A DNA stretch of 64,000 bases from assembly GCA_037200965.1 (NCBI GenBank), contig JBBCGK010000001.1, forward strand, positions 864,001-928,000. Direction: 5' to 3'. Position 1 is the first letter of the stretch; each line of letters begins with the position of its first letter. This DNA comes from a bacterium (lineage in GTDB: Bacteria > Patescibacteriota > Minisyncoccia > Phycocordibacterales > Phycocordibacteraceae). The translations under genes and the position numbers were made by a program. The notes beneath the pieces were generated by a model. That model was given only the letters and a program-made list of their open reading frames with translations. It had not been told where the DNA came from and did not search any database. Shown piece by piece: positions 1 to 64,000 of the stretch.

Positions 1-1
1 G

Positions 2-253
2 GGCGAGGCGCTCAAAAACAAGATCGGCAGCCTCTCGGAAGGGCAGAAGGGCCTGGTCGCGTTTGCGGGGCTGGTGCTTTCCTCGCCCGGCCTCCTCATC
101 CTCGACGAGCCGACGAACCATATCAATTTCCGGCACTTGCCGGTGATTGCAAAAGCCTTAAGCGAGTATGCGGGCGCGATGGTGCTTGTCAGCCACGCGG
201 AAGAGTTCATGGCGCAGATACGGATAGACGAGATTCTTGATATGGAGAAATAA
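2..253 (+). CDS. ABC-F/ABC transporter ATP-binding protein, C-terminal fragment (5' end outside window)
   Basis: Translation ...LSEGQKGLVAFAGLVLSSPGLLILDEPTNHIN...VLVSHAEEF shows ABC signature, Walker B and H-loop; stops at TAA 251-253. Confidence 0.6.
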   Translation, partial: GEALKNKIGSLSEGQKGLVAFAGLVLSSPGLLILDEPTNHINFRHLPVIAKALSEYAGAMVLVSHAEEFMAQIRIDEILDMEK

Positions 254-269
254 CCCCGTCGGATTCTGT

Positions 270-1265
270 CTATAAAATGCCCCTGAATAAATGAACCGTA
301 TGGCCAACCGGAATCCCTTGATGGTAGAGCTCCGCGGCTTCTCCCGCGGAGACCTTGAAAGGAGTGAGTAGTTTCTTCACTTCCTCGCCGCTTACCTGAA
401 AGGATGGATTCTCGATACCTGCCTGATGCAGCGCTTCTTTGCTTTCCGTATACCGATAGAAATCGAAGCTGGTACCATATGCCTCCTCAAGACGGTGATA
501 ACCCTCGAAATCTATGAGCGCTTCCGTTTGTTCCTTGAACCCCACCACCACTTCCTCCATACGGTATCCGCATGCGGCGAAGAGCTTCCGTACTTCTTCG
601 AGCGGCATCCTGCCGCCGAGTTCCGTGATGATTGAACCCCCTTCAACAAGTATATTCTTCGCGCTTTGGAGAAAAGCATATTGCGCGCCAAGGGCCCATC
701 CCAGGAATTCTTCCGGGGGATGATAGCCCTCGTACGTACCGACCATAAGGAACGTCCCCTTTTCCGCGCCCTTTGTCAGATCTTCTTCGCCGGTAGCGGG
801 GAGATTCGGGATATTACCATGAACGAACTCGACTTTCTTTCCGGTCTTTTCAATAGGTTCGCAAAACGACCCGACGACAGGAGTGATCGTAAGATCTTTG
901 TTCGTAATCGTATGGTGTAAGTTGTAGATCGTACCCTCGAGTATCCCTTCATCTATATCGGTGACGATGAGTTCTTTTACGTCTTGGTCGAAGATCCTGG
1001 CGATAGCGATTGCTTCTACCCCGCTGCAGATACCGACGATGCTAATGCGCTCCGGCTGACGTCCTTCTTGTTCGAGCATTGTCCTGAAATGCTTCATGCC
1101 TACTGCGGTGTAATAGGCCCAGTTGTCTTCGATATCGGTCTTGTAGGGATACATGCCGTCCGTCTCAACAATAGTTGTCGGAGTATCTCCGATGCCAGCC
1201 ATATAAAGAAGCGGGGCTATATCCACTGACCGACCTTCAAGCGCATCAAGATTTTTCATATCCAA
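270..1265 (-). CDS. Class I SAM-dependent methyltransferase-like protein (hypothetical)
   Basis: 331-aa ORF; Rossmann motif I-like IVGICSGVEAIAIA followed by acidic IVTDIDEG; no specific family recognised. Confidence 0.4.
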   Translation of the reverse strand: MDMKNLDALEGRSVDIAPLLYMAGIGDTPTTIVETDGMYPYKTDIEDNWAYYTAVGMKHFRTMLEQEGRQPERISIVGICSGVEAIAIARIFDQDVKELIVTDIDEGILEGTIYNLHHTITNKDLTITPVVGSFCEPIEKTGKKVEFVHGNIPNLPATGEEDLTKGAEKGTFLMVGTYEGYHPPEEFLGWALGAQYAFLQSAKNILVEGGSIITELGGRMPLEEVRKLFAACGYRMEEVVVGFKEQTEALIDFEGYHRLEEAYGTSFDFYRYTESKEALHQAGIENPSFQVSGEEVKKLLTPFKVSAGEAAELYHQGIPVGHTVHLFRGIL

Positions 1266-1325
1266 ATATTATCCTGCCTGGTTGAGTTAATCCAGCCTTC
1301 ACCTCCCGCGCGGTACAAAGGACGT

Positions 1326-1781
1326 ATGCCAAACGCCATAAGCATCATCAAGCGGGACCATCGGGCGGTCGAGAAGGATTATAAAACCTATAAGCGGGCG
1401 AAGGACAAGGACCAGAAACGCAGGATCGCAGAGCGCATCTTCGACGCGCTCGACGCGCACGCGAAAATGGAAGAAGAGGTGTTTTATCCGGCGGTGACGG
1501 AAGCGGGAGGGCCGGAACTGCAGAAGATGATTGTCGAGGCGCTTGAGGAGCACGGCGAAATGAAGCATCTCGTCGCGCGTTTCCGCGCCCCGAACGCCGA
1601 GGAGCGGGCGGGAATGGGCATGCGCATCGACGAGCTTCTCGCGGGCGTGATGCATCACGTGAAGGAAGAGGAGAAATCGCTTCTTCCAAAATCCGCACGG
1701 GCGCTCGGAAAAGCCCGTATCACGGCGCTTGGAGAGCGGATGGAGCCAATGTCGCCGAGCGCGAAGCTTCCGAAACCCTAG
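1326..1781 (+). CDS. Hemerythrin HHE cation-binding domain protein
   Basis: IKRDHRAVEKDY...EEEVFYPAV...EHGEMKHLV...HHVKEEE spacing typical of hemerythrin-like His/Glu ligands. Confidence 0.55.
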   Translation: MPNAISIIKRDHRAVEKDYKTYKRAKDKDQKRRIAERIFDALDAHAKMEEEVFYPAVTEAGGPELQKMIVEALEEHGEMKHLVARFRAPNAEERAGMGMRIDELLAGVMHHVKEEEKSLLPKSARALGKARITALGERMEPMSPSAKLPKP

Positions 1782-1841
1782 CCACGCCGCCGCATACGGC
1801 GCGGTATACTGGGCATAGCCTTATCCATTATCGCCCGCCGT

Positions 1842-2747
1842 ATGGAAAAACCCGCCTCAACGCTTTGGACCGGAGTCGTCGTGCTTGCCGTCGCGATCCT
1901 CGCCGCTTTTCTCTATGCGTACTCGATGCATCAGCCGCCGGCGTTCGTGATGCCCGGCGGAGAGAGCGTTTCGTATTCCTGCGGCGGACAGAAAGGGATC
2001 GCCGCGGCATACGCGAGTTCGACCGTTGCGCTCGCGCTTTCCGACGGGCGGAGCATAAACCTGCCGCAAGTCCCGTCGGGCTCCGGCATACGGTACGAGG
2101 GCACGGCGGAGGATGGGAGCGATATCACGTTCGTCTCAAAAGGCGACAACGCGTTTCTTGAAGAGAACGGATCGGTGACGTACTCGGACTGCCTTGCGGG
2201 TACGAGCGCCGCTTCCGCTTCGGGGACGCTTTTCACCGACGCGGGCAAGACCTTCAGCTTCGAATACGCTCCGCCGATTACGGTTTCCGGCGGGGGAGTC
2301 GGCTATTCGACGGACTGGATGGTGAACGCGACGGCTTCGGGCCTCGTGCTCGCGGTCGCGACGCTCCCGGATTCCTTCGAGCCTTCGACCAATTTCCGGG
2401 GAGCGAAACTCACCGTCGGCACGAGCGCGGATCCTTCGGCCGTCGCGACCTGCCTTACTTATGAACCGACCGGGGGACCGGCGGCAACGACCACTACCTC
2501 GCTCATCAACGGCACGTCCTACCGGGTCCTCCATACAAGCGACGCGGGCGCCGGGAATTTCTACGAGACGACGAGCTACCGCACCGTACGTGATAACCAG
2601 TGCTATGCGATCGAATACACCATCCACACTACCAACATCGGCAATTATTCGCCTGACCAGGGAATCACCGCCTATGATCAGGCGAAAGTGACGCATCTCC
2701 TCGGCGACGTGGTGCAGAGCTTCAGGTTCCTCGCGCCCGGCTCATAA
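1842..2747 (+). CDS. Membrane-anchored protein with N-terminal MliC-like (lysozyme inhibitor) domain
   Basis: N-terminal TM helix, then C...GIRYEGTAEDGSDITFVSKGDNAFLEENGSVTYSDC pattern resembling MliC; C-terminal part unknown. Confidence 0.5.
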   Translation: MEKPASTLWTGVVVLAVAILAAFLYAYSMHQPPAFVMPGGESVSYSCGGQKGIAAAYASSTVALALSDGRSINLPQVPSGSGIRYEGTAEDGSDITFVSKGDNAFLEENGSVTYSDCLAGTSAASASGTLFTDAGKTFSFEYAPPITVSGGGVGYSTDWMVNATASGLVLAVATLPDSFEPSTNFRGAKLTVGTSADPSAVATCLTYEPTGGPAATTTTSLINGTSYRVLHTSDAGAGNFYETTSYRTVRDNQCYAIEYTIHTTNIGNYSPDQGITAYDQAKVTHLLGDVVQSFRFLAPGS

Positions 2748-2748
2748 G

Positions 2749-3471
2749 ATGAGGCTCACGCTCGCGATCGTGCTCCTTGAGCTCGCCGTCGCGGCGCTTC
2801 TTTTGTGGGGTGCCGGAAGTTTCCTGTATCGCGCAAGCATTTCGCTCGGGCTTGTGCGCGCCGCAAAACCCTTCGAACTTGGCGGAACTAATTATGCCAA
2901 GACGCTTCTCGTACTTGGCGACAGCACGGGCGTCGGGGTCGGTGCCGCAAGGCCCGAAGAGACGGTCGCAGGGCTTCTTGGGAAAGGCATCGGAGCGACA
3001 TACGTCGAGAATCATGCCGTATCGGGCGCGGTCTCGAAGGATCTCAAAAAGCAGATGGCACAGACGAAGCTCGGCCGCTACGACGCGATACTTCTCCAGA
3101 TCGGCGCGAATGATATCATCGCCTGGCGAAGCGCCCCGGATACGGCAGCTACGCTCGCGCCCCTGCTTGAGGAGCTTTCGAAACGAGGCGGCCGCGTCTA
3201 CTGGATGTCCGCGGGGAATGTGGGCGGGGCGACCATCTTTCCGTTTTTCCTTCGCCCCTTCTATACCGCACTTAACCTGAAATATCACTCGGCCTTTGCC
3301 GCGCTTGCGCAGGAAAAGGGAATTACGTACGTGAATTTATATACGCCGCCTGCCAAGGATCCGTTCGCAAAGCATCCGGAAATATATCTTGCCAAGGACG
3401 GCCTCCATCCTTCTTCCGCGGGCTATGCGCTCTTCTACCAACGCCTTAAGGAAAGCGCAGGTATACAATAG
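2749..3471 (+). CDS. SGNH/GDSL-family hydrolase
   Basis: LVLGDSTGVG (GDS block) and DGLHPS (DxxH block); N-terminal TM anchor. Confidence 0.6.
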   Translation: MRLTLAIVLLELAVAALLLWGAGSFLYRASISLGLVRAAKPFELGGTNYAKTLLVLGDSTGVGVGAARPEETVAGLLGKGIGATYVENHAVSGAVSKDLKKQMAQTKLGRYDAILLQIGANDIIAWRSAPDTAATLAPLLEELSKRGGRVYWMSAGNVGGATIFPFFLRPFYTALNLKYHSAFAALAQEKGITYVNLYTPPAKDPFAKHPEIYLAKDGLHPSSAGYALFYQRLKESAGIQ

Positions 3472-3477
3472 CGGCAT

Positions 3478-4161
3478 ATGGAAGCGGCGGAATACGGCGG
3501 AGGGGCGCTCTCATGGCTTCGAACATGCGCATGGTATAGCGGAGGATTGGTAGCGGTTCTGGCGCTTCTCATTCTCCTCGTTCCGATCGGAATGCGGGAG
3601 AGCACCGCGCCGTATATTTATACGTCGATCGAAGGCGCGCCGGAGGTCGAGACCGCGCTCGTGCTTGGCGCCTCGGTCATTCGCGGCGAGCCGTCGCCGA
3701 TTCTTGAAGCCAGGACCGACAGCGCGATCGAGCTTTATAAGGCGGGGAAGGCGGGGAAAATCCTGGTCACGGGCGACAACGGCGCGCTCAATCACGACGA
3801 GGTGACGCCCGTCAGGAAATACCTCATCGACGCGGGGGTCGCCGCCGAAGACATCTTCCTCGACCATGCGGGATTCGACACCTACAGCAGCATGTACCGC
3901 GCGCGAAGCGTGTTTGGCGTGACTTCCGTGATCGTGGTGACGCAGGATTTCCATCTTCCGCGCGCGGTATTCATCGCGCGCGCCCTTGGCCTTCCCGCCT
4001 ACGGCTTCCCCGCACGCGAGGAGCGCGGTACCTTCTATAACTATCTGAGGGAAGTTCCGGCGTCCGTAAAGGCGGCGCGGGACCTGCTTATGCGCCGCGT
4101 TCCCGAATATCTGGGCCCGGCAATTCCCATTTCGGGAGACGGTTCGACGACGTGGTATTAA
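3478..4161 (+). CDS. SanA/YdcF (DUF218) family membrane protein
   Basis: TM anchor followed by ALVLGASV...ILVTGDNG...DHAGFDTY core typical of DUF218/SanA. Confidence 0.55.
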   Translation: MEAAEYGGGALSWLRTCAWYSGGLVAVLALLILLVPIGMRESTAPYIYTSIEGAPEVETALVLGASVIRGEPSPILEARTDSAIELYKAGKAGKILVTGDNGALNHDEVTPVRKYLIDAGVAAEDIFLDHAGFDTYSSMYRARSVFGVTSVIVVTQDFHLPRAVFIARALGLPAYGFPAREERGTFYNYLREVPASVKAARDLLMRRVPEYLGPAIPISGDGSTTWY

Positions 4162-4248
4162 CTCTTCATGAACCCTTCAGGCAGGCAAGGTATACTGGAG
4201 CGCGAGTGCGTATAGATTACCGGACCTAACTCTTACTTCTACACCAAC

Positions 4249-5064
4249 ATGACCAAATACCTCAGTTCTCCGGCGCTGGCCCTCGCGCTCGCGCTTCTCG
4301 CTGTAACTCCGGCAGCAGCGGCAACCATTGACGTTGACGCTTCCGGAAGCACGGCCGCAGGAAGCGCCGTAAGCGTTTCTTCCGATTCATCGGCAGGAGC
4401 AAGCACCGATATCGTCACACCCGTTAAGGCGGACGTGCAGGTAACGACTTCGCAGGCTGTCGTGCAGCCGGGAGCCCGCGGCACGACGACCGGGAGCGGT
4501 ACTATCGACACAGGCAGCGGAATGCAGGGCTCGGTTTCCGCAGACGGCGGCGTACAAGCCGGTCTCGGCATCCTGAACGTCACCCGCGCGAACGCCGACA
4601 GCATGCTGTCGGCAGGCGCGGAGGTTGGTAGCTCAGGGATGGTCAGCGACCGCCAGAGCCTCTCAACCTACGCGGCGGCTACGCTTAAGGGCGACACCGA
4701 TCTCGAAGGCGTGGAGTTTTCGGGCGATCACGTGGCCGTAAGCTATAAGGAACGGGCTCATCTCTTCGGCTTCATCCCGCTGTGGGTTACGGCCCGCGCG
4801 CAGGCGAACGCCGACGGGAGCGTGAAAGTCTCGTACCCGTGGTACGGCTTCCTTATGTCGACCGCGTCCGATGACATAGAAGCGCAAGTCAAGGCTGATG
4901 CGACCGCGACGCTTTCCGGAAGCGGAGCGTCGGCAATGCTCTCTGCGACGACACAGGCCAAACTCTTCGACCAGCTCCGCCGCGCGATGAAAGCGGCGCA
5001 TGACACGGAGGTAAGTGCGGATGTTGACGCAAGCGCGAGCGGCAGTGCGGCAAGCGGCTACTAA
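4249..5064 (+). CDS. Secreted low-complexity (Ala/Ser/Gly/Thr-rich) hypothetical protein
   Basis: Signal peptide MTKYLSSPALALALALLAVTPAAAA; compositionally biased mature region. Confidence 0.45.
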   Translation: MTKYLSSPALALALALLAVTPAAAATIDVDASGSTAAGSAVSVSSDSSAGASTDIVTPVKADVQVTTSQAVVQPGARGTTTGSGTIDTGSGMQGSVSADGGVQAGLGILNVTRANADSMLSAGAEVGSSGMVSDRQSLSTYAAATLKGDTDLEGVEFSGDHVAVSYKERAHLFGFIPLWVTARAQANADGSVKVSYPWYGFLMSTASDDIEAQVKADATATLSGSGASAMLSATTQAKLFDQLRRAMKAAHDTEVSADVDASASGSAASGY

Positions 5065-5079
5065 ATCCCCGAAGTTCAT

Positions 5080-5114
5080 AAAACAACACGGCGCCTTTGG
5101 CGCCGTGTTGTTTT
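5080..5114 (+). terminator. Rho-independent terminator hairpin
   Basis: aacaacacggcgcc-ttt-ggcgccgtgttgtttt stem-loop followed by T-run, directly after the 4249..5064 stop. Confidence 0.6.
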
Positions 5115-5134
5115 CATAGTGGTACACTGCCTCT

Positions 5135-5638
5135 ATGACTTCCTCCAAAGCGGCCCGGGCCCTTTTCCTTCGAAACGTGATATTCGGCGTCGAAGACAGC
5201 CTGGTCTCGACCGTGGGGCTCCTCTCCGGCATTACGCTTGGCGCGACGCCGCGTTCCATCGTCCTTCTCACGGGCCTCGTCTATGTGTTCGTCGAAGGGT
5301 TCTCGATGGCGGTGGGGAGTTTCCTGTCGGAAGAAGGCGCGCAGGAGTATGCGGGTAATAAGAAGTCGGCGCTCGGAAGCTCCATCTTCGGCGCGTTCGT
5401 GATGCTCGTCTCGTTTGTGATTGCCGGGTTCATTCCGCTTATCCCGTACATCCTCCTTGCCGACCAGAGCGCCATCTGGGTATCGGTCGCCGCTTCGATC
5501 CTCGCGCTCTTTCTTCTTGGAGTTGCGGGAGGGAAGCTCGCGGGTACGGGGATGATAAGCCGGGGGCTTCGCATGGCGCTTCTTGGAGGCTTCGCGATCG
5601 CTATCGGCGTTCTCGTATCTCATTTCTTCAGGGTATAA
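5135..5638 (+). CDS. VIT1/CCC1 (DUF125) family membrane protein
   Basis: FGVEDSLVSTVGLLSGI motif and several TM helices; short form. Confidence 0.55.
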   Translation: MTSSKAARALFLRNVIFGVEDSLVSTVGLLSGITLGATPRSIVLLTGLVYVFVEGFSMAVGSFLSEEGAQEYAGNKKSALGSSIFGAFVMLVSFVIAGFIPLIPYILLADQSAIWVSVAASILALFLLGVAGGKLAGTGMISRGLRMALLGGFAIAIGVLVSHFFRV

Positions 5639-5874
5639 GGCCCCGGCCTCATTAATGGTGCTTGCGTTGAAATTAATTTTCGTTCGCAGTATAGTAAGTG
5701 CATATGGCAGTTAATGAAAAAAGACAAAGGGTCAATTTCACCGCTACAAAGATTATTTCAAAGCCTGCGGTAATTCGTTTCCAAACAAAAAATGGGCAAT
5801 TGGTGACCTTCAAGGGACATAAGGACATACCCGCGCCCGTTCGTGTGAGTTTTATGAGAAAGGGAAGATAGGAT

Positions 5875-6333
5875 ATGCGCCTACGGGCATTGAAACCCGA
5901 GATTGTTCATATCGAAGGAAATGCCTTGGTTCCGGCCAAGGCCGTTTCTTATGTGCTCGATGCGAACGGGAAGATCGTCGAAACGGTTAAACCGAGAACC
6001 CATGCATTTGAGAACGAACTAAAGGCGAAAATGAGAAGTGAACTCAAAGGAATCTCTCTATTCCCTACGAAGAATAAAGTATTTGTATCGATTATATGCG
6101 GACTTAATTCCAGCCATGAATATGAGAATCTTGACTTGGACAACAGAGTGAAAACCATTCTGGATGCATTGAAAGAGGTAGTATATGAGGATGATAAGCA
6201 GGTTAAGGTCTTACTGGCCGACAAGATATTTTTAAAGCACAAGCCGGAGAGCTACTTTCAGTTCAGTATCAAAGTGTTGGACGAGAAGACCGAGCGATTG
6301 TTATACAGGCATCTGTCGAAGATAGGCAGGTAA
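5875..6333 (+). CDS. rusA: RusA-family crossover junction endodeoxyribonuclease
   Basis: ENLDLDNRVKTILDALKEVVYEDDKQV matches the RusA DxDN..K..DAL...DD.Q core; gene and flanks are AT-rich relative to genome. Confidence 0.55.
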   Translation: MRLRALKPEIVHIEGNALVPAKAVSYVLDANGKIVETVKPRTHAFENELKAKMRSELKGISLFPTKNKVFVSIICGLNSSHEYENLDLDNRVKTILDALKEVVYEDDKQVKVLLADKIFLKHKPESYFQFSIKVLDEKTERLLYRHLSKIGR

Positions 6334-6691
6334 GACACAATATTCCGATTCGAGATACTTCTTGAGAAAAAGAACCTGAGTCGGAGACGACCATGCTCCA
6401 ATGTCGTCTTCCCAACTGCCACCTTCGCTTTCGCTGTTATGCAGGGTCAGCGAACGGATGCGTGCTAACTCGGGCCGTTTCTACCTGCGTGGGCAGTCCG
6501 CGCGTTCCGATGTCTTTCGCCAAGCATAGGAGTCTGCCATGGCGACTGGTTTCGCTTCCCACAGACGACCGCCCGGCGACATTTCCACCTGCTCTTAATT
6601 CCAAGGAGATTCGAAATGTCGCTATTTGTTTATAAGACGGGCGTCCATCGGATAGATGGACGCCCTGATCAGTTTCGATACTCGTCGTAGA

Positions 6692-7387
6692 TCATGCGGT
6701 CAGATGCGCGATTTCTTCCTCAAGTTGGCGACGGCGCTCCTCGATTACTCCCTGTCGCTGTTCGAGTGGAAGGACGCCGCCTGCCATCGCCTCCCTCGTT
6801 CTCCCAACCAATTCCACAGCGTCCTCAAAACCGATGATGCGTTCGATGAGAGCCCGTTCTGGCGACGGGTTGGGGAGGAACACTTTCCACGAACCGCTCA
6901 TGCGCAGCCCGTCGAGGCCGGTAATCCATTCCGGTGTGCTGTCGGCACGGAAGAGGCGGAAGTACGCTGTGGGACGCGGCTGTACTACTCTGTCTGCCGC
7001 AAAAAGCGCGTCTTTCCACGGCACGCCATCGGCGTCGACCGGCCCCATTTGGAAGGGAAGTGCAGCCAGTGCTTCATTTAGCTGCTTCTGCATCTCGTCA
7101 AGAACCTGGCCGTTGCGCACGTGCTGAAAAGGAACTTGCTCCGGGAAAGTCCACGGAAACTCGGAAAGGTCGATGATCGGATAGCTTTCCTTATTCCCCT
7201 TCATCTCGCCATGATAGGTGCTGCCCGTCCACAGGCTTTCGCCGTCGCGCACCAAATCGGTCCGCACCGACGAGCTGCTGACAGACTCTAGCTTTGCGGA
7301 CAAGTGGATCGGGGCGAACGCAGGATCGCGAGTGCCGCGATTGATGAAGTGAAGGATCATTTCCTTCGAACTCGCTATGGTTGTCAT
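6692..7387 (-). CDS. Hypothetical protein
   Basis: 231-aa ORF with protein-like composition; no family recognised; an overlapping antisense ORF was rejected. Confidence 0.35.
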   Translation of the reverse strand: MTTIASSKEMILHFINRGTRDPAFAPIHLSAKLESVSSSSVRTDLVRDGESLWTGSTYHGEMKGNKESYPIIDLSEFPWTFPEQVPFQHVRNGQVLDEMQKQLNEALAALPFQMGPVDADGVPWKDALFAADRVVQPRPTAYFRLFRADSTPEWITGLDGLRMSGSWKVFLPNPSPERALIERIIGFEDAVELVGRTREAMAGGVLPLEQRQGVIEERRRQLEEEIAHLTA

Positions 7388-7533
7388 GGATTGTTCTCCC
7401 TAATGGGCTGCCACCGTGGCAGGGTCACCCGACGGAACTAAAACACAATCCATCCTCTTTTGCAATCCGCAGGAGAGATGAGCGCACGGTCGGCGAGAAT
7501 GCTATCCTAAGGGCATAGAAGTAACCGATACGT

Positions 7534-8232
7534 ATGCATACCGAAGACAATGACTTCCTTAAATACCTAACGCCGATCGCCGTCGTCCTCGCAGGCGGGC
7601 TGATCGCGCTTGCGGTCTTTTACAATGGAACCGGAGCGGGCACCACTACCAATGGCCAGCCGCAGGCGGCAGCCGTAAACATCAAAGACGTGAATATTGA
7701 AAACGAGCCGTTCATCGGCGACGCGAACGCGCCCGTCACCATCGCCGAGTGGTCCGACTACCAGTGCCCGTACTGCAAGCAGTTCGAGGAGCAGACACTG
7801 CTCCAGATCATCAAGGACTATGTCGACGCGGGGAAGGTCAAGGTCGTCTTCAAGGCGTATCCGTTCCTCGGTGCCGACTCCGATACCGCCGACATGTATG
7901 CCCGCTCGGTCTGGCACCTTTATCCGGCCCAGTACTTCGCCTGGAGGAACGCCATGTTCGCCGCGCAGGACGCGGAGGACGACCAGGGATTTGGCGACGC
8001 GGCATCGATCGACAAGATGAATGCGACCGTCGCGGGCCTTGATGCCGCAAAGATCGCCGCGGACGTGAAGGCTAACGCCCCGGCCTACCAGGCCGAGATC
8101 GACGCCAACAAGGCGGAGGCGGCGAAGCTCGGCATCTCGGGCACGCCTGCCTTTATCATCGGCAAGACCCTCCTTCCGGGCGCGTATCCGTACGCGAACT
8201 TCAGGCCGCTCATCGACGCGGAGCTGAAATAA
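7534..8232 (+). CDS. DsbA-like thiol:disulfide oxidoreductase (thioredoxin fold), membrane-anchored
   Basis: N-terminal TM; WSDYQCPYCKQF (CPYC active site); TPAFIIG near C-terminus. Confidence 0.65.
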   Translation: MHTEDNDFLKYLTPIAVVLAGGLIALAVFYNGTGAGTTTNGQPQAAAVNIKDVNIENEPFIGDANAPVTIAEWSDYQCPYCKQFEEQTLLQIIKDYVDAGKVKVVFKAYPFLGADSDTADMYARSVWHLYPAQYFAWRNAMFAAQDAEDDQGFGDAASIDKMNATVAGLDAAKIAADVKANAPAYQAEIDANKAEAAKLGISGTPAFIIGKTLLPGAYPYANFRPLIDAELK

Positions 8233-8341
8233 CGGAAAAGGGATCGACTTCCAACCTTTCACAAGTCGCCGCTTGCGAATTGCTGACACGAGTCAGGGTG
8301 TATCCCTCAAAACCCATGAAATTATTCGGAGAATAACCAGC

Positions 8342-8374
8342 AAAAAGAGCAGCAGCCTCGGCTGCCGCTCTTTT
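8342..8374. terminator. Bidirectional rho-independent terminator between convergent dsbA-like and dedA-like genes
   Basis: aaaagagcagcagcc-tcg-gctgccgctctttt hairpin flanked by A-run and T-run. Confidence 0.55.
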
Positions 8375-8375
8375 G

Positions 8376-8966
8376 CTATACCGTTTCTTCCGGAACCGCC
8401 TTAAGTTTCTTGAATCTCGCGTGGCCTATGAAGAAGGCGATTCCCGCGACGAGAAGCACGATAGGCCAGCGGAAAACTCCGAGCCAGCCGAAGGTGAAGA
8501 AGCCGAAGAGGTAGGCGATCGTGAACAGCACCACCGACCACAGCACGTCCGAAATGAAGACGATCGGCGCGAACCGCTTCCACGGCACCCCGAAGAATCC
8601 GCAGGCGAGGAATATCGGAAGCCGGAAACCCGGAAGGAAGCGGGCCGTAAGCACGGTCGTCAGGAGTTCGTCGTGGATCCAGTTCTTGAAAGGGGCAGCG
8701 CGCTCGTGCTCGACGAAGCTCTGGAGCCAGGGATGGGTCCTGGCATAGCTTCCGATGCCGTAGAAGAGGAAGTCCGTGACCGCGACACCAAAGATTACGG
8801 CGGGCACCGCGACGAGCGGGGAGATATAGCGGTCCGCGGCCATCACCCCCGCAAAGACGACCGATACGTCCTCGAGGAGCATGCTGCCGAGGGCGATAAA
8901 GAGGGGCAGGTACCCGCTGTGCGCCCCCGCCTCGAGCATGTGGTGGATAAGGAACGAGAGATGCAT
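8376..8966 (-). CDS. DedA/SNARE-associated (VTT domain) membrane protein
   Basis: Multi-TM with LLEDVSVVFAGVMAA...RFLPGFRLPIFLACG, typical of the DedA family. Confidence 0.6.
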   Translation of the reverse strand: MHLSFLIHHMLEAGAHSGYLPLFIALGSMLLEDVSVVFAGVMAADRYISPLVAVPAVIFGVAVTDFLFYGIGSYARTHPWLQSFVEHERAAPFKNWIHDELLTTVLTARFLPGFRLPIFLACGFFGVPWKRFAPIVFISDVLWSVVLFTIAYLFGFFTFGWLGVFRWPIVLLVAGIAFFIGHARFKKLKAVPEETV

Positions 8967-9136
8967 TGTTTTTATATTACCTTGATATCACTGGTATATC
9001 ATTCTAACGTTCTTTACAAACACCTCATTCATACCTGTTTGAAATTTTCTAGTTTTAGTAGATTCTCTTTCCGTTGAACAGAACTAGTCCCTTATAAGCG
9101 TTTGCATTCCTTATAAGGAGATAGTACACTTTAAAT

Positions 9137-9370
9137 ATGAACAAGGAAAAGATTAAAGGAGAGTCATCTAGGGATAGATTTAAGCGTTTAGCAACGCTTC
9201 GTACCAACGGAGTACTCAGTCGGCTTAAAATACTTGGAAATTGTTCCAATCGTCATGTCTATGAATACGACGAGGAAGATATAGATAAAATCTTTTTTGA
9301 AATTGAACGCAAACTTAAGGAAGTAAAGGCTAAGTTTCATTTTCCAAAGCAGCGTGATTTTAAATTATAG
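9137..9370 (+). CDS. Small hypothetical protein (77 aa), first gene of the island operon
   Basis: Low-GC ORF 6 bp upstream of the 837-aa gene; preceded by two CTTATAAG palindromes. Confidence 0.3.
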   Translation: MNKEKIKGESSRDRFKRLATLRTNGVLSRLKILGNCSNRHVYEYDEEDIDKIFFEIERKLKEVKAKFHFPKQRDFKL

Positions 9371-9375
9371 AAACT

Positions 9376-11889
9376 ATGTCGCGGCCTCTAAAAAATAGAG
9401 AAGTCTTTTCGAAACTACTCAGCGCAGTTTCTTCAGAAGAGATAGCGTCTTTAATCGAAAACGAAGTCTTTTTTAAACCAGAAAATTGCAGATGGATTCC
9501 TTATGGAAGACGTGAGCTGAATGCCCCACAGATCGAGGGACAAATGAAAAGCTCAAGTAATGCGTTGGTAGAAAAAATCACCAATTCAACAGATGCTCTC
9601 CTAATGAGGCGATGCTATGAAGTCGAAGGGGTGGCACCTAATAGCGAAGACAAACGATTACCCAAGACTCTTTCTGAAGCAATTACAAAATATTTTGGAA
9701 GCGAAGAAGAAATAAATAAAAATCGAAGCGCATGGGCAAGACAGCATCTCATGGTTTTGGCTGAGGGTGATAAAAAGAGGCCAACAATTACTGTTATTGA
9801 TCGAGGCGAAGGACAAACTCCCAATAGAATTCAGGATACAATCGTTGGCTTGAGCGAGAGCATAAAGGAGAAAATAAATTTTGTTTTTGGTAAATACCAT
9901 CAAGGAGGGTCAGCCGCTATACGTTTTGCAGGTAGCAAAGCTAAGTGCTACCAGCTTGTCCTGTCCCGGCGCGCGGAGAGTATTGCCGATAAAGGTAAAG
10001 AAAATCCGTGGGGATTTACGTTGGTAAGGAAAAGTTTTAAAAACAGAGTTCCTTATTACGAATACTGCACAGACAAGGATGAAAACACCTTTTCTTTCCC
10101 GTACGATAAACCAATAAAAATTGATGGTCTGGAACTGGACTTTATCGATGGGTCACTTATCCGTATGTACGATTACTACTTGGATAATCCATCAAATATC
10201 ACTTTCGGGTTTCATTCACTGGCCTTCGATTTTGATCAAAAGTTACAGAAACCGCCACTCCCTATCTTTCTGCAAGATAAGAGAGGATGGAAAGGAGACA
10301 CTAAATATACAATTGCAGGCTTACTAAGGCGAATTGAGGATAATAAAAATATTATCAGCGATGATATTACCCTTCCTGCAGGTTTAGGAGAGATCGGAAC
10401 TCGCAATATCCGCTGCATTCGCTTGAAGCATATAAGCGATGCGGAAGGAGTAAAATCCTATAAAGAATTAAATCAGAAAATATTCTACCTGGAAAACGGT
10501 TTGGCTTTGGGATATGAGACCGAATCTTTTGTGCGAACAGATTGTCAGCTTCCCGCTCTGGCCCCCTATCTCCTCTGTTATATCGATATGTCTGATATTC
10601 CAGTTGAGTTGGTAAATATCTTTCACTCTGGAAGAGAAGAATTGGCTCGAACCGAGGATTATCACATCTTAAAAGATCGCCTAAAAAAGTTCTTTGAGAA
10701 TGAAGTCTTTGAGAAGTGGGATAGAGAATACCAAGAAAAAAGCTTGATCAATTCCAATGAGGATAATAAGGAACTCGATAAGCTCATTGAGAAGGCCATC
10801 GTCGATGATCCGGAACTCAAGGAGTTACTGGGTATTGGTGAAGAAATCAAGATCCCGAAGGGGAAAGAGGAGAATAAGGAGAAGTACATTGGCGAGGAAC
10901 ATCCAAAAATGTTTGAGCTTGTAGGGAGTCAACCAAAAGAGGTTGATAAATCTTCTTACGCCCTTATATCTTTTAAGACCGAGGCAGAAGATAAACTCTT
11001 TACTAGAAAAAAGAGCCGCTATTATATTGATTGGTCCAAAGATTCAACCATCCTTGATGTGGTGGTTCGTAGTATGAATAAAGGTATTGTGTCTTTGCGC
11101 GTGGATTGCAGGGAACATGCCAGCGTTGGCGATCAGGATAAGATTACTTTCACTCTGCTGGATTCTGAAAAAGTAAAAAAGTTTGAACAAATCGTTACAT
11201 TTAACGTAATTGAAACACCGCCTTATGAAGGTTCATATTTCCCAACGTACTTTAAGCCATTGAAGAAAACGCTGAAGATTCCATCGAAAACAAACAAAAA
11301 GTTTAGTTTTGCTACAGACGTTGCAAATGATTATTTCTCCAGAGAGGATGATCCTGGATTGTTTGAATTTGAAGATCGTGATGATCTGCGTTTAAAAAAG
11401 TCCCGTTTAAATGATGGCGTTCTCGAAATTACCTTTTATGCCGCTACTGAAAAGTTGGGGAAACTACCGGATGCTAAAGTAGTAATTAGCGATACTTCAA
11501 ATCATACGTTTGATATCTCTATACCCATCGAGATCGTCTCTCCCGAGGAGAGTTCCAGGCTTAACGAACCAAAGAGAAATCCTGTATATGAAAGAGACTG
11601 GCCCACTCACGGCTGGGATGAACATAGTATTGCCAGTGTTGATTCGTCCAGGACACAAGGCTTAATAGTAAATTTGAACGTAGATTCTAAGCCCTTGAAG
11701 GATTTAAAGAAAATGGTTGGCCTTGATAAAGTCGGAAGCGCAGAGAATAAATATATTGCCGATATTTACATTTATTCCCTCTATCTTTATTTTGAACTAA
11801 AAAATGATCCTGACAAGGATCGGGTTCTAGGTTCTGCAATGAAGGCTATTGGGAAGGCCCTTCCCGGAATGATAAGAAAAATCATTTAA
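9376..11889 (+). CDS. Large (837 aa) protein with N-terminal GHKL/Bergerat-fold ATPase domain (MORC/Hsp90/MutL-like) and ~600-aa uncharacterised C-terminal region
   Basis: N-box ALVEKITNSTDAL (ExxxNxxDA), G1 box VIDRGEGQT (DxGxG), G2 box GKYHQGGSAA (GxxGxG) in the first ~200 aa. Confidence 0.55.
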   Translation: MSRPLKNREVFSKLLSAVSSEEIASLIENEVFFKPENCRWIPYGRRELNAPQIEGQMKSSSNALVEKITNSTDALLMRRCYEVEGVAPNSEDKRLPKTLSEAITKYFGSEEEINKNRSAWARQHLMVLAEGDKKRPTITVIDRGEGQTPNRIQDTIVGLSESIKEKINFVFGKYHQGGSAAIRFAGSKAKCYQLVLSRRAESIADKGKENPWGFTLVRKSFKNRVPYYEYCTDKDENTFSFPYDKPIKIDGLELDFIDGSLIRMYDYYLDNPSNITFGFHSLAFDFDQKLQKPPLPIFLQDKRGWKGDTKYTIAGLLRRIEDNKNIISDDITLPAGLGEIGTRNIRCIRLKHISDAEGVKSYKELNQKIFYLENGLALGYETESFVRTDCQLPALAPYLLCYIDMSDIPVELVNIFHSGREELARTEDYHILKDRLKKFFENEVFEKWDREYQEKSLINSNEDNKELDKLIEKAIVDDPELKELLGIGEEIKIPKGKEENKEKYIGEEHPKMFELVGSQPKEVDKSSYALISFKTEAEDKLFTRKKSRYYIDWSKDSTILDVVVRSMNKGIVSLRVDCREHASVGDQDKITFTLLDSEKVKKFEQIVTFNVIETPPYEGSYFPTYFKPLKKTLKIPSKTNKKFSFATDVANDYFSREDDPGLFEFEDRDDLRLKKSRLNDGVLEITFYAATEKLGKLPDAKVVISDTSNHTFDISIPIEIVSPEESSRLNEPKRNPVYERDWPTHGWDEHSIASVDSSRTQGLIVNLNVDSKPLKDLKKMVGLDKVGSAENKYIADIYIYSLYLYFELKNDPDKDRVLGSAMKAIGKALPGMIRKII

Positions 11890-13202
11890 TTCTTCTCCAT
11901 TACGACTATATATTCAAATTCATACGCACGAGTTTTTGAAGGATTGTCCATTCCAGTAAACTTTCCGCTTTCAGTATCACGCCACGGAGTTATCATTTTA
12001 TTTGGTATTTCCCGCTTAATAAAGTCTACGTTCGTAAAACCAGCGGCCTGCATCTGTTCTGCCGCCACCTGTGCGTTCTGAATTTCTACACCCCGAAGAC
12101 TTGTGTTTCCAATAATTACGCAAGCCTTCCCGCCCTTCTTAAGAATTCGATGAGCCTCGGCGAAGACTTTTTTCATATCTAGGAAGTAATTAGCAACGTC
12201 GATAGCAAGCGGGCGTTCAACTAGCATGAGATCGTCGACAATTTTCGCCCCTATGATGCTATTAAAATTGCCGGCCTTTTTGGTCTTTGAACTCGTACCA
12301 ATAAAAGTTCTGCGAAAATCTATGAAACTATTACTGAAGTGATGCCATTTCTTGAAGTGTTTAGCATCGTCCCCGAACCACAGCAACGTAAGCTGATGAA
12401 GATCAGCATACTCATAGGAAGTCACATAAGGCGGAGAAGTCACTATCAAGTCGATAGATTCGGATTTAATTGGGAATGTTTTGGTCGAATCTCGACGATA
12501 CATTTTTGTCGGGATGCTGATGCGTTTTGCTTCAGCTAGGTTGTTGTAAAATAAATCATTCTTTCTAATCATTGAATCCAGATGTCGAAGAAAGGACTGT
12601 TTAGGGACCGGTATGATCTTGTCTTTGTCAACTGTCGGCTTGATACTTTTCATTAACCATCGAGAGCAGTTTTTCAGGTTATGTGAGAAAGCGCACAAGA
12701 AAAATCTACGAACGTGCGGACTCTTAATTTTCTTTATTGCAAAGTAAATTCTATCGAGCTCAATAACGGTTTCCGCATCGAACCAATAAGTAATTCGAGC
12801 ATGATGTGGGCGAGAGACGCTCGGAGCTGCATCATAGTATTCCAAGAATCTCTCTTTATGATTTGCAAGTGTACGCGGCTTAATCGCGGTGGTCTTTGTT
12901 TGAGTGATTAACTTCGCAACTGGATTTATATCAAAGCCGATACTCGGATGTCCTAGTAACTTTGCTTCCACCAAAGTCGTGCCACACCCACCGAATGGAT
13001 CACAAACGACTTGTGTAGTATGCGGCGCGTAATCTTCAATCAATTTACGAACAATTTGCGGAATAAACTTTGCCGGGTAACGATGATAGTCGTGGGAAAA
13101 GGCAGTAGTTTGTGAGCGACCAATATCTCGAAAAGACCACTCTTCACGCGGTTGCAGGCTTAAAAAAGTATTTCGGATGTTTTCGATATCAACAGTGGCC
13201 AT
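11886..13202 (-). CDS. SAM-dependent DNA amino-methyltransferase (N6-adenine/N4-cytosine type)
   Basis: Motif I VCDPFGGCGTT and motif IV VTSPPYVTSY about 190 aa downstream. Start taken at MATVDIEN (13202), where GC drops. Its stop overlaps the stop of the convergent GHKL gene (shared TTAA). Confidence 0.7.
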   Translation of the reverse strand: MATVDIENIRNTFLSLQPREEWSFRDIGRSQTTAFSHDYHRYPAKFIPQIVRKLIEDYAPHTTQVVCDPFGGCGTTLVEAKLLGHPSIGFDINPVAKLITQTKTTAIKPRTLANHKERFLEYYDAAPSVSRPHHARITYWFDAETVIELDRIYFAIKKIKSPHVRRFFLCAFSHNLKNCSRWLMKSIKPTVDKDKIIPVPKQSFLRHLDSMIRKNDLFYNNLAEAKRISIPTKMYRRDSTKTFPIKSESIDLIVTSPPYVTSYEYADLHQLTLLWFGDDAKHFKKWHHFSNSFIDFRRTFIGTSSKTKKAGNFNSIIGAKIVDDLMLVERPLAIDVANYFLDMKKVFAEAHRILKKGGKACVIIGNTSLRGVEIQNAQVAAEQMQAAGFTNVDFIKREIPNKMITPWRDTESGKFTGMDNPSKTRAYEFEYIVVMEKN

Positions 13203-13352
13203 ACTAAGAGGTAGTATAAGGGCAGGCCGGAGACGATTCAAGCACATGTCGTGTGTTCTTTGGCCCGGAGGAGCCACAGCAGATTCCGAAGTACATACAA
13301 GCGGTATCTTCGGTTTATTCGATAATTATCACCACGCGCGTATAATGGCTGC

Positions 13353-14354
13353 ATGGCTAAACGGAAAAAGGACTCAGAGATACATATGCCCGTCGATGTC
13401 GTCGTGTACCAGGCCAAAAGCGGAGCTATCGAGCTGCGCGGCGATTTCAGCAGGGAAACGGTCTGGGCGACGCAGGCACAGATTGCAGAGGTTTTCGGCG
13501 TTGAGCGATCCGTCGTGACCAAGCACATCCGGAATATTCTCAAGGACAAGGAACTTGAGGAACGTTCAGTACGTGCAAAACTTGCACATACTGCCGGGGA
13601 CGGCAAGACGTACCAAGTCGAGCATTATAACCTCGATGCCATCATTTCCGTTGGATATCGCGTGAACTCAAAGACAGCCACGGCGTTCCGCCAGTGGGCG
13701 ACGAAGACCCTGCGCTCGCATATCGTCGAGGGCTATACGATCAACCGCGCCCGCGTCGCGAAGAACTACGACGCGTTCATACGCGCGGTCGGTGAGATCA
13801 AGGCGCTTTTGCCCTCCCGTGCCGCGATCGGGGACGCAGGCGTCCTTGAGCTTGTCGCATTTTTCGCAGACACCTGGCTGTCGCTCGATGCGTACGATCG
13901 CGAGCGCTTCGTCCCGGTCCGCACGACCCGCAAGAAGGTCGCGCTTACCGCCGACATCCTCATGCGGAGCGTCTCGGTCCTTAAGTCGGAACTCATCGCG
14001 CGCGGCGAAGCGTCGGAACTCTTCGCCGCCGAGCGGGAGGTGAAGGCCCTTGAAGGGATCGTCGGCAACGTCTTGCAGTCGTTTGGCGGAAAAGAGCTCT
14101 ATCCGAGCGTCGAGGAGAAGGCGGCGCACCTTCTTTATTTCATCGTGAAAAACCATCCGTTCGCAGGCGGCAATAAACGCACGGGCGCATACGCGTTCGT
14201 CTGGTTCCTTGACCGTGCGAAGGTACTGGACCGGGAACGCATTACCCCGAGCGCACTCACCGCGCTCACGCTGCTCGTCGCGGAGAGCGATCCGAAGGAG
14301 AAAGAACGCATTACCGGCCTCGTGACGATGCTTCTCGGGCTCTCAAAGAAATGA
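13353..14354 (+). CDS. RhuM-family N-terminal domain fused to Fic/Doc domain protein
   Basis: YNLDAIISVGYRVNSKTATAFRQWATKTL (Virulence_RhuM-like) and HPFAGGNKRTGA (Doc-type Fic motif HxFx(D/N)GNKR). Confidence 0.6.
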   Translation: MAKRKKDSEIHMPVDVVVYQAKSGAIELRGDFSRETVWATQAQIAEVFGVERSVVTKHIRNILKDKELEERSVRAKLAHTAGDGKTYQVEHYNLDAIISVGYRVNSKTATAFRQWATKTLRSHIVEGYTINRARVAKNYDAFIRAVGEIKALLPSRAAIGDAGVLELVAFFADTWLSLDAYDRERFVPVRTTRKKVALTADILMRSVSVLKSELIARGEASELFAAEREVKALEGIVGNVLQSFGGKELYPSVEEKAAHLLYFIVKNHPFAGGNKRTGAYAFVWFLDRAKVLDRERITPSALTALTLLVAESDPKEKERITGLVTMLLGLSKK

Positions 14355-14361
14355 CGGGTAT

Positions 14362-16041
14362 ATGACGCAAGGCGAAGCGCTCAATATCCTCAAGACAGGC
14401 GCGAACGTCTTTCTCACGGGCGAGCCTGGGAGCGGCAAGACCCACACCGTAAACGAATATGTCGCATGGCTCCGTTCCCATGACATCGAGCCCGCGATCA
14501 CGGCTTCGACCGGGATAGCCGCCACCCATATCCAGGGAATGACGATCCACTCATGGAGCGGCATCGGGATAGCGGAATCGCTGTCGGAAGCCGATCTCGA
14601 CCGGATCGCAAGCAAGGAGCACGTCGCGCGGAGAATCGCGAAGACGCATGTTCTCATTATCGACGAGGTGTCGATGCTATCGGGCGAAGTGCTCCGGATG
14701 GCGGACCGGGTATGCCGGGAAGTGCGCAGAAGGCCGGAGCCGTTCGGCGGGCTGCAGGTGGTTCTCGTGGGCGATTTCTTCCAGCTGCCGCCCGTGACCC
14801 GGGGGGGAAAGGAAGTAAGCTTCGCCTTCGATTCGCCTTCGTGGCGGGAGCTCAACCCGATCATCTGCTATCTCACCGAACAGCACCGGCAGGACGACGC
14901 GAAGTTCACCGCCGTGCTCTCGGCGATACGCGCGGGAGACTGGGACCAGTCGCATGTTTCGGCGATCACATCCCGCGAGACCGACGGCGACGAGCTCGGG
15001 GACGAGACGCCCCGGCTCTTCACGCACAATGCGGACGTGGACCGTATCAACGGCGACAAGCTCGCGGGCATTAAAGGAAACGCGAAGACGTACGAAATGG
15101 AGTCGAGCGGATCCCCGGTCCTCATCGAGGCGCTTAAGCGCGGCTGCCTTTCGCCCGAAACTCTTACGCTTAAAGAAGGCGCGATCGTGATGTGCACTAA
15201 GAATAACCAGGCCGCGGGATACGTGAACGGGACCCTGGGAACCGTGATCGGCTTCTCGACAGGCTGGGGCGCCTCCGCGAGCCCCATAATCGAGACGAAA
15301 GACGGCCGCGAACTCACCATAGAGCCCGCGGACTGGGCGGTCGAAGAAAACGGCAAGGTACGGGCGAAAGTAACTCAGGTGCCGCTCCGCCTTGCCTGGG
15401 CGATCACGGTCCACAAAAGCCAGGGGATGAGTATGGACAGTGCGGCTATGGACCTCTCGAGGGCATTTGAATACGGGCAAGGATATGTGGCGCTCTCGCG
15501 TGTACGGTCGCTCGACGGACTCCACCTCCTTGGCTGGAGCGAGGAAGCGCTCAGGGTACATCCGGCCGTGGCCGCGAGGGATGCGGAATTCCGCGAGGCT
15601 TCGCTTGAAGCGGGCGCGGCATTTTCAGCGCTCGAAGAAGACGGGAGCCGTGAGACTATGGAGCGCAATTTCATCAAGGCCTCGGGCGGCACGCTTGAGG
15701 CGCGGGAAGCGGGGAAGCCCAAACCACCAAAGAGAAGCACGTACGAAGAAACCCTCGCGCTTATCGAAGCGGGGAAGACGATCGAGGGAGTGGCAGCCGC
15801 CCGCGCGCTCACGTTCGGCACCATCACGGACCACGTGGAGAAGCTCGTGAAGGGCGGGAAGCTCGATACGGAAGACGTGCGGCGCATTATCCCGGTCAGA
15901 CTCCACGATGCGCTCCCGGATATTTTCGAGGTATTCCGGGCCGTGGGCGCAGAGAAGCTCGCGCCCGCATTCGCGCGGCTTGGGAGCGAGCACGGCTACG
16001 ACGACCTGCGTCTCGCGCGGCTTCTCTATGAACGAAAGTAG
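14362..16041 (+). CDS. Pif1/RecD-like ATP-dependent DNA helicase (AAA_30) with C-terminal HTH-like region
   Basis: Walker A GEPGSGKT, Walker B LIIDEVSM, QLPPV, ITVHKSQGMS (Pif1 signature-like), YVALSRV. Confidence 0.7.
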   Translation: MTQGEALNILKTGANVFLTGEPGSGKTHTVNEYVAWLRSHDIEPAITASTGIAATHIQGMTIHSWSGIGIAESLSEADLDRIASKEHVARRIAKTHVLIIDEVSMLSGEVLRMADRVCREVRRRPEPFGGLQVVLVGDFFQLPPVTRGGKEVSFAFDSPSWRELNPIICYLTEQHRQDDAKFTAVLSAIRAGDWDQSHVSAITSRETDGDELGDETPRLFTHNADVDRINGDKLAGIKGNAKTYEMESSGSPVLIEALKRGCLSPETLTLKEGAIVMCTKNNQAAGYVNGTLGTVIGFSTGWGASASPIIETKDGRELTIEPADWAVEENGKVRAKVTQVPLRLAWAITVHKSQGMSMDSAAMDLSRAFEYGQGYVALSRVRSLDGLHLLGWSEEALRVHPAVAARDAEFREASLEAGAAFSALEEDGSRETMERNFIKASGGTLEAREAGKPKPPKRSTYEETLALIEAGKTIEGVAAARALTFGTITDHVEKLVKGGKLDTEDVRRIIPVRLHDALPDIFEVFRAVGAEKLAPAFARLGSEHGYDDLRLARLLYERK

Positions 16042-16071
16042 CAAATCGGATTTGTTACGATATACGCATAC

Positions 16072-17142
16072 ATGTATCGCACGCTAACAAACATCGGCGT
16101 CATAGTAGTCGCCTTCGTTCTCCCGCGCATCGTCTCCGCGCACGAGATGTACGTGCTTTCCGCCGAGGAAGTACGGACGGCGCTCGCGTCTCCTTCCTTT
16201 GACATGCTCGCGGTGCTGCAAGCCGACCTCATGCATTTTATCTATTGGGCCTGCATAGGGATGGCCACGGTTATCGCCGTCTTTTTCGTTTCCGTCTCAA
16301 GGAGCCTCGAGCGCCGGTGCGATCCGTTCTTCCTGCGGGTGCGGCGCTATGCAGCGCCCGTCGCCCGCATCACCATAGGCCTGTCTTTCCTCGCCGCCGC
16401 CTATTACCAGGCGACCTACGGCCCCGAGCTTCCGCTTTCGGCCGCGTACGGCGCATACGCGTCCTTTGCGACCGCTCTTCTCGTCCTTATCGGCGTCCTC
16501 ACCATTCTTGGTTTCTATGTGCGGTTTGCCGCCCTTGTTGCGCTCCTTTTCTTCGCATACGCGGCATACCGCAACGGCATCTATATGCTCACGTACGCGA
16601 ACTACCTCGGCGAGATACTCGTGCTTCTCATCCTCGGAAGCCATCACGGGGCAAGCCCGAAGGTCTGGCTCAAGGGCGAGTTCGGGAAGCTCGAGCATAT
16701 GTATGTGCGGTTCGCAAAAAAACTCGCGCCATATTCTTTTGCGGTGCTCCGCATCTGCTTCGGCATCTCGCTCCTCTATTCCTCGCTCTATGCGAAGATC
16801 CTCCACAACAACCTCGCGCTTACGGTCGCGAACCTGCCGCTCCCCGGCCGGGTCATAAGCGTCGCGGGAGCGCTTGGCTTCGAGCCTCATTTCCTCGTCC
16901 TTGGCGCGGCCATCATCGAGATAGTGCTCGCGCTCTTCTTCATCTTCGGCATCGAGCTCCTTTTCACCTCGTTTTTCCTTCTGTTCTGGCTTATGCTTTC
17001 GCTCCTTTATTTCGGCGAGGCGGTCTGGCCGCACATCATCCTCATCGGGCTTCCGATAGCATTCATCCTCTCCGGATACGACAAGTACAGTCTTGAGGGG
17101 AAGTTCTTCAAGAAGAAGGGCGGCTGGGAACCGGTGTTGTAG
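16072..17142 (+). CDS. Integral membrane protein (possibly DoxX-like), hypothetical
   Basis: Signal-like N-terminus and ~8 hydrophobic helices; stop codon sits 1 bp before the IS30 left inverted repeat. Confidence 0.4.
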   Translation: MYRTLTNIGVIVVAFVLPRIVSAHEMYVLSAEEVRTALASPSFDMLAVLQADLMHFIYWACIGMATVIAVFFVSVSRSLERRCDPFFLRVRRYAAPVARITIGLSFLAAAYYQATYGPELPLSAAYGAYASFATALLVLIGVLTILGFYVRFAALVALLFFAYAAYRNGIYMLTYANYLGEILVLLILGSHHGASPKVWLKGEFGKLEHMYVRFAKKLAPYSFAVLRICFGISLLYSSLYAKILHNNLALTVANLPLPGRVISVAGALGFEPHFLVLGAAIIEIVLALFFIFGIELLFTSFFLLFWLMLSLLYFGEAVWPHIILIGLPIAFILSGYDKYSLEGKFFKKKGGWEPVL

Positions 17143-17143
17143 G

Positions 17144-18156
17144 GGGGTTGAATTCTAGCTTGAAACGCAACAACCCGTATTGAAAAGCGCATACCCGCAG
17201 GTACGCTAGGAGTGTTGAATCACCTAAGCACCAACGGGTATGCATACACACAATACGCGCGACATGCGCGTTTCGCTAGGCGCGCTCCTGCGCGCTGGTG
17301 TGAAGAAAGCTGGGATCGCGCGGCAACTGGGCGTCCACCGCTCGACCATCTCAAGGGAGTTGAAACGGAACGCGAAGAAGAACGGGCGGTATCACGCCAC
17401 GCACGCGGACGTGCGTGCGAAGGCACGCCGCATGAAGAGCAAGGAGGCGGGACGCCTCCTTGCAAACAATCAGCAGTTGGCTGACCTTGTCGAGGCACTC
17501 CTTGACCCACTCGTCTCTCCAGAGGTGATCGCACACCTTCTCGACATATCGCACGAGACGATATACGCGTGGCTATATCGCACCCGTCCTGATCTGTTGG
17601 CTCGTCTGCCGCAGCGAGGAAGGAAGCGCCGCCGATATGGCTCAAAGCGTACGCAGAAACAAGGATGGACCAAGAACGTGCGTTCCATTGAGGAGCGCAC
17701 AGAACCTGGCTGGGAGGGCGATACCGTCAAAGGCGCAGGTCGTGAACGCATCCTCACCCACGTGCACCAGAGCTTGTATCTCGTTGCCGACCTAATCCCG
17801 AACGGCACGGCAGATGTCGTGCATGCGGTACTGAAGTCGCATCAGAAAGTCACCGGGACCATCACGTACGACCGCGGGAGCGAGTTCGCACTCTGGCAGT
17901 TCATTGAACGTGATACCGATGCCACCGTGTACTTCGCACACGCACACCATCCGTGGGAGCGCGGGAAGAACGAGAATACCAATGGCCGCCTGCGGCGACC
18001 ATTCCCCAAACGGCTGAACCTGGGTACCATATCCAAAGACGACCTTGCGGACGTGGTGGACCTCATGAACCACACGCCGCGGAAGTCTCTCTCCTGGCAG
18101 ACCTCGTGCGTGCGCTTTGGGAAGGCGTGTTGCGTTTCAGATTAGAATTCAAGGGG
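17144..18156 (+). mobile_element. IS30-family insertion sequence (~1.0 kb) with imperfect ~27-bp terminal inverted repeats
   Basis: Left end GGGGTTGAATTCTAGCTTGAAACGCAA (17144-17170) versus reverse complement of right end CCCCTTGAATTCTAATCTGAAACGCAA (18130-18156); encloses the transposase gene. Confidence 0.75.
17240..18145 (+). CDS. IS30-family DDE transposase
   Basis: N-terminal HTH ([14 protein letters not shown]), then [29 protein letters not shown] (IS30 catalytic region). Confidence 0.8.
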
Positions 18157-18222
18157 TCCTGTTGCGAGGATAGGCTATCTGTCGTATATTCAAGAGAACG
18201 GCCCGCGGGCCATTTTATTTTC

Positions 18223-20022
18223 ATGGAAATCCGAAACATCGCCATCATCGCGCACGTGGACCACGGCAAGACCACGCTCACTGACGCCCTCATGCGCCAG
18301 ACGGGGGCCGTGTCCGACGCGACGGTGTCGATGGACAACAACGCGCTCGAGCGCGAGCGAGGGATCACCATCTACGCGAAGAACACTTCGATCGAATACA
18401 AGGGAACGAAGATCAATATCGTCGACACCCCGGGACACGCGGACTTCGGCTCGGAAGTGGAGCGCGTGCTCCGCTCGATCGACTCGGTGCTTCTCGTCGT
18501 CGACGCCCAGGAAGGGCCGATGCCCCAGACGCGCTTCGTGCTCAAGAAATCGCTTGAACTCGGCCTCAAGCCGATCGTCGTGCTTAATAAGATCGACAAA
18601 CCGGCGGCTGATGCGGCGCGGGCCGAAGAGCAGGTTTTGGAACTCTTTCTTGAGCTCGGAGCCTCAGATGAACAGGCCAATTTCCCGGTCGTATACGCGA
18701 TCGGCCGCGAAGGCGTCGCGATGCGCAAACTTACCGACGAGAAGAAGGACCTCAGCCCGCTTCTCGACGTCGTCCTTGAGCACGTGCCTGCGACCTCTTC
18801 AACGGAGCTTTCCACGAAACCTTTGATACTCCAGCCGTTCAACCTCGGCTATGACAACTTCCTCGGCCGCATGGCCGTGGGCCGCATATACGAAGGAACG
18901 GTGCATCCGGGCGATGCCGTATTTGTCAAGAAGCCCGACGGCGCGACCAGGAGCGGCAAGCTCACCAAGGTTTTCACCTTCGTCGGTACCGAAAAGAAGG
19001 ACGTTCCCGAGGCGGTTGCGGGCGACATCGTCATGATCGCCGGACTGCCGGATATTTTCATCGGAGAAACCGTTACGACGAACGCGGATCAGGCTCCGCG
19101 TGCGGCAATCTCCATCGACGAGCCCACCATCACCCTTAACTTCCTCGTCAATAACTCGCCGTTCGCCGGGAAGGAAGGGAAGTACGTGACGAGCCGCCAG
19201 CTTCGCGAATACCTCGAGCGCGAGCTTGAGGTGAACGTCGGGCTCAAGGTCGACTTCATCTCCCCCGACAATTTCAAGGTCTCGGGCCGCGGCGAGCTCC
19301 ATATCGCCATCCTCCTTGAGAACATGCGCCGCGCCGGGTATGAAATGCAGGTCTCGCAGCCGCAGGTCATCATCCGCGAAGAGAACGGCGTGAAGCTCGA
19401 GCCGTTTGAGGAAGTGATCATCGATACCCCGAGCGAATATCAGGGAGCGATCATCGAGCGCCTCGGTACCCGCGCCTTCGTCCTCCAGAACCTCGTGCAG
19501 CACGACCAGAGCGTGCGCCTCACGCTCCTTGGCCCGACGCGCGGGCTTCTCGGATACCGGAACCAGTTCGTGATCGATACGCGCGGGGAAGGCATTCTCT
19601 CTTCGAGAGTCGTCGGATTCCAGCCGTACGCGGGCGAGATCAAGAAGCGGCAGGTGGGTTCGATGATCTCCATGGCCGGGGGAAAGACGCTCGGTTACTC
19701 GCTCGCGACGCTCCAGGAGCGCGGTGTGCTGTATGTCACTCCGGCAACGGAAGTGTATGAGGGCCAGGTGATCGGCAACACCTCGAAGGGCGAGGAGATG
19801 ATGGTGAACCCGACCAAGGGCAAGAACCAGTCGAACGTCCGCTCTTCGGGCACCGATGAGGCGATCAGCCTCGTGCCGCCATTCCTTATTACGATCGAGC
19901 GCGGACTCGAGATCATGGCCGAGGACGAATATCTCGAGATCACTCCCGAGAGCGTGCGCCTCCGGAAGCAATTTCTTACCGAGAACGACAGGGCCAAGGC
20001 GAAGCGGACGGATATCAAATAG
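18223..20022 (+). CDS. typA: Translational GTPase TypA/BipA
   Basis: [24 protein letters not shown]...[11 protein letters not shown]...NKIDK; EF-G-like domains. Start set at ATG 18223; the track ORF runs upstream into the IS. Confidence 0.85.
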
Positions 20023-20078
20023 ATCGCTCATTTCCGGGTTTTAGAGAATCTTTATCTCCCGGTGGTATACTGTCCGAC

Positions 20079-20507
20079 ATGATTTCTGACGAAGATATCG
20101 TCAAGCTCAAGAGAGAATTCGCTCCGGTCTTCGCCGGTCGGGAAGAATTTCTTGAGGTGAAGGCCGATGTCGGAGTGCTTAAGGTCGACGTTTCCGTGCT
20201 CAAGACCGATGTTGCCGTACTTAAGACGGATGTTGCCGAGCTTAAGACTGATACCGCGACCCTCAAGACCGACGTCGCAGAACTTAAGGTCGATGTCTCT
20301 ATTCTCAAAACCGACGTGGCGGACCTCAAGGTCGAAGTCGGAGAGATTGCCGATAAAATGGATACACTCCTTACGATGACGGACAAGATCGTGGGCGGAC
20401 TCGAACATGAACGGATGGAGAACGCCGCGGGCAATGAAATACTGTTCCGTCATACTCGCCAGATACAGGAACTTGCGCAGAAAACAGGCACCGCTCTTTC
20501 GGAATAG
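20079..20507 (+). CDS. Tandem heptad-repeat (coiled-coil-like) protein
   Basis: About 9 consecutive 7-aa units of the DV(A/S)xLKT type (VLKVDVS VLKTDVA VLKTDVA ELKTDTA ...), i.e. 21-bp DNA repeats. Confidence 0.5.
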   Translation: MISDEDIVKLKREFAPVFAGREEFLEVKADVGVLKVDVSVLKTDVAVLKTDVAELKTDTATLKTDVAELKVDVSILKTDVADLKVEVGEIADKMDTLLTMTDKIVGGLEHERMENAAGNEILFRHTRQIQELAQKTGTALSE

Positions 20508-20587
20508 TTCTTCATCATTTCTTCCTGAAGGGAGGGTACACTAGAAGGGTGTGCCACAAGACTTACCCGCATTAAATTCCTTATCCT

Positions 20588-20740
20588 ATGCTCGTCACTA
20601 TCGCAGTCGTGCTTCTCGTTCTCTGGCTTCTCGGCCTCGTTACTTCCTACACCATCGGTGGCTTCATCCATATCCTCCTCGTGGTCGCCGTCATCATGAT
20701 CCTCATCCGGCTTATCCGGGGCGAAAATCCGATCGCCTAG
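20588..20740 (+). CDS. Small (50 aa) two-helix membrane protein, lmo0937-like family
   Basis: MLVTIAVVLLVLWLLGLVTSYTIGGFIHILLVVAVIMILIRLIRGENPIA; below the ORF-track length cutoff but matches this conserved micro-protein pattern. Confidence 0.4.
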   Translation: MLVTIAVVLLVLWLLGLVTSYTIGGFIHILLVVAVIMILIRLIRGENPIA

Positions 20741-20942
20741 TTGCCAAAAGGGGCCTGTCCTGCTATACTCAGGGCACAACTTGCTTCAACGGTTTTCACC
20801 CCGGAATTCCCGGGAACCAGCTAGATAGCGCTCCACACTAGGGCGCAGAGCCCGAAAACTCACGAGACGGTTGTTTATTCTCGCGTTTTCGGGCTTTTGC
20901 GTTTTCATACGCTGCCCATTGGCGCATTCACCACACACAATC

Positions 20943-22289
20943 ATGTATCAACAGAATCCGAGCTACGGGAACTCCAGTCCCCGCCGCTCTTCGGGAGGAC
21001 GCCCCCAGGGAGGCAGCCGCTTCGGCGGAAACCGCGGAGGCGCGCCAAGCCACGGCAACAGAGGCTACGGAAGCAACCGCAGCGGCGCAAGCTACGGCGG
21101 AAGGCCTTCGTTTGGCGGCCGCCCGGGCGGCTCCCGCGGCGGCAAGGGCTTCCAGGAAATGCGCGTCGACCTCTCGAAGCTCATCAACAAGGCGGTCATC
21201 ACCGAGGAGGTCGAGCACTTCGTGCCCGAACACAAGTTCGCGGATTTCGACGTGGACCAGCGCCTCAAGGACAATATCGCGAAGAAGGGATACGAGCTCC
21301 CGACGCCGATCCAGGACCGCTCCATCCCGCACGTGCTTCGCGGCGAGGATATCGTCGGCATCGCAAACACCGGCACCGGAAAGACGGCGGCCTTTCTCAT
21401 CCCGCTCATCGACAAGGTACTCAAATCCCGCGCGCACGGCAGAAGAAGCTCGCGCGTCCTTATCATGGTGCCGACCCGCGAGCTCGCGCTCCAGATCGAC
21501 GCCGAATTCCTCGGCTTCACGAAGGGCCTCGGCCTCTATTCGGTCTGCTGCGTGGGCGGGGCGAACATCATGCCCCAGATCCGCGTGCTTAGGCGCGACC
21601 CGTCGTTTGTGATCGGCACTCCCGGACGCCTCAAAGACCTCATGGAGCGCAAGGAACTCGAGCTCCAACACTTCGGCACCGTCGTCCTCGACGAGGCGGA
21701 CCGCATGCTCGACATGGGTTTCATCCAGGACATGCGCTTCATCATGGCGAAGATGGAGAAGGAGCGGCACACGCTCTTCTTCTCCGCGACGCTCTCTTCG
21801 GAGATCGAGCGACTCATCGGCGAATTCCTCAAGTCGCCCGCGCGCGTCTCCGTCAAGACCCGCGACACGTCGAAGAATATCGACCAGGATGTCGTGCGCG
21901 TCTCCGAGGGCCAGTCGAAGATCGACGTGCTCCACGAGCTCGTCGCGCAGCCGGAATTCGAGAAGGTGCTTGTCTTCGGACGCACCAAGCACGGCGTCGA
22001 GAAGCTCATGGACGAGCTTAACCGACGCGGATTCCGCGCGGTCTCGATCCACGGCAACAAGACGCACGGCAACCGCCAGCGGGCCCTTGGCGACTTCAAG
22101 AGCGGCAAGGCGCAGATTATGGTGGCGACGGATGTCGCGGCCCGCGGCCTCGATATCCCGGATGTCTCGCACGTGATCAACTTCGACCTCCCCGGCACCT
22201 ACGAGGACTACGTCCACCGCATCGGCCGCACCGGACGCGCAAGCAAGAAAGGGAAGGCGCTGACCTTCATCGGGGGCGGGAAGTATTAA
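20943..22289 (+). CDS. DEAD-box ATP-dependent RNA helicase with N-terminal RG/GS-rich region
   Basis: Q-motif (ELPTPIQ), ANTGTGKT, PTRELA, DEAD, SAT, HGN/ARGLD, HRIGRTGR; start set at MYQQNP (track ORF over-extended). Confidence 0.85.
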   Translation: MYQQNPSYGNSSPRRSSGGRPQGGSRFGGNRGGAPSHGNRGYGSNRSGASYGGRPSFGGRPGGSRGGKGFQEMRVDLSKLINKAVITEEVEHFVPEHKFADFDVDQRLKDNIAKKGYELPTPIQDRSIPHVLRGEDIVGIANTGTGKTAAFLIPLIDKVLKSRAHGRRSSRVLIMVPTRELALQIDAEFLGFTKGLGLYSVCCVGGANIMPQIRVLRRDPSFVIGTPGRLKDLMERKELELQHFGTVVLDEADRMLDMGFIQDMRFIMAKMEKERHTLFFSATLSSEIERLIGEFLKSPARVSVKTRDTSKNIDQDVVRVSEGQSKIDVLHELVAQPEFEKVLVFGRTKHGVEKLMDELNRRGFRAVSIHGNKTHGNRQRALGDFKSGKAQIMVATDVAARGLDIPDVSHVINFDLPGTYEDYVHRIGRTGRASKKGKALTFIGGGKY

Positions 22290-22435
22290 ACTTCACTGAT
22301 GTTATCAGGCGTCATAGGGTCATAATCAGACCCTTTTCGTATTTGAAAAGAATCTGATTCACATATCTTGCCTAATTGTGCTAAAGTCTTTCCGGAAGTC
22401 TCTTGCACTGGGTAGGGGGCAACAGGAGAATCGAT

Positions 22436-23326
22436 ATGATTCCGATGACAAATGCTGCGGGACAAGTGAAGCTTCCGCATGAAGTGGAACCGCTCCTTGC
22501 GCTTCCGTCCGACATTCTCCGCGCAGTCACGCTTGGTTCGTACACTCTCGAACCGCGCGCTGGCAATTCCGGCAACGTGTTTTGGGACGACGGCCTGAAC
22601 GACCCGACGTCGCTCAGTGCTCTTGGCTTGCCGAATCCAGGCATCGGGGAGGCGCTACGATTCCTGCCCGACCTCATCGACAAGATTCGGGCAAGCGGTA
22701 AGCGCGTACGTGTGAACATCGCGGGTTTCGATGTCGACGAATACCATGAACTTATCAAGGCGTGCGTCGGGATCCGGGTGGACGAGATTGAAATCAATCT
22801 CGGCTGTCCGAACGTGCGAAACGAAGGCGTTCAGAAGCCCATTTTCGCCTTCGATCCGGAACGTATCGCCGAGATCCTCACCATGGCGCACCGGGTATCC
22901 GGGACGCTTGGAGAACCGGATATTGCCGTTAAGCTCTCGCCGTACAGCGATCCGTTCTTTCTCGCGAAAGTCGCCGCAGTGCTGAGAACGCATCTGCACG
23001 CATACATGAAACTCGTGACGTGCAATACGTTTCCGAATGCGTATGGTTTCATCCGGCCGATGACGCCAGCGATTGACGCGAACGACGGGTATGCAGGGCT
23101 TGCCGGTCATGCCATGAAGCACGTTGCGCTCGGGCAGGTTCGGCAATTCTCGAGGCTCTTGCCGTCATTCGATATTGTCGGTGTCGGCGGGATAAGCGGC
23201 GGACGCGATCTTCGCGAGATGGAACTCGCGGGTGCGAAAGAGGCGCAGGTGGGTACGGCGTTTTTCACGCACGGCCCAAAGGCATTCCAGCGCGTCGCGA
23301 TGGAATACGCCGATCTGGTCGATTAG
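22436..23326 (+). CDS. Dihydroorotate dehydrogenase family protein (class 1-like)
   Basis: EINLGCPN, AVKLSPY, GVGGI, GAKEAQVGTAF match DHODH/dihydropyrimidine DH TIM-barrel blocks; start at ATG 22436 preceded by AGGAGA. Confidence 0.6.
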   Translation: MIPMTNAAGQVKLPHEVEPLLALPSDILRAVTLGSYTLEPRAGNSGNVFWDDGLNDPTSLSALGLPNPGIGEALRFLPDLIDKIRASGKRVRVNIAGFDVDEYHELIKACVGIRVDEIEINLGCPNVRNEGVQKPIFAFDPERIAEILTMAHRVSGTLGEPDIAVKLSPYSDPFFLAKVAAVLRTHLHAYMKLVTCNTFPNAYGFIRPMTPAIDANDGYAGLAGHAMKHVALGQVRQFSRLLPSFDIVGVGGISGGRDLREMELAGAKEAQVGTAFFTHGPKAFQRVAMEYADLVD

Positions 23327-23497
23327 ACCTTATGCGGCCATGTGGTGCGGCAGATCCCTCGGGATTGCCGCACCCTCTCTTTTTGTCTTTGCTTGTGATA
23401 AGGTGCATGCGGTCATAAGACCTTTTCGCAATCCAACCACAGGAGGCTCAGGTGGCTTTGCAACCGATCACTATCAGGCGTCCCGCGGACATGCACG

Positions 23498-24058
23498 TTG
23501 CATTTCCGCGAAGGCCGTGTCCTCACATCGGTCGTGCCGGAGACGGCGCGGCACTTCGACATTGCAGTCGCGATGCCGAACCTCGTTCCTCCGATCACCG
23601 ATCCGGCAGCGGCGCGGGCATATTGCGACGGGATCCGGGCCGCGGCGCGGGATCTCAATGAGAATTTCCGTCCGCTCGGCATCGCATACCTTACGGACAA
23701 TCTCCCGGCTGAGGTTCTTCGGGATGGTTTCCGCATTCATAACAACGAGGGCGATCGCAGCTGGTATGCCGCCAAGCTCTATCCCGCGAACGCGACGACC
23801 AACTCGGCACTCGGCGTCTCGGGTATCGAGAATATCTATCCGTTGCTTGAAACCATGGAAGAGATCGTCCCGTTCTACCACAGAGATCTCGGATTCGCGC
23901 CGAAGTTCCCGCGCGTGGTCGGTTACGTTCGCAATTCTGGGTTAAGGAACAAAGCGTGCGAGTGGAGCCGCCCGGCAGTCCCGGACGGCTTCTCGCTTTT
24001 AGGTTTAAAAGATTCTTTCATCCACTATACTCCGGAAAGCCTCAGCGTATCTTCATGA
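23498..24058 (+). pseudogene. Truncated / internally deleted type II dihydroorotase (pyrC-like) remnant
   Basis: AMPNLVPPITD, AYLTDNL...LRDGF, AAKLYPANATTNSALGVSGIENIYPLLETMEEI match the E. coli PyrC N-terminal third; the C-terminal ~40 aa resemble the PyrC C-terminus. The middle ~180 aa and the first His of the HxH motif are missing, and there is no ATG (TTG at 23498). Confidence 0.45.
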
Positions 24059-24092
24059 ACATGGGGTATACTTTCCTGACAGCCCCGGGACC

Positions 24093-24365
24093 ATGGACCA
24101 ATTCCTCAAGATGGACATCTTCTTCTTCGTGACGACCGTCGTGGTCCTCGCGGCTGGCGTGCTCCTGTGCTTCGCGCTCTACTACCTCGTCCGCATTCTC
24201 CGGAACGTCGAGAAGGTCTCGGAAGAGATCGAGGAGGAAACGAGAGCGGTGCGCGAAGATATTCGCGATGCGCGGGCAAACATCAGAAACGAGGGCTTCA
24301 AGCTGAAGCACCTCACTGCGCTTGCGCGCAAGGCGGGCGAACGGCTCTTCAAAGCGAAAAAATAG
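24093..24365 (+). CDS. Small membrane-anchored coiled-coil protein (DUF948-like), hypothetical
   Basis: N-terminal TM helix then charged helical region. Confidence 0.35.
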   Translation: MDQFLKMDIFFFVTTVVVLAAGVLLCFALYYLVRILRNVEKVSEEIEEETRAVREDIRDARANIRNEGFKLKHLTALARKAGERLFKAKK

Positions 24366-24404
24366 GAGTGCGCTTATTTTTACTTATCTAGAACTTCCAT
24401 CACC

Positions 24405-24833
24405 ATGGCTACGAAAAAGAAGACCTCGAAGGGAATGCTTGCCGCCGAAATAGGGGCGGCGACGCTCGCGGCCGCTGCCGCTGCGGGAGCCGGCTACTAT
24501 TTCTACGCAAGCAAGGACGCGAAGAAACACCGCAAGGCCGCCGTGAAGTGGGCGGAGGACCTTCGCCGCGATGTCATGAAAGAGGCGAAGAAGCTGAAGA
24601 CGCTCGACGCGAAGACCATGGCGCTTATCGTCGACGAGGCGTCGCAGGCATACCAGGCTGCGCGCGGCATCGACCGTAAGGACCTCAAGCGCGCCGCGGA
24701 CGAGCTCAAGGCAAACTGGCAGCGCGTCGTGCTTGCGAAGCTTCCCGCGAAAGCGAAGAAGGCTGTCCGCAAGGCGAAAAAGGCGGTCAAGAAAACAGTG
24801 AAGCGCGCAAAGAAGGCAGTGAAACGCCGATAG
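24405..24833 (+). CDS. Hypothetical protein with Lys/Ala-rich basic C-terminal tail
   Basis: 142-aa ORF; C-terminus KAKKAVRKAKKAVKKTVKRAKKAVKRR. Confidence 0.4.
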   Translation: MATKKKTSKGMLAAEIGAATLAAAAAAGAGYYFYASKDAKKHRKAAVKWAEDLRRDVMKEAKKLKTLDAKTMALIVDEASQAYQAARGIDRKDLKRAADELKANWQRVVLAKLPAKAKKAVRKAKKAVKKTVKRAKKAVKRR

Positions 24834-24848
24834 CCGTTTTCTTTGAAA

Positions 24849-24868
24849 CGCGGGCGCATGCGCCCGCG
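24849..24868. promoter_or_regulatory. Perfect 20-bp palindrome CGCGGGCGCATGCGCCCGCG upstream of the ECF sigma gene
   Basis: Perfect dyad in the 56-bp intergenic gap between 24405..24833 and the sigma gene; no T-run follows, so operator or structure rather than a clean terminator. Confidence 0.35.
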
Positions 24869-24889
24869 TAGTACTTCCTGCGGCCCTCC

Positions 24890-25465
24890 ATGGACGCACA
24901 CCCGCTTACCGATGAAGAAGCCGCCCGCCGGTCGCTTGAGGATAAGGAGCAGTTCGCGCTCCTTATCAGGCGCTACGAGGCCCCCTTGGGACGCTACCTG
25001 GAGCGCCTTGGCGTTCGCGTACGCGAAGACCGGGAAGACCTCCTGCAGAACGCGTTTCTCAAGGCATACCGGAATCTCAACAGTTTCGACCCGACGCTCG
25101 CATTCTCTTCCTGGATGTACCGCATCGCGCATAACGAGGCTATGAGCTTCTTTAGGGCCAAGAAAGCGCGTCCGCAGGTGGTGCTGGGGGAGGAAGGGCA
25201 GCTTCTGTTGACCGAGCTCCGGGATGAACGCGCCGATACGGGGGCGCTCGCGGAAGAGCGCCTCACCGCAGGCGAGCTCGCGCAGGCGCTTGAGAAGATA
25301 GACCCGAAATACCGCGACGTACTCACGCTCCGCTTCTTCGAGGAGCGTTCGTATGCGGATATTTCCGACATCCTGGAGCTTCCGGTCGGCACGGTCGCGA
25401 CCCTGATCCACCGGGCGAAGAAAGCGCTTCGCGCAGCCGTTTCCGACCGCCTTATAGCGCCATGA
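24890..25465 (+). CDS. RNA polymerase sigma-70 factor, ECF subfamily
   Basis: Region 2 (LLQNAFLKAYRNL..F..WMYRIAHNEA) and region 4 (YRDVLTLRFFEERSYADISDILELPVGTVATLIHRAKKAL). Confidence 0.75.
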   Translation: MDAHPLTDEEAARRSLEDKEQFALLIRRYEAPLGRYLERLGVRVREDREDLLQNAFLKAYRNLNSFDPTLAFSSWMYRIAHNEAMSFFRAKKARPQVVLGEEGQLLLTELRDERADTGALAEERLTAGELAQALEKIDPKYRDVLTLRFFEERSYADISDILELPVGTVATLIHRAKKALRAAVSDRLIAP

Positions 25466-26376
25466 ACCACGACTCTATGCGAGAGCAATCCGAAGACCGC
25501 GATCCCGTATCGCGCCGCGTGCTTGAGCACATCGAACGCGAACAGGTCCGGCCGCTCCCGCGCTCCCGCTTCGTGCTGCAGAACGTCGCCCTCTGGGTAT
25601 TCGGCATCCTTTCCATACTTTTCGGCGCCATCGCAGCCGCCGCCGCGCTCTTCGCGCTTGCGAACGCCGGCTGGCGCTATTACGTCGCGACGCACGACAC
25701 GTTCCTGACGTTTCTCATAGAAACCGCGCCGCTCCTTTGGATCGTGACGCTCGCGTTCTTCGTGCTTATCGGCTATCAGATATTCCGCCGCACCCGCCGC
25801 GGGTACCGCTATCCGTTTATCGCCGTCGCCGCGACATCGGTCGCGGCGAGCCTTTTGCTTGGCGCCGCGCTTTACGGCGCGGGATTCGGGGAAGTCATCG
25901 AGGAAGGACTCGGCGCGCACGTGCCGTTCTATCGGCCTGCGCTTCAGGCGGAGCAGGTGATCTGGGCGCATCCGGAGCGGGGCCTTCTCGCCGGAAGGGT
26001 AACGGGCCTCGCGCCCGACTTTTCGAGCTTCACGCTCCTTGGTTTCGACGGGAAGCTTTGGAATGTCGAGGGGAGCGATCTGCGGCGCTTTGACGAGGCG
26101 ACGCTTGCGCATGGCGGCCTCGTACGGATTGTCGGCGTGCCGCTCGCAAGCACGACGGAAGATGCTGCATTCCACGCATGTTTTGTTTTCCCGTGGGAGA
26201 TATATGGCTCCTTTGCGGAGCGCCGCGCGCCGATGCCGTTCCCGTATGCCGGAGGTGAAAGAAAGATTGCCGCGGAACGTAGTGAAGAGTGTAAGGGCGT
26301 ACGACCTTACGCGCCTCTGCGGGCGCTCGAAGAACAAGGGCACGCGAGCAGCACCGAGTTCACGAACGGCTCATAG
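25462..26376 (+). CDS. Putative membrane anti-sigma factor (hypothetical)
   Basis: 4-bp start/stop overlap with the ECF sigma gene; cytoplasmic N-terminus, TM helices, extracytoplasmic domain. Confidence 0.4.
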   Translation: MNHDSMREQSEDRDPVSRRVLEHIEREQVRPLPRSRFVLQNVALWVFGILSILFGAIAAAAALFALANAGWRYYVATHDTFLTFLIETAPLLWIVTLAFFVLIGYQIFRRTRRGYRYPFIAVAATSVAASLLLGAALYGAGFGEVIEEGLGAHVPFYRPALQAEQVIWAHPERGLLAGRVTGLAPDFSSFTLLGFDGKLWNVEGSDLRRFDEATLAHGGLVRIVGVPLASTTEDAAFHACFVFPWEIYGSFAERRAPMPFPYAGGERKIAAERSEECKGVRPYAPLRALEEQGHASSTEFTNGS

Positions 26377-26515
26377 CGCCGGTCCCGGTAAGCGGGCGCT
26401 AGCGCGGTCGGTACGCGCCCGCAGGGTTTGGGAACTATTCGAAAGAGCCATGCGCGGCGTACGCCGCGCATGGCATTTATCGTTCACCCTGCCTTCACCG
26501 CGTATGCGCTAGGGT

Positions 26516-27136
26516 GTGCCCATGTTTCTCCGCATCCTCGCTCTCCCGTTTTTTGCCGTTGCCGTGGTCGCGGCTTCCTACACCGGCTGGCAGCACCCCG
26601 GCACCGTTTCAAACGTGCGGGCGAACGAAGGGGTCGTTCCCCCGGCCTCTATCGCTCCGGCTCCTTCGGGCGCAGCCTACTTCACGTACACAAACCGCCC
26701 GTTCGGTTTCTCCCTCACATATCCGCGCACTTTTATCCGCGATACGAGCGCGGGGCTTGGCTGGAGCTACGGCGCTGAGCGCGGAAGCGGCGCGACCGTG
26801 CTCACACTCTATCTTCCGCCGCAGACGGCGCTCGTGCGCGCGGGAGGGGAAGGAGTCCTTCGCGTGGGCGTCGCAAATGACGCGGCAAGCATGGAAACGT
26901 GCCTCTCGCCCGAGCGGCCGGGTACATACCAGGGAACCGTGACGCTCGGGAGCGAAACATTCACGCGCTACGACTATCCGGAAACCGGCATCGAAAGCTA
27001 TCGCACGTTCCATGCCGGAGCCTGCTACGCCGTTGAAATAGGGGTGCGCCTTGAAGAAGGGGCGGGAACAGGCCCTACAGCGGAAGAGGCACGAACGATG
27101 CTTCGGGATGCGGCTTCGACATTCAGCTTTTCTTGA
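26516..27136 (+). CDS. Secreted hypothetical protein
   Basis: Signal peptide MPMFLRILALPFFAVAVVAASYTG; no family recognised. Confidence 0.4.
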   Translation: MPMFLRILALPFFAVAVVAASYTGWQHPGTVSNVRANEGVVPPASIAPAPSGAAYFTYTNRPFGFSLTYPRTFIRDTSAGLGWSYGAERGSGATVLTLYLPPQTALVRAGGEGVLRVGVANDAASMETCLSPERPGTYQGTVTLGSETFTRYDYPETGIESYRTFHAGACYAVEIGVRLEEGAGTGPTAEEARTMLRDAASTFSFS

Positions 27137-27244
27137 ATCAGGCGGGTTGTGCACAGTTCGTCCGCAAAGATGCCCCGAAGGGTTTCAAAAAGGGTATCCT
27201 GTACCTAAGCGGCAACCGCCGCTTTTAGCAGATAACACGCGGCA

Positions 27245-27613
27245 ATGGCTAAAACGCTCGCAATCGTGTTCGGTATCGTGTTCGTGCTCGTAGGGCTTCT
27301 CGGGTTCGTATCGAACCCGCTCGTTGGTATGGGCGCGTTCTTCGAGACTAATGCGCTCCATAACGTCGTGCACCTCCTGATCGGCCTTATTCTTCTCGCG
27401 GTCGCATTCTGGAGCCCGATGCAGTCATCGATGTGGCTCAAGATCATGGGCGTCGTGTACCTCGTGATCGCCGTTCTCGGTTTCCTTCTCGTTTCGGGCA
27501 CGGGGGAACTGTTCGGCCTTGTGACGCTGAATCCCGCAGATCACTGGCTCCATGTCGTGCTCGGCGTCGTGCTTCTCGCTGCCGGCTTCATGTACGGCGA
27601 CGAGCCGATGTAG
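27245..27613 (+). CDS. DUF4383-like small membrane protein
   Basis: Four TM helices, ...NPLVGMGAFFETNALHNVVHL... pattern. Confidence 0.5.
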   Translation: MAKTLAIVFGIVFVLVGLLGFVSNPLVGMGAFFETNALHNVVHLLIGLILLAVAFWSPMQSSMWLKIMGVVYLVIAVLGFLLVSGTGELFGLVTLNPADHWLHVVLGVVLLAAGFMYGDEPM

Positions 27614-27650
27614 CGCACGGATTTGTAAGGGCTGGTTGCCCCCTTGTGAA

Positions 27651-27679
27651 AAACCGCCGCGTTTTGCGCGGCGGTTTTT
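27651..27679. terminator. Rho-independent terminator (A-run/T-run flanked, potentially bidirectional)
   Basis: aaaaccgccgcg-tttt-gcgcggcggttttt. Confidence 0.6.
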
Positions 27680-28124
27680 CATGTATGAAACAATACCGAC
27701 CGCCAAAGTATTGTGCGGTCGGCGCGGAGAATTAGTGCGGTATCGAGCCTGCTACTGACGCGATTTGACCTGCGGCGGTAAAGGCAAGCTGCGCACTGTG
27801 GAGGAAGACGATTACGGTCTTCGAAAGTTCTGAAAAGATCCCGGGGACAAGGACCTCAAGGACGATGATCGTCATCCCCAATCCGATGGCTTGCAACATG
27901 GCGAGCAGCATGTCGGGGAAGACGGTTAGGTGAGATGCGTGCGACCACACATCTGACGATAATCTCGTCCTGTCCTCCCCCGAGCGCGCGCCAAGCCTTG
28001 GCCCGTCCTCGGGAGGGGTGTCCTGTCCTTCTGCCCTCTATAACCTGATCCTCTCGGAGGAGGTTTCAATACGGCAAGCATTTTGGTGATACAATTCCCC
28101 CATATTAAATAACACCAGCACCAT

Positions 28125-28418
28125 ATGGCAACCGCGACCGTTCAAGCCGTAGAGAATCTGAAGCGTGAGATCGACAAGGAAAACAGGGCGCTTCTGGTCG
28201 CTGCGCGCGAGCGCATAGCTGTGCTCGCCGAAGTGGCAAGGAAAAAGCAAGTCATTCAAAAACTGGAAGCAGAGCTGGCCAAAGCGGAAAAAGAACTCGG
28301 AAAGGCTGAAGAGGAGGCAAAAGCCGCAGAACGGGAAGTCGATACGCTTCAAAGGGGCCGGGGAGACCACGAAAGAGAACTTATCAAAATGGCGGCTGAG
28401 CTTAAAAGGGCCGCATAG
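28125..28418 (+). CDS. Coiled-coil hypothetical protein
   Basis: 97 aa, charged and helical (ELAKAEKELGKAEEEAKAAERE). Confidence 0.35.
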   Translation: MATATVQAVENLKREIDKENRALLVAARERIAVLAEVARKKQVIQKLEAELAKAEKELGKAEEEAKAAEREVDTLQRGRGDHERELIKMAAELKRAA

Positions 28419-28432
28419 AAAGGACTTGTCGG

Positions 28433-28505
28433 AGCCGCCTCTCGGATTCGAACCGAGGACCCACACTTTACAAAAGTGTTGCTCTACCAACTGAGCTAAG
28501 GCGGC
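28433..28505 (-). tRNA. tRNA-Thr (anticodon UGU)
   Basis: Reverse complement folds as GCCGCCT-TA-GCTC-AGTTGGTA-GAGC-A-ACACT-TTTGTAA-AGTGT-GGGTC-CTCGG-TTCGAAT-CCGAG-AGGCGGC-T; perfect 7-bp acceptor stem, TGT anticodon; CC (not CCA) encoded after the discriminator. Confidence 0.8.
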
Positions 28506-28821
28506 GTGTGCGCACTATACCAGAATGTGCTAGGCTTTTCCCGAAACGAACCTTACGGGGGCTTGCATGTTTGGAATGATTCTCGCAGCGCTTTTCTTCG
28601 TGCTCAATGCGGCGGCGTTCGTCCTAGTCTTTGCCGCGGTGCTCGTGGCTCTGTTTTTGGCATGGTTTGCGCTGCGGCTCCGTTTCAGCGAGCCGCGGGA
28701 CGAAGTCCGGCGGATCGGAAGGAGGCGTCTCGAAGACGCATTCTTCAAGGGATGGTGGAGCTTTTCCGAAGGATAAGCGACACGACGAAGCGATGCGGCG
28801 GCCATAATCGGCCGCCGCTTC

Positions 28822-29529
28822 CTATTGCTTCCGTGTCGTCGAAGCCGTGGCAGCCGTGGGGCTCGCCTCCTCGTCAAGAAGACGCTTCGGAAGATAGCTC
28901 TTCAGCGTGGCAAGGGAGTCGAAGCCATAGTGCGTCTCGCCGTCGATCACGAACACGGGCGGCGCGGGCTTTATCTTGAGAAGCGAAATAAGGGTTTCGA
29001 GCGCGCCGAGCGGGAGGTTATAGTCGAAGGAATAGACGCGAAGCGACGGAAACTCCTGGCGGAGCGCGTCGAGCGCGTAGCCCGCATCGGTGCAGTCGCT
29101 GCAGTCGCCCTGGTTCGAATAAAAATAGAGGACCGAAACCGGGGCTTTCCCCTCGCCGCAGCGTTCCTTCACGCGCTCGGTGATGAGATAATCCTTGATC
29201 TCAAGGAGCGAATACTGCTCCTTGAGCTGTATCACGCGCTCGTTGTCGGCCCCGAGCGACTGCTCGGCGCTTCCGAGGCGGCTCGCGAGCGTGTTGATTT
29301 CGCTCGGGAGCACGGCATGGCTTTCAAGCGCCGAGCACGCGACATCGCTTATAAGGTCGAACTGGGTCTCAAGCGAGATGATGTCGATCGATATCTTGTC
29401 CGCCGTGTTCTGGATGCTCTCGACCCGCGCGCGGTCGAACAACGTGCTTACATAAAATGCGGTCGCGAAAATGGCCGCGGTAATGATGAACGCGAACGCA
29501 TATTTCATCCAGTCGGGTCGCTCTCTCAT
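28822..29529 (-). CDS. Membrane-anchored hypothetical protein with CxxC motif
   Basis: N-terminal TM; GDCSDCT motif; 3 bp downstream of and co-directional with the GT2 gene. Confidence 0.4.
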   Translation of the reverse strand: MRERPDWMKYAFAFIITAAIFATAFYVSTLFDRARVESIQNTADKISIDIISLETQFDLISDVACSALESHAVLPSEINTLASRLGSAEQSLGADNERVIQLKEQYSLLEIKDYLITERVKERCGEGKAPVSVLYFYSNQGDCSDCTDAGYALDALRQEFPSLRVYSFDYNLPLGALETLISLLKIKPAPPVFVIDGETHYGFDSLATLKSYLPKRLLDEEASPTAATASTTRKQ

Positions 29530-29532
29530 ACG

Positions 29533-30795
29533 CTATTCGGGGCCTTTGCGGCGCTCGTCGATTTCCTGCCGCCAGCTCTTCTGCCTCGCGGACGCGACGT
29601 TATACACCGCCCGCCCGAGCCACCACGGCGCGAACACGCCGTAGAGGGCGAGGTAGAGGAAAAGGTTGATGCCGAGATTTTTCTCCGCCACGAGGCGCGA
29701 ACCCATAATGATGATGGCGATGGTGCAAAGGAACAGGAGCCAGCTGAGGAAGAGAAACGGGTGCGTATCGAAATAGAAAAGGTCGAATGACGGCATATGG
29801 AACGACGAGAAACCGACGACGCGGAGGCGGTCCGCGGCCTTAAGCGCGTCAGATCCCGCATAGGCTATGGAAACGGCGGTGAAGTAAATAGCGGGGAAGA
29901 TGGTGAAAAGGCCCATAGGGAGGAGAAACATGCCGAGCGTGCCGTATTTGCGGTTGAAGAACATGAAGCGATAGTCTTTGGCGTTTCGCATGAACCCGTA
30001 CGACCAGCGCACCCGCTGCTTGAAAAGCGCCTTATAGGAGCGCGGCGTCTTGGTGTACACGTGGGCGGTCGGGGCGTTCTCGATCTTCATGTTATGCGAC
30101 TGCATGCGAAGCGCGATCTCCATATCTTCCGTCATGTACGCCTCCTTATACGGCCCGAGCTGGAGGAATACCTCCCGGCGGAATATGGAGAATGGGCCGG
30201 GCGTGATGAAGAGCGCGTCAAGCCAGGCGAACGTGCGGCGGATAAATGCAGACAGCGCATACTCCGCCTGCTGCACCCTTTGCACGATGCTCGCGGGCTT
30301 TGAAACCTTGATGCCGGGCGTGACCGCCATAACGCTTTTGTCCGCGAAATACCGCGCGATCTCCCGGAGCGCATCGGGGGCGACGGTCGAGTCGGCGTCG
30401 AGGCAGCCGACGAGCTCGCTCGTCGCGTGCGAAAGGCCGAGATTGAGGGCGGAGAATTTTCCGCCGCCGTTCTCTTTCGTGAAGACGCGCACGCGCGGCT
30501 CGCCCGCGTAGCGCGCGAGCGCGTCGGCCGTCCCGTCGGTCGAACCGTCGTTTATGGCGAAGATGTTGAGCTTGTCATGCGGATAGTCGAGCGCGAGAAG
30601 CGAGTCGAGCGTCCTCGCGACCGTCTTCTCCTCGTTATAGCAGGGGATGAATATGGTAGACGTCGGAAGGTCCTCATCCGCCACCGCCCCGGGCTCCTTT
30701 TTCGTGCGCTTGCCTTCGAGGAAGGACAAAAGGAGAAACACCTCGAAGAAGAGGGAAACGAAAAGCACCGGATATATGAATACCATCCCGCTCAC
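29533..30795 (-). CDS. Family 2 glycosyltransferase (processive, membrane-integrated; cellulose/PNAG synthase-like)
   Basis: IPCYNEE (DxD-region context), DADS, QRVRWSYG (Q(R/Q)xRW), C-terminal TM helices. Confidence 0.7.
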   Translation of the reverse strand: MSGMVFIYPVLFVSLFFEVFLLLSFLEGKRTKKEPGAVADEDLPTSTIFIPCYNEEKTVARTLDSLLALDYPHDKLNIFAINDGSTDGTADALARYAGEPRVRVFTKENGGGKFSALNLGLSHATSELVGCLDADSTVAPDALREIARYFADKSVMAVTPGIKVSKPASIVQRVQQAEYALSAFIRRTFAWLDALFITPGPFSIFRREVFLQLGPYKEAYMTEDMEIALRMQSHNMKIENAPTAHVYTKTPRSYKALFKQRVRWSYGFMRNAKDYRFMFFNRKYGTLGMFLLPMGLFTIFPAIYFTAVSIAYAGSDALKAADRLRVVGFSSFHMPSFDLFYFDTHPFLFLSWLLFLCTIAIIIMGSRLVAEKNLGINLFLYLALYGVFAPWWLGRAVYNVASARQKSWRQEIDERRKGPE

Positions 30796-30839
30796 AGCTC
30801 CAGTATAGCAAATATGAAGGAGAACCGTATACTGGCCCT

Positions 30840-31559
30840 ATGGAAGGGAGGTTGCATCCGATAAGCGTCGCGTCGCGGGAGATCGCCGATATTTTCGGCC
30901 GCATGGGGTTTGGCATCGCGTATGGCCCCGAACTTGAGACTGAACACTACAATTTCGATGCGCTTAATATGCCCGCGACGCATCCGGCACGCGACATGCA
31001 GGATACGTTTTGGACGAAAGAGAATCCTCCCCGCGTTCCCCGCACCCAAACGTCGCCGGTGCAGGTCAGGTATATGGAAGAGCAGATGAAACGGGGAATG
31101 CTCCCCCCATACCGCATCATCGCCCCGGGAAAGGTGTACAGGAACGAGGCTACGGACGCCACGCACGAAGCGCAGTTCTATCAGAACGAGGGGCTGGCGA
31201 TAGGCGAGGATATCACGCTCGCGCATCTCAAGGGAACGCTCGAACGGTTTTTCAAGGAGTATCTTGATGAGAACGCGAAAGTGCGGTTTCGTCCCTCGTT
31301 TTTCCCATTCGTCGAGCCAGCGGTCGAAGTCGACGTGTGGTTCGATGTAAAAGGGCAGTGGCTTGAGGTTATGGGCGCAGGCATGGTGCACCCGAAGGTT
31401 CTCGAGAACTCCGGAGTGGACCCGAAAAAATATCAAGGGTTCGCATTCGGCGGCGGGCTCGAGCGCCTTATCATGGTGAAATACGGCGTGCCGGATGTGC
31501 GCCTCTTCCATTCGGGCGATACGCGTTTCGTGCACGGCTTCGCGGAAATCGAGCCATGA
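30840..31559 (+). CDS. pheS: Phenylalanine--tRNA ligase alpha subunit (short form, catalytic core only)
   Basis: Class II aaRS motifs: NMPATHPARDMQDTF, RPSFFPFVEPAVEVDV, FAFGGGLERLIM. Confidence 0.85.
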   Translation: MEGRLHPISVASREIADIFGRMGFGIAYGPELETEHYNFDALNMPATHPARDMQDTFWTKENPPRVPRTQTSPVQVRYMEEQMKRGMLPPYRIIAPGKVYRNEATDATHEAQFYQNEGLAIGEDITLAHLKGTLERFFKEYLDENAKVRFRPSFFPFVEPAVEVDVWFDVKGQWLEVMGAGMVHPKVLENSGVDPKKYQGFAFGGGLERLIMVKYGVPDVRLFHSGDTRFVHGFAEIEP

Positions 31560-31960
31560 ACTGTGTCTTTTGTTCCGTCGTCGAGAAGAACGAACCGCAC
31601 CATGAGATTGTGTGGTCGGATAAGCGCCATATCGCATTCCTCAATATAAAACCGGCACAACCCGGCCATGTGCTCGTGATACCCCGGAAGCATGTTGACG
31701 ACGGATTCGATCTTTCATCCGAAGAGTTCGGCGCGCTTATGGAGGCGAGCCGGCGTCTTGCGGTGCCGCTTAAAGCAGTCCTCAACCCTTCCCGCGTCGC
31801 ACTGGCCCTTGAAGGTTTTCATGTGCCGCATGCGCATGTTCACCTGATTCCAGTGAATAAAAGCGGCGATATGATGAACGAAACCAAAGAACCGGTGCCA
31901 AGCGAAGAACTTGTGCCAATAGCTGAAGCGTTGCGGGCCGCTATCGCATCAACATTATGA
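31556..31960 (+). CDS. HIT-family (histidine triad) protein
   Basis: HVPHAHVHLIP histidine triad; ATGA overlaps with pheS upstream and pheT downstream. Confidence 0.75.
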   Translation: MNCVFCSVVEKNEPHHEIVWSDKRHIAFLNIKPAQPGHVLVIPRKHVDDGFDLSSEEFGALMEASRRLAVPLKAVLNPSRVALALEGFHVPHAHVHLIPVNKSGDMMNETKEPVPSEELVPIAEALRAAIASTL

Positions 31961-33852
31961 AAATCTCCCGCTCCTGGCTTCAGAAGTATTTCGAAGCGCC
32001 GCTCCCGAGCACGGCGGAGATCGCCGAAGCCTTCACCTTCCACGCGTTCGAGATAGAAGAGGCGAACGGCGATCTCCTCGACGTGAAGGTGCTTCCGAAC
32101 CGTGCGGCCGACTGCCTCTCGCACCGCGGGCTTGCGAAGGAACTTTCCGCGATACTCAATCTGTCGCTTAAGAGCGACCCGCTTCGGGAACCGCTTCCTC
32201 TTTGGCCCGGAACGGATACGCTCAAAATTACTATCGATGATCCGAAGAAAAGCGCCCGGCAGATGGGCGCATTGGTACGCGGTGTGAAAGTCGGGCCTTC
32301 GCCCGTCTGGCTCCGTGAAGCTCTTGAAGCGGTGGGGCAGCGGTCCATCAATAACATAGTTGATGCGACCAACTACGTGACCCTCGACATGGGCCAGCCG
32401 CTCCATGCGTTCGACGCGAAAAAGATCGAGTGGCACGACGGCACCCTCTCGATCCGCATCCGGGGAACAGCAGCCGGAGAGAACATCACCGTCCTTACGG
32501 GCGAAGATTACGTACTTCCCGAGAACACCACCGTCATCGCGGAAGGGACGGCAGGCACGGTGCTCGACATCGCGGGAATCAAAGGCGGCATGGCATCGGC
32601 CATTTCCGAAGACACGACCGATCTCTACGTATCCGTCGCGCACTTCGACCCTGTATCGGTGCGCAAGACCGCCCAGGCCCTGAAGCTTTTTACCGACGCG
32701 TCGGCGAGGTTCCAAAATAATCCGTCTCCGGAACTCGCGGCGTACGGGATGCGCGCCGTGCTCGATCTTATAGAACAGGTTGCGGGCGGCGAGCTCGTCG
32801 GCGTCGTCGATATCTATCCGAATCCGCAGACGCAACTCCCCGTGCAAGTTTCTCTTGCGCGGATCAACGGCCGTCTCGGTTCTTCCTTTACGCTCGCGGA
32901 AGTGAAGAATGCTTTTGACCGACTCGGCCTTGCTTGTATCGAAGCCGGAGAAATGCTCACTGTCACGCCGCCCTTTGAGCGCCGCGATCTCCTGCTCCCC
33001 GAAGACCTCGCGGAGGAGGCGGGGCAGGTCCTCGGATACGACCGGGTGCCCGCGGTCGAGCTTCCGGCACTTCCGGGAGCGCCCGATCAGGCGAGGTTCC
33101 GCGGCATTTCGAGGATCAAGGATATTCTTGCCGAGCATGGCTATACGGAGATAAGCACGCAGAGCTTTACGCCCACGGGCGATGTGTATCTTGCGAATCC
33201 TTTGGACACTACGAAGCCCGTGCTTCGCCCTGGTCTCATCGAAAATATGCAGGACGCGCTCAAGCGCGCCGCGGTTGCGGCTCCGAGGGTGCTGGGGCCT
33301 GCCGACAAGCTGAAACTTTTCGAGATCGGCGCGGTATTTACGAAAGATACCGAGCATCTGTCGCTCGCGCTTGGGTATGCGCAGCTTTCGGGAAAGAAGT
33401 CCGATGCCGTGCTTCCCGGCGCGCTTGATGCGCTCGGTGAACTCCTTGGCGCCATCCCGGAAAGCGCGGTCAAAAGGGAGGACGGTGCTATCGAAGTCGA
33501 TCTCTCGGGCTTCGACCTTGCCGCGCTTGGCAAGGACTATGCACCCCGGCCCGTGGGGCTCGGAACATACCGCCCGTTTTCAATCTATCCGTTCGCGCTT
33601 CGCGATATCGCCGTATGGACGCCGCTTGGAACCGAGCAGGACGAAGTCGAGCAGGCGATATTCAAGGAGGCGGGAAGCGAGCTCGCGCGCCTCGACCTTT
33701 TCGACCGGTTCGAAAAAGACGGGAAGCTCTCCTATGCCTTCCGTCTTGTCTTCGAGGCGTTCGACCGCACGCTCACCGACGTCGAGCTCGTCGAGGCGAT
33801 GGATCGCGTATCAAAAGCGCTTAACGCAAAGGAGGGGTTTTCGGTGCGCTAA
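31957..33852 (+). CDS. pheT: Phenylalanine--tRNA ligase beta subunit (short form lacking N-terminal tRNA-binding domain)
   Basis: B3/4 and B5 domain-like regions, C-terminal class II-like and FDX-ACB-like domain; follows pheS-HIT. Confidence 0.8.
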   Translation: MKISRSWLQKYFEAPLPSTAEIAEAFTFHAFEIEEANGDLLDVKVLPNRAADCLSHRGLAKELSAILNLSLKSDPLREPLPLWPGTDTLKITIDDPKKSARQMGALVRGVKVGPSPVWLREALEAVGQRSINNIVDATNYVTLDMGQPLHAFDAKKIEWHDGTLSIRIRGTAAGENITVLTGEDYVLPENTTVIAEGTAGTVLDIAGIKGGMASAISEDTTDLYVSVAHFDPVSVRKTAQALKLFTDASARFQNNPSPELAAYGMRAVLDLIEQVAGGELVGVVDIYPNPQTQLPVQVSLARINGRLGSSFTLAEVKNAFDRLGLACIEAGEMLTVTPPFERRDLLLPEDLAEEAGQVLGYDRVPAVELPALPGAPDQARFRGISRIKDILAEHGYTEISTQSFTPTGDVYLANPLDTTKPVLRPGLIENMQDALKRAAVAAPRVLGPADKLKLFEIGAVFTKDTEHLSLALGYAQLSGKKSDAVLPGALDALGELLGAIPESAVKREDGAIEVDLSGFDLAALGKDYAPRPVGLGTYRPFSIYPFALRDIAVWTPLGTEQDEVEQAIFKEAGSELARLDLFDRFEKDGKLSYAFRLVFEAFDRTLTDVELVEAMDRVSKALNAKEGFSVR

Positions 33853-33918
33853 TCAGGAAAGACAAAAGCCGCCCGTGAGAGCGAGACGAGCAACCTTTGC
33901 CCGTCGCCTCTCCGGCGG

Positions 33919-34368
33919 CTACGTTTCTTCGGGATAGTAATGAAGCCAGACGAGCACGAGCGCGACGGTGACTTCTTCGACCTCGAACCCGCGGAGCGTG
34001 TTCCTCGGAATCTCGATCAGATCGTTCGGTCCATAAGGCGTTCTGGTTGTTCCGGAAAGCACCCATCCCCGTCCCTCGAGAATTCGATATTCCGAGCATG
34101 GGTTCATAGAACCACATTTCCGGTAGATTCCTGTCCCAAACTTGGCCATCTCCATGATCGAACCGTTGGCATATGGACCGCCGATCTCGCATGCCCAGAA
34201 GACCGCGCCATCCTTAGCGACGAGTGATTGCCACGGCAGCCCGACGAAAATATCTTTCACGTCCACGGATAGAACTCCTCGCCTTTTTGGATTATTGCCG
34301 GATTTCGGAAGCGCGGCTCCGGCGAAGTTCCGCCTTGAGGCGTTTGATCCGTCTCCGGTCGGTTTCAT
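33919..34368 (-). CDS. Hypothetical protein (possible small beta-barrel/cupin-like); start uncertain
   Basis: ORF 33919..34458. Its upstream part overlaps a second same-strand ORF in another frame (listed next), so an internal Met start is assumed. Confidence 0.25.
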   Translation of the reverse strand: MKPTGDGSNASRRNFAGAALPKSGNNPKRRGVLSVDVKDIFVGLPWQSLVAKDGAVFWACEIGGPYANGSIMEMAKFGTGIYRKCGSMNPCSEYRILEGRGWVLSGTTRTPYGPNDLIEIPRNTLRGFEVEEVTVALVLVWLHYYPEET

Positions 34369-34552
34369 CGAGCCGCCGTATTGCCACGACCCGAGGGACA
34401 TCCGCGGGGATATCGCCCCGCTCGTATGCTGCCGTGACGAGTTGTTCGATGTCGTCATTAAGCCGCGAGCGCGGCGTACCCTTTTTCATTGATATTCTCC
34501 TGTTGGGTTCAAAGCCTATCTTAGACATTACCTGTTTATATACATAAGTCAA
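34292..34552 (-). CDS. Small basic hypothetical protein (86 aa)
   Basis: Charged, protein-like composition; overlaps the neighbouring ORF out of frame, so only one of the two 5' regions can be real. Confidence 0.25.
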   Translation of the reverse strand: MTYVYKQVMSKIGFEPNRRISMKKGTPRSRLNDDIEQLVTAAYERGDIPADVPRVVAIRRLDETDRRRIKRLKAELRRSRASEIRQ

Positions 34553-34628
34553 GTGTTACGGAAGCGGCGGAACAAACATTTTACCTACAAACAAGTCTTC
34601 ACTTCGTGATACAATAAGCCTAAGAATC

Positions 34629-36683
34629 ATGGCGAAGGCAGAGGCAAAAACACCCGCAAAAGCGAAGGCGTACGATGCGTCGGCCATTACCGTGCTCGAG
34701 GGCCTCGAGCCGGTCCGGAAGCGCCCGGGAATGTACATCGGGACCACGGGTCCCGACGGCCTCCACCACCTCATCTGGGAGATTTTCGACAACTCCCGCG
34801 ACGAGGCCATGGGCGGGCACGCGAACGACATCGAAGTCGCTCTTCTTCCGGACGGCTATGTGCGCGTAGCGGACAACGGACGCGGCATCCCGGTAGGGAT
34901 ACACCCAAAGACGAAGGTCTCGGCGCTTGAAACCATCATGACGACGCTCCATGCCGGAGGAAAGTTCGGCGGGGACGACAGCGGGTACAAGGTCTCGGGC
35001 GGGCTTCACGGCGTGGGCGCCTCCGTCGTAAACGCGCTTTCGGTGCATACGATGGCAACCGTGCACCAGGACGGCGGTATCCACATGCAGGAGTACGCGA
35101 TCGGAAAGCCCAAGGGGAAGGTAAAGCAAATCGGGAAGACCAAGGAGCGCGGCACGATCATCAAATTCAAGGCCGACGATACGATATTCAAGGACGGCAT
35201 CAACTGGAACTGGGACAAGATCGTCGCGCACCTGCGCCAGCAGGCATATCTCGTGAAGGCGGTGCGCATCTCGATCATCGACGCGCGCGGGGCGGGGAAG
35301 ATCGACGACGAAAGCGTCTTCTATCTCCGGGATCTCAAGCTCGAAGTTCCGTCGATGTCCTTCTATTTCGAGGGAGGCCTTAAGTCGCTCGTCGCTTTCT
35401 ATAACAAGCACCAGAAGCCGGTGCATCCTCATATTTTCTACGCAGAGCACGAAGCGGACGGGGTCGCGGTCGAAGTCGCGCTCCAGTACGTCGACGACAT
35501 CACCCCGCGGCTTACCGCATTCGCGAACAATACGTACAACGCCGAAGGCGGTACGCACGTGACGGGCTTTAAGACCGCGCTTACGCGTACCCTCAACTCA
35601 TACGGCCGCACCGCGGGCATTCTCAAGGAAAGCGAGGAGAACTTCACGGGCGACGATGCGCTTGAAGGAATCACGGCAGTGATTTCGGTGAAGCTGCCGG
35701 AAATCCAGTTCGAGGGTCAGACGAAGGGCAAGCTCGGCTCGGTCGAGGCGCAGGGCGCGGTCGCAAGCGTATTCGGCTCCGCTTTTTCAACCTATCTTGA
35801 AGAGAATCCCGACGACGGGCGGGCGATCGTAAACAAGGTGCTGCTGGCACTCAAGGCCCGCAAGGCCGCGAAAGCCGCCAAAGACTCGGTGCTCCGCAAA
35901 GGCGCGCTTGAAGGCATGACGCTTCCGGGGAAGCTCTCGGACTGCCAGGTGAAGGACCCGGCGGAAGCCGAGCTCTTCATCGTCGAGGGAGATTCGGCAG
36001 GCGGCTCGGCGAAGATGGGCAGGGACCGCAGGACCCAGGCGATCCTCCCGCTTCGCGGCAAGATCCTCAACGTCGAGCGCCGCATCGACCGCATGCTCGA
36101 GTCGGACTCCATCCGCTCCATCGTCATCGCGCTTGGTGCCGCGATCGGCGACGTGTTCGACCTTTCGAAGCTCCGCTACCACAAGATCATCGTCGCGACC
36201 GATGCGGACGTCGACGGCGCCCATATCCGCACGCTCCTCCTCACTCTCTTTTATCGCCATTTCCGTCCGGTGATCGACGGCGGCTTCATCTACATCGCCC
36301 AGCCCCCGCTTTATAAGATCAAGAGGGGAAAGGAAGTATTTTATGCGTATTCGGACGAGGAAAAGAATAAGATTCTCGGGAAGGATGCCGCGCTCGCGGA
36401 AGAAATACAGGACGTAAGCGGAGAGGAGGACAGCGCGGGAGAGGAGGCAAGTGCTAAGAGGACCCCGAAGATTTCCATACAGCGCTATAAGGGCCTTGGC
36501 GAAATGAATCCCGAGGAGCTCAAAGAAACGACGATGGATGCCGGGAAGCGGGTCCTCAAGCAGGTCATGGTCGAGGACGCGCAGGAAGCGGACCGCATCT
36601 TCGATATTCTTATGGGCAAGGACGTTGCGAGCCGTAAGTCCTTCATACAGTCGAACGCGAAGCTCGCGAATCTGGATATATAA
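34629..36683 (+). CDS. gyrB: DNA gyrase subunit B (type IIA topoisomerase ATPase subunit; GyrB/ParE family)
   Basis: GHKL N-terminus (LEGLEPVRKRPGMYIG, IFDNSRDEA, DNGRGIP, GGLHGVGASVVNALS), TOPRIM EGDSAGGSAK, PLRGKILN; short form without the ~170-aa insertion. Confidence 0.8.
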   Translation: MAKAEAKTPAKAKAYDASAITVLEGLEPVRKRPGMYIGTTGPDGLHHLIWEIFDNSRDEAMGGHANDIEVALLPDGYVRVADNGRGIPVGIHPKTKVSALETIMTTLHAGGKFGGDDSGYKVSGGLHGVGASVVNALSVHTMATVHQDGGIHMQEYAIGKPKGKVKQIGKTKERGTIIKFKADDTIFKDGINWNWDKIVAHLRQQAYLVKAVRISIIDARGAGKIDDESVFYLRDLKLEVPSMSFYFEGGLKSLVAFYNKHQKPVHPHIFYAEHEADGVAVEVALQYVDDITPRLTAFANNTYNAEGGTHVTGFKTALTRTLNSYGRTAGILKESEENFTGDDALEGITAVISVKLPEIQFEGQTKGKLGSVEAQGAVASVFGSAFSTYLEENPDDGRAIVNKVLLALKARKAAKAAKDSVLRKGALEGMTLPGKLSDCQVKDPAEAELFIVEGDSAGGSAKMGRDRRTQAILPLRGKILNVERRIDRMLESDSIRSIVIALGAAIGDVFDLSKLRYHKIIVATDADVDGAHIRTLLLTLFYRHFRPVIDGGFIYIAQPPLYKIKRGKEVFYAYSDEEKNKILGKDAALAEEIQDVSGEEDSAGEEASAKRTPKISIQRYKGLGEMNPEELKETTMDAGKRVLKQVMVEDAQEADRIFDILMGKDVASRKSFIQSNAKLANLDI

Positions 36684-36687
36684 AGAC

Positions 36688-36715
36688 AAATGCCGGGCGT
36701 TGCCACCCGGCATTT
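36688..36715. terminator. Hairpin terminator between convergent gyrB and 36733..37269 genes
   Basis: aaatgccggg-cgttgcca-cccggcattt; U-rich on the minus-strand side. Confidence 0.5.
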
Positions 36716-36732
36716 AACTCCCCGCTTTGAAC

Positions 36733-37269
36733 CTAGAGACTGAGGAAGATCTCCTTGCTCAGGCGAATGAGTTCCGCGTCCGGTTGCCGAAGCGTGTTTC
36801 TGTAAAATGCGGTAAGTTCTTCCCGGGTGAGATTTCGTCCCGGAGAACGACGTGTCAGCGCATTCGCGCACTGCCAACCGTCTTTTGGGTGCACGCCATT
36901 TCCCTCGTGACAGAAAAGGATCACGCTTTCAAGTGCCCATTTCGAGAGCTCGAAATACGTTCCAATTCCCGCGATTCGCGCAGCGGCGCACCTTGCTCCC
37001 GGACGAAAGTGTTGCTGAGCATATCCAGACCATTCGGTGAGGTTCCTGCCAATGACGGAGTCGATGTCGGGGGGATCGAATTTGTTTATGTTCCCGAATA
37101 CAAGCATTGCCCGAATGCATTCCTCCATGACGTGTGCCCATATGTCCGTTCCGGGCTCTTCTGGACCGACGCTGGTGAGGAAATCTTCAAGAGCAGTTTT
37201 CTGTTCCGGCCATGTATGTTCGGCGCGGAAATACTCCAGCAAAGCGGACGCATTTTTGCAGTCAGACAT
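36733..37269 (-). CDS. Hypothetical protein
   Basis: 178-aa ORF, no recognised family. Confidence 0.35.
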   Translation of the reverse strand: MSDCKNASALLEYFRAEHTWPEQKTALEDFLTSVGPEEPGTDIWAHVMEECIRAMLVFGNINKFDPPDIDSVIGRNLTEWSGYAQQHFRPGARCAAARIAGIGTYFELSKWALESVILFCHEGNGVHPKDGWQCANALTRRSPGRNLTREELTAFYRNTLRQPDAELIRLSKEIFLSL

Positions 37270-37405
37270 TTTCTCTCTCCGTGCGTTGGGTTGTCAGGAT
37301 ATTGATGGAACCAGATAACTATTTGCATCGTACATTCGGCAACCGGGAAAAACAAGAGAACCGCCCGCAATCCTTGCTTGCGGGCGGCGCCTTTCTTGTG
37401 AAATC

Positions 37406-38200
37406 TTAATCTCTGATCTCAATCGAAGCCGAAGCGTAGTTATTGCTTTCGTCGGACTCGCTCACGTCCTTGTCGGGGTCGAGCGTGACCGAGAAGCTCT
37501 GGTCGCCGGTCTTCGCTTCGCCATCGTCGAGATGGAGCATGAAGTCGATATGGTCGCCGGGATTGAGGGAAACCTGGGTAGGGGAGCTGAAGGTATAGCT
37601 CTGCTTGGTCGGGAGCTTGGCTTCGAAGTCCCAGGTGCCGGAGACATTCGTGCCGCGGTTAACGACCGAGAACTTGACCGCGAAGCGGCGGTTATCCGGA
37701 ACGCTCGAACTCAGGACGAACGCCGCGTCGCTGCTGTCGTTACTGGGAAGGTAGCCGACGACGAGATTCGTGACCGTGAGGTCAGGGAGGCCTGTGAACG
37801 AGCCGCTGCGGACCGCGGTGCCCGTGCCCGGTATTACGTATGCGTTATTCGCAGGCGCGCCCGCGGACGGGGTCGGCGCGACGGTCGCCGTAACCGAAGA
37901 GGTCGTCGTGGTCGTTGCGGGGATCACGACCGTGGTATTTACGGTCGTGGTGCTTGCAGCAGGGGTTCCAAACGGAACGACGGTGCCGGAGTTCACGACC
38001 TCAAGCGTGCTTTCCTTGGCGGGAACGAATACGGAAGAGAGCGAAACGGCCGCCTGGCCGATGCCGGAAATCGCGGCAGGGATATAGCGCGCCGTATAGA
38101 CGGCGAGCGTCATGCCGATAAAGAGAAGCGCGATGAAGCCGACGACGGCGAGGGCCCGAATGGCCGCCTGGCGGTTGTGGATCTGGGTTTCAGTATTCAT
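37406..38200 (-). CDS. Membrane-anchored surface protein with C-terminal CARDB-like domain
   Basis: TM anchor, Thr/Ser/Ala-rich linker, then LPDLTVTNLVVG...RFAVKFSVVNRGTNVSG...SFSVTLDPDKDVSESDESNN (CARDB pattern); start set at MNTETQ. Confidence 0.5.
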   Translation of the reverse strand: MNTETQIHNRQAAIRALAVVGFIALLFIGMTLAVYTARYIPAAISGIGQAAVSLSSVFVPAKESTLEVVNSGTVVPFGTPAASTTTVNTTVVIPATTTTTSSVTATVAPTPSAGAPANNAYVIPGTGTAVRSGSFTGLPDLTVTNLVVGYLPSNDSSDAAFVLSSSVPDNRRFAVKFSVVNRGTNVSGTWDFEAKLPTKQSYTFSSPTQVSLNPGDHIDFMLHLDDGEAKTGDQSFSVTLDPDKDVSESDESNNYASASIEIRD

Positions 38201-38328
38201 AGGGATATGGATATATCTAACATGGCCCATTTTATTTGTCAATAGCCTCTTGTCAAGTTTTGTTCTTTGGGGCCTTATGCGACCTCTTGACAGGATCATT
38301 CTTATAGTGTAAATATGAGCAAGACTAT

Positions 38329-39012
38329 ATGAACGCAGTCGATAACGCAGTGCGGCTCGCGAGGGCCGCCAAAAGGGCGTACGCACGAAAGTGGGCCTTC
38401 GGAGGCCTGACTTTTATTGCATTCCTTCTTTCCGTTACGACGCTTGCGCATCTTGACCTCTTGCCTGAAGCGGCCGCGCCGCAGACGGCATCCGCCGGAT
38501 CGGCGCCCGCAGTCGCCATGGATGTTTCGGGCGTTGTTTCCGCTCCGACTATACCGCAGTCCGCTGAGCTTCCCGTGAAGATCGAGGTGCCGTCGATCAG
38601 GCTGTCCGCGAAGATCGCGAATCCGTCTTCGACCGATATCGAAACGCTCGACCATGCGCTTCTTGGCGGAGCGGTCAGGTACCCGACGTCGGCGAAGCTT
38701 GGCGAAGCCGGGAACGTGATACTCTTCGGCCACTCAAGCTATCTGCCGGTCGTGAGCAACCAGGCGTTCAAGACGTTCGACGGCATACAGAACCTTGAGA
38801 AAGGAGACCGCATCATCGTATCTTCAGGCACGAGGGCGTACGCCTATGCGGTAGCAGGCGTGTCGAAGCAGAGCGCGGCATCCGACGCCGGAATCGCCCT
38901 GACCTCGACCGGCCATACGCTTACGCTCGCCACGTGCGACTCGTTCGGAGAAAAGACCGACCGGTTCGTCGTGACCGCAGAACTTGTCGAGAGCTATCCG
39001 CTCGTCCCCTAG
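38329..39012 (+). CDS. Sortase-family transpeptidase
   Basis: N-terminal TM, catalytic His (ILFGHSS), TLATCD (TLxTC active-site Cys), conserved Arg region. Confidence 0.65.
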   Translation: MNAVDNAVRLARAAKRAYARKWAFGGLTFIAFLLSVTTLAHLDLLPEAAAPQTASAGSAPAVAMDVSGVVSAPTIPQSAELPVKIEVPSIRLSAKIANPSSTDIETLDHALLGGAVRYPTSAKLGEAGNVILFGHSSYLPVVSNQAFKTFDGIQNLEKGDRIIVSSGTRAYAYAVAGVSKQSAASDAGIALTSTGHTLTLATCDSFGEKTDRFVVTAELVESYPLVP

Positions 39013-39141
39013 GGGGCGGCCGGATAGCTCTCTGCAAACTTTCCGCAAGGGAAGCGCAGAGGCGAAGAAATTCGTTCTTTGTAACCGTGAGTCAGTAATA
39101 ACCCTAGAGCCGCGTGAGCGCGGCAGATCGGAGAACAGGCG

Positions 39142-40233
39142 ATGCGTAGAATTCTCATCGCCGGTGTCGTGCTCGCCCTCTTGGCGATTATCGGCATCGG
39201 TCTCTACAACTTCTTCTCGGCGAGTTCGGCCTCTCCGGCGAAGTCGCCGGTGTGCGCTGTGACGCTTAGCGAGCGTCACAGCATGGGATGGAAATATCCT
39301 GGCGCTGACCCGTTGGTCGAGCGCAAGGGAACCCATTCCGAGCGGCTTGCGAAGGCTCGCACCTTTGACCGTTGTTCGATGGAGCGCGCCGGAATCCCTG
39401 CGAAGGTGATCGACGCGTTCCTGAAGGCAATGGCGAAGCCTGGCGTGCATAAGTCCATCAAGGACGGCGTGCGCTACGATTTCGTCTCAAGCCGCGGCCC
39501 TACAGTCACGAAGAATGTCACGACGCGGTTCGGCCGCGGCGTTCCTCTCAAAAGTGAGAAGCGCTCCGCTACCGAATATGTCGTGGTCGTCGACGGGGTA
39601 ACCTGGATCGCCGACCGTTTTGACTGGTGCATGAATCTCGGCGTGCGCCATGTGCGCAAGCCGAAGAAGCATCATCCGCCGAAGCGTCACCAGCCCCCTC
39701 CGCCCGTAAAGGTCACGGAAGAGCGCTGCTACCGCATGCCGTACGACTATCGGACGACGACGGGCGAAAACGGGAAACCTCTTCCCGCGATCGACGTCTC
39801 GGACGGCTTCGTGCATCATCAGATCTACGTCAAGGATCTGACGAGCGAGGTTATGGCCGAGCTCATCAGCGATCCGTGCACGTACATGCACGACGAAACC
39901 GGCGACTACCGGCTCGAGCTCGGCTGCGACTGCGCCCGCGGCGGCTATCCGTCGCCCGAAGTGGCCGAGAGGAACGATCTCCCGGCGCAAAGGCCCGAAG
40001 CGGTGGCGCACGTGAAAGGGAGGGGCTTGGTCGGCTACTACTCGTATCCGATCGACTTCAACCGCTCCACGCTCTACTGCGTGCGGACCAACGGGTACCA
40101 TCTCGAGACCCGGGGGTTCGAAGCGTTCATGGCGTTCTCGCGTTTTGAGATCGTGTCCAGGACCGCGGTGGCTGAAACCCGGCAGGCGGGCCAGCTCAGC
40201 TGGGCCGTCACCGGTTCCGGAAAGACCCTCTGA
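39142..40233 (+). CDS. Membrane-anchored Cys-rich hypothetical protein
   Basis: Signal anchor; 10 Cys; HHPPKRHQPPPP linker; no family recognised. Confidence 0.4.
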   Translation: MRRILIAGVVLALLAIIGIGLYNFFSASSASPAKSPVCAVTLSERHSMGWKYPGADPLVERKGTHSERLAKARTFDRCSMERAGIPAKVIDAFLKAMAKPGVHKSIKDGVRYDFVSSRGPTVTKNVTTRFGRGVPLKSEKRSATEYVVVVDGVTWIADRFDWCMNLGVRHVRKPKKHHPPKRHQPPPPVKVTEERCYRMPYDYRTTTGENGKPLPAIDVSDGFVHHQIYVKDLTSEVMAELISDPCTYMHDETGDYRLELGCDCARGGYPSPEVAERNDLPAQRPEAVAHVKGRGLVGYYSYPIDFNRSTLYCVRTNGYHLETRGFEAFMAFSRFEIVSRTAVAETRQAGQLSWAVTGSGKTL

Positions 40234-40294
40234 CCCAAAGCCGTACGCTTGACAACAAGGCGACGGCAGTGTAATCTTTTGAGAGCGGGGAATC

Positions 40295-42778
40295 GTGCCA
40301 CGGCACATCCCCGCCCTCTTTGTACGGGAATCAATCATGACCACCGAAACCACAACCATTTCACAAAACAAAAAGAACATGAGCCCGCTCGTCACCGGGC
40401 TCTTGAGCGTGGTCGCGGTGCTCTCGATCGGCTTCAGTCTCGGCATCGTGACCGGGGTCGTGAACGTCCCTTTCACCGAAGCCTGCTGCGTTCTACCGCC
40501 TCCACCGATCGTCATCCCTCCACCGATCGTCATCCCTCCACCGATCATCCTTATCCCGAGCTGTTCGCTCGAAGTGGAACCGTCTTCCATACATCCCGGC
40601 GAAACCGCGACGCTTTCGTGGACTACCGTGAACGTAACGGGCGCGGAAATCGATCATGACATCGGCGAGGTCGATCTCGACGGCACGTACGACGTATCTC
40701 CCTCGGAGACGACCGAATACACCATGACGGGCATGGGTCCCGGAGGCGAGACGATATGTACCGCAACCGTCGAGGTCATACCGCCTCCTCCCCCCGCTCC
40801 TACTTGTACGCTCACCGCATCCCCGGCCTCCTTTACGGGCAGTGGCGTATCGACGCTCACATGGACCACCTCGAATGCTACCTCGTTCACCATTAACCAC
40901 GGCGTCGGTTCGGTAACTCCGGTTGCCAGCGGATCGAAAGTCGCTCCCGCCATAAGCGCGAATACTACGTATACCGGTACGGTAGAGGGGCCGGACGGGC
41001 AGCAGGATACCTGCACCGCAAGCGTCACCGTGACGCCCGTATCGCCTGGCACCCCGGCCTGTACGCTCACGGCCTCTCCGGCAAGTTTTACCGGCACGAG
41101 CGTGCAGCCAACCCTTACCTGGACCACCTCGAACGCAACCTCGTTCACTATTGACCATACGATCGGTTCCGTAACGCCGGTGGGAAGCGGCTCGGTCTTG
41201 GCTCCCGCCATTACGACCACCACTACCTACACCGGTATCGCTACAGGTCTCGGCGGCACTTCGCAGCCGTGTACGGCGACCGTCACGATAACCCTGCCGG
41301 GTGCGCCTGCATGTACGCTCACCGCATCCCCGGCCTCCTTTACGGGCAGTGGCGTATCGACGCTCACATGGACCACCTCGAATGCTACCTCGTTCACTAT
41401 TGATCATGCGATCGGCTCGCTTACTCCGGTCGCGGGCGGTTCCACGACGACGCCCAACCTTACGGCTACCATCACCTACACCGGTATCGCTACCGGTCCT
41501 GCAGGCACGTCGCTGCCCTGCACTGTAACTATTACCGTCACGCCATCCACGCCGGGGCTCGCGTGTACCCTCACCGCAGATCCGACCTCTCTCCCGGAGG
41601 GCGGCGGCACTTCGACCCTCACCTGGACTACGACCGGCGCTACGTCTTTCTCTATCGACAATACTATCGGTGCGGTATCTCCTCTGTCCGGCGGTTCCAC
41701 GACGACGCCGAAGATCACGGACGACACGACGTTCACCGGCACGGTAACCGGTCCTGCCGGAACCAATAGTTGTACCGCGCAAATCACGGTCGCCGCCAAA
41801 CCGAGCTGTACGAGCGGTTGCGGAGGGGGCGGAGGAGGAGGGGGCGGCGGCGGTCGCCGTGTCAGCCGTCCGCACGTGACGCTTGATGTCCTCAAGCAGC
41901 CGGATGTCGAACCGCTCGCCTTCGTCTATCTTTCGCAAATTCCCTATACCGGCCTCGATCTCGGGCCTGTCGGCACCGTCGCATACTGGGTCGCGCTCGT
42001 CGCATGGAGCCTCGCGGTCGCGTATCTTGCGCTCTTCATCCTCCTGCCGTATCTCAGGCGCCGCATGCAGCGGTTTGCGGAGGCCGTAACCGAGACGCTG
42101 AACGCCGAGCAGCTTGCACCCGAAACCGCCCCGGCATATCGTCCGGAGCCCGCCAAAGCCCCGGTCATGCGCGCGTCCGCAGCGCAGAACGCCGCTCGCG
42201 GGTACTCCACGTACGACGGATTCCGTTCGTTCGCGAAGTCCGGCAGCCTCTCGATCGACGATATCGTGAAGGGTCTTGCGCGCGAGTCCGCGCCCGACGA
42301 CGCGGTCGTACATTCCGAGCGCATCGTGGCCCGCGCCCAGAAGACGGAGCCGATCTATGAGAGCGTCGAGCCTATCTATGGAAATGTCGAACCGGTGCAT
42401 TCGAGCGCGGCACCCGCTCGCCAGGCACCGCAGGCAAACGCGGCCCCGGTGCATCCTGAGGTGCCGGGCTTCATCGAAGCCCTTCTTAAGGGCGAGCGGG
42501 AAGTGGTATTCGGCGCCGTCCGCGCTACGGTCCGCGCCGGGGGAGACGCCGAAGCGTTCCTCACCCAGGTCGTCTGCGCGCTTGATGACGCGTACCGCGC
42601 GCGTACGGAAGGCACGCCGGTGCATCCGGAGGTGGCGCGCATCACGAACGATTGCGCGACCTCCTTCCTCGAACGCCTCGTGACCTCGCTTTCGACTGCA
42701 GTCGACTCAAGCTACTCGCAGGGCATCACGGGCGCGAAGCTCGCGCTCACCAGGGCGCTTGCCGTTACGGGAGCGTAA
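40295..42778 (+). CDS. Large surface protein with five tandem ~84-aa Cys-bracketed Ig-like repeats, a poly-Gly tract, an IPYTG sorting-like motif plus TM helix, and a ~230-aa C-terminal tail
   Basis: N-terminal TM; PPPIVIPPPIVIPPPIIL; repeats of C-TLTASPASFTG...LTWTTSNATSFTIDH.IGSVTPV..GS...P...T..TYTG.ATGP.GTS..CTATVTV; G13 tract; LSQIPYTG + hydrophobic helix + RRRMQR. Confidence 0.6.
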   Translation: MPRHIPALFVRESIMTTETTTISQNKKNMSPLVTGLLSVVAVLSIGFSLGIVTGVVNVPFTEACCVLPPPPIVIPPPIVIPPPIILIPSCSLEVEPSSIHPGETATLSWTTVNVTGAEIDHDIGEVDLDGTYDVSPSETTEYTMTGMGPGGETICTATVEVIPPPPPAPTCTLTASPASFTGSGVSTLTWTTSNATSFTINHGVGSVTPVASGSKVAPAISANTTYTGTVEGPDGQQDTCTASVTVTPVSPGTPACTLTASPASFTGTSVQPTLTWTTSNATSFTIDHTIGSVTPVGSGSVLAPAITTTTTYTGIATGLGGTSQPCTATVTITLPGAPACTLTASPASFTGSGVSTLTWTTSNATSFTIDHAIGSLTPVAGGSTTTPNLTATITYTGIATGPAGTSLPCTVTITVTPSTPGLACTLTADPTSLPEGGGTSTLTWTTTGATSFSIDNTIGAVSPLSGGSTTTPKITDDTTFTGTVTGPAGTNSCTAQITVAAKPSCTSGCGGGGGGGGGGGRRVSRPHVTLDVLKQPDVEPLAFVYLSQIPYTGLDLGPVGTVAYWVALVAWSLAVAYLALFILLPYLRRRMQRFAEAVTETLNAEQLAPETAPAYRPEPAKAPVMRASAAQNAARGYSTYDGFRSFAKSGSLSIDDIVKGLARESAPDDAVVHSERIVARAQKTEPIYESVEPIYGNVEPVHSSAAPARQAPQANAAPVHPEVPGFIEALLKGEREVVFGAVRATVRAGGDAEAFLTQVVCALDDAYRARTEGTPVHPEVARITNDCATSFLERLVTSLSTAVDSSYSQGITGAKLALTRALAVTGA
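40805..41806 (+). repeat. Four tandem ~252-bp coding repeats (plus an upstream diverged fifth copy)
   Basis: Copies begin at 40805, 41060, 41312, 41564. Copies 1 and 3 are identical for 88 nt (40805-40892 = 41312-41399). Confidence 0.8.
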
Positions 42779-42792
42779 TCGGATTTAATAAA

Positions 42793-42836
42793 AAGAAGAA
42801 CACCGGCGGACGAAATCCGCCGGTGTTCTTCTTTTG
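42793..42836. terminator. Strong bidirectional rho-independent terminator between the surface-protein gene and thrS
   Basis: aagaagaacaccggcgga-cgaaa-tccgccggtgttcttctttt. Confidence 0.7.
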
Positions 42837-42841
42837 CGCGT

Positions 42842-44584
42842 TTAAGAACGCGTTTTGATTTCCCTGAGCGCTTTCGCGGCAAAATCTGCCTGCTGCATCG
42901 CGTCGAGCTTGCCGTGGTCCCGGCTTTCAACAGAAACCGTACCAGATTCTTGTTCTTTGTCGCCGACGACAAGTACGTACGGAACCTTCTCGAGTTTTGC
43001 CGCGCGCACTTTCTTGCCGAGGGACTCGTTCGACGAATCTGCCTCCGCGCGGATATCGGCTGCCTTGAGCGTTGCCAGAACCTCTCTGGCATATCCGTCA
43101 TGCTTCTCCGAAACCGGAAGCACCTTCACCTGCACGGGCGAGAGCCAGAGCGGAAAAGCTCCGCCGAAATGCTCGATCAGGAAACCGAAGACACGCTCCA
43201 AGCTGCCGATCGTAGAACGATGGATCATGACCGGTCGTTTCTTTTGTCCGTCCGCGTCTATGTATTCGATATCGAATTTTTGGGGAAGCAGGAAATCCAT
43301 CTGGGCAGTAAAAAGAGTATCCTCTTTGCCGTTCACGTTTTTTGCCTGCACGTCGAGCTTCGGGCCGTAAAAAGCGGCCTCGTCTTCCGCCTCGACATAC
43401 GGAAGCCCGAGTTCATCGAGCGCTTCTTTCATAAGTCCCTCTGCAAGATTCCAGAGATCGTCGTCGGGATAATATTTTTCCTTGTTATCAGCATCCCGCT
43501 TCGAGAAGCGATATGAGACGACATCGATAAGACCAAGGCCTTTCATTCCCTCGACGATCATCGTGCATACGCTCTTGAATTCCTCCTTGAGCCCTTCCCG
43601 GGTTACGAAAATATGTCCGTCGGTAAGCTGGAACTTGCGGACACGGATCATGCCCATGAGCTCTCCCGATTTCTCATATCGGTTATAGTCGGCTATTTCC
43701 GCGTAACGCACGGGCAGATCCTTATAGCTCCACTGTTTTCTCTGGAACATCCGAATATGATGGGGGCACGCCATCGGGCGCAGGTAGAACTTGTCCCCGT
43801 CCATGTCGATAGGCGCATACATATTGTGCGCGTAATGGTCGAGGTGTCCTGAAATACGATACAGCTCCTCGCCTCCGAGATATGGCGTCGACACATGCTC
43901 ATAGCCATATTTGCGTTCGAGTTCCCGTGCGAAGTTCTCCATTTCGAATTTCACCGCAGTGCCCTTCGGCGTCCACAAAGGAAGGCCTTTGCCGACTTTT
44001 TCATCGATCAAAAAGAGGTCCAGCTCGCGGCCAAGCCTCTTATGATCGCGCTTCTCCGCCTCCTCTCTTCGCATACGATAGGCCTCCAAGTCCTCTTTAG
44101 TCTCAAACGCGAGCCCGTAGATGCGGGTCAGCTGCGCGTTCTTCTCGCTACCGCGCCAGTACGCGCCTGCAATACGGTCGAGGGCGAACGACTCGGGGGC
44201 GATCTCCTGTGCCGGGTTATCTGCCTGACCGCCACGGCAAAGATCCGAATACGCGCCGGAAGTATAAAATGAAACCTTCTGTCCGTCGGCGGTAAATTCG
44301 TCGATCAGTTCCTGTTTATAGGGATTCCCCGGGTACTGCGCCTTCGCTTCCTCGGCCGAAAGTTCCGAACGCGTGAATGAGGTCCAGGTCGGAAGCAGTC
44401 TGCGCATGACTTTCTCGATCTCGGGAAAATCCTTCTCCGATATCGGTTTCGAAAATTCGAAATCGAAATAGAAGCCGGTATCGATCGCAGGGCCGATAGT
44501 CCGCTTGGTGTCCGGCCACAGTTCCATGACCGCGGCGGCCAGGAGATGCGCAAGCGTATGCCGTTTTTCTTCAAGCGTTGCCAT
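42842..44584 (-). CDS. thrS: Threonine--tRNA ligase (lacks N-terminal TGS domain)
   Basis: Editing domain HTLAHLLAAAVMELWPDTKRTIGPAIDTGFYFDF; class II core RDHKRLG...HRSTIGSLERVFGFLIEH; anticodon-binding domain. Start at MATLEEK (alternative 44605). Confidence 0.85.
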   Translation of the reverse strand: MATLEEKRHTLAHLLAAAVMELWPDTKRTIGPAIDTGFYFDFEFSKPISEKDFPEIEKVMRRLLPTWTSFTRSELSAEEAKAQYPGNPYKQELIDEFTADGQKVSFYTSGAYSDLCRGGQADNPAQEIAPESFALDRIAGAYWRGSEKNAQLTRIYGLAFETKEDLEAYRMRREEAEKRDHKRLGRELDLFLIDEKVGKGLPLWTPKGTAVKFEMENFARELERKYGYEHVSTPYLGGEELYRISGHLDHYAHNMYAPIDMDGDKFYLRPMACPHHIRMFQRKQWSYKDLPVRYAEIADYNRYEKSGELMGMIRVRKFQLTDGHIFVTREGLKEEFKSVCTMIVEGMKGLGLIDVVSYRFSKRDADNKEKYYPDDDLWNLAEGLMKEALDELGLPYVEAEDEAAFYGPKLDVQAKNVNGKEDTLFTAQMDFLLPQKFDIEYIDADGQKKRPVMIHRSTIGSLERVFGFLIEHFGGAFPLWLSPVQVKVLPVSEKHDGYAREVLATLKAADIRAEADSSNESLGKKVRAAKLEKVPYVLVVGDKEQESGTVSVESRDHGKLDAMQQADFAAKALREIKTRS

Positions 44585-44605
44585 AGGATATAGAGAATAG
44601 CACAC

Positions 44606-47600
44606 CTAGAGCGCCTTCAGGTTCTCGATCGCGAGCGTGGTCTCGCCGTTTCTGAGGGACACCTTTGCTTTTATAAGAACGCATTTGCCGGGAACGATGA
44701 GCCCCTGGTGTTCCTTGAAAAGCTTCGGGAAGACGACCGATTCGATCGAGGCGGTCTTGTCGGCAAGCTTCACGAACGACATCTTGTCGCCGTTTTTCGT
44801 GAGCATCGTCTTTATCTCTTCGATAAGGGCCGGAAGGATGACCGGAAGGCCTTGCTGTGGGTTTTCCTTGAGCGATCCGATCGTGAACTTGGCCTGGCCG
44901 AGCTTCTCGTCGTGCGCGTCAAGCGGATGGCCCGAGACGTAGATACCGAGCAGTTCTTTTTCCCATTCGAGCTTTTGTGCGACCGAGACATCCTCGGCTG
45001 GCTTAAGGACGAGCGCGGCGGAGTTTGCAAGCGAAGCGCCGAAGAGCGAATCCTGCGGCGCTGCGGCAGTCGCATCGCGGTGAAAGAGCAGCAGGTGCTC
45101 TATATTCGCGAGAAGCTCTCCGCGGCTGCCGAATCGGTCGAGCGCGCCGCAGCGTATAAGCGACTCGAGAGACTTGCGGTTAAGGTTTCTCGAGCCGACG
45201 CGGGAGAGAAAGCCGGTGAGGTCCTTGAACGGTCCGTGCGCGTTCCGCTCGTCAAGAATCGCTCCGGCTATGCCGTCACCGAAATTTTTGATTGATGAGA
45301 GGCCGAAGCGGATGCTGTCTTTCGCGCCGCCCACGACCGTAAAGGTGGTGCCGCTTTCGTTTATGTCCGGCGGAAGGACGGGTATCTTCATGCGCTCGCA
45401 TTCGGCGGCGAGTATCGCGATCTGCTCGGTGTCGCCCGCGTCGGCGGTCAAAAGCGCCGCCATGTATTCGACGGGGTAGTTCGCTTTCATGTACGAGGTC
45501 TGGTACGCGACCTTGCCGTAGCTTGCCGCATGCGCCTTGCCGAAGCCGTAGGCGGCGAACGGCTCGATGAGCTTCCAGAGCTTTTCCGCCTTCGCTTCCG
45601 TGAGCTTGCCGAACTCCTGGAACCCCTTGGTGAGCTTCTCCTTCTCCTTCTCCATGATTTCCGGAATCTTCTTGCCCATCGCCTTGCGGAGCGCGTCGGC
45701 CGTAAGCCAGGAGTAGCCGCCGAGCTTTATCGCCGTCAGAAGCACGTCGTCCTGGTACACCAGGAGCCCGTACGACGCATCCAGGTATTCCTTCATGCGC
45801 TCGTCAAGGTACGTGATCATTTTCGGATTGCTCTTGCGCTCGATATAGGAGGGGATGGATTCCATCGGTCCCGGGCGGTAGAGCGCGACCATGGCGTTGA
45901 TGTCGTGGATGGTAGTCGGCTTGAGCTCCTTCAAATAGCGCGTCATACCCGAGCCGTTCAATTGGAACGTGCCTTCGGTCTCGCCGCGGGCGAGCATGGC
46001 GAAGGTCTTCGGGTCGTCAAGCGGCACCGCCTCGATGTCGATATAGATGCCTTTGCTTTCCCGCACGCGCTCGACGGAGTCCGCGAGGATGGCGAGGTTC
46101 TTGATGCCGAGGAAGTCGAACTTCAAAAGCCCCGCGTCCTCGATGGAATGCATGTCGTACTGCGTGATCAGCTTGCCGCCCTTGGGGTCGAACTGGAGCG
46201 CGGTCCATTCGGTAAGCGGAGTGGGTGCGATCACGACGCCCGCCGCGTGCACGCCGGTATGCCGCACGCAGCCTTCGATCCGGCGGGCGAGATCGAGTAT
46301 TTCGTGCGAGTCCTCGTCTTCCTCGTAGAGGCTCTTGAGGTCGGGCTCGAGCTCGAACGCCCGGTCGATCGTCATGGGGAATCCTTGCGAGCCGATCGGG
46401 ATGAGTTTCGCGATGCGGTCACCGGTGCCGTATGCATGTCCGAGCGCGCGCGCGACATCGCGGACCGCGGCGCGGGCCATCATGGTGCCGAAGGTGCCGA
46501 TCTGCGCGACGCGGTCGTCGCCATATTTTGATTTCGCATACGCGATCATCTCGTCGCGTCGATTGTCGGCGAAGTCCATGTCGATGTCCGGCGCGGACGG
46601 GCGCTCGGGATTGAGAAAGCGCTCGAAGGGGATTTTGTAGGCGAGCGCGTCCACGTTCGTGATCCCGGCAAGGTACGTCACCATCGATCCCGCGACCGAT
46701 CCGCGGATCGTCGTCAGGATGCTGTTCTTATGGGCGAAATCCAGGAGGTCGGATACGACGAGGAAGTACGGCGCGTATCCCTTGTCGCCGATGATCTTGA
46801 GCTCGTATTCGACGCGTTCAAGGAGCTCCGGCGTGGCCGTAAGCCCTCTTCTTGGTATTCCGGCGAACGTCTTCGCGCGCAGCTCCTCATCGTGCGTTTT
46901 GAACCCCTCGCCGACCGCAAGGTCGGGGAACACCCATTTGCCGAGCTCGAAAACGACATTGCAGCGGTCCGCGATTTCCTTCGACCGGTCGACCGCCTCG
47001 GGCATGTCCTTGAAGTACGCGAGCGCCTGCTTTTCGCTTATGAAAGAGAAGTCCTCGACTTCATTGCTCCGGTTGCCGCCCCCGCCGTGCTGGATCCTCC
47101 GCATCACCTCGCACGCTTCCCGGTCGTCGGGGGAGAGATAATACACGTCGTGCTGCGCGACGACCGGCACGCCGGAGGATTTCGAGAGTTCGACGATCCG
47201 CTTCATCTTTTCCTGGTGTCCGGCGGCCTTGGGGTGGTACGTGACTTCGAGGAAGACGTTGTCCTTGCCGAACATGCTCACGTATTCGGCAAGCGTCGCG
47301 GCCGCCGCCTCCGTCTGTCCCGCGCCAAGGAGCTTCGCGACGTCTCCGGCAAATGAGGGAATGATGGCGATAAGCCCGCCCGGGTGCTTTTTAAGAAGCT
47401 CCTTGTCCATGCGGGGCCGTTCGTTGAAGCCTTCGGTGAAGGACTTGGTGACGAGCTTGAGGAGATTCTTATAGCCGTCGTTATTTTCCGCGAGGAGCAC
47501 GAGCCGGGAGCGGTGTTCGTTTTGCCCCTTATCAAAGCGCGAACCGTGCGCAAGGTATGCGTCGACGCCGATAATGGGTTTCAGCTCCGCTTTTTTCGCC

Positions 47601-47761
47601 TCCTTATAGAATTCGATCGCGCCGTGGAGATTTCCCGAGTCGGTGAGCGCGAGCGCTTCCATGCCTTCCTTTTTCGCGGCACCCACAAGCTCGTCGATCT
47701 TCGGGAGTGCCTGGAGGAAGGAGTAGTGGCTGTGGGCGTGGAGATGGATAAAGCGACTCAT
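44606..47761 (-). CDS. dnaE: DNA polymerase III alpha subunit
   Basis: PHP domain MSRFIHLHAHSHYSFLQ, polymerase core, OB fold; ~1050 aa. Confidence 0.85.
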   Translation of the reverse strand: MSRFIHLHAHSHYSFLQALPKIDELVGAAKKEGMEALALTDSGNLHGAIEFYKEAKKAELKPIIGVDAYLAHGSRFDKGQNEHRSRLVLLAENNDGYKNLLKLVTKSFTEGFNERPRMDKELLKKHPGGLIAIIPSFAGDVAKLLGAGQTEAAAATLAEYVSMFGKDNVFLEVTYHPKAAGHQEKMKRIVELSKSSGVPVVAQHDVYYLSPDDREACEVMRRIQHGGGGNRSNEVEDFSFISEKQALAYFKDMPEAVDRSKEIADRCNVVFELGKWVFPDLAVGEGFKTHDEELRAKTFAGIPRRGLTATPELLERVEYELKIIGDKGYAPYFLVVSDLLDFAHKNSILTTIRGSVAGSMVTYLAGITNVDALAYKIPFERFLNPERPSAPDIDMDFADNRRDEMIAYAKSKYGDDRVAQIGTFGTMMARAAVRDVARALGHAYGTGDRIAKLIPIGSQGFPMTIDRAFELEPDLKSLYEEDEDSHEILDLARRIEGCVRHTGVHAAGVVIAPTPLTEWTALQFDPKGGKLITQYDMHSIEDAGLLKFDFLGIKNLAILADSVERVRESKGIYIDIEAVPLDDPKTFAMLARGETEGTFQLNGSGMTRYLKELKPTTIHDINAMVALYRPGPMESIPSYIERKSNPKMITYLDERMKEYLDASYGLLVYQDDVLLTAIKLGGYSWLTADALRKAMGKKIPEIMEKEKEKLTKGFQEFGKLTEAKAEKLWKLIEPFAAYGFGKAHAASYGKVAYQTSYMKANYPVEYMAALLTADAGDTEQIAILAAECERMKIPVLPPDINESGTTFTVVGGAKDSIRFGLSSIKNFGDGIAGAILDERNAHGPFKDLTGFLSRVGSRNLNRKSLESLIRCGALDRFGSRGELLANIEHLLLFHRDATAAAPQDSLFGASLANSAALVLKPAEDVSVAQKLEWEKELLGIYVSGHPLDAHDEKLGQAKFTIGSLKENPQQGLPVILPALIEEIKTMLTKNGDKMSFVKLADKTASIESVVFPKLFKEHQGLIVPGKCVLIKAKVSLRNGETTLAIENLKAL

Positions 47762-47795
47762 GACGTACAGCATACCAAGCTGCTATGCTTCGTGC

Positions 47796-48392
47796 ATGCA
47801 AACGATTCTCGGCGTCGACGAGGCGGGACGCGGCCCGCTCGCGGGCCCGGTGGCAGTCGGCGTGGTGGCGATAGCGGAAGGATTCGACCTTGTGGCGGCG
47901 TTCCCGGGATTGAACGATTCCAAAAAGCTAAGCGAGAAGAACCGCGAGCGGATTTTCGCATTGCTCGAGAAGACCGCGGAAGTGCGCTATGCGGTCGAGT
48001 TTGCGGATGCGCGCGTGATAGATGCGGAAGGCATAAGCAAGGCGATACGGGATGCCCTCTCGCGCGGAGTACGGGCTCTCGTTCCTGATCCGTCCGATGT
48101 CTCTGTCTTTCTCGACGGTTCTCTCAAAGCGCCAGCGGAATATGCGCAAGAAACCGTTATCGGAGGAGACGGAACGATACCCGCCATTATGCTCGCTTCG
48201 GTCGCAGCGAAGGTGGCGCGCGACCGGCTGATGCGCGAGCTTGCGAAGAAGTATCCGTCGTACGGTTTCGAGAAGCATAAGGGGTACGGGACGGCCGCCC
48301 ACTATGCGGCGCTTCGTACACACGGCCCCTGCGAAATCCACCGCCATACTTTTCTGCACCTTGATCGGGCGAGCGGTACCAGGTATGGTTAA
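47796..48392 (+). CDS. rnhB: Ribonuclease HII
   Basis: ILGVDEAGRGPLAGPVAVGVV...DSKKLSEKNRE... Confidence 0.8.
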   Translation: MQTILGVDEAGRGPLAGPVAVGVVAIAEGFDLVAAFPGLNDSKKLSEKNRERIFALLEKTAEVRYAVEFADARVIDAEGISKAIRDALSRGVRALVPDPSDVSVFLDGSLKAPAEYAQETVIGGDGTIPAIMLASVAAKVARDRLMRELAKKYPSYGFEKHKGYGTAAHYAALRTHGPCEIHRHTFLHLDRASGTRYG

Positions 48393-48777
48393 CAATTGTC
48401 CGGGCATCTGCGTCCGGACTCGACAATTTGCACCTTCAGGGAGTTGAACCATGGGCGCACAGCCATGGAGTGGAGAGACGAGTGTTCAACAAGAAAACGG
48501 CTCATTGACGTTCCGTTTGGAGTTGGCGAGTTTTCATGTGTGCAGCGTCTGTACCTGCGCGCGCGAGTTATTCGCATCGGACGGAATCAATGAACCTGCC
48601 GTCGACTGCGCCAAAAGGAAACAGAGGGTTCCGCGAAGCATCGCGAATCTGTGTCCGGGGCCTCTCGAGGCCGTAGCGGTATAAGCCGCCTTCGCAAAGC
48701 GAACTGATGCCGCCGAAAGCCCCCAGGGGTTCTCGGCGGTGTTTGCTTTTTATACCGATTCTGGTAGCTTGAAGCGC

Positions 48778-49107
48778 ATGTCGATACGAATGCGCCACAC
48801 CAGTTCGCACACCAAAAACCGCCGGAGCCACCATGCGCTCAAGACCCTTACCGTCCTTAAGGACAAGGAGACGGGCGCGCTTCGCCTTCCGCACCGCGTC
48901 GACGAAGCGACGGGCATGTACCGCGGCAAGCAGATTTTCGCCGCGAAAGTGAAGGCGGTTAAGACGGACAAGACCGCAAAGAAAACCGACCATCCGAAGG
49001 ACCACGTGCACGACAGCGAGGCGGCGAAGCAGACCAAGACTTCGGTACTCGAAAAGTTTTCGGTTTCCCGACCGCGCTCGAGAAGCGGAATGGGCGGAGG
49101 AGCGTAA
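48778..49107 (+). CDS. rpmF: 50S ribosomal protein L32 with extended Lys-rich C-terminal tail
   Basis: MSIRMRHTSSHTKNRRSHHALKTLTVLKDKETGALRLPHRVDEATGMYRGKQI matches the L32 core; ~50 extra C-terminal residues. Confidence 0.6.
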   Translation: MSIRMRHTSSHTKNRRSHHALKTLTVLKDKETGALRLPHRVDEATGMYRGKQIFAAKVKAVKTDKTAKKTDHPKDHVHDSEAAKQTKTSVLEKFSVSRPRSRSGMGGGA

Positions 49108-49190
49108 GCTCCGCATTGTGCACAGGAGAAACCGCCGCGCCCTTGCGCGGCGGTTTGCGCTTGCTACGATACCTGTGTTGTTCATTCGAT

Positions 49191-50120
49191 ATGGCTAACC
49201 GACATCTTGCGCGCTCTGTCGTCCTCCAAACGCTCTTTGAGTGGGATACTACAGCTGCCTCAAGTGAAAGCGCGCACGAGACGCTCAAGAGAAATGTCGA
49301 AGAATTCGGCGGAGACGATGCCGATGCGCCGTTCATGTCGAAACTCCTCGACGGGGTGCTCGCCAAGCGGGACGACCTCGACCTCATCATCGCCAAGGCC
49401 GCTCCCGAATGGCCCCTCGAAAAGATCGCTCCCGTGGACCGTAACATTTTACGCCTCGGGCTTTTCGAGCTTCTCTTCGCCGACCGCACCCAGGTCCCGG
49501 CCAAGGTGGCCATAAACGAGGCGATAGAGCTCGCGAAGACGTTTGGAGGAGATTCCTCCGGGCGGTTCGTGAACGGGGTGCTCGGCGCCGTATACAAGGA
49601 GATAGGAGAGCCGGGCAAGGACGAAGTCAGCAAGAAAAAGCAGGTAAAATACGAAGATATTCCGCTCCAGCGGCTGGGCGGCGCGGTCGTCTATGCAAAG
49701 CACGAGGGCGAGTACTATCTCGCCCTCGTGCATGACGTGTTCGGGCATTGGACCCTTTCGAAGGGCAAGATCGGCGATACGCCGGAAACCGCGAATGAAA
49801 CGACCGAAGAAGGCACGGCGCGGAAAGTACGGGCGGAGATCGGCCTCGACGTAACGATCGAGGAGCAGGTCGGCGAGAACGAATACGTCGCGACGCATCC
49901 GGAGAATGGCAAGCTCCGAAAGCGCGTCACCTATTTCCTCGCGCGCGCGCAGTTCGAACCCCTCCAGCTTGAAGCGAACAAAGGGGGACTCGACGACGTC
50001 AAATGGTTCCGCCTCTCGGACATTCTTGACCTCAATTTCTACGATGATATGCTCCCCATCGTCACGAACGCCGTCCAGAAACTCCTCGACCGCGCCCGCG
50101 CCACTACTGTAAATGCCTGA
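49191..50120 (+). CDS. nusB: Transcription antitermination factor NusB fused to a C-terminal NUDIX-like domain
   Basis: NusB core (SVVLQTLFEWD...VDRNILRLGLFELLF...INEAIELAKTFGGDSSGRFVNGVLG), then GGAVVYA...GKIGDTPETANETTEEGTARKVRAEIGL (degenerate Nudix box). Confidence 0.7.
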   Translation: MANRHLARSVVLQTLFEWDTTAASSESAHETLKRNVEEFGGDDADAPFMSKLLDGVLAKRDDLDLIIAKAAPEWPLEKIAPVDRNILRLGLFELLFADRTQVPAKVAINEAIELAKTFGGDSSGRFVNGVLGAVYKEIGEPGKDEVSKKKQVKYEDIPLQRLGGAVVYAKHEGEYYLALVHDVFGHWTLSKGKIGDTPETANETTEEGTARKVRAEIGLDVTIEEQVGENEYVATHPENGKLRKRVTYFLARAQFEPLQLEANKGGLDDVKWFRLSDILDLNFYDDMLPIVTNAVQKLLDRARATTVNA

Positions 50121-50802
50121 TTTCGCCTCCTTCGCCGCAAAACTCGGACTCAAATTCGAAAACCAGGCGCTTCTCATCGAAGCGCTGACGCACCGCTCGT
50201 ACCTCAATGAAAATCGGGGAACGGTCTCGAAGCATAACGAACGGCTCGAATTCCTCGGCGACGCGGTCCTCGAGCTCGCCGTCACGCATTTCCTCTATTT
50301 TCAATACCCGAACAAGCAGGAAGGCGAGCTCACGGCCTATCGCGCGGCGCTCGTGAACACGGTGTCGCTTGCAAGCCTCGCCGAGAAGCTTGGCGTGAAC
50401 GACTACCTGCTGCTCTCGAAAGGCGAAGCCAAAGATACCGGCCGCGCTCGCGCAATCATTCTTGCAAACGCGTTCGAAGCGCTCCTTGGCGCGGTGTATC
50501 TCGACCAGGGATACGAAGCGGCGGAGAAGTTCCTCGCGCTTAACCTCTATCCGCGCCTTGCGGGAGTGCTCGAGCAGGGAACCTGGCAGGACGCGAAGAG
50601 CCGCTTCCAGGAGGCTTCCCAGGAGCATAGGGGCGTCACGCCGACGTACCGGACCATTTCCGAAACGGGTCCCGACCACGCCCGCTCCTTCACGGTCGGC
50701 GTCTTTTTGCATGCTGAAGAGATAGGGCGCGGGGAAGGGAAATCAAAACAGGAGGCCGAGCAGGCCGCGGCGCAAAACGGCATTGACAAGATGGGGTGGT
50801 AG
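50113..50802 (+). CDS. rnc: Ribonuclease III
   Basis: NERLEFLGDAVLELAV signature, C-terminal dsRBD; 8-nt overlap with nusB. Confidence 0.85.
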   Translation: MPDFASFAAKLGLKFENQALLIEALTHRSYLNENRGTVSKHNERLEFLGDAVLELAVTHFLYFQYPNKQEGELTAYRAALVNTVSLASLAEKLGVNDYLLLSKGEAKDTGRARAIILANAFEALLGAVYLDQGYEAAEKFLALNLYPRLAGVLEQGTWQDAKSRFQEASQEHRGVTPTYRTISETGPDHARSFTVGVFLHAEEIGRGEGKSKQEAEQAAAQNGIDKMGW

Positions 50803-50838
50803 AAGTATTATCCAGACAGGCCAAAGGAGATTGAGCAG

Positions 50839-51126
50839 ATGGCAGGAACAGGCGTTTCTTCCGAGAATCCGGGATTTATCCCGGATCAGAACTACACATT
50901 CGAACCGCCGGTGAAGACGAGATGCATCTCGACCGCTGGCGGCAGCGGCTGGACCGAAAAGGTTTTCGCCGAAGGGTGGTGCCTGAAGTTCGATCCGAGC
51001 ACGAAGATAGGCACCTTCCAGGGAATGCCTGTCGGAGAAGATGTCGAACACTTCTTCACCATCGAATTCGGCCCTGGGAGCGTGGCGAAAGAAGTCTCGC
51101 CGCCCCATCTCACGGTCGTGAAATAG
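50839..51126 (+). CDS. Small hypothetical protein
   Basis: 95-aa ORF between rnc and the SMC-like gene. Confidence 0.3.
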   Translation: MAGTGVSSENPGFIPDQNYTFEPPVKTRCISTAGGSGWTEKVFAEGWCLKFDPSTKIGTFQGMPVGEDVEHFFTIEFGPGSVAKEVSPPHLTVVK

Positions 51127-51193
51127 GACGGGCTCCTGTATATCCGTCCTCACACAGCACTCGCGCCATGCGCGGGTGCTGTATACTTTTTAT

Positions 51194-54100
51194 ATGCTCA
51201 AGCGGCTCGAAATCGCCGGGTTCAAATCGTTCGCACGGAAGACCGTGCTCGATTTCTCGTCCTCGGTGACGTCGATCGTGGGGCCGAATGGATCTGGGAA
51301 GTGCGTGACGGGCGATACGCTCCTTGCGCGCCGGACGGCTTCGGGGGAAGCGGAAGACGTCGCGATCAAAGACATCCGTCGCGGCGACGAGGTACTCGCG
51401 CTTGACGAGGCGACGGGCGCTTTCGTGAGCGCCCGCGTGAACGCGCTCCTCGATTCGGGCACCAAAGACGTGTGTGAGCTTGTCACGGAAAGCGGCAAGC
51501 GCATTCGTACGACCGCGGAGCACCCTTATCTCGCCGCTCCGGAGGCCCGGCCAGTTCCCGAGCGTCCGCGCATCGGCGTGTTTATTGATAACTCGAATCT
51601 CTATCATGGGGCGCGAAAGGCCGGGTGGCAGATCGATTTTGGCAAGCTCCGCGCGCTGCTTGAAGCAAGCGCCGACCTTCGCATCATGCGCTATCACGTC
51701 GCGGTTCCGGAAGCCGGGGATCCCGCGCATGAAGCCGCGCGCAAGCATCTGCGGGCGGTCGCCCCGTACGTGACGGTGCTCGAAAAGCCGCTCAAGTATA
51801 TTGCCGGAAGCAACGGATCGGTCGTAAAGAAGGGAGATATCGACATCGACCTCGCCCTGGATGTCGTGCGGCATCTGCCGCTTCTCGACGTCGCGATAAT
51901 CGTGAGCGGGGACAGCGACTATCTGGGGCTTGAGCAGTACGTGCAGCGGCAAGGGAAAGCGGCCCTATTCCTCTCATTCAAGCGGTCGATGGCGTGGGAG
52001 TTGCGCTTGAAGCCGCATATCTTTGCGGAGCGCATCCGCCCGTGGATCGAGCGCAGAGGAACGCAAAACCCCGAGCTTTCGCTCGGGGCAGTGTTGGTAG
52101 CGCCAATTATACAGGCATCGCTCAAGCGCGCAAGCCCCGGGCGCGAGACCCGTGTGGATACTATCGGTTCATGGACTCGCGTCATGCATCTTGCTATCGG
52201 TTCGCGCATCGCGACGCTCTCTGCCTCCGGAGCGCTCACGTTTGAAGCAGTTGCGTCGATATCCGTTCTTCCCGCTGAACGGGTATATGACATTGAGGTG
52301 GAAGGAGTTCATAACTTCGTGGGAAACGGTATCGTCGCGCACAACAGCAACGTTGCCGAAGCTTTCCGCTTCGCGCTCGGGGAACAGTCGATGAAGTCGA
52401 TGCGCGGGAAACGAAGCGAAGACCTCATCTTTTCGGGCTCGCACACCGCACAGCGCTCAAACCGTGCCGCGGTCGCGGTCGTTTTCGATAATTCCCGCAA
52501 GCAATTCAAGCTCGACTTTAACGAGGTGGTGATCGAGCGCGCGGTATTTCGCGACGGGACGAGCGAATACTCGATCAACGGGTCGAAAGCGCGCCTTCGC
52601 GACATCCAGGAGCTTCTTGCAGGCGCCAATATCGGCGAGACCGGGCACCACATCATCTCCCAGGGCGAGGCCGATCGGATACTCGCGGCTTCAAGCGCCG
52701 ACCGGCGCGAAATGCTTGAGGAAGCGCTCGGGCTCAAGATTTTCGAATTCAAGAAGCAGGAGAGCGAGAAGAAACTCCAGAAGACCGAGGAGAATATCGG
52801 ACAGGTGGAGGCGCTCCGGAGGGAACTCGCGCCGCACTTGAAGTTCCTCGGGAAGCAGGTCGAGAAGCTCGAACGCGCGGAGGAAATGCGGCGCGAGCTC
52901 GGAGCCGCGGCGAGGACGTACCTCGCGATCGAGGATGCCTATCTTCGGGAAGAAAAGAAGCGTGCCGAAAGCGCGAAAGTCTCCGCGGCGGAGCGCCTTG
53001 CGAAAGCGTCCGCGGAACTTGCCGCGGTCACCGACCTCACGGCAAGCGACAGCGAAGCCCTGAAGCGCTTCGAAGCCGTACGGCAGTCGGAAGCTCTTGC
53101 CGAGCGGATTACCTCCTCGCGGGCCGAACTTGCGCGCGAGCTCGGGAAGACGGAAGGTGCGCTTGAGGGAGCAAAAAGGCGAAGCGCCGCAGTCGCCCGC
53201 GACCCGTACGCGAAGATACCGCGGGAAGACCTGACGGCTCTTCGGGACGAGGTTGAGCGGCAGGCCGAAGGCGCGGGAGAAGGTGTCGAGTCGCTGCGCG
53301 CCGCACTCGCCGCGATACGCTCGGCAACGCGCGCTTTCTTCGAGCGCTTCGCGGTTTCGGGTGCCGCGTACCTTGCGGAGGAGGAGCGCGAGACGTTCGC
53401 GCTTGAGGAAGAGCAGAAAAGGCTCGTCGCGAAAGACGCGGAGCTCGCTGCCGAGCTTGAAAAAGCGCGGGCGGCGCTTGCCCGAGCCCGCGAAGAAGCC
53501 CGCGCCCGCGAAGAGGCGGGGCGCGAAAGCCAGCACCGCACGCTGCAGGTCGCGGAGGCAAAGGCTTCCGCGGAGGCGGAGACGGAACGGTTCGGCGCGC
53601 GCCTTCGCGAGCTTGCCTTCCTTGCCGAAGAGCTCCAGAGGGACACGGCCGAAGTACTCGCGCTTGCGGGTGCCGAGGCCGTCTCGTACGCGCCCCTGTC
53701 GGAGCTTCCGCGGGAAGAGCGCCGGGCGCAGGAAGACCGCAAGCGCGCGCTTGAGCGCCTCAAGATACGGCTTGAGGAAGCGGGCGGCGGCGGGGAACAA
53801 ATACGCAGCGAATACAAGGAGGTCTCGGAGCGAGAGAGTTTCCTTGCGCGGGAGCTTGAGGATCTTGCGAAGTCGGCCGCAGGGCTTCGGGAACTCATAA
53901 CCGAGCTCGATACGGAACTCGGCAAGAGTTTCGCGGAGGGGCTTCAGAAGGTTAACGCGTCGTTCGGGGAATTCTTCGCGCTCATGTTCGGGGGCGGAAG
54001 CGCCCGGCTTGTGCTTGAAGAGCCCGAAGACGATGAAGAGGAAGACGAGGAACGCGAAACAAGCACGCCACGCAGGGAAATGCGTCCGGGGATCGAGATA

Positions 54101-54439
54101 TCGGTTGCCCTCCCGAAAAAGCGCGTGCAGTCGCTCATGCAGCTTTCAGGCGGCGAGCGGGCGCTCACGTCGATCGCGCTCATCTTTGCCATGAGCCAGG
54201 TGAATCCGCCGCCGTTTTTGATACTTGACGAGACGGACGCGGCCTTGGACGAGGCCAACAGCCGCCGCTACGGCGACATGATCGAGAACCTCTCGAAGAA
54301 ATCCCAGCTTATCGTCATCACGCATAACCGCGAGACCATGAGCAGGGCGGGCATCCTCTACGGCGTGACAATGTCGGGCGACGGCGTCTCGAAGCTCCTT
54401 TCGGTCAAATTCGACGAGGCGGTTGCGGTGGCGAAGTAA
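51194..54439 (+). CDS. smc: SMC-like chromosome segregation ATPase (hinge-less short form), interrupted in-frame by an intein
   Basis: N-terminus MLKRLEIAGFKSF...GPNGSGK | intein | SNVAEAFRFALGE...; long coiled coil; C-terminal LSGGERALTSIALIFA...LILDETDAALD; no hinge domain found. Position rpmF-nusB-rnc-smc mirrors conserved synteny. Confidence 0.75.
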   Translation: MLKRLEIAGFKSFARKTVLDFSSSVTSIVGPNGSGKCVTGDTLLARRTASGEAEDVAIKDIRRGDEVLALDEATGAFVSARVNALLDSGTKDVCELVTESGKRIRTTAEHPYLAAPEARPVPERPRIGVFIDNSNLYHGARKAGWQIDFGKLRALLEASADLRIMRYHVAVPEAGDPAHEAARKHLRAVAPYVTVLEKPLKYIAGSNGSVVKKGDIDIDLALDVVRHLPLLDVAIIVSGDSDYLGLEQYVQRQGKAALFLSFKRSMAWELRLKPHIFAERIRPWIERRGTQNPELSLGAVLVAPIIQASLKRASPGRETRVDTIGSWTRVMHLAIGSRIATLSASGALTFEAVASISVLPAERVYDIEVEGVHNFVGNGIVAHNSNVAEAFRFALGEQSMKSMRGKRSEDLIFSGSHTAQRSNRAAVAVVFDNSRKQFKLDFNEVVIERAVFRDGTSEYSINGSKARLRDIQELLAGANIGETGHHIISQGEADRILAASSADRREMLEEALGLKIFEFKKQESEKKLQKTEENIGQVEALRRELAPHLKFLGKQVEKLERAEEMRRELGAAARTYLAIEDAYLREEKKRAESAKVSAAERLAKASAELAAVTDLTASDSEALKRFEAVRQSEALAERITSSRAELARELGKTEGALEGAKRRSAAVARDPYAKIPREDLTALRDEVERQAEGAGEGVESLRAALAAIRSATRAFFERFAVSGAAYLAEEERETFALEEEQKRLVAKDAELAAELEKARAALARAREEARAREEAGRESQHRTLQVAEAKASAEAETERFGARLRELAFLAEELQRDTAEVLALAGAEAVSYAPLSELPREERRAQEDRKRALERLKIRLEEAGGGGEQIRSEYKEVSERESFLARELEDLAKSAAGLRELITELDTELGKSFAEGLQKVNASFGEFFALMFGGGSARLVLEEPEDDEEEDEERETSTPRREMRPGIEISVALPKKRVQSLMQLSGGERALTSIALIFAMSQVNPPPFLILDETDAALDEANSRRYGDMIENLSKKSQLIVITHNRETMSRAGILYGVTMSGDGVSKLLSVKFDEAVAVAK
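51302..52345 (+). other. Intein (348 aa) in the SMC Walker-A P-loop with an NYN/PIN-like internal domain
   Basis: Block A CVTGDTLL right after GPNGSGK; block B TTAEHPYL; blocks F/G VYDIEVEGVHNFVGNGIVAHN followed by +1 Ser. Internal IGVFIDNSNLYHGARKAGWQIDFGKL...KKGDIDIDLALDVV...DVAIIVSGDSDYLGLEQYVQRQGKAALF matches NYN/LabA-like nuclease. Confidence 0.7.
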
Positions 54440-54450
54440 TCGTCTTCTAA

Positions 54451-55332
54451 TCAACACCTTGGCACCACCTCCTTGAGTACTTGTGCCGGGGTCAGGAGAT
54501 TCAGGCCGAAATGGTGCCGCTCCCGGTTGTACCAGGGGATGTATTTCTTCAGAGCCGCATTGAACGCTTCCGGACTTCTGCGCGCATGGTCGAGGCACTC
54601 CTCCTGAAGCGTGCGGTTGAATCGCTCGATATGCGCATTGTCGTTGGGTTTCCCGATGCGGGAATACCGGTGCTTCCTCCGGATGCGCTCGACGAACCAC
54701 GCCCCGAACTCGGGACCATGGTCGCTCTGGAGCATTTCGAAGCGGAAGGACGCTCTCCGCTGCGCCTCCTCGACGAAGCGCACGGCGGTCGCGGCATCCA
54801 TGCGCGCATAGGTCTTCGCGTACGCGGTGCGGGAATGCACGTCGATGAGGGTGAAGGTATACATCCGCTTCTTCAAATCGAGCATGGTGTGAATGGTGTC
54901 GATCTGGACGAGGGAACCGGGTTTCTCCGGCAGGGGGCGGTCGACCTGTGGGTGGTATCGCTTGTACGGGCTCCTCTTCTTGAGGAGGCCCATGCGGTCA
55001 AGCGTTCGCTTGATGGTGGAGAGTGAAATCACCACCCCTTCCTCCTCCAGTATGCGCTGAATGACTTCCGCGCTTCGCTTCGACTTGAGCCGGGTATGGA
55101 AGATCTTCCAGCGGAGTTCGTCTGAGAGCTGCCGGGGATGGCGCTTCGGACGCGACGAGCGCGTCGGTATCGGGTGGTATCCGATGCGTTCGGCCCTTCG
55201 CACCCATTTCATGACGGCGGTGTGATGGTACCCGAGATGCCGCCCGATCTTGCGCGCGCTCCAGCCTTGGCGGAAGAGATCCGCCGCTTCGCGGCGGATG
55301 CGGGGCATACGGGGGTTGGTGGTGTATGGCAT
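54451..55332 (-). CDS. DDE transposase/integrase (rve superfamily, IS481-like)
   Basis: N-terminal HTH (WSARKIGRHLGYHHTAVMKWVRR), QIDTIH, LQSDHGPEF, GKPNDNAHIERFNRTLQEE; start set at MPYTT (alternative 55368 lies outside the right IR). Confidence 0.65.
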   Translation of the reverse strand: MPYTTNPRMPRIRREAADLFRQGWSARKIGRHLGYHHTAVMKWVRRAERIGYHPIPTRSSRPKRHPRQLSDELRWKIFHTRLKSKRSAEVIQRILEEEGVVISLSTIKRTLDRMGLLKKRSPYKRYHPQVDRPLPEKPGSLVQIDTIHTMLDLKKRMYTFTLIDVHSRTAYAKTYARMDAATAVRFVEEAQRRASFRFEMLQSDHGPEFGAWFVERIRRKHRYSRIGKPNDNAHIERFNRTLQEECLDHARRSPEAFNAALKKYIPWYNRERHHFGLNLLTPAQVLKEVVPRC

Positions 55333-55363
55333 GCGACTTGGCTTAGTGGTGCCAAGGTATTGA
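54451..55363 (-). mobile_element. IS element (IS481/rve-integrase type) with 18-bp terminal inverted repeats
   Basis: TCAACACCTTGGCACCAC (54451-54468) versus reverse complement of 55346-55363 TCAATACCTTGGCACCAC (1 mismatch); encloses a DDE transposase; lies 11 bp after the smc stop. Confidence 0.6.
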
Positions 55364-55439
55364 ACCATTACGAGTAATTTGACACGTTTCCTCTTATAGA
55401 GTATTGTGCGCATAACGCATAGACGAAAAGGAGATTCGA

Positions 55440-55811
55440 ATGCGTAGCACATTCAAAGCGATAGTGGCAGCCGCGCTCATGCTTGCGCCTGTTGCTGCCG
55501 GGGCGGAGCCGGATTTCGCATATAACGAGAGAAGCCCGAGCGAGAAATGGCGAGACGAACACATCACCTTCGCCTACTTCGGGCGGGAAATCAAAGGCAC
55601 CGACTGGCTCGTCATCGGCCTCCATCCCGGAGACCGGAAGGTAACCGTCTCGCACCGGCATAAGATCTATCGCGACTGGGGCTATGCGGAAGTGTTTTCG
55701 CTATCAGTAGGCGACTCAATCTTCCTCGAGCCGTCTACTGCATATCCATTTGGTCAAAAGGCGAAGCTCGTAGAGTTCGATGGCTACACCAGCATGTTCT
55801 GGATCCATTGA
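55440..55811 (+). CDS. Small secreted hypothetical protein
   Basis: Signal peptide MRSTFKAIVAAALMLAPVAAGA. Confidence 0.35.
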   Translation: MRSTFKAIVAAALMLAPVAAGAEPDFAYNERSPSEKWRDEHITFAYFGREIKGTDWLVIGLHPGDRKVTVSHRHKIYRDWGYAEVFSLSVGDSIFLEPSTAYPFGQKAKLVEFDGYTSMFWIH

Positions 55812-55859
55812 GTTTCACCCCGTGAAGGGAGGTGCCCGGCACAGAAGGCCGGGCACTTT

Positions 55860-56105
55860 TCATTTTGCGAGGCGGTCTCTTTCCTCGCGCTGCAGGCGGA
55901 AACGCTCCTTGCAGCTTTCGCAGCCTTCCGGTCCCTGCATCCCGAATATATGTCCGTACGCTTCTTCGAGCGCTGTTTCAAGAATGTCGCGTGGAAACTC
56001 GTCGCAGCACATAACGGTAGCGATCAGTATGCCCATATCGGGCTTAAGTTCCGGATGGGATTCGGCAAACGCTACGCGTCCAAGACGCCTGTCTTCCGGT
56101 GTCAT
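55860..56105 (-). CDS. Small hypothetical protein
   Basis: 81-aa ORF, Cys-containing (CCDEF, CESC); weak support. Confidence 0.25.
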   Translation of the reverse strand: MTPEDRRLGRVAFAESHPELKPDMGILIATVMCCDEFPRDILETALEEAYGHIFGMQGPEGCESCKERFRLQREERDRLAK

Positions 56106-56207
56106 ATTGTATTTCTCCTTCAGTTCCTTACTCTATAACGCCGACAAAGAGACCTAAGATGTCATGTCGTTCATCGTTCCAACAGGAGCGCATGTTATAC
56201 TTCCTCC

Positions 56208-56423
56208 ATGCTTACGGCCGTATACAAGAAAGTCAGGAGCGGATACGTTGCCTGGATCGAGGAGGTGCCTGGCGTGCTGACGCAGGGAAAGTCGCGCGTC
56301 GAGGCGCGCGCGAATCTTGCTGATGCGCTTCGTGAATTCATCGCGGCGCGGCGTGACGCTACACGACGAAGCTCCGTACGTGGAAGCGCTCCCCTCAAGC
56401 GCGAGCGCATGGCGCTCGCATAG
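56208..56423 (+). CDS. hicB: HicB-family antitoxin
   Basis: AVYKKVRSGYVAWIEEVPGVLTQGKSRVEARANLADALREFI matches the HicB/UPF0150 N-terminal fold. Confidence 0.55.
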   Translation: MLTAVYKKVRSGYVAWIEEVPGVLTQGKSRVEARANLADALREFIAARRDATRRSSVRGSAPLKRERMALA

Positions 56424-56432
56424 CTTTCCCCG

Positions 56433-56627
56433 ATGAAGCGCCGGGACCTGGAGCGGCATCTTTATGCGCAAGGTTGCCGTCTTGTACGGGAGGGCGCGAA
56501 GCATTCCGTATTTGAGAATCCTCCGCTTGGCGCGATGGCGACGGTACCGCGGCACGCCGAAGTCGACCCGTATCTCGCGCGAAAAATCTGCAAGGAGCTC
56601 GGCATTAAGGCACCACAAGGGCGTTAA
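56433..56627 (+). CDS. hicA: HicA-family mRNA interferase toxin
   Basis: LERHLYAQGCRLVREGAKHSVFENP...ATVPRHAEVDPYLARKICKELGI matches HicA (YcfA-like, conserved GSH/H). Confidence 0.55.
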   Translation: MKRRDLERHLYAQGCRLVREGAKHSVFENPPLGAMATVPRHAEVDPYLARKICKELGIKAPQGR

Positions 56628-56628
56628 T

Positions 56629-58602
56629 TTATTTCTTCTCCGAGAGCGTGAAATCGAGCTCGCGCTCCGGAATACGCGCGGCAAGGAGCTTCACGCGCAC
56701 CGGGTCGCCGAGCGTATAGCTTTTCTTGAGCCGATTGCCGATAAGGCGGTAGCGGGCCTGGTCGAAGGTGTAATAGTCGTCGCCGATCGAGGAGAGTCGG
56801 ATCATGCCTTCCGCGTGCGTTTCCGTAAGTTCGACGTACATCCCGCGCTCGGTGACGCCCGAGATGACGGCGTCGAATTCCTGTCCGATCTTGTCCGCCA
56901 TGAACTCGACGAGCTTCATCTTGATCGAGTCGCGCTCGGCTTCCGTCGCCGATATTTCGCGCTCGTTGCAGTGGATCGCCATCTCCTCGAGATGATCCAT
57001 ATCCTCGCGGTCGAGCTCATCCCCGTTCTCATAGTGCTTGAGGATACGATGCGTGATCAGGTCGGGATAACGGCGGATGGGGGAGGTGAAATGGGTATAG
57101 GAATCGAACGCGAGCCCGAAGTGTCCGATGTTTTTGGTCGCGTACGCGGCCCTCGCCATGGAGCGCAAGCTCGCGGTCTTTATGAGGTATTCCTCCGGCG
57201 TTCCCGTGACCTGCGAGAGAAGCGCGTTGATATCGGTTCCTTTGACTTTCCCCGCCTGGTTCTTGAGCTCGTACCCGAGCGCATGGAGGAACTGCGCGAG
57301 ATTCTCGATGCGGTCCATATCCGGCGCGTCGTGCACGCGATATATCTGCGAGAGCCTGTCGCCCTTTTTCTTCGATGTCTCGGCAAGATGCTCGGCCACG
57401 GCCACGTTCGCAAGGAGCATGAAGTCCTCGATGAGCATGTTGGTATCGCGCCGCTCTTTGAGATGCACGGCGACCGGCTTCCCGCTCCCGTCGAGCTCGA
57501 TCTTCACTTCCGCGGTATCGAAGGCGATGGCGCCGTTGTCGGTCCGGCGCTTCCTGAGCTTGTCGGCAAGGCGCTTTAGGGTATTGAGTTCCGCAAGCAT
57601 GGGACCGTTCTGGGTATCAAGCACCTCCTGGGCGCCTTCGTAGGCGAAGCGCTTGTCGGAGTGGATGACGGTTTCGCCGAACCATCGTTCAAGGACGTTC
57701 GCGTCGCTGTCGAGCACGAAGACCGCGGAAACGGCGAGGCGGTCTATGTGTTCATTCAGGGAGCACAGGTTGTTTGAAAGCACGTGCGGAAGCATAGGAA
57801 TAGTGCGGTCAACAAGATAGACCGAAGTCGCGCGGTGCCTTGCCTCGCGGTCGAAGTCGGTGCCTGGCCGTACGAAATACGAAACGTCGGCGATATGAAT
57901 GCCGACCTCGGTCTTTCCGTCCCCGAGGTCCCTGACCGAAAGCGCGTCGTCGAAGTCCTTGGCGTCCGCGGGGTCTATGGTAAAAGTCGGGGTGCCGCGG
58001 AAGTCCCGGCGCTTGGTTTCTCCCCGTGCGGCCTTTGCCGCTTCTTCGTCGATCATCGCCTGTCCGGTCGCCTCGAGCTTCTCCGCTTCTTTGATCACCC
58101 CCGGAGGGAATTCGCTGTGGAAGCCCTGGGAGAGCGCCAAGGCGCGCATCTCGGTCTCGTGGACGCCTGCGGGCCCGATGATCTCCTCAAGGCGGGCGGA
58201 AGGGAACTGCTGGCCCTTGTCCCAGCCCGTGAGGCGGACGAGCACTTTGTTTCCGAGCGGAAGATTGTCGCCCGTGACGATAAAGGGCGTGTACATGCGC
58301 TTCCAGTCGGGCGCAAGGAGCGTCTCCCCGCGCTCGCCTTTGATGAGCGTCCCGACGAAATGCTCCCGGTTTCGCTTCACTATCTCAAGTACCTTTGCGG
58401 CTTTCCGGTTATCGACGATGCCCGCGGGCGCGATCTTGACCGTATCGCCGTGGAAAGCGCCCATGATCCACTCGCGGGGAATCATGAGATCCTCCTGTTT
58501 ATCTTTCGAACTTTTAGAGACGCCTGGGTCCAGGCTGAAGAAACCGATTCCCCTGCCGGTGACGGAAATGATTCCCTCGTATGATTTTTCCTCGGGCTTC
58601 AA
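56629..58602 (-). CDS. rnr: Ribonuclease R / RNase II family exoribonuclease
   Basis: OB/CSD N-terminus, RNB catalytic domain (DFRGTPTFTIDPADAKDFDDALS...), C-terminal S1 domain. Confidence 0.85.
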   Translation of the reverse strand: MKPEEKSYEGIISVTGRGIGFFSLDPGVSKSSKDKQEDLMIPREWIMGAFHGDTVKIAPAGIVDNRKAAKVLEIVKRNREHFVGTLIKGERGETLLAPDWKRMYTPFIVTGDNLPLGNKVLVRLTGWDKGQQFPSARLEEIIGPAGVHETEMRALALSQGFHSEFPPGVIKEAEKLEATGQAMIDEEAAKAARGETKRRDFRGTPTFTIDPADAKDFDDALSVRDLGDGKTEVGIHIADVSYFVRPGTDFDREARHRATSVYLVDRTIPMLPHVLSNNLCSLNEHIDRLAVSAVFVLDSDANVLERWFGETVIHSDKRFAYEGAQEVLDTQNGPMLAELNTLKRLADKLRKRRTDNGAIAFDTAEVKIELDGSGKPVAVHLKERRDTNMLIEDFMLLANVAVAEHLAETSKKKGDRLSQIYRVHDAPDMDRIENLAQFLHALGYELKNQAGKVKGTDINALLSQVTGTPEEYLIKTASLRSMARAAYATKNIGHFGLAFDSYTHFTSPIRRYPDLITHRILKHYENGDELDREDMDHLEEMAIHCNEREISATEAERDSIKMKLVEFMADKIGQEFDAVISGVTERGMYVELTETHAEGMIRLSSIGDDYYTFDQARYRLIGNRLKKSYTLGDPVRVKLLAARIPERELDFTLSEKK

Positions 58603-58783
58603 GTTATAAACACTGTATCAATACAGGGCGATTTATGCTATTGTCTGAACACACGGCATGCGTCCTTCAGGAGCATCGCGGTGGCCCTTCCCGGGCGTTT
58701 CCTCCCTGAACTTGCGGCACCCCTGGTGCCGCCCTTTTTTGCAAATTGACTCGCAAGCCTTCTTTTGGTACCCTGCTTCATAC

Positions 58784-59206
58784 ATGTTGATGATCCGTTT
58801 CCAGCGCATCGGCCGGACCAATGATCCGGCATTTCGCATTGTCGTCCTCGAAAAGGCGCGGAGCCCCAAGGCTGGAAGTCCTTTGGAGCTTGTCGGCACT
58901 TATAACCCGAAGACCAAGGCGGTTACCCTTAAGGAAGACCGCATTACGTATTGGATAAGCAAGGGCGCCCAGGTCTCGCCGTCGCTCCATAACCTCCTTC
59001 TTAATAAAGGCGTAGTTACGGGCAAAAAGATAAACGTGCTTCCGAAGAAAACCTATACGAAGCCGGAAGAGCCGGTAGCCGAAGCCGTCGCAGCTCCGGC
59101 AGAGTCTGCGCCGGAAGCGCCGACTGAAGCGGAAGTCGCCGCAGAAGCGGAGCCTGCTGCGGAGGAAACCCCGGCAGCCGAAGAGGCAGCCGCTCCCGCG
59201 GCCTAG
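58784..59206 (+). CDS. rpsP: 30S ribosomal protein S16 with Ala/Glu/Pro-rich C-terminal extension
   Basis: MLMIRFQRIGRTNDPAFRIVVLEKARSPKAGSPLELVGTYNP; start set at ATG 58784. Confidence 0.8.
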   Translation: MLMIRFQRIGRTNDPAFRIVVLEKARSPKAGSPLELVGTYNPKTKAVTLKEDRITYWISKGAQVSPSLHNLLLNKGVVTGKKINVLPKKTYTKPEEPVAEAVAAPAESAPEAPTEAEVAAEAEPAAEETPAAEEAAAPAA

Positions 59207-59255
59207 CACTCCGGAGCCTCAGGCTCCTTATCCCTACTATCCCGCACCGATACCT

Positions 59256-59561
59256 ATGGAAAACGACCAGCTGTTTCTTGAGACCGTCGTCAAAGCTCTT
59301 GTCGACAACCCGGACGCCGTCGTCACGACGCGCGGCGTCGACGAGATGGGCGTCCTCCTCACCCTCACGGTGCATCCTGACGACATGGGCAAGATCATCG
59401 GCAAGGACGGGAATACCGCGAAGGCGCTTCGCACCCTCCTTCGCGTCGTCGGCATGAAGCACAATGCGCGCGCGAACCTGAAGATCAATGAACCGGTCGG
59501 CGGCAAGCGCGAGCAGGAGATGAAGACCGTCGACCAGGTGGTAGAGGAGATTTCGCTATAG
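59256..59561 (+). CDS. KH-domain RNA-binding protein (YlqC/UPF0109 family)
   Basis: GKIIGKDGNTAKALRTLL GxxG KH motif; conserved position between rpsP and trmD. Confidence 0.7.
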   Translation: MENDQLFLETVVKALVDNPDAVVTTRGVDEMGVLLTLTVHPDDMGKIIGKDGNTAKALRTLLRVVGMKHNARANLKINEPVGGKREQEMKTVDQVVEEISL

Positions 59562-60226
59562 TGTTGCGCTTCCACCTCGTCACTCTTTTCAAAGAAGCTT
59601 GCGAGCCGTACCTTTCGGCGTCGATACTCGGGCGCGCGCGCAAAAACAAGCGTATCGGCGTTTCATATCAAAACCCGCGGGATTTCGTTGATAACCGATG
59701 GGGGAAAGTGGACGAGCGGCCGTACGGCGGCGGGCCCGGGATGGTTATGACCGCGCTCCCGGTCGCGAAAGCGGTCGCGAAAGCTCTGGGCGCCAAGAAG
59801 AGTGCTGCCAAAACAGCGGAGATAATCTGGTTTTCTCCCTCGGGCAAACCATTTACGAACAAGGACGCGGACAAACTCGCGAAAGCGGGCGACGTGGTCT
59901 TGGTGTGCGGCCGGTACGAAGGTATCGACGAGCGCGCCTTTAAGATTTTGAAAACGATGGGGAGGGTGAAAGTATTTTCCGTCGGCTCCGCAACGCTTAC
60001 GGGAGGCGAGGTGCCAGCGCTCGCGATCATCGACGCCGTCACGAGGCGCATCCCGGGAGTCCTGGGGAAGGATGAGTCGGTCGAGGAACGCCGGGTTGCC
60101 TCAAGCGAGGTATACACGCGGCCAGAATCCTTGCAGTGGAAAGGAAAGAAATACCGCGTTCCGAAAGTGCTCCAGAGCGGGCATCAGGCGAAAATTGATG
60201 AGTGGAGGGTAAAGAGGGGAAAGTGA
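59561..60226 (+). CDS. trmD: tRNA (guanine37-N1)-methyltransferase
   Basis: MLRFHLVTLFKE...DERPYGGGPGMVM...VCGRYEGIDER...TGGE; GTG start overlapping the KH gene stop. Confidence 0.85.
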   Translation: MLRFHLVTLFKEACEPYLSASILGRARKNKRIGVSYQNPRDFVDNRWGKVDERPYGGGPGMVMTALPVAKAVAKALGAKKSAAKTAEIIWFSPSGKPFTNKDADKLAKAGDVVLVCGRYEGIDERAFKILKTMGRVKVFSVGSATLTGGEVPALAIIDAVTRRIPGVLGKDESVEERRVASSEVYTRPESLQWKGKKYRVPKVLQSGHQAKIDEWRVKRGK

Positions 60227-60227
60227 G

Positions 60228-60539
60228 TTGAAAAAAGAACCGTTCCTGATACTATCGCTTCCAGCGTTAACAGCGCCGTACCAAGGGGAGGAAATCATGA
60301 GCGACGCATCAACGCCGCGCCCGAACGAAGCTTTGCCTGCCGTGAGGAACCTGCCGCTACTCGCGCTTGCGGTTATTCTCTTCATGCTTACCGACGCTGT
60401 TTTGATCTTCATGCCGATGAAACCCGAGCCGTTCTGGCAAATGGTTTCTCTCGCCCTGCTTCTCGCGGTATTTGCGGGAGGCCTCGGATTCAGCGTCATC
60501 CGGAACCTGCTTTATCGCGCGAGGCGTTCTGGCCAGTAA
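60228..60539 (+). CDS. Small membrane hypothetical protein
   Basis: Two predicted TM helices; start uncertain. Confidence 0.3.
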   Translation: MKKEPFLILSLPALTAPYQGEEIMSDASTPRPNEALPAVRNLPLLALAVILFMLTDAVLIFMPMKPEPFWQMVSLALLLAVFAGGLGFSVIRNLLYRARRSGQ

Positions 60540-60656
60540 AGCGCGTTACGGTATCGGATTAGAACGGGCGGCCCCACCAGGGCCGTCCGTTTGCTTTATG
60601 TCATTTAGTATTGTATAAACCTCCAATCTCCTGTCCGCCTTAGACAGGAGTGAGCG

Positions 60657-61448
60657 ATGAAAGCTGCTTTGTCGGACTATGAGACGACGCAGCGGGGTAC
60701 TGACACCCCCTTTGCTTGGTCAGGGATGGCCGCAACGATAAGGCGGAAGGTCTTTCACACCATGTCGTATTCAGTTAACGAACTGCTTGTCGCAGACAAG
60801 GTTTCCACGTATCTGACCGATAAGTGGGAGGAGCAGACAGGGATCAACCCGAACATCATTGCAGCAAAAGTGCTTCACAACGAACAAGTCGTGAAGCTCG
60901 TAAGCTCGTGGATGCGTCCGATCGGAATGGGCTCCCTCGCCTTCGCCATTCTGTTTTTATGTGCCACCTTTGCGTTCGCACTCACAGATCTTCTTGGGAG
61001 CTCCACTGTCGGTTATGTAGCGGCTGCCGTCGGCGTCGTCTGTGGCACGATCGACATGACTGTCTCGTTCGTGTACAAGACTCGGGAATACGAGTTATTT
61101 CCCACTGATGCATGCGGTTTCAGCTCGAGGTATCGCCAGCTGGCCGAGTGGAGCGGCTCGGTGTCCGGGGAGCTTCCTTTAGCTCCAGGGTCACTCAGGC
61201 TGATGGCCGAGAAAATCCTTTCTGGGTCCGCTGCCAACGCCATCCGTGCGCAAGTTTGGGCACAGGCGATGAAGTTGAGCGACGATGACGAGTTAAGGCT
61301 TCGTGAAGCGGAACTGGCTTGGCGCAAGGAAACCAGGAAGCGCTACACAAAACTCCTCGAATGGGATCTTGTTCCGGCGCTCGGTGTCTCCGGTTATTTC
61401 AAGGGAGCGGGAAAATATGTAGCACAAAATCCGCTCTGGGATTACTAA
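60657..61448 (+). CDS. Hypothetical membrane protein
   Basis: 263 aa, two central TM helices; hairpin gcgggcggcc-ccaaa-ggccgccc just downstream. Confidence 0.35.
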   Translation: MKAALSDYETTQRGTDTPFAWSGMAATIRRKVFHTMSYSVNELLVADKVSTYLTDKWEEQTGINPNIIAAKVLHNEQVVKLVSSWMRPIGMGSLAFAILFLCATFAFALTDLLGSSTVGYVAAAVGVVCGTIDMTVSFVYKTREYELFPTDACGFSSRYRQLAEWSGSVSGELPLAPGSLRLMAEKILSGSAANAIRAQVWAQAMKLSDDDELRLREAELAWRKETRKRYTKLLEWDLVPALGVSGYFKGAGKYVAQNPLWDY

Positions 61449-61701
61449 AGCAGCAATGGCGCGGGCGGCCCCAAAGGCCGCCCTTTCGCTATCCCCAGGT
61501 TCGCTTGACGGCTTTTAGGCGGGGGAGTACATTGAGGACACCAGAACTGATTGAGTGGCGGGGGCCTCTGGGGGCGGGGGAGACAAGATTTCAAATATTT
61601 TAACAGCGTCTCGGAAAACGAGGGCGCCGCTCGCACGTATGTGCGAGCTCTTACGCGTCTTCGCCTTCCGAAACATCGTTTGATGGCTAATTCAACACGA
61701 C

Positions 61702-64000
61702 ATGGCGCATACTAAGGCGATAGTGCAGAAGACGTTCGGCGCGTTCCGGGCTCCGCGCGTGGAATTTCCGGACCTGGTCGCGCACCAGCGGGCATCGTTT
61801 GACTGGCTCATGAAGAACGGGCTCGGGGAACTCTTCAAGGAGTTTTCCCCTATTTCAGACTACTCGGGCAAGAAGTTCGAGATGCGCTTCGAGGGCTTCG
61901 AAGTCGGCGAGCCGAAGGAGGACGAGGAGTCCGCGCGCGAGAACATGCGCACGTACGAAGCGCCGGTGAAGATATCGGTGCGCCTCATCAACAAGACCTT
62001 CGGTTCTGAGAAAACGCAGGACATTTTCCTCGCGGATATCCCGATGATGACCCCGCACGGGAGTTTTATCGTTTCCGGCGTCGAGCGCGCGATCATCCCC
62101 CAGCTCGCCCGCTCCTTCGGCGCGTTCTTCGTCTCCGAGCAGATCCGCGGCAAGAACTATTTCGGCGCGAAGATCCTTCCGGCGCGCGGCGTCTGGATCG
62201 AGATCGATTCCGAAGCCGACGGCGCGATCATGGTGAAGATCGACCGCAAGAGGAAGTTCCCCGTGAGCCACCTGCTTGCTGTCTTTGGCGGGGGGCAGAA
62301 GGAAGAGCTTCTCAGGCATTTCAAAGGCAATGATGTCGCGCTTGCTGCCATGCAGGCCACGCTCGCGCACGACCAGGCCGCAACGCTCGAAGACGCGTTC
62401 GTCGAAATACACCGCCGCATGCGCGACGGCGACCTCGCGACCGCGCAGAACGCCAAGGACTATGTCCAGGCGCTCTTCAAGGCCGACCGCTACGACCTCC
62501 ACCGCGTGGGCCGCTACCGTCTCAACCAGCGCTTCGGCCTTCCGGTCGACGACAAGCATCTTGCGGACCATTCGCTTTCCCTTGCCGACCTTATCCGCAT
62601 CGTCGCCGAGATCGCGCGTCTCAACGTCACTCCTGACGCGGTGCCTGACGACATCGACCACTTGGGCTTCCGCCGCGTGCGTTTCGTCGGCGAGCTTCTC
62701 CAGGCGCGCATGCGCGTCGGCATGAGCCGCATGAAGCGCAATATCCAGGACCGCATGTCGACGATCGAAACCGAGACGTCGCTCCCGATGCAGTTCGTGA
62801 ACCCGCGGCCGTTCCAGGCTTCGGTCCGCGAGTTCTTCACGGCCAACCAGCTTTCGCAGTTCCTCGAGCAGCAGAACGTGCTTGCGGAGCTCGAGCACAT
62901 GCGGACGCTCTCGGCGCTCGGCCCCGGCGGCCTCACGCGAGAGAGAGCGGGCTTCGAGGTCCGCGACGTGCACGCCTCCCACTACGGACGCCTCTGCCCG
63001 ATACAGACGCCGGAAGGCCAGAACATCGGCCTTATCCTTCGCATGGCGACCCACGCCCGCACGAACGAGTACGGCATCCTCGAGACGCCGTACGCGAAAG
63101 TGAAGGGAGGGAAGGTGACCGAAGACATTTCGTATCTCAACGCGCTTGACGAAGAACAGCACGTGATCGCGCACGGCGCGACGCCGGTCGACGAGAAGGG
63201 GCGCATTGTCCCGGAGACGTTTGAAGCCCGCAAGAACGGGCACCCGGCCGTGGTGTCGCGCGACGAGGTCGACTATATCGACGTTTCCATGTACCAAATG
63301 TTTTCCATCGCGACCGCAATGATTCCGTTCGTCCATAACGACGACGCGAACCGGGCGCTCATGGGTTCGAACATGCAGAAGCAGGCGACGCCATGCCTCA
63401 TTCCCGAGGCTCCGCTCGTCGCGACCGGCATCGAAGAGCACGCCGCCCGCAACACCGGCCGCCTTGTCGTCGCCGAGTCCGCAGGCACTGTCTCCTATGC
63501 CGACGCGCGCAGGATCGTTATCGAGCCGTCGGGAGCCGGAAAGCCCAAGGAGTACCGCCTCCAGGGCCTCACGCAGACCAACCAGAATTCCGCGTTCTCG
63601 CAGCGGCCGAGCGTGTCGACGGGAGACAAGGTAAAGAAAGGAGACGTTCTTGCGGATGCTTCCTCGACCGTACAAGGCCAAATGGCGCTCGGACAGAACG
63701 TCCGCGTGGCGTTCATGAGCTGGTCGGGAGCTAACTATGAAGACGCCATCATCATCTCGGAGCGCCTCGTCGAGGACGCAAAGTTCACGACCGTCCACAT
63801 CGAGGACTTCGAATGCGCGGTGCGCGACACCAAGCTCGGCCCCGAAGTCACGACGCACGACATTCCGAACGTGGGCGAGATGCGCCTCAAGAACCTCGAC
63901 GAGGAAGGAGTCGTGCGCATCGGCGCCGAAGTGCGCCCCGGCGACATTCTCGTCGGCAAGGTGACGCCCAAGGGCGAGACCCAGCTCACGCCCGAGGAGC
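61702..64000 (+). CDS. rpoB: DNA-directed RNA polymerase subunit beta, N-terminal ~765 aa (continues beyond window)
   Basis: MAHTKAIVQKTFG...; conserved RpoB blocks (GRYRLNQRFG, MRTLSALGPGGLTRERAGFEVRDVH, SHYGRLCPIQTPEGQNIGLI); open frame reaches window end. Confidence 0.9.
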   Translation, partial: MAHTKAIVQKTFGAFRAPRVEFPDLVAHQRASFDWLMKNGLGELFKEFSPISDYSGKKFEMRFEGFEVGEPKEDEESARENMRTYEAPVKISVRLINKTFGSEKTQDIFLADIPMMTPHGSFIVSGVERAIIPQLARSFGAFFVSEQIRGKNYFGAKILPARGVWIEIDSEADGAIMVKIDRKRKFPVSHLLAVFGGGQKEELLRHFKGNDVALAAMQATLAHDQAATLEDAFVEIHRRMRDGDLATAQNAKDYVQALFKADRYDLHRVGRYRLNQRFGLPVDDKHLADHSLSLADLIRIVAEIARLNVTPDAVPDDIDHLGFRRVRFVGELLQARMRVGMSRMKRNIQDRMSTIETETSLPMQFVNPRPFQASVREFFTANQLSQFLEQQNVLAELEHMRTLSALGPGGLTRERAGFEVRDVHASHYGRLCPIQTPEGQNIGLILRMATHARTNEYGILETPYAKVKGGKVTEDISYLNALDEEQHVIAHGATPVDEKGRIVPETFEARKNGHPAVVSRDEVDYIDVSMYQMFSIATAMIPFVHNDDANRALMGSNMQKQATPCLIPEAPLVATGIEEHAARNTGRLVVAESAGTVSYADARRIVIEPSGAGKPKEYRLQGLTQTNQNSAFSQRPSVSTGDKVKKGDVLADASSTVQGQMALGQNVRVAFMSWSGANYEDAIIISERLVEDAKFTTVHIEDFECAVRDTKLGPEVTTHDIPNVGEMRLKNLDEEGVVRIGAEVRPGDILVGKVTPKGETQLTPEE

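Follow-up and report, generated by a model that had tools for sequence, protein, structure and literature searches.

A low-GC island carrying three genes lies within a 64,000-nucleotide stretch of bacterial DNA (hereafter, the window), and an initial annotation proposed it as a novel ATP-dependent restriction or defense module. GC content per kb over positions 9001–13000 was 0.39, 0.40, 0.39, and 0.43, against about 0.52–0.66 elsewhere in the window (mostly 0.57–0.63; flanks ~0.59), and the island borders lie at ~8970 and ~13200–13350. The three open reading frames (ORFs) span 9137–9370 (+, 77 aa), 9376–11889 (+, 837 aa), and 11886–13277 (−, 463 aa), and they are flanked by genes for a VTT/DedA protein and a RhuM+Fic protein. 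The island, its genes, and the dedA-like and RhuM-Fic neighbors were all recovered where the annotation had placed them, as were the stop codons overlapping in a shared TTAA. The features are as follows:

9132..13202, no strand: three-gene low-GC cassette, a predicted horizontally transferred unit (from GC contrast and extent of blastn homology)
9091..9119, no strand: two palindromes upstream of the small ORF, CTTATAAG at 9091–9098 and TCCTTATAAGGA at 9108–9119
9137..9370, + strand: basic (pI 9.8) 77-aa small protein, directly upstream of the GHKL gene
9376..9975, + strand: large protein, residues 1–200, predicted N-terminal strap and GHKL (Bergerat-fold) ATP-binding domain
9976..10605, + strand: residues ~201–410, predicted S5-fold transducer domain
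10606..10890, + strand: residues ~411–505, predicted helical linker, partly of low confidence (AlphaFold)
10891..11538, + strand: residues ~506–721, predicted tandem Ig-like beta-sandwich domains
11539..11889, + strand: residues 722–837, predicted conserved C-terminal alpha/beta and helical-hairpin domain
11886..11889, no strand: TTAA shared by the stop codons of the two convergent genes
11886..13202, − strand: predicted alpha-class N4/N6 DNA amino-methyltransferase, 438 aa from ATG 13202

The cassette appears to travel as a unit. The blastn matches in other MAGs' cassettes were confined to window positions 9132–13183; the window cassette was 79% identical at the nucleotide level to one locus (L018) across 4010 nt, and identity to a Saccharibacteria MAG was 79%. 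Serine recombinases are close by in several family loci, and the GHKL family, to which the large protein belongs, spans many phyla and is also present on plasmids; its near absence from phage and viral collections is neutral as to defense and lends it no support. A PIF1-like helicase gene at 14362–16041 lies outside the transferred unit. Judged by GC contrast, nucleotide identity across MAGs, recombinases, and the spread over phyla and plasmids, the cassette is a mobile unit of foreign origin; the earlier claim of foreign origin had support from both the GC contrast and the restriction of homology to the cassette.

The methyltransferase ORF, extended to a GTG, reaches 13277 (463 aa), and its start is most likely the ATG at 13202, because nucleotide homology covers only 9132–13183 and homologues begin at this internal methionine. 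The protein matched PF01555 (E 5.9e-19) and, over its full length, PADLOC MTase_II (PDLC03322; E 1.4e-49, residues 47–436) and PHROG 18146 (DNA methyltransferase; E 6.9e-51); its PDB sequence matches are DNA cytosine-N4 methyltransferases, and homologues on plasmids carry the annotation DNA methyltransferase. Homology thus identifies it as a predicted DNA N4/N6 amino-methyltransferase, in agreement with the initial annotation. The AdoMet-binding motif I and catalytic motif IV of type II methyltransferases are both present, at residues ~93–101 and ~280–283 (463-aa ORF numbering); the quoted DPFGGCGTT and TSPPY were found in the protein, and DPFGGxGTT and TSPPY were invariant in five divergent homologues. 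Its architecture had been regarded as unusual, yet motif I, target-recognition region, and motif IV follow each other in the ordinary alpha-class order, as full-length matches to existing type II methyltransferase models confirm. The mark is probably N4-methylcytosine, because of the SPPY motif, and the PDB matches also suggest m4C.

The 837-aa protein had no match in Pfam, NCBIfam, PADLOC, or PHROG, and Pfam HATPase_c_3 matched only 1 of 34 family members (E 0.0033); a match to a curated profile (HATPase_c or HATPase_c_3) serves to detect members and does not define the structure. All three ATPase motifs quoted earlier, LVEKITNSTDAL, VIDRGEGQT, and GKYHQGGSAA, are in the protein, and across 85 homologues E66, N70, D73, and A74 of motif I (N box, ExxxNxxD) and D142, G144, G146, G172, and G177 of motifs II (DxGxG) and III (glycine-rich G2 box) were 100% conserved. 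An hhalign comparison placed E66/N70/D73 on E29/N33/D36 of MutL, with a non-significant E of 0.33. The predicted structure has the Bergerat alpha/beta sandwich fold and matched the ATPase modules of MORC3, SMCHD1, MutL, Hsp90, and GyrB; the alignments covered 263–309 residues on two-domain GHKL+S5 structures versus 151–173 on GHKL-only domains, and the fusion of a GHKL domain to an S5-fold transducer is that of MORC/paraMORC proteins. The case for GHKL membership is built on predicted structure and short motifs; sequence profiles stay below significance. Structure prediction and motif conservation together show the protein, as modeled, to be a dimerizing clamp-type GHKL+S5 ATPase of the class of MORC, MutL, Hsp90, and GyrB/TopoVI-B, which upholds the initial GHKL assignment. 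The following ~600 aa, first described as lacking any recognizable domain, split in the prediction into an S5-type transducer, a helical linker, Ig-like sandwiches, and a C-terminal alpha/beta domain. In the AlphaFold model, the linker forms helices at 421–484 and pLDDT falls below 50 at 486–502; residues ~621–725 are an insertion specific to the window's clade. The C-terminal domain (722–837) is conserved family-wide, and a fold search with it returned no known fold relative.

The two large genes are rarely separated. Within the window's clade, the methyltransferase was present in 23 of 23 genome loci; of 80 methyltransferase-anchored metagenome loci, 71 carried the GHKL gene; 8 of the remaining 9 were contig ends, so that 71 of 72 informative loci had both. 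The genes are convergent in 67 of the 71 loci, and the overlapping-stop junction has identical spacing in 48 of these 67. Among complete metagenome cassettes, 52 of 54 had the small ORF, as did 33 of 87 genome loci, and it always lies directly upstream of the GHKL gene; certain GHKL family members are solitary, with no modification gene nearby. The cassette arrangement recurs in dozens of independent contigs, far beyond chance, and the GHKL–methyltransferase linkage is near-obligate both ways in this clade. With confidence a little above even, we read the cassette as a mobile, modification-based self/non-self defense system resembling restriction-modification (R-M), in which the GHKL clamp ATPase would stand on the restriction side. 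As precedent, Iyer et al. 2008 (PMC2292703) predicted that R-M operons can include GHKL ATPases, and paraMORC3/VcSduA, a GHKL–nuclease fusion, is a validated anti-phage protein (PMC12137116). The proposal of a novel modification-linked defense module is supported by the near-obligate linkage, by relatives paired to SspBCD genes (below), and by the absence of this particular family from all profile libraries and literature searched.

The C-terminal 600 aa had been suspected of hiding a nuclease. Fold searches with the full-length protein and its C-terminal domain found no PD-(D/E)xK, HNH, PLD, or Mrr-like fold and no TIR or RE fold, and outside the ATP site neither an acidic/His cluster nor an invariant His nor an E-D-ExK set is conserved. 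Sequence searches of all three cassette proteins detected no nuclease, other effector, or toxin-like domain, and no helicase or nuclease is conserved within the cassette in the clade loci examined. Both structure search and conservation speak against the suspected nuclease; "ATP-dependent restriction" is therefore inferred rather than observed, and no cleavage activity was identified. It is possible, though on the unlikely side, that the cassette is an unusual type II-like R-M system whose GHKL protein is an ATP-dependent endonuclease cutting unmethylated sites through a cryptic novel site, for which the C-terminal N768-x-D/E770-S771 or D404/R420 at the transducer end are candidates. The order of a small ORF, then R, and a convergent M, together with tight linkage, mirrors classical C-R/M cassettes, and transfer and foreign GC add to the likeness; restriction nucleases notoriously escape sequence detection, the C-terminal domain is conserved without a known fold, and in both MutL and type II topoisomerases a GHKL module is linked to the cutting of DNA (PMC2292703). 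Unlike type II R-M systems with a controller gene, however, the window cassette has a large protein without a recognizable endonuclease, a small protein without a helix-turn-helix (HTH) match, and a methyltransferase lineage common to five divergent large-protein lineages. A cryptic active site is somewhat less likely than a nuclease-free block or a separate nuclease.

The small protein belongs to a family of 175 clusters, the close ones 67–84% identical, and all relatives among the 120 clusters listed are standalone proteins of 71–95 aa. It matched no Pfam family above threshold; DUF4145 matches were sub-threshold, scoring 13–15 bits against a cut-off of 23.1 in the members examined, and sequence searches gave no match to the HTH of HTH/XRE-type controller (C) proteins. 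The two upstream palindromes are, tentatively, a possible operator; a similar one is upstream in just 2 of 32 other loci (L036 and L035), so conservation is not established. Small protein and methyltransferase co-varied (Spearman rho 0.56, Mantel p 0.001), against rho 0.10 for GHKL and methyltransferase and 0.03 for small protein and GHKL, in a set ascertained on methyltransferase similarity, which compresses the methyltransferase variance. Because it co-varies with the methyltransferase and not with the ATPase, the small protein, rather than the ATPase, would be the partner matched to the methyltransferase. Five discrete GHKL lineages, 30–45% identical, pair with a single methyltransferase lineage that accounts for 59 of 64 cassettes, and nucleotide similarity to one locus (L024) ends at 9378 and returns at 11887, no more than 2 bases from where the GHKL gene begins (9376) and ends (11889). 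The ATPase gene thus appears to have been repeatedly exchanged between two conserved flanking genes, the pattern expected if phage inhibitors were engaged in an arms race with this component.

GHKL relatives at 25–30% identity adjoin genes for SspB (DUF4007), SspC (BrxC-like), SspD (PAPS reductase), and cysteine desulfurase (Ssp equivalences from PMC12839542), at the position occupied by the known restriction partners, SspE or SspFGH; according to PMC8092258, no restriction partner is known for about 84% of sspBCD modules. Further defense-type neighbors in the family are DndB, DUF262, SIR2, protein kinase, and, in a Bacteroidota clade, a YhcG PD-(D/E)xK nuclease. The phosphorothioation genes lie only beside distant homologues; the window cassette has no PAPS-reductase-type SspD/DndC or partner genes. 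This distribution suggests that modification partners are interchangeable across the GHKL family. It would also suit a role of the GHKL and small proteins as modification accessories (loader, scanner, or regulator, driven by ATP) through which the methyltransferase, or SspBCD in relatives, finds its targets or is held to fewer of them, making the cassette epigenetic, not defensive: in most loci the family is tied to methylation and phosphorothioation genes, not nucleases, its frequent partner DndB is described as a phosphorothioation regulator (PMC10853773), and no effector domain was detected. We consider this quite improbable, given that a Bacteroidota clade combines the small protein and GHKL protein with a YhcG PD-(D/E)xK nuclease and has no modification gene, that antagonistic R/M pairs typically show this convergent layout with overlapping stops, that fast ATPase lineage replacement beside a constant methyltransferase fits an arms race better than a housekeeping cofactor, and that alpha-class enzymes of this family as a rule work on their own (they match stand-alone type II models over their full length). 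Least probable of the alternatives, and very doubtful, is an abortive-infection or addiction module in which a GHKL sensor or toxin, triggered by lapsed methylation or a phage cue, arrests the cell instead of the invader and the methyltransferase is the antidote that stabilizes a selfish cassette: the cassette does behave as a selfish mobile unit, its methyltransferase and ATPase are almost never found apart, and relatives adjoin SIR2, protein kinase, and Fic-type genes typical of such systems, but no toxin-like domain was found, classical R-M systems show equal addiction behavior, and sequence data alone cannot separate it from the main explanation.

The cassette was compared with five known systems. 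The MORC/paraMORC R-M operons (PMC2292703) link a conserved SF-II helicase and/or an endonuclease (Vsr, HNH, or RE-fold) to a methylase, whereas in the window clade only the methylase is linked, in nearly all loci. The described paraMORC1–5 extensions (RE fold, TIR, HxH domain) do not match the window's Ig-like sandwiches and orphan domain. As to the family signatures (paraMORC2 ExxxH, paraMORC3 E-D-ExK, paraMORC4 TIR, paraMORC5 HxH, and the MORC motif), the searches above showed neither an invariant His nor E-D-ExK residues outside the ATP site, and neither a TIR nor an RE fold. The window family further differs in its obligatory 77-aa partner and in that Pfam HATPase_c_3 misses the window protein. 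The paraMORC3/Shedu type I-D protein (VcSduA, PMC12137116) is likewise a GHKL ATPase predicted to form a dimeric clamp, and it is used in anti-phage defense; VcSduA, however, ends in a DUF4263 PD-(D/E)xK nuclease and works without a methyltransferase, whereas the window protein lacks a nuclease domain and comes linked to a methyltransferase. SspABCD-SspE and SspABCD-SspFGH (PMC8092258, PMC12839542) recall the neighborhoods of the distant members, yet modification in the window cassette is by methylation instead of phosphorothioation, and neither SspE (DUF262+HNH) nor SspFGH is related to its GHKL protein. BREX likewise discriminates self from non-self by methylation with no identifiable nuclease (10.1101/2021.12.19.473356); this is functional analogy only, as PglZ, BrxC, BrxL, and PglX are all absent from the window cassette, which has three genes versus six.

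Under the favored defense reading, the methyltransferase would mark host DNA, and the ATPase, as restriction-side component, would engage DNA without the mark together with the co-transcribed 77-aa protein, which may serve as an adaptor, specificity factor, or regulator matched to the methyltransferase. ATP binding would shut the GHKL dimer around DNA or remodel a complex on it, and the final step may be either a nuclease-free block of replication or expression (cf. BREX and eukaryotic MORC compaction) or the recruitment of a separate nuclease. In a more specific form, which we think rather unlikely, restriction would be nuclease-free: a MORC/MutL-like clamp, sent to unmethylated DNA by the methyltransferase-matched mini-protein, would topologically entrap or compact the invading DNA and block its replication or expression without cutting it. 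If true, many orphan SspBCD modules would also find their missing restriction partner in this ATPase family, and the cassette would represent a bacterial counterpart, and a possible evolutionary antecedent, of eukaryotic MORC-mediated silencing.

The cassette consists of three genes in an island of low GC content, and the ORFs, base composition and overlapping stop codons given for it in the initial annotation were all recovered. ORF calling returned the three genes as described; the GC content is 0.39, 0.40, 0.39 and 0.43 in the successive kilobases of 9001-13000, against 0.57-0.63 in most other kilobases of the window; and a TTAA at 11886-11889 supplies the stop codons of both convergent genes.

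Cassette genes and flanking genes
9137-9370, + strand: small ORF, 77 aa
9376-11889, + strand: large (GHKL) gene, 837 aa
11886-13277, - strand: methyltransferase ORF, 463 aa
left flank of the cassette: VTT/DedA protein gene
13353-14354: RhuM+Fic/DOC protein gene, directly right of the cassette, native GC
14362-16041: PIF1-like helicase gene with a C-terminal HTH_40, after the RhuM+Fic/DOC gene, native GC

The methyltransferase most probably starts at the ATG at 13202 (438 aa), which matches the start of its homologues. Nucleotide homology to the cassettes of other metagenome-assembled genomes (MAGs) is limited to 9132-13183, so the transferred unit is exactly the three genes; the best match is a Candidatus Saccharibacteria MAG (79% identity across 4 kb), and the cassette is of foreign origin. 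The RhuM+Fic/DOC and PIF1-like helicase genes, of types frequent near defence or mobile loci, lie outside this unit. A search for flanking direct repeats or att sites gave short chance-level repeats only, and a promoter and terminator scan found no more sites than in shuffled sequence. A phage origin of the cassette was rejected: 50,697 phage genomes yielded 0 matches and no member of the GHKL family, and IMG/VR yielded two distant matches only.

A second low-GC islet (5650-6400, GC 0.41-0.45), 3 kb to the left of the cassette, is probably another foreign, phage-derived insertion, and an sRNA was matched elsewhere in the window.

Other features of the window
5698-5871: 57-aa ORF in the islet, no Pfam match
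5875-6333: 152-aa RusA-family Holliday-junction endonuclease in the islet (PF05866, E 1.6e-10)
58677-58747, + strand: suhB/mmgR (RF00519; Rfam, 51 bits against a gathering score of 41)

RF00519 is an alphaproteobacterial sRNA family, and such a match is odd in a genome that otherwise looks like that of a CPR-type organism, among other things because the island has Patescibacteria-like relatives.

Sequence searches with the large protein, as a single sequence or as a 34-sequence profile, gave nothing usable against Pfam, NCBIfam, PADLOC, PHROGs or PDB sequences. Pfam HATPase_c_3 was matched by only one of 34 family members (E 0.0033), and hhalign aligned the family profile with the E. coli MutL N-terminal domain over the N box only (E 0.33).

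Structural matches of the large protein (match score; aligned residues)
MORC3 ATPase: 17.9; 283
SMCHD1: 16.3; 309
TRAP1: 15.4; 315
MutL N-terminal domain: 15.1, 14.9; 263, 269
MORC2: 14.2; 303
TopoVI-B: 13.6; 311

Foldseek independently returned Hsp90 N+M, GyrB/ParE 43K and MORC2/3 (E 1e-9 to 1e-7, 440-480 columns). Alignments with GHKL-only domains span merely 151-173 residues, and the longer ones above therefore assign residues ~201-410 to an S5-type transducer. Conservation of the ATP-site residues E66, N70, D73, D142, G144, G146, G172 and G177 is 100% across 85 full-length homologues. Together with the MORC3, SMCHD1 and MutL fold matches, this bears out the initial call of a GHKL ATPase. 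We predict the large protein to be a GHKL+transducer ATPase whose active site is intact; the protein also has an Ig-like region and an orphan C-terminal domain. The stretch earlier described as ~600 aa without a recognisable domain thus resolves into the transducer, a helical linker, the Ig-like region and the fold-orphan C-terminal domain.

That stretch had also been proposed to hide a nuclease. No PD-(D/E)xK, HNH, PLD or Mrr-like fold was found anywhere in the large protein. Beyond the ATPase module, only G570, P732, W742 and N768 are invariant among the 85 homologues, with P510, F513, T535 and R544 conserved at 97-98%, and no acidic or histidine constellation is conserved there. These results speak against the proposal; the idea that the orphan C-terminal domain harbours a cryptic nuclease is kept as a rival to the clamp or remodeller model set out below.

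The methyltransferase gene product is a DNA amino-methyltransferase, as first annotated. It matches PF01555 (E 5.9e-19), a full-length PADLOC type II methyltransferase model (E 1.4e-49, residues 47-436), a PHROG DNA-methyltransferase family (E 6.9e-51) and solved DNA cytosine-N4 methyltransferases, and matching plasmid genes are annotated as DNA methyltransferases; none of these Pfam, PADLOC, PHROG, solved-structure or plasmid matches gave any sign of an RNA methyltransferase. Divergent homologues all retain motif I (DPFGGxGTT) and motif IV (TSPPY) unchanged, and the SPPY motif suggests N4-cytosine as the target. Alpha-class amino-methyltransferases are ordered motif I, recognition region, motif IV, so the placement of motif I before motif IV, earlier read as unusual, is no anomaly.

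The three cassette genes almost always occur together. We collected 80 metagenome loci via close relatives of the methyltransferase and scanned them with HMMs for GHKL and small genes. A GHKL gene is present in 71 of the 80; in eight of the other nine, the contig ends within 96 nt of the methyltransferase 3' end, which makes them uninformative. The pairing first noted in the window is hence found in 71/72 informative loci, and in 23/23 loci of the window's clade. This methyltransferase subfamily is therefore almost never an orphan, a departure from the usual picture of type II systems with their many orphan methyltransferases. The two genes are convergent in 67 of the 71 loci, 48 of which have the overlapping-stop junction of the window, and co-directional in the other four. 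Of the 54 loci whose contig includes the ATPase gene's 5' end, 52 also carry the small ORF. The sole informative locus with no GHKL gene within 2.5 kb downstream, L176 (783-2108), has a related methyltransferase (55% identity) and is possibly an orphan or decayed cassette. A minority order, with the methyltransferase upstream and co-directional (methyltransferase > small > GHKL), was seen at L012/L013, L134, L154, L156 and L166; at L012/L013, this arrangement has a serine recombinase before it and a metallo-beta-lactamase-fold protein after it.

The GHKL family is far larger than this clade. A word-indexed search with the large protein returned 108 clusters, and an exhaustive profile search returned 2,741 representatives at 50% identity (1,022 with E <= 1e-30); the conserved core comprises positions ~1-612 and the C-terminal domain. 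From named genomes we took 80 loci, called their ORFs, placed the ATPase by HMM and grouped the neighbouring genes into clusters, whose representatives were then annotated. The loci were sorted into four groups by similarity to the large protein of the window.

Gene neighbourhoods of GHKL family members
Group a: small ORF > GHKL, convergent methyltransferase; all 23 loci of the window's clade, with the methyltransferase upstream in one
Group b: DndB > GHKL, convergent methyltransferase
Group c: GHKL next to DUF4007/SspB, BrxC-like/SspC, PAPS reductase/SspD, DUF262 and cysteine desulfurase
Group d: small ORF > GHKL > YhcG-type PD-(D/E)xK nuclease, without a methyltransferase; a mainly Bacteroidota clade

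Equivalences to SspB/C/D in group c follow PMC12839542; these loci sometimes have an additional protein kinase, SIR2, DndB or second HATPase protein. GHKL relatives pair with a different DNA-modification chemistry, and one rival reading would give the ATPase an accessory role in that modification. The Bacteroidota loci of group d are a variant in which the ATPase is accompanied by a separate nuclease. In the examples L044, L045, L048, L050 and L052, the three genes are co-directional and YhcG consists of DUF1016_N and PD-(D/E)xK (PF06250, E 4.8e-60). Some family members stand alone, and distant ones occur on annotated plasmids of Ensifer, Hymenobacter, Pontibacillus, Devosia and haloarchaea, all labelled 'hypothetical protein'.

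Several neighbourhoods carry further genes. In the phosphorothioation-linked clade (L088, 9477-11227; L091, L095, L049, L177), a conserved pair, an unannotated ~161-aa protein (c12, no Pfam match) and a DndB-family protein, often lies either before or after the GHKL gene; one example is on an IMG/VR viral contig. At L014 (4372-6732) and L073, a second protein of ~786 aa, with HATPase_c_3 at its N terminus and HATPase_c at its C terminus, sits alongside SspC/SspD-like genes and the GHKL gene; this second protein may correspond to the histidine-kinase-like element that PMC8011034 reports with paraMORC and R-M systems. At L006 (1-4462), a >943-aa N6_N4 methyltransferase fusion and a UvrD-type helicase lie upstream of a DndB-GHKL-methyltransferase trio, and a serine recombinase and a DDE transposase lie downstream, a defence-island-like context.

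The central gene has a history of its own. Among 64 unique complete cassettes (2,016 pairs), a sample ascertained on methyltransferase similarity, the GHKL proteins have a mean pairwise identity of 0.46, the methyltransferases of 0.76 and the small proteins of 0.67. The GHKL values form two modes, 30-45% and 60-85%, separated by a gap at 50-55%, and thus define five GHKL lineages, all found with one methyltransferase lineage (59/64 cassettes, >=70% identity).

Rank correlation of pairwise identities (Spearman; Mantel p)
Small protein - methyltransferase: 0.56; 0.001
GHKL - methyltransferase: 0.10; 0.039
Small protein - GHKL: 0.03; 0.26

A GHKL identity under 45% coincides with a methyltransferase identity above 80% in 549 pairs. 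Nucleotide similarity between the window and another locus, L024, extends through the small gene to 9378 and resumes at 11887, breakpoints within 2 bases of the ATPase gene ends. So, in this methyltransferase-ascertained sample, the central ATPase gene has been replaced, or has drastically diverged, between co-inherited flanking genes.

The small protein is basic (pI 9.8) and strongly conserved, with close homologues 67-84% identical; every family member listed is standalone (71-95 aa), and the family shares the signature RF.R.A..R....L..L..LGNCSN...Y.Y..(D/E)..K.F with a terminal F-x-L. It had no significant match to families or PDB, the PDB profile search giving chance-level matches only. 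Pfam DUF4145 matched 6 of 20 members below threshold (best E 2.5e-4; the members examined scored 13-15 bits, the cut-off being 23.1). A role as HTH controller was rejected, with no HTH match and the DUF4145 similarity weak and sub-threshold, as was a relationship to the DndB that replaces it in a sister clade, whether as fragment or homologue (hhalign probability 0.2%). The protein could be a methyltransferase adaptor, a DNA-specificity factor or a regulator. Two palindromes, CTTATAAG and TCCTTATAAGGA (9091-9119, 19 bp apart, 20-45 nt upstream of the small ORF), look like a candidate operator; a conserved operator at this position was rejected, CTTATAAG-type palindromes occurring in just 2 of 32 other loci (L036, L035).

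The initial annotation assigned the cassette to no recognised system. The general theme is not new, as GHKL/MutL-like ATPases within R-M operons were predicted in 2008 (PMC2292703) and paraMORC3 / Shedu I-D has been experimentally validated (PMC12137116), but the family itself is undescribed in the literature searched, including work on GHKL or HATPase combined with phosphorothioation, and is likewise absent from a 2026 preprint on CPR methyltransferases. Compared with that theme, the family has no nuclease, helicase or TIR module, has an Ig-like region and an orphan C-terminal domain, requires a mini-protein partner, has methylation modules or Ssp phosphorothioation modules as interchangeable companions, and is missed by current domain and defence-system libraries. 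Identity with MADS, an eight-gene system of different components, and with paraMORC3/Shedu, whose DUF4263 nuclease is absent from the large protein, was rejected.

We infer that the cassette provides modification-based self/non-self defence, in which the ATPase and the small protein would form the arm acting on unmodified DNA; all functional claims are computational. The ATPase would be a sequence-agnostic, ATP-driven clamp or remodeller, with targeting set by the methyltransferase-matched small protein or by methylation state, and inhibition would either involve no nuclease, in the manner of BREX or eukaryotic MORC, or rely on a recruited one. This model is favoured because no nuclease is detectable, because a sister clade has a separate nuclease gene, and because five widely divergent ATPase lineages are compatible with a single methyltransferase lineage. 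A further rival to this clamp or remodeller model is that the cassette acts in abortive infection or addiction.

If the inference holds, a large, taxonomically broad family absent from Pfam, NCBIfam, PADLOC and PHROGs would supply the half other than the methyltransferase in a compact, modification-based immunity cassette that is common among Patescibacteria, and hundreds of 'hypothetical protein + orphan methyltransferase' pairs would be reclassified. Some of the many 'orphan' SspBCD phosphorothioation modules may also have a missing partner in this family. With five ATPase lineages swapped between conserved mini-protein and methyltransferase genes, the cassette is an unusually clean case of modular exchange within a defence cassette, and it, an experimentally small system of 4 kb and three genes, would be a model for a GHKL clamp ATPase that restricts DNA without an obvious nuclease.

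Follow-up and report, generated by a model that had tools for sequence, protein, structure and literature searches.

Canonical endonuclease inteins carry nucleases of the LAGLIDADG type (PI-SceI, PI-PfuI, PI-PkoII) or, more rarely, of the HNH type, and intein-borne homing endonucleases are essentially limited to these two. To our knowledge, every biochemically characterised NYN enzyme (Regnase-1, MARF1, KHNYN, PRORP) is an RNase, and we know of no NYN protein that cleaves double-stranded DNA site-specifically. In inteins, every endonuclease domain occupies the same conserved position (PMC6801210), and the recognised homing endonuclease families, as given in PMC3384342, are LAGLIDADG, HNH, His-Cys box, GIY-YIG, PD-(D/E)xK and EDxHD. 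The lysine-serine junction of the P-loop is a documented intein hotspot, and the survey that describes it does not place SMC among the top intein hosts and reports P-loop inteins that are mini-inteins or LAGLIDADG inteins (PMC4760082).

Here we describe an intein with an NYN (PIN-like) module in its nuclease slot, located in an SMC-like ATPase gene of a Patescibacteria-like bacterium within a 64,000-nucleotide stretch of DNA (the window). A sequence-only reading of the window had proposed this element and suggested comparing it with intein profiles and the NYN profile PF01936, and surveying relatives for intein-free alleles.

An intein interrupts the Walker A motif of an SMC-like ATPase

The intein is housed in a single unbroken ORF of 1087 aa (51176..54439, forward strand). 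The frame is open from a GTG at 51176, and the starts of homologues agree with an ATG at 51194 (MLKRLE...), which is more likely to be the start codon; the precursor thus has 1081-1087 aa and its predicted spliced product 733-739 aa. The sequence-only reading had called the host an SMC-like ATPase, and this holds for the ATPase head, in which Walker A, signature and Walker B motifs are all present and which Pfam matches to SMC_N at 2.8e-64, reaching residue 1072. The name can be refined, since the bacterial SMC model TIGR02168 scores 513 bits, under its cutoff of 567 (NCBIfam), Pfam returned no SMC_hinge match in the host protein, and the spliced protein would be so short; for these reasons we keep the term SMC-like, and the host belongs to a family that lacks a hinge and whose members have about 735 aa. 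The presence of the signature and Walker B motifs indicates that the host protein is otherwise intact. Gene order (rnc-smc) is kept in synteny with a related locus (L001), and a search of the window found no second smc copy.

Table 1. Positions of the host gene, the intein and their motifs in the window
Feature	Position	Strand	Basis
SMC-like ATPase precursor gene	51194..54439	+	ORF list; SMC_N and TIGR02168 matches; start compared with P0026; rnc-smc synteny with L001
End of N-extein, Walker A GPNGSGK (lysine is extein residue -1)	51281..51301	+	
Complete intein, 348 aa (Cys1 ... His347-Asn348)	51302..52345	+	
N-terminal Hint half, intein aa 1-80	51302..51541	+	
Block A, CVTGDT	51302-51319	+	
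Block B, TTAEH	51509-51523	+	
NYN (PIN-like) module with C-terminal helical tail, intein aa 90-277	51569..52132	+	
FIDNSN motif (D96, N99)	51581-51598	+	
KKGDIDIDLALD motif (D181, D187)	51827-51862	+	
SGDSD motif (S202, D204, D206)	51905-51919	+	
Subfamily signature MAWELR	51989-52006	+	
C-terminal Hint half, intein aa 289-348	52166..52345	+	Profile and PDB-sequence matches
Block F, VYDIEVEGVHNF	52283-52318	+	
Block G, GNGIVAHN	52322-52345	+	
Ser+1, C-extein nucleophile and Walker A Ser of GK[ST]	52346..52348	+	
C-terminal ATPase head motifs of extein	54143..54238	+	Motif location; SMC_N match to residue 1072
Signature LSGGE	54143-54157	+	
Walker B FLILDETD	54215-54238	+	

Translation of the in-frame insertion returned exactly the 348 residues quoted by the sequence-only reading (CVTGDTLL...TTAEH...IGVFIDNSNLYHGARKAGWQIDFGKL...KKGDIDIDLALDVV...IIVSGDSDYLGLEQYV...VHNFVGNGIVAHN), flanked by GPNGSGK before and SNVAEAFRFALGE after. 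The full set of canonical splicing residues that it had listed can be read directly, and is that of a class-1 intein: C1, T70-T-A-E-H74, H347-N348 and S+1. A Hint/intein splicing fold was also found: Pfam Intein_splicing (61.3 bits, cutoff 35.8) and NCBIfam intein_Cterm (36.8 bits, cutoff 15.6) exceeded their cutoffs, NCBIfam intein_Nterm fell slightly below its own (24.2 bits, cutoff 24.5), PDB sequence matches comprised DnaB mini-inteins and the NYN protein 2qip, and structure prediction modelled both Hint halves confidently. An architecture with these profile scores is far beyond chance. When the 348 residues are taken out, Walker A and its flanks become amino-acid-identical to the closest intein-free homologue (P0026), as expected of a precise in-frame insertion whose removal restores the host and whose orthologues include intein-free ones. 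The insertion point is indeed the P-loop K|S junction, the hotspot of PMC4760082. GC and GC3 of the intein match those of the host gene, and so give no sign of recent arrival.

The nuclease slot is occupied by an NYN module

Between blocks B and F, at a point corresponding to NpuDnaB mini-intein residue 80, lies an insert of ~208 aa. Pfam matched NYN (PF01936) across intein residues 90-235 at 60.7 bits (cutoff 24.2), and the insert has both the PIN-like alpha/beta fold and the acidic metal-binding residues of NYN enzymes. Searches of Pfam and NCBIfam gave no match to LAGLIDADG, HNH or GIY-YIG in the intein at E<=1, which bears out the earlier assignment of the middle region to NYN; the module belongs to none of the six recognised structural families of homing endonucleases. 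PADLOC returned a weak match to its 'LabA-like NYN nuclease' model (7.6e-8), and PHROGs returned no match for the intein.

Seven active-site residues (D96, N99, D181, D187, S202, D204, D206) are kept across 40+ homologues, and in 16/16 aligned full-length intein-borne copies, whose NYN parts are only 24-48% identical. They are also kept in nearly all free-standing NYN copies, and 36 of the 40 NYN inteins in a wider sample passed strict motif checks. The sequence-only reading had been unaware of any intein with an NYN-type module, and in the literature we searched no paper pairs 'intein' with 'NYN domain'. The NYN papers that surfaced all concern RNA cleavage, and the accessible part of a polymorphic toxin paper (PMC3482391) mentions neither NYN nor inteins.

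Close SMC-like alleles are empty and the site has been colonised independently

The survey for intein-free alleles showed that the insert is absent from 120/120 of the closest SMC-like homologues (67-84% identical). The syntenic locus L001, with 84% amino acid identity, has an empty SMC site reading ...GGGCCAAATGGCTCGGGTAAG|AGCAACGTAGCTGAGGCATTC..., with the junction GGTAAG|AGCAAC. Six other metagenome contigs carry LAGLIDADG_3 inteins at this same site, and two further sequences (L047 and P0243) carry NYN-inteins there. Since the latter are independent contigs or proteins of other organisms with the same site and architecture, they argue against an assembly artefact. Identity among the three SMC NYN-inteins is 30-33%, but between them and surface-protein inteins it is 42-53%, and the Hint halves of the window's intein score higher against surface-protein NYN-inteins (49-96 bits) than against the LAGLIDADG inteins of SMC (20-37 bits). 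This pattern of identities and scores indicates whole-intein moves and independent colonisations, and on the same scores we rejected the swapping of an NYN module into a resident LAGLIDADG SMC intein. A 942-aa protein (P0029) considered as a second intein-bearing SMC-like allele was rejected as well: no intein is present in it, and the extra length comes from internal duplication that probably arose in assembly.

NYN-inteins belong to a family centred on giant surface proteins

The NYN-intein is not a one-off and belongs to a sizeable family of Patescibacteria inteins residing mostly in giant GNVGIGTTSP-repeat proteins, with SMC as a rare second host that has been colonised repeatedly. NYN is carried by 40/108 sampled inteins of this family. 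The giant proteins hold two to three family inteins each, some at repeated sites with identical flanks. Eight inteins of 143-225 aa are mini-inteins and appear as decay products, one of which (P0229) has kept the post-NYN tail and lost the NYN core. In other sister inteins the nuclease slot holds a low-complexity linker, no insert, or an RNase H-like insert (P0018-type), the last recognised by fold comparison only, since no PDB sequence matched its profile. About 19-21 of 42 positions at the SMC site fit a loose consensus of the surface-protein sites, which themselves vary, and we do not claim a common DNA target; given this weak similarity and the poor DNA conservation of the surface-protein sites, a long conserved recognition sequence is not evident. 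The data show that giant surface proteins of CPR/Patescibacteria harbour a large undescribed pool of inteins that repeatedly seeds housekeeping genes.

The same NYN module also occurs outside contiguous inteins. Free-standing copies were found at about 20 loci, one of them (P0005) beside a giant-protein gene, and in two fractured loci (L004 and L021) the N-extein with IntN is followed by a separate NYN ORF and then by IntC with the C-extein. Several database ORFs likewise start with IntC. The NYN gene of L004 adjoins a PemK/MazF-type RNase toxin, fractured Kaiserbacteria loci also hold PemK, a PD-(D/E)xK-like protein and other ORFs, and most NYN loci have no antitoxin nearby. In LeuRS, the module is inserted in frame without Hint halves at the conserved RDW..RQRYWG.PIP motif, and sporadically so, with four database proteins (P0291-P0294) carrying it and the closest LeuRS relatives empty. 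As with homing endonucleases, the module lies nested in the canonical position or is free-standing, and is sporadic among close alleles and present in unrelated host genes (SMC, giant repeat proteins, LeuRS). Within the window itself, tblastn detected no second NYN or intein and no GNVGIGT-repeat protein was found; three 333-aa ORFs considered as IS copies proved unrelated (about 30% nucleotide identity).

Discussion

We consider a splicing intein whose NYN domain would act as a mobility nuclease, an activity predicted from comparison, to be the best explanation of this locus, with a probability of about 0.5. Translation of the smc-like gene would give a precursor in which the class-1 intein interrupts the Walker A loop. 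Cys1 would begin an N-S acyl shift, Ser+1 (the Walker A serine) would attack the thioester, and Asn348 would cyclise with the help of His347, joining the exteins. The products would be a functional ATPase of about 735 aa, with GPNGSGK-S restored, and a free 38-kDa intein of 348 aa. We infer these steps because the set of catalytic residues is complete, the Hint fold is present and the host gene is intact. At the usual position of a homing endonuclease, the free intein is predicted to bear an NYN/PIN-like nuclease that depends on Mg and has an intact catalytic site. The module would nick or cut the DNA of target alleles that lack the intein, and the element would be copied in during recombinational repair, with an occupied allele as template. 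The window's copy would have originated when a whole NYN-intein of the giant-repeat-protein family moved into the SMC P-loop.

Alternatively, the intein could splice normally and carry its nuclease as RNase cargo, with NYN cleaving cellular or invading RNA after excision (in a regulatory, defence/addiction or splicing-gated role) and the element spreading passively by recombination after DNA uptake or with the aid of other nucleases. We regard this as less likely, though it has several observations in its favour. The NYN enzymes known to us are RNases and DNA at the target sites is poorly conserved, both of which also count directly against a mobility nuclease, as does the match of GC and GC3 with the host. 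A selected cellular function would account for the near-universal retention of NYN catalytic residues in intein copies no less well than selfish homing, and an RNase would also suit the weak PADLOC match, the RNase toxin gene beside NYN in the fractured locus L004, and the fact that LeuRS, one Hint-less insertion host, binds RNA. However, an unspecific RNase inside the essential LeuRS, or freed with every SMC molecule, mostly without an antitoxin nearby, should be harmful. RNase cargo also leaves unexplained the exact placement in the Hint endonuclease slot, the sporadic occupancy among close relatives, and the existence of free-standing, fractured, intein-borne and in-frame copies at the most conserved motifs (P-loop, LeuRS, GNVGIGTT repeats), and the defence and phage resources offered it little, PADLOC matching weakly and PHROGs not at all. 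The free-standing, fractured and Hint-less copies, together with the sporadic distribution, the LAGLIDADG inteins at the same site and the sister RNase H-like inserts, shift the balance towards a mobility nuclease.

Two further readings deny the module or the intein its activity. The element could be an old, fixed intein in which NYN is no longer a nuclease and braces the two Hint subdomains, as has been proposed for some thermophilic inteins, and an endonuclease domain or loop in this position can stabilise the Hint fold (PMC6801210). Composition matching that of the host agrees with such a brace, as does the tolerance of linkers or an empty slot in sister inteins. A metal-binding site would not be kept in a structural brace, however, and none of the seven active-site residues is missing from this copy or from the 16/16 full-length copies, in which the NYN part is only 24-48% identical; nor is the element fixed, as the 120/120 empty alleles show, and we consider this reading improbable. 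Still less probable, and in our view very nearly negligible, is an insert that does not work as an intein, whether because it stays in the ATPase permanently as a domain and inactivates or remodels it, or because the gene is a pseudogene or the assembly chimeric. A permanent, Hint-less NYN insertion in frame is possible, as LeuRS illustrates, but the window's insert separates the lysine of Walker A from its serine, so the ATPase cannot work unless the insert is removed. The 1087-codon ORF, the splicing residues and the C-terminal ATPase motifs are all intact, both Hint halves are modelled confidently, two other organisms share the architecture at the same site, and housekeeping synteny is kept with no second smc copy found in the window.

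The NYN module of this intein may belong to a new class of mobility nucleases. More broadly, and more tentatively, at slightly under even odds, NYN/PIN-like and RNase H-like modules could be unrecognised families of homing-type DNA endonucleases that spread inteins, fractured loci, free-standing genes and Hint-less insertions into conserved motifs (the SMC P-loop, the LeuRS core, giant-protein repeats) across Patescibacteria. If these domains cut DNA, new folds would join the list of homing endonucleases, earlier additions to which yielded reagents for gene targeting as well as insight into evolution. Should NYN cut RNA instead, the element would be the first known case of an intein that frees an RNase upon splicing, and would link RNA cleavage to protein splicing in a chromosome-maintenance ATPase. 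Either activity would be new biology.

Comparison with known systems

Like canonical endonuclease inteins, the window's element consists of a Hint domain with a nuclease nested between blocks B and F, lies in frame at a highly conserved housekeeping motif, and has empty alleles in close relatives and mini-intein decay products in its family; LAGLIDADG inteins share this very SMC site in other Patescibacteria. It differs from them in that the nested domain is NYN/PIN-like (PF01936), a putative DNA nuclease whose fold is absent from the six families named in PMC3384342. With the P-loop inteins of MCM/CDC21-1, DnaB site b, RFC and RadA (PMC4760082) it shares a position inside Walker A and the use of the GK[ST] Ser/Thr as +1 nucleophile, whereas it lies in a Patescibacteria ATPase that is SMC-like and lacks a hinge.

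The fold and the conserved Asp/Asn/Ser set are those of LabA-like/NYN proteins (2qip VPA0982; the nuclease domains of MARF1, Regnase-1, KHNYN and PRORP). Known members, unlike the window's module, stand alone or are joined to RNA-binding domains and cleave RNA, and the literature searched reports none inside a Hint domain. The fractured loci L004 and L021 resemble fractured genes in which split inteins enclose a free-standing endonuclease gene (Dassa et al. 2009, PMC2677866), except that NYN, rather than that paper's family, lies between the halves; the window's own intein is contiguous. Finally, the elements described here differ from the bacterial intein-like (BIL) domains of variable surface proteins: their class-1 intein termini are complete (C1...HN|T/S), they contain nuclease inserts, and housekeeping genes are invaded as well.

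An NYN-bearing intein in the Walker A motif of an SMC-like ATPase

The SMC-like gene of the window is split at Walker A by an intact class 1 intein that carries an intact NYN nuclease domain in its endonuclease slot. Translation reproduced the 348-aa in-frame insert proposed by the sequence-only reading, with all splicing residues present (C1, T70 and H74 of TTAEH, H347-N348 and S+1). Its placement at the P-loop Lys/Ser junction also stood, with GPNGSGK before the insert and SNVAEAFRF after it, and P-loops are a documented hotspot for inteins (PMC4760082). Profile searches bore out both domain assignments: Pfam matched SMC_N on both flanks (2.8e-64), Intein_splicing on the insert (61.3 bits, cutoff 35.8) and NYN (PF01936; 60.7 bits, cutoff 24.2) at intein residues 90-235, and no LAGLIDADG, HNH or GIY-YIG model of Pfam or NCBIfam matched the intein. 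The NCBIfam model intein_Cterm passed its cutoff, and intein_Nterm fell slightly below (24.2 bits, cutoff 24.5). Among PDB sequences, residues 1-79 and 287-348 match DnaB mini-inteins and residues 87-220 match the NYN protein 2qip, with the NYN acidic set complete (D96, N99, D181, D187, S202, D204, D206).

AlphaFold2, supplied with alignment A1 of 16 relatives, modelled the intein confidently as two domains (mean pLDDT 86), with low confidence limited to two linkers (residues 81-85 and 278-288). By sequence alignment, the ~208-residue insert lies between blocks B and F, at the point that corresponds to residue 80 of the NpuDnaB mini-intein; the endonuclease domains of inteins all lie at one conserved site (PMC6801210). 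In some sister inteins the same Hint slot holds a second nuclease fold, an RNase H-like insert.

Features of the SMC-like locus (positions within the window)
Feature	Position	Strand	Remark
SMC-like ATPase ORF	51176-54439	+	one open frame, 1087 codons; homologues' start is the ATG at 51194 (MLKRLE...), by start comparison
Intein	51302-52345	+	348 residues, as quoted in the sequence-only reading
DDE (rve) transposase gene	54451-55452	-	side feature 3' of the SMC-like gene
HicB-like/HicA toxin-antitoxin pair	56208-56627		side feature

Host gene and intein-free alleles

The host is an otherwise intact, syntenic housekeeping gene with a spliced product of 733-739 aa. A profile search found no hinge-domain match in this protein, and its SMC equivalog score of 513 bits is under the cutoff of 567. 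A ~735-aa SMC-like ATPase without a detectable hinge still retains the classical rnc-smc gene order.

The survey for intein-free alleles suggested earlier found the insert absent in all of the best 120 (67-84% identical) of >6,900 SMC-like homologues of about 735 aa in Patescibacteria. One length outlier, P0029 (942 aa), owes its extra length to an internal duplication, not an intein. The closest allele, P0026 (84% amino acid identity), lies on a 114-kb contig, L001, that shares with the window the order RNase HII, NusB-NUDIX, RNase III, SMC-like, RNase R. Its junction DNA is identical to the window's flanks at 52/60 and 53/60 positions, and the encoded amino acids are the same. With a GC of 0.61 and a GC3 of 0.70, close to the extein's 0.63 and 0.755, the intein is not compositionally a recent arrival. 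In the window, the SMC-like gene and RNase R are separated by the transposase, a 123-aa ORF for which no match was found, and the toxin-antitoxin pair (54451-56627). On L001 only about 24 bp lie between the two genes, so the insertion is particular to the window's genome.

Other inteins at the same P-loop site

The junction pattern His-Asn↓Ser-Asn-[Val/Ile]-x-Glu-Ala-Phe-Arg-Phe (↓, splice junction) matched eight metagenome contigs. L047 carries a 341-aa NYN-intein at the SMC-like P-loop site. In L048-L051, L053 and L054, SMC-like genes are interrupted exactly at the K↓S junction of Walker A by LAGLIDADG_3 inteins 552-563 aa long, and L052 has a partial copy of the L050 intein. An exhaustive search of representative proteins turned up a third SMC-like host of an NYN-intein, P0243 (GPNGSGK↓CVTGDT...ILHN↓SNVAEGF). 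Inteins of two or more lineages have evidently targeted this P-loop repeatedly, and because the LAGLIDADG_3 inteins occupy exactly the same position, two unrelated lineages compete for the K↓S site.

A reservoir in giant repeat proteins

Database searches with the intein as query found further NYN-plus-Hint proteins, all from Patescibacteria, and scanning species-representative genomes yielded 39 loci. All 15 intact full-length NYN-inteins from that scan sit in GNVGIGTTSP-repeat-rich giant proteins of ~1,000-3,700 aa, with junctions ...(Q/H/L)↓CVTGDT...AHN↓T. Of the 154 representative proteins examined, 94 contain complete members of this Hint intein family, 108 in all, in which the insert is NYN (40), another folded domain (13), or low-complexity or other sequence; eight of the 108 are mini-inteins (143-225 aa). 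Eleven of the 154 proteins hold two or three inteins, some of them at repeated sites whose flanks are identical; in P0146 each of three lies at QLLSIAGH↓TYLTGGLG. Among multi-intein giant proteins of 1,000-6,000 aa (P0146, P0148, P0150, P0162, P0188 and others), NYN, RNase H-like, low-complexity and absent inserts are mixed within one protein. Giant repeat proteins thus form a large reservoir of inteins outside housekeeping proteins, one that is apparently undescribed.

The window's Hint halves are closer to surface-protein NYN-inteins (N half 39-58%, C half 43-74% identity; 49-96 bits) than to LAGLIDADG SMC inteins (20-37 bits only). The three SMC NYN-inteins share only 30-33% pairwise identity, whereas the L047 intein shares 53% identity with that of the surface protein P0182, and the window's intein shares 42-49% with several inteins of surface proteins. 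With only 24% identity, the NYN domains of L047 and the window are different subtypes. The simplest reading of these similarities is that the SMC P-loop has more than once received a whole NYN-intein from the pool in giant proteins.

The NYN module outside contiguous inteins

Homology to proteins some 180-240 aa long extends over the entire insert, whose signature is KPR/KPK-x-G-V-F-I-D ... MAWELR ... L-S-S. About 20 free-standing NYN genes have no intein halves within 6 kb, and at least six lie directly 3' of GNVGIGT-repeat giant ORFs. Some loci, L031:1705-2990 and L040:449-1731, hold a tandem pair of NYN-like ORFs, of which one closely resembles the window's NYN and the other has diverged from it (27-34% identity).

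In L004 (Kaiserbacteria JAPLWI010000011.1, 1-4973) an ORF with IntN at its end (...AQ↓CVVGDT...HPYLVRERATLS, then stop) and one starting with IntC (...VYDIEVEGTHNFVGDDIFAHN↓TYV...) enclose an NYN gene, and L021 (JAZDHA010000038.1) is a similar fractured split-intein locus. The order is N-extein with IntN, 48-aa ORF, NYN gene, 68-aa ORF, PemK toxin, a 432-aa zinc-ribbon/PD-(D/E)xK-like protein (the latter assignment from a sub-threshold Pfam match), 159-aa ORF, and IntC with the C-extein of a surface Ig-like protein. IntC-starting ORFs occur elsewhere in databases (P0019, P0020, P0024, P0025).

In two Microgenomates MAGs (L039:3531-6770 and L042:2768-4786) the module lies in frame in leucyl-tRNA synthetase, directly 3' of a conserved motif and with no Hint or intein halves around it. 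Four database LeuRS proteins carry it (P0291-P0294); it is absent from the closest LeuRS relatives, which are ~880 aa long and 75-78% identical in aligned parts.

Splicing and the role of the NYN domain

We infer with high confidence that the window's intein splices, because an unspliced ATPase would be without its P-loop and three lineages retain the arrangement in intact genes; a non-splicing insert or an artefact is very improbable. The NYN active site is intact in all 16 aligned full-length intein-borne copies and nearly all others (L042 has D206H), and a purely structural role for the domain is unlikely.

The NYN module may be the mobility nuclease of the element, acting on DNA, a reading to which we give a probability of about 0.5. 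Where the domain lies within the Hint fold, its sporadic occupancy among close relatives, and the repeated colonisation of a site also used by classical homing inteins all point this way. So do the several copies at repeated sites inside one gene, the forms that are free-standing, fractured or in frame without Hint halves (each at the host gene's most conserved motif), the mini-inteins as decay products, and the other nuclease fold that can fill this slot. The main objection is that, to our knowledge, every characterised NYN enzyme is an RNase; target sites also show little DNA conservation. For these two reasons the chief rival reading takes the NYN domain for an RNase that serves some purpose other than homing, which we consider possible but less probable than a mobility nuclease.

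Relation to known systems

In the literature searched, with subscription journals outside coverage, no paper was found to mention 'intein' together with 'NYN domain', those with 'intein' and 'NYN' concerned Cas9 PAM strings or unrelated topics, and none on inteins and Patescibacteria described NYN-inteins; within that coverage the architecture appears undescribed. It is visible in databases, since some family sequences are public and auto-annotated 'NYN domain-containing protein'. The L004 and L021 layout resembles the 'fractured gene' split inteins that surround a free-standing endonuclease gene (PMC2677866). Compared with known homing endonucleases, the nuclease fold of this intein lies outside the six families so far recognised (PMC3384342).
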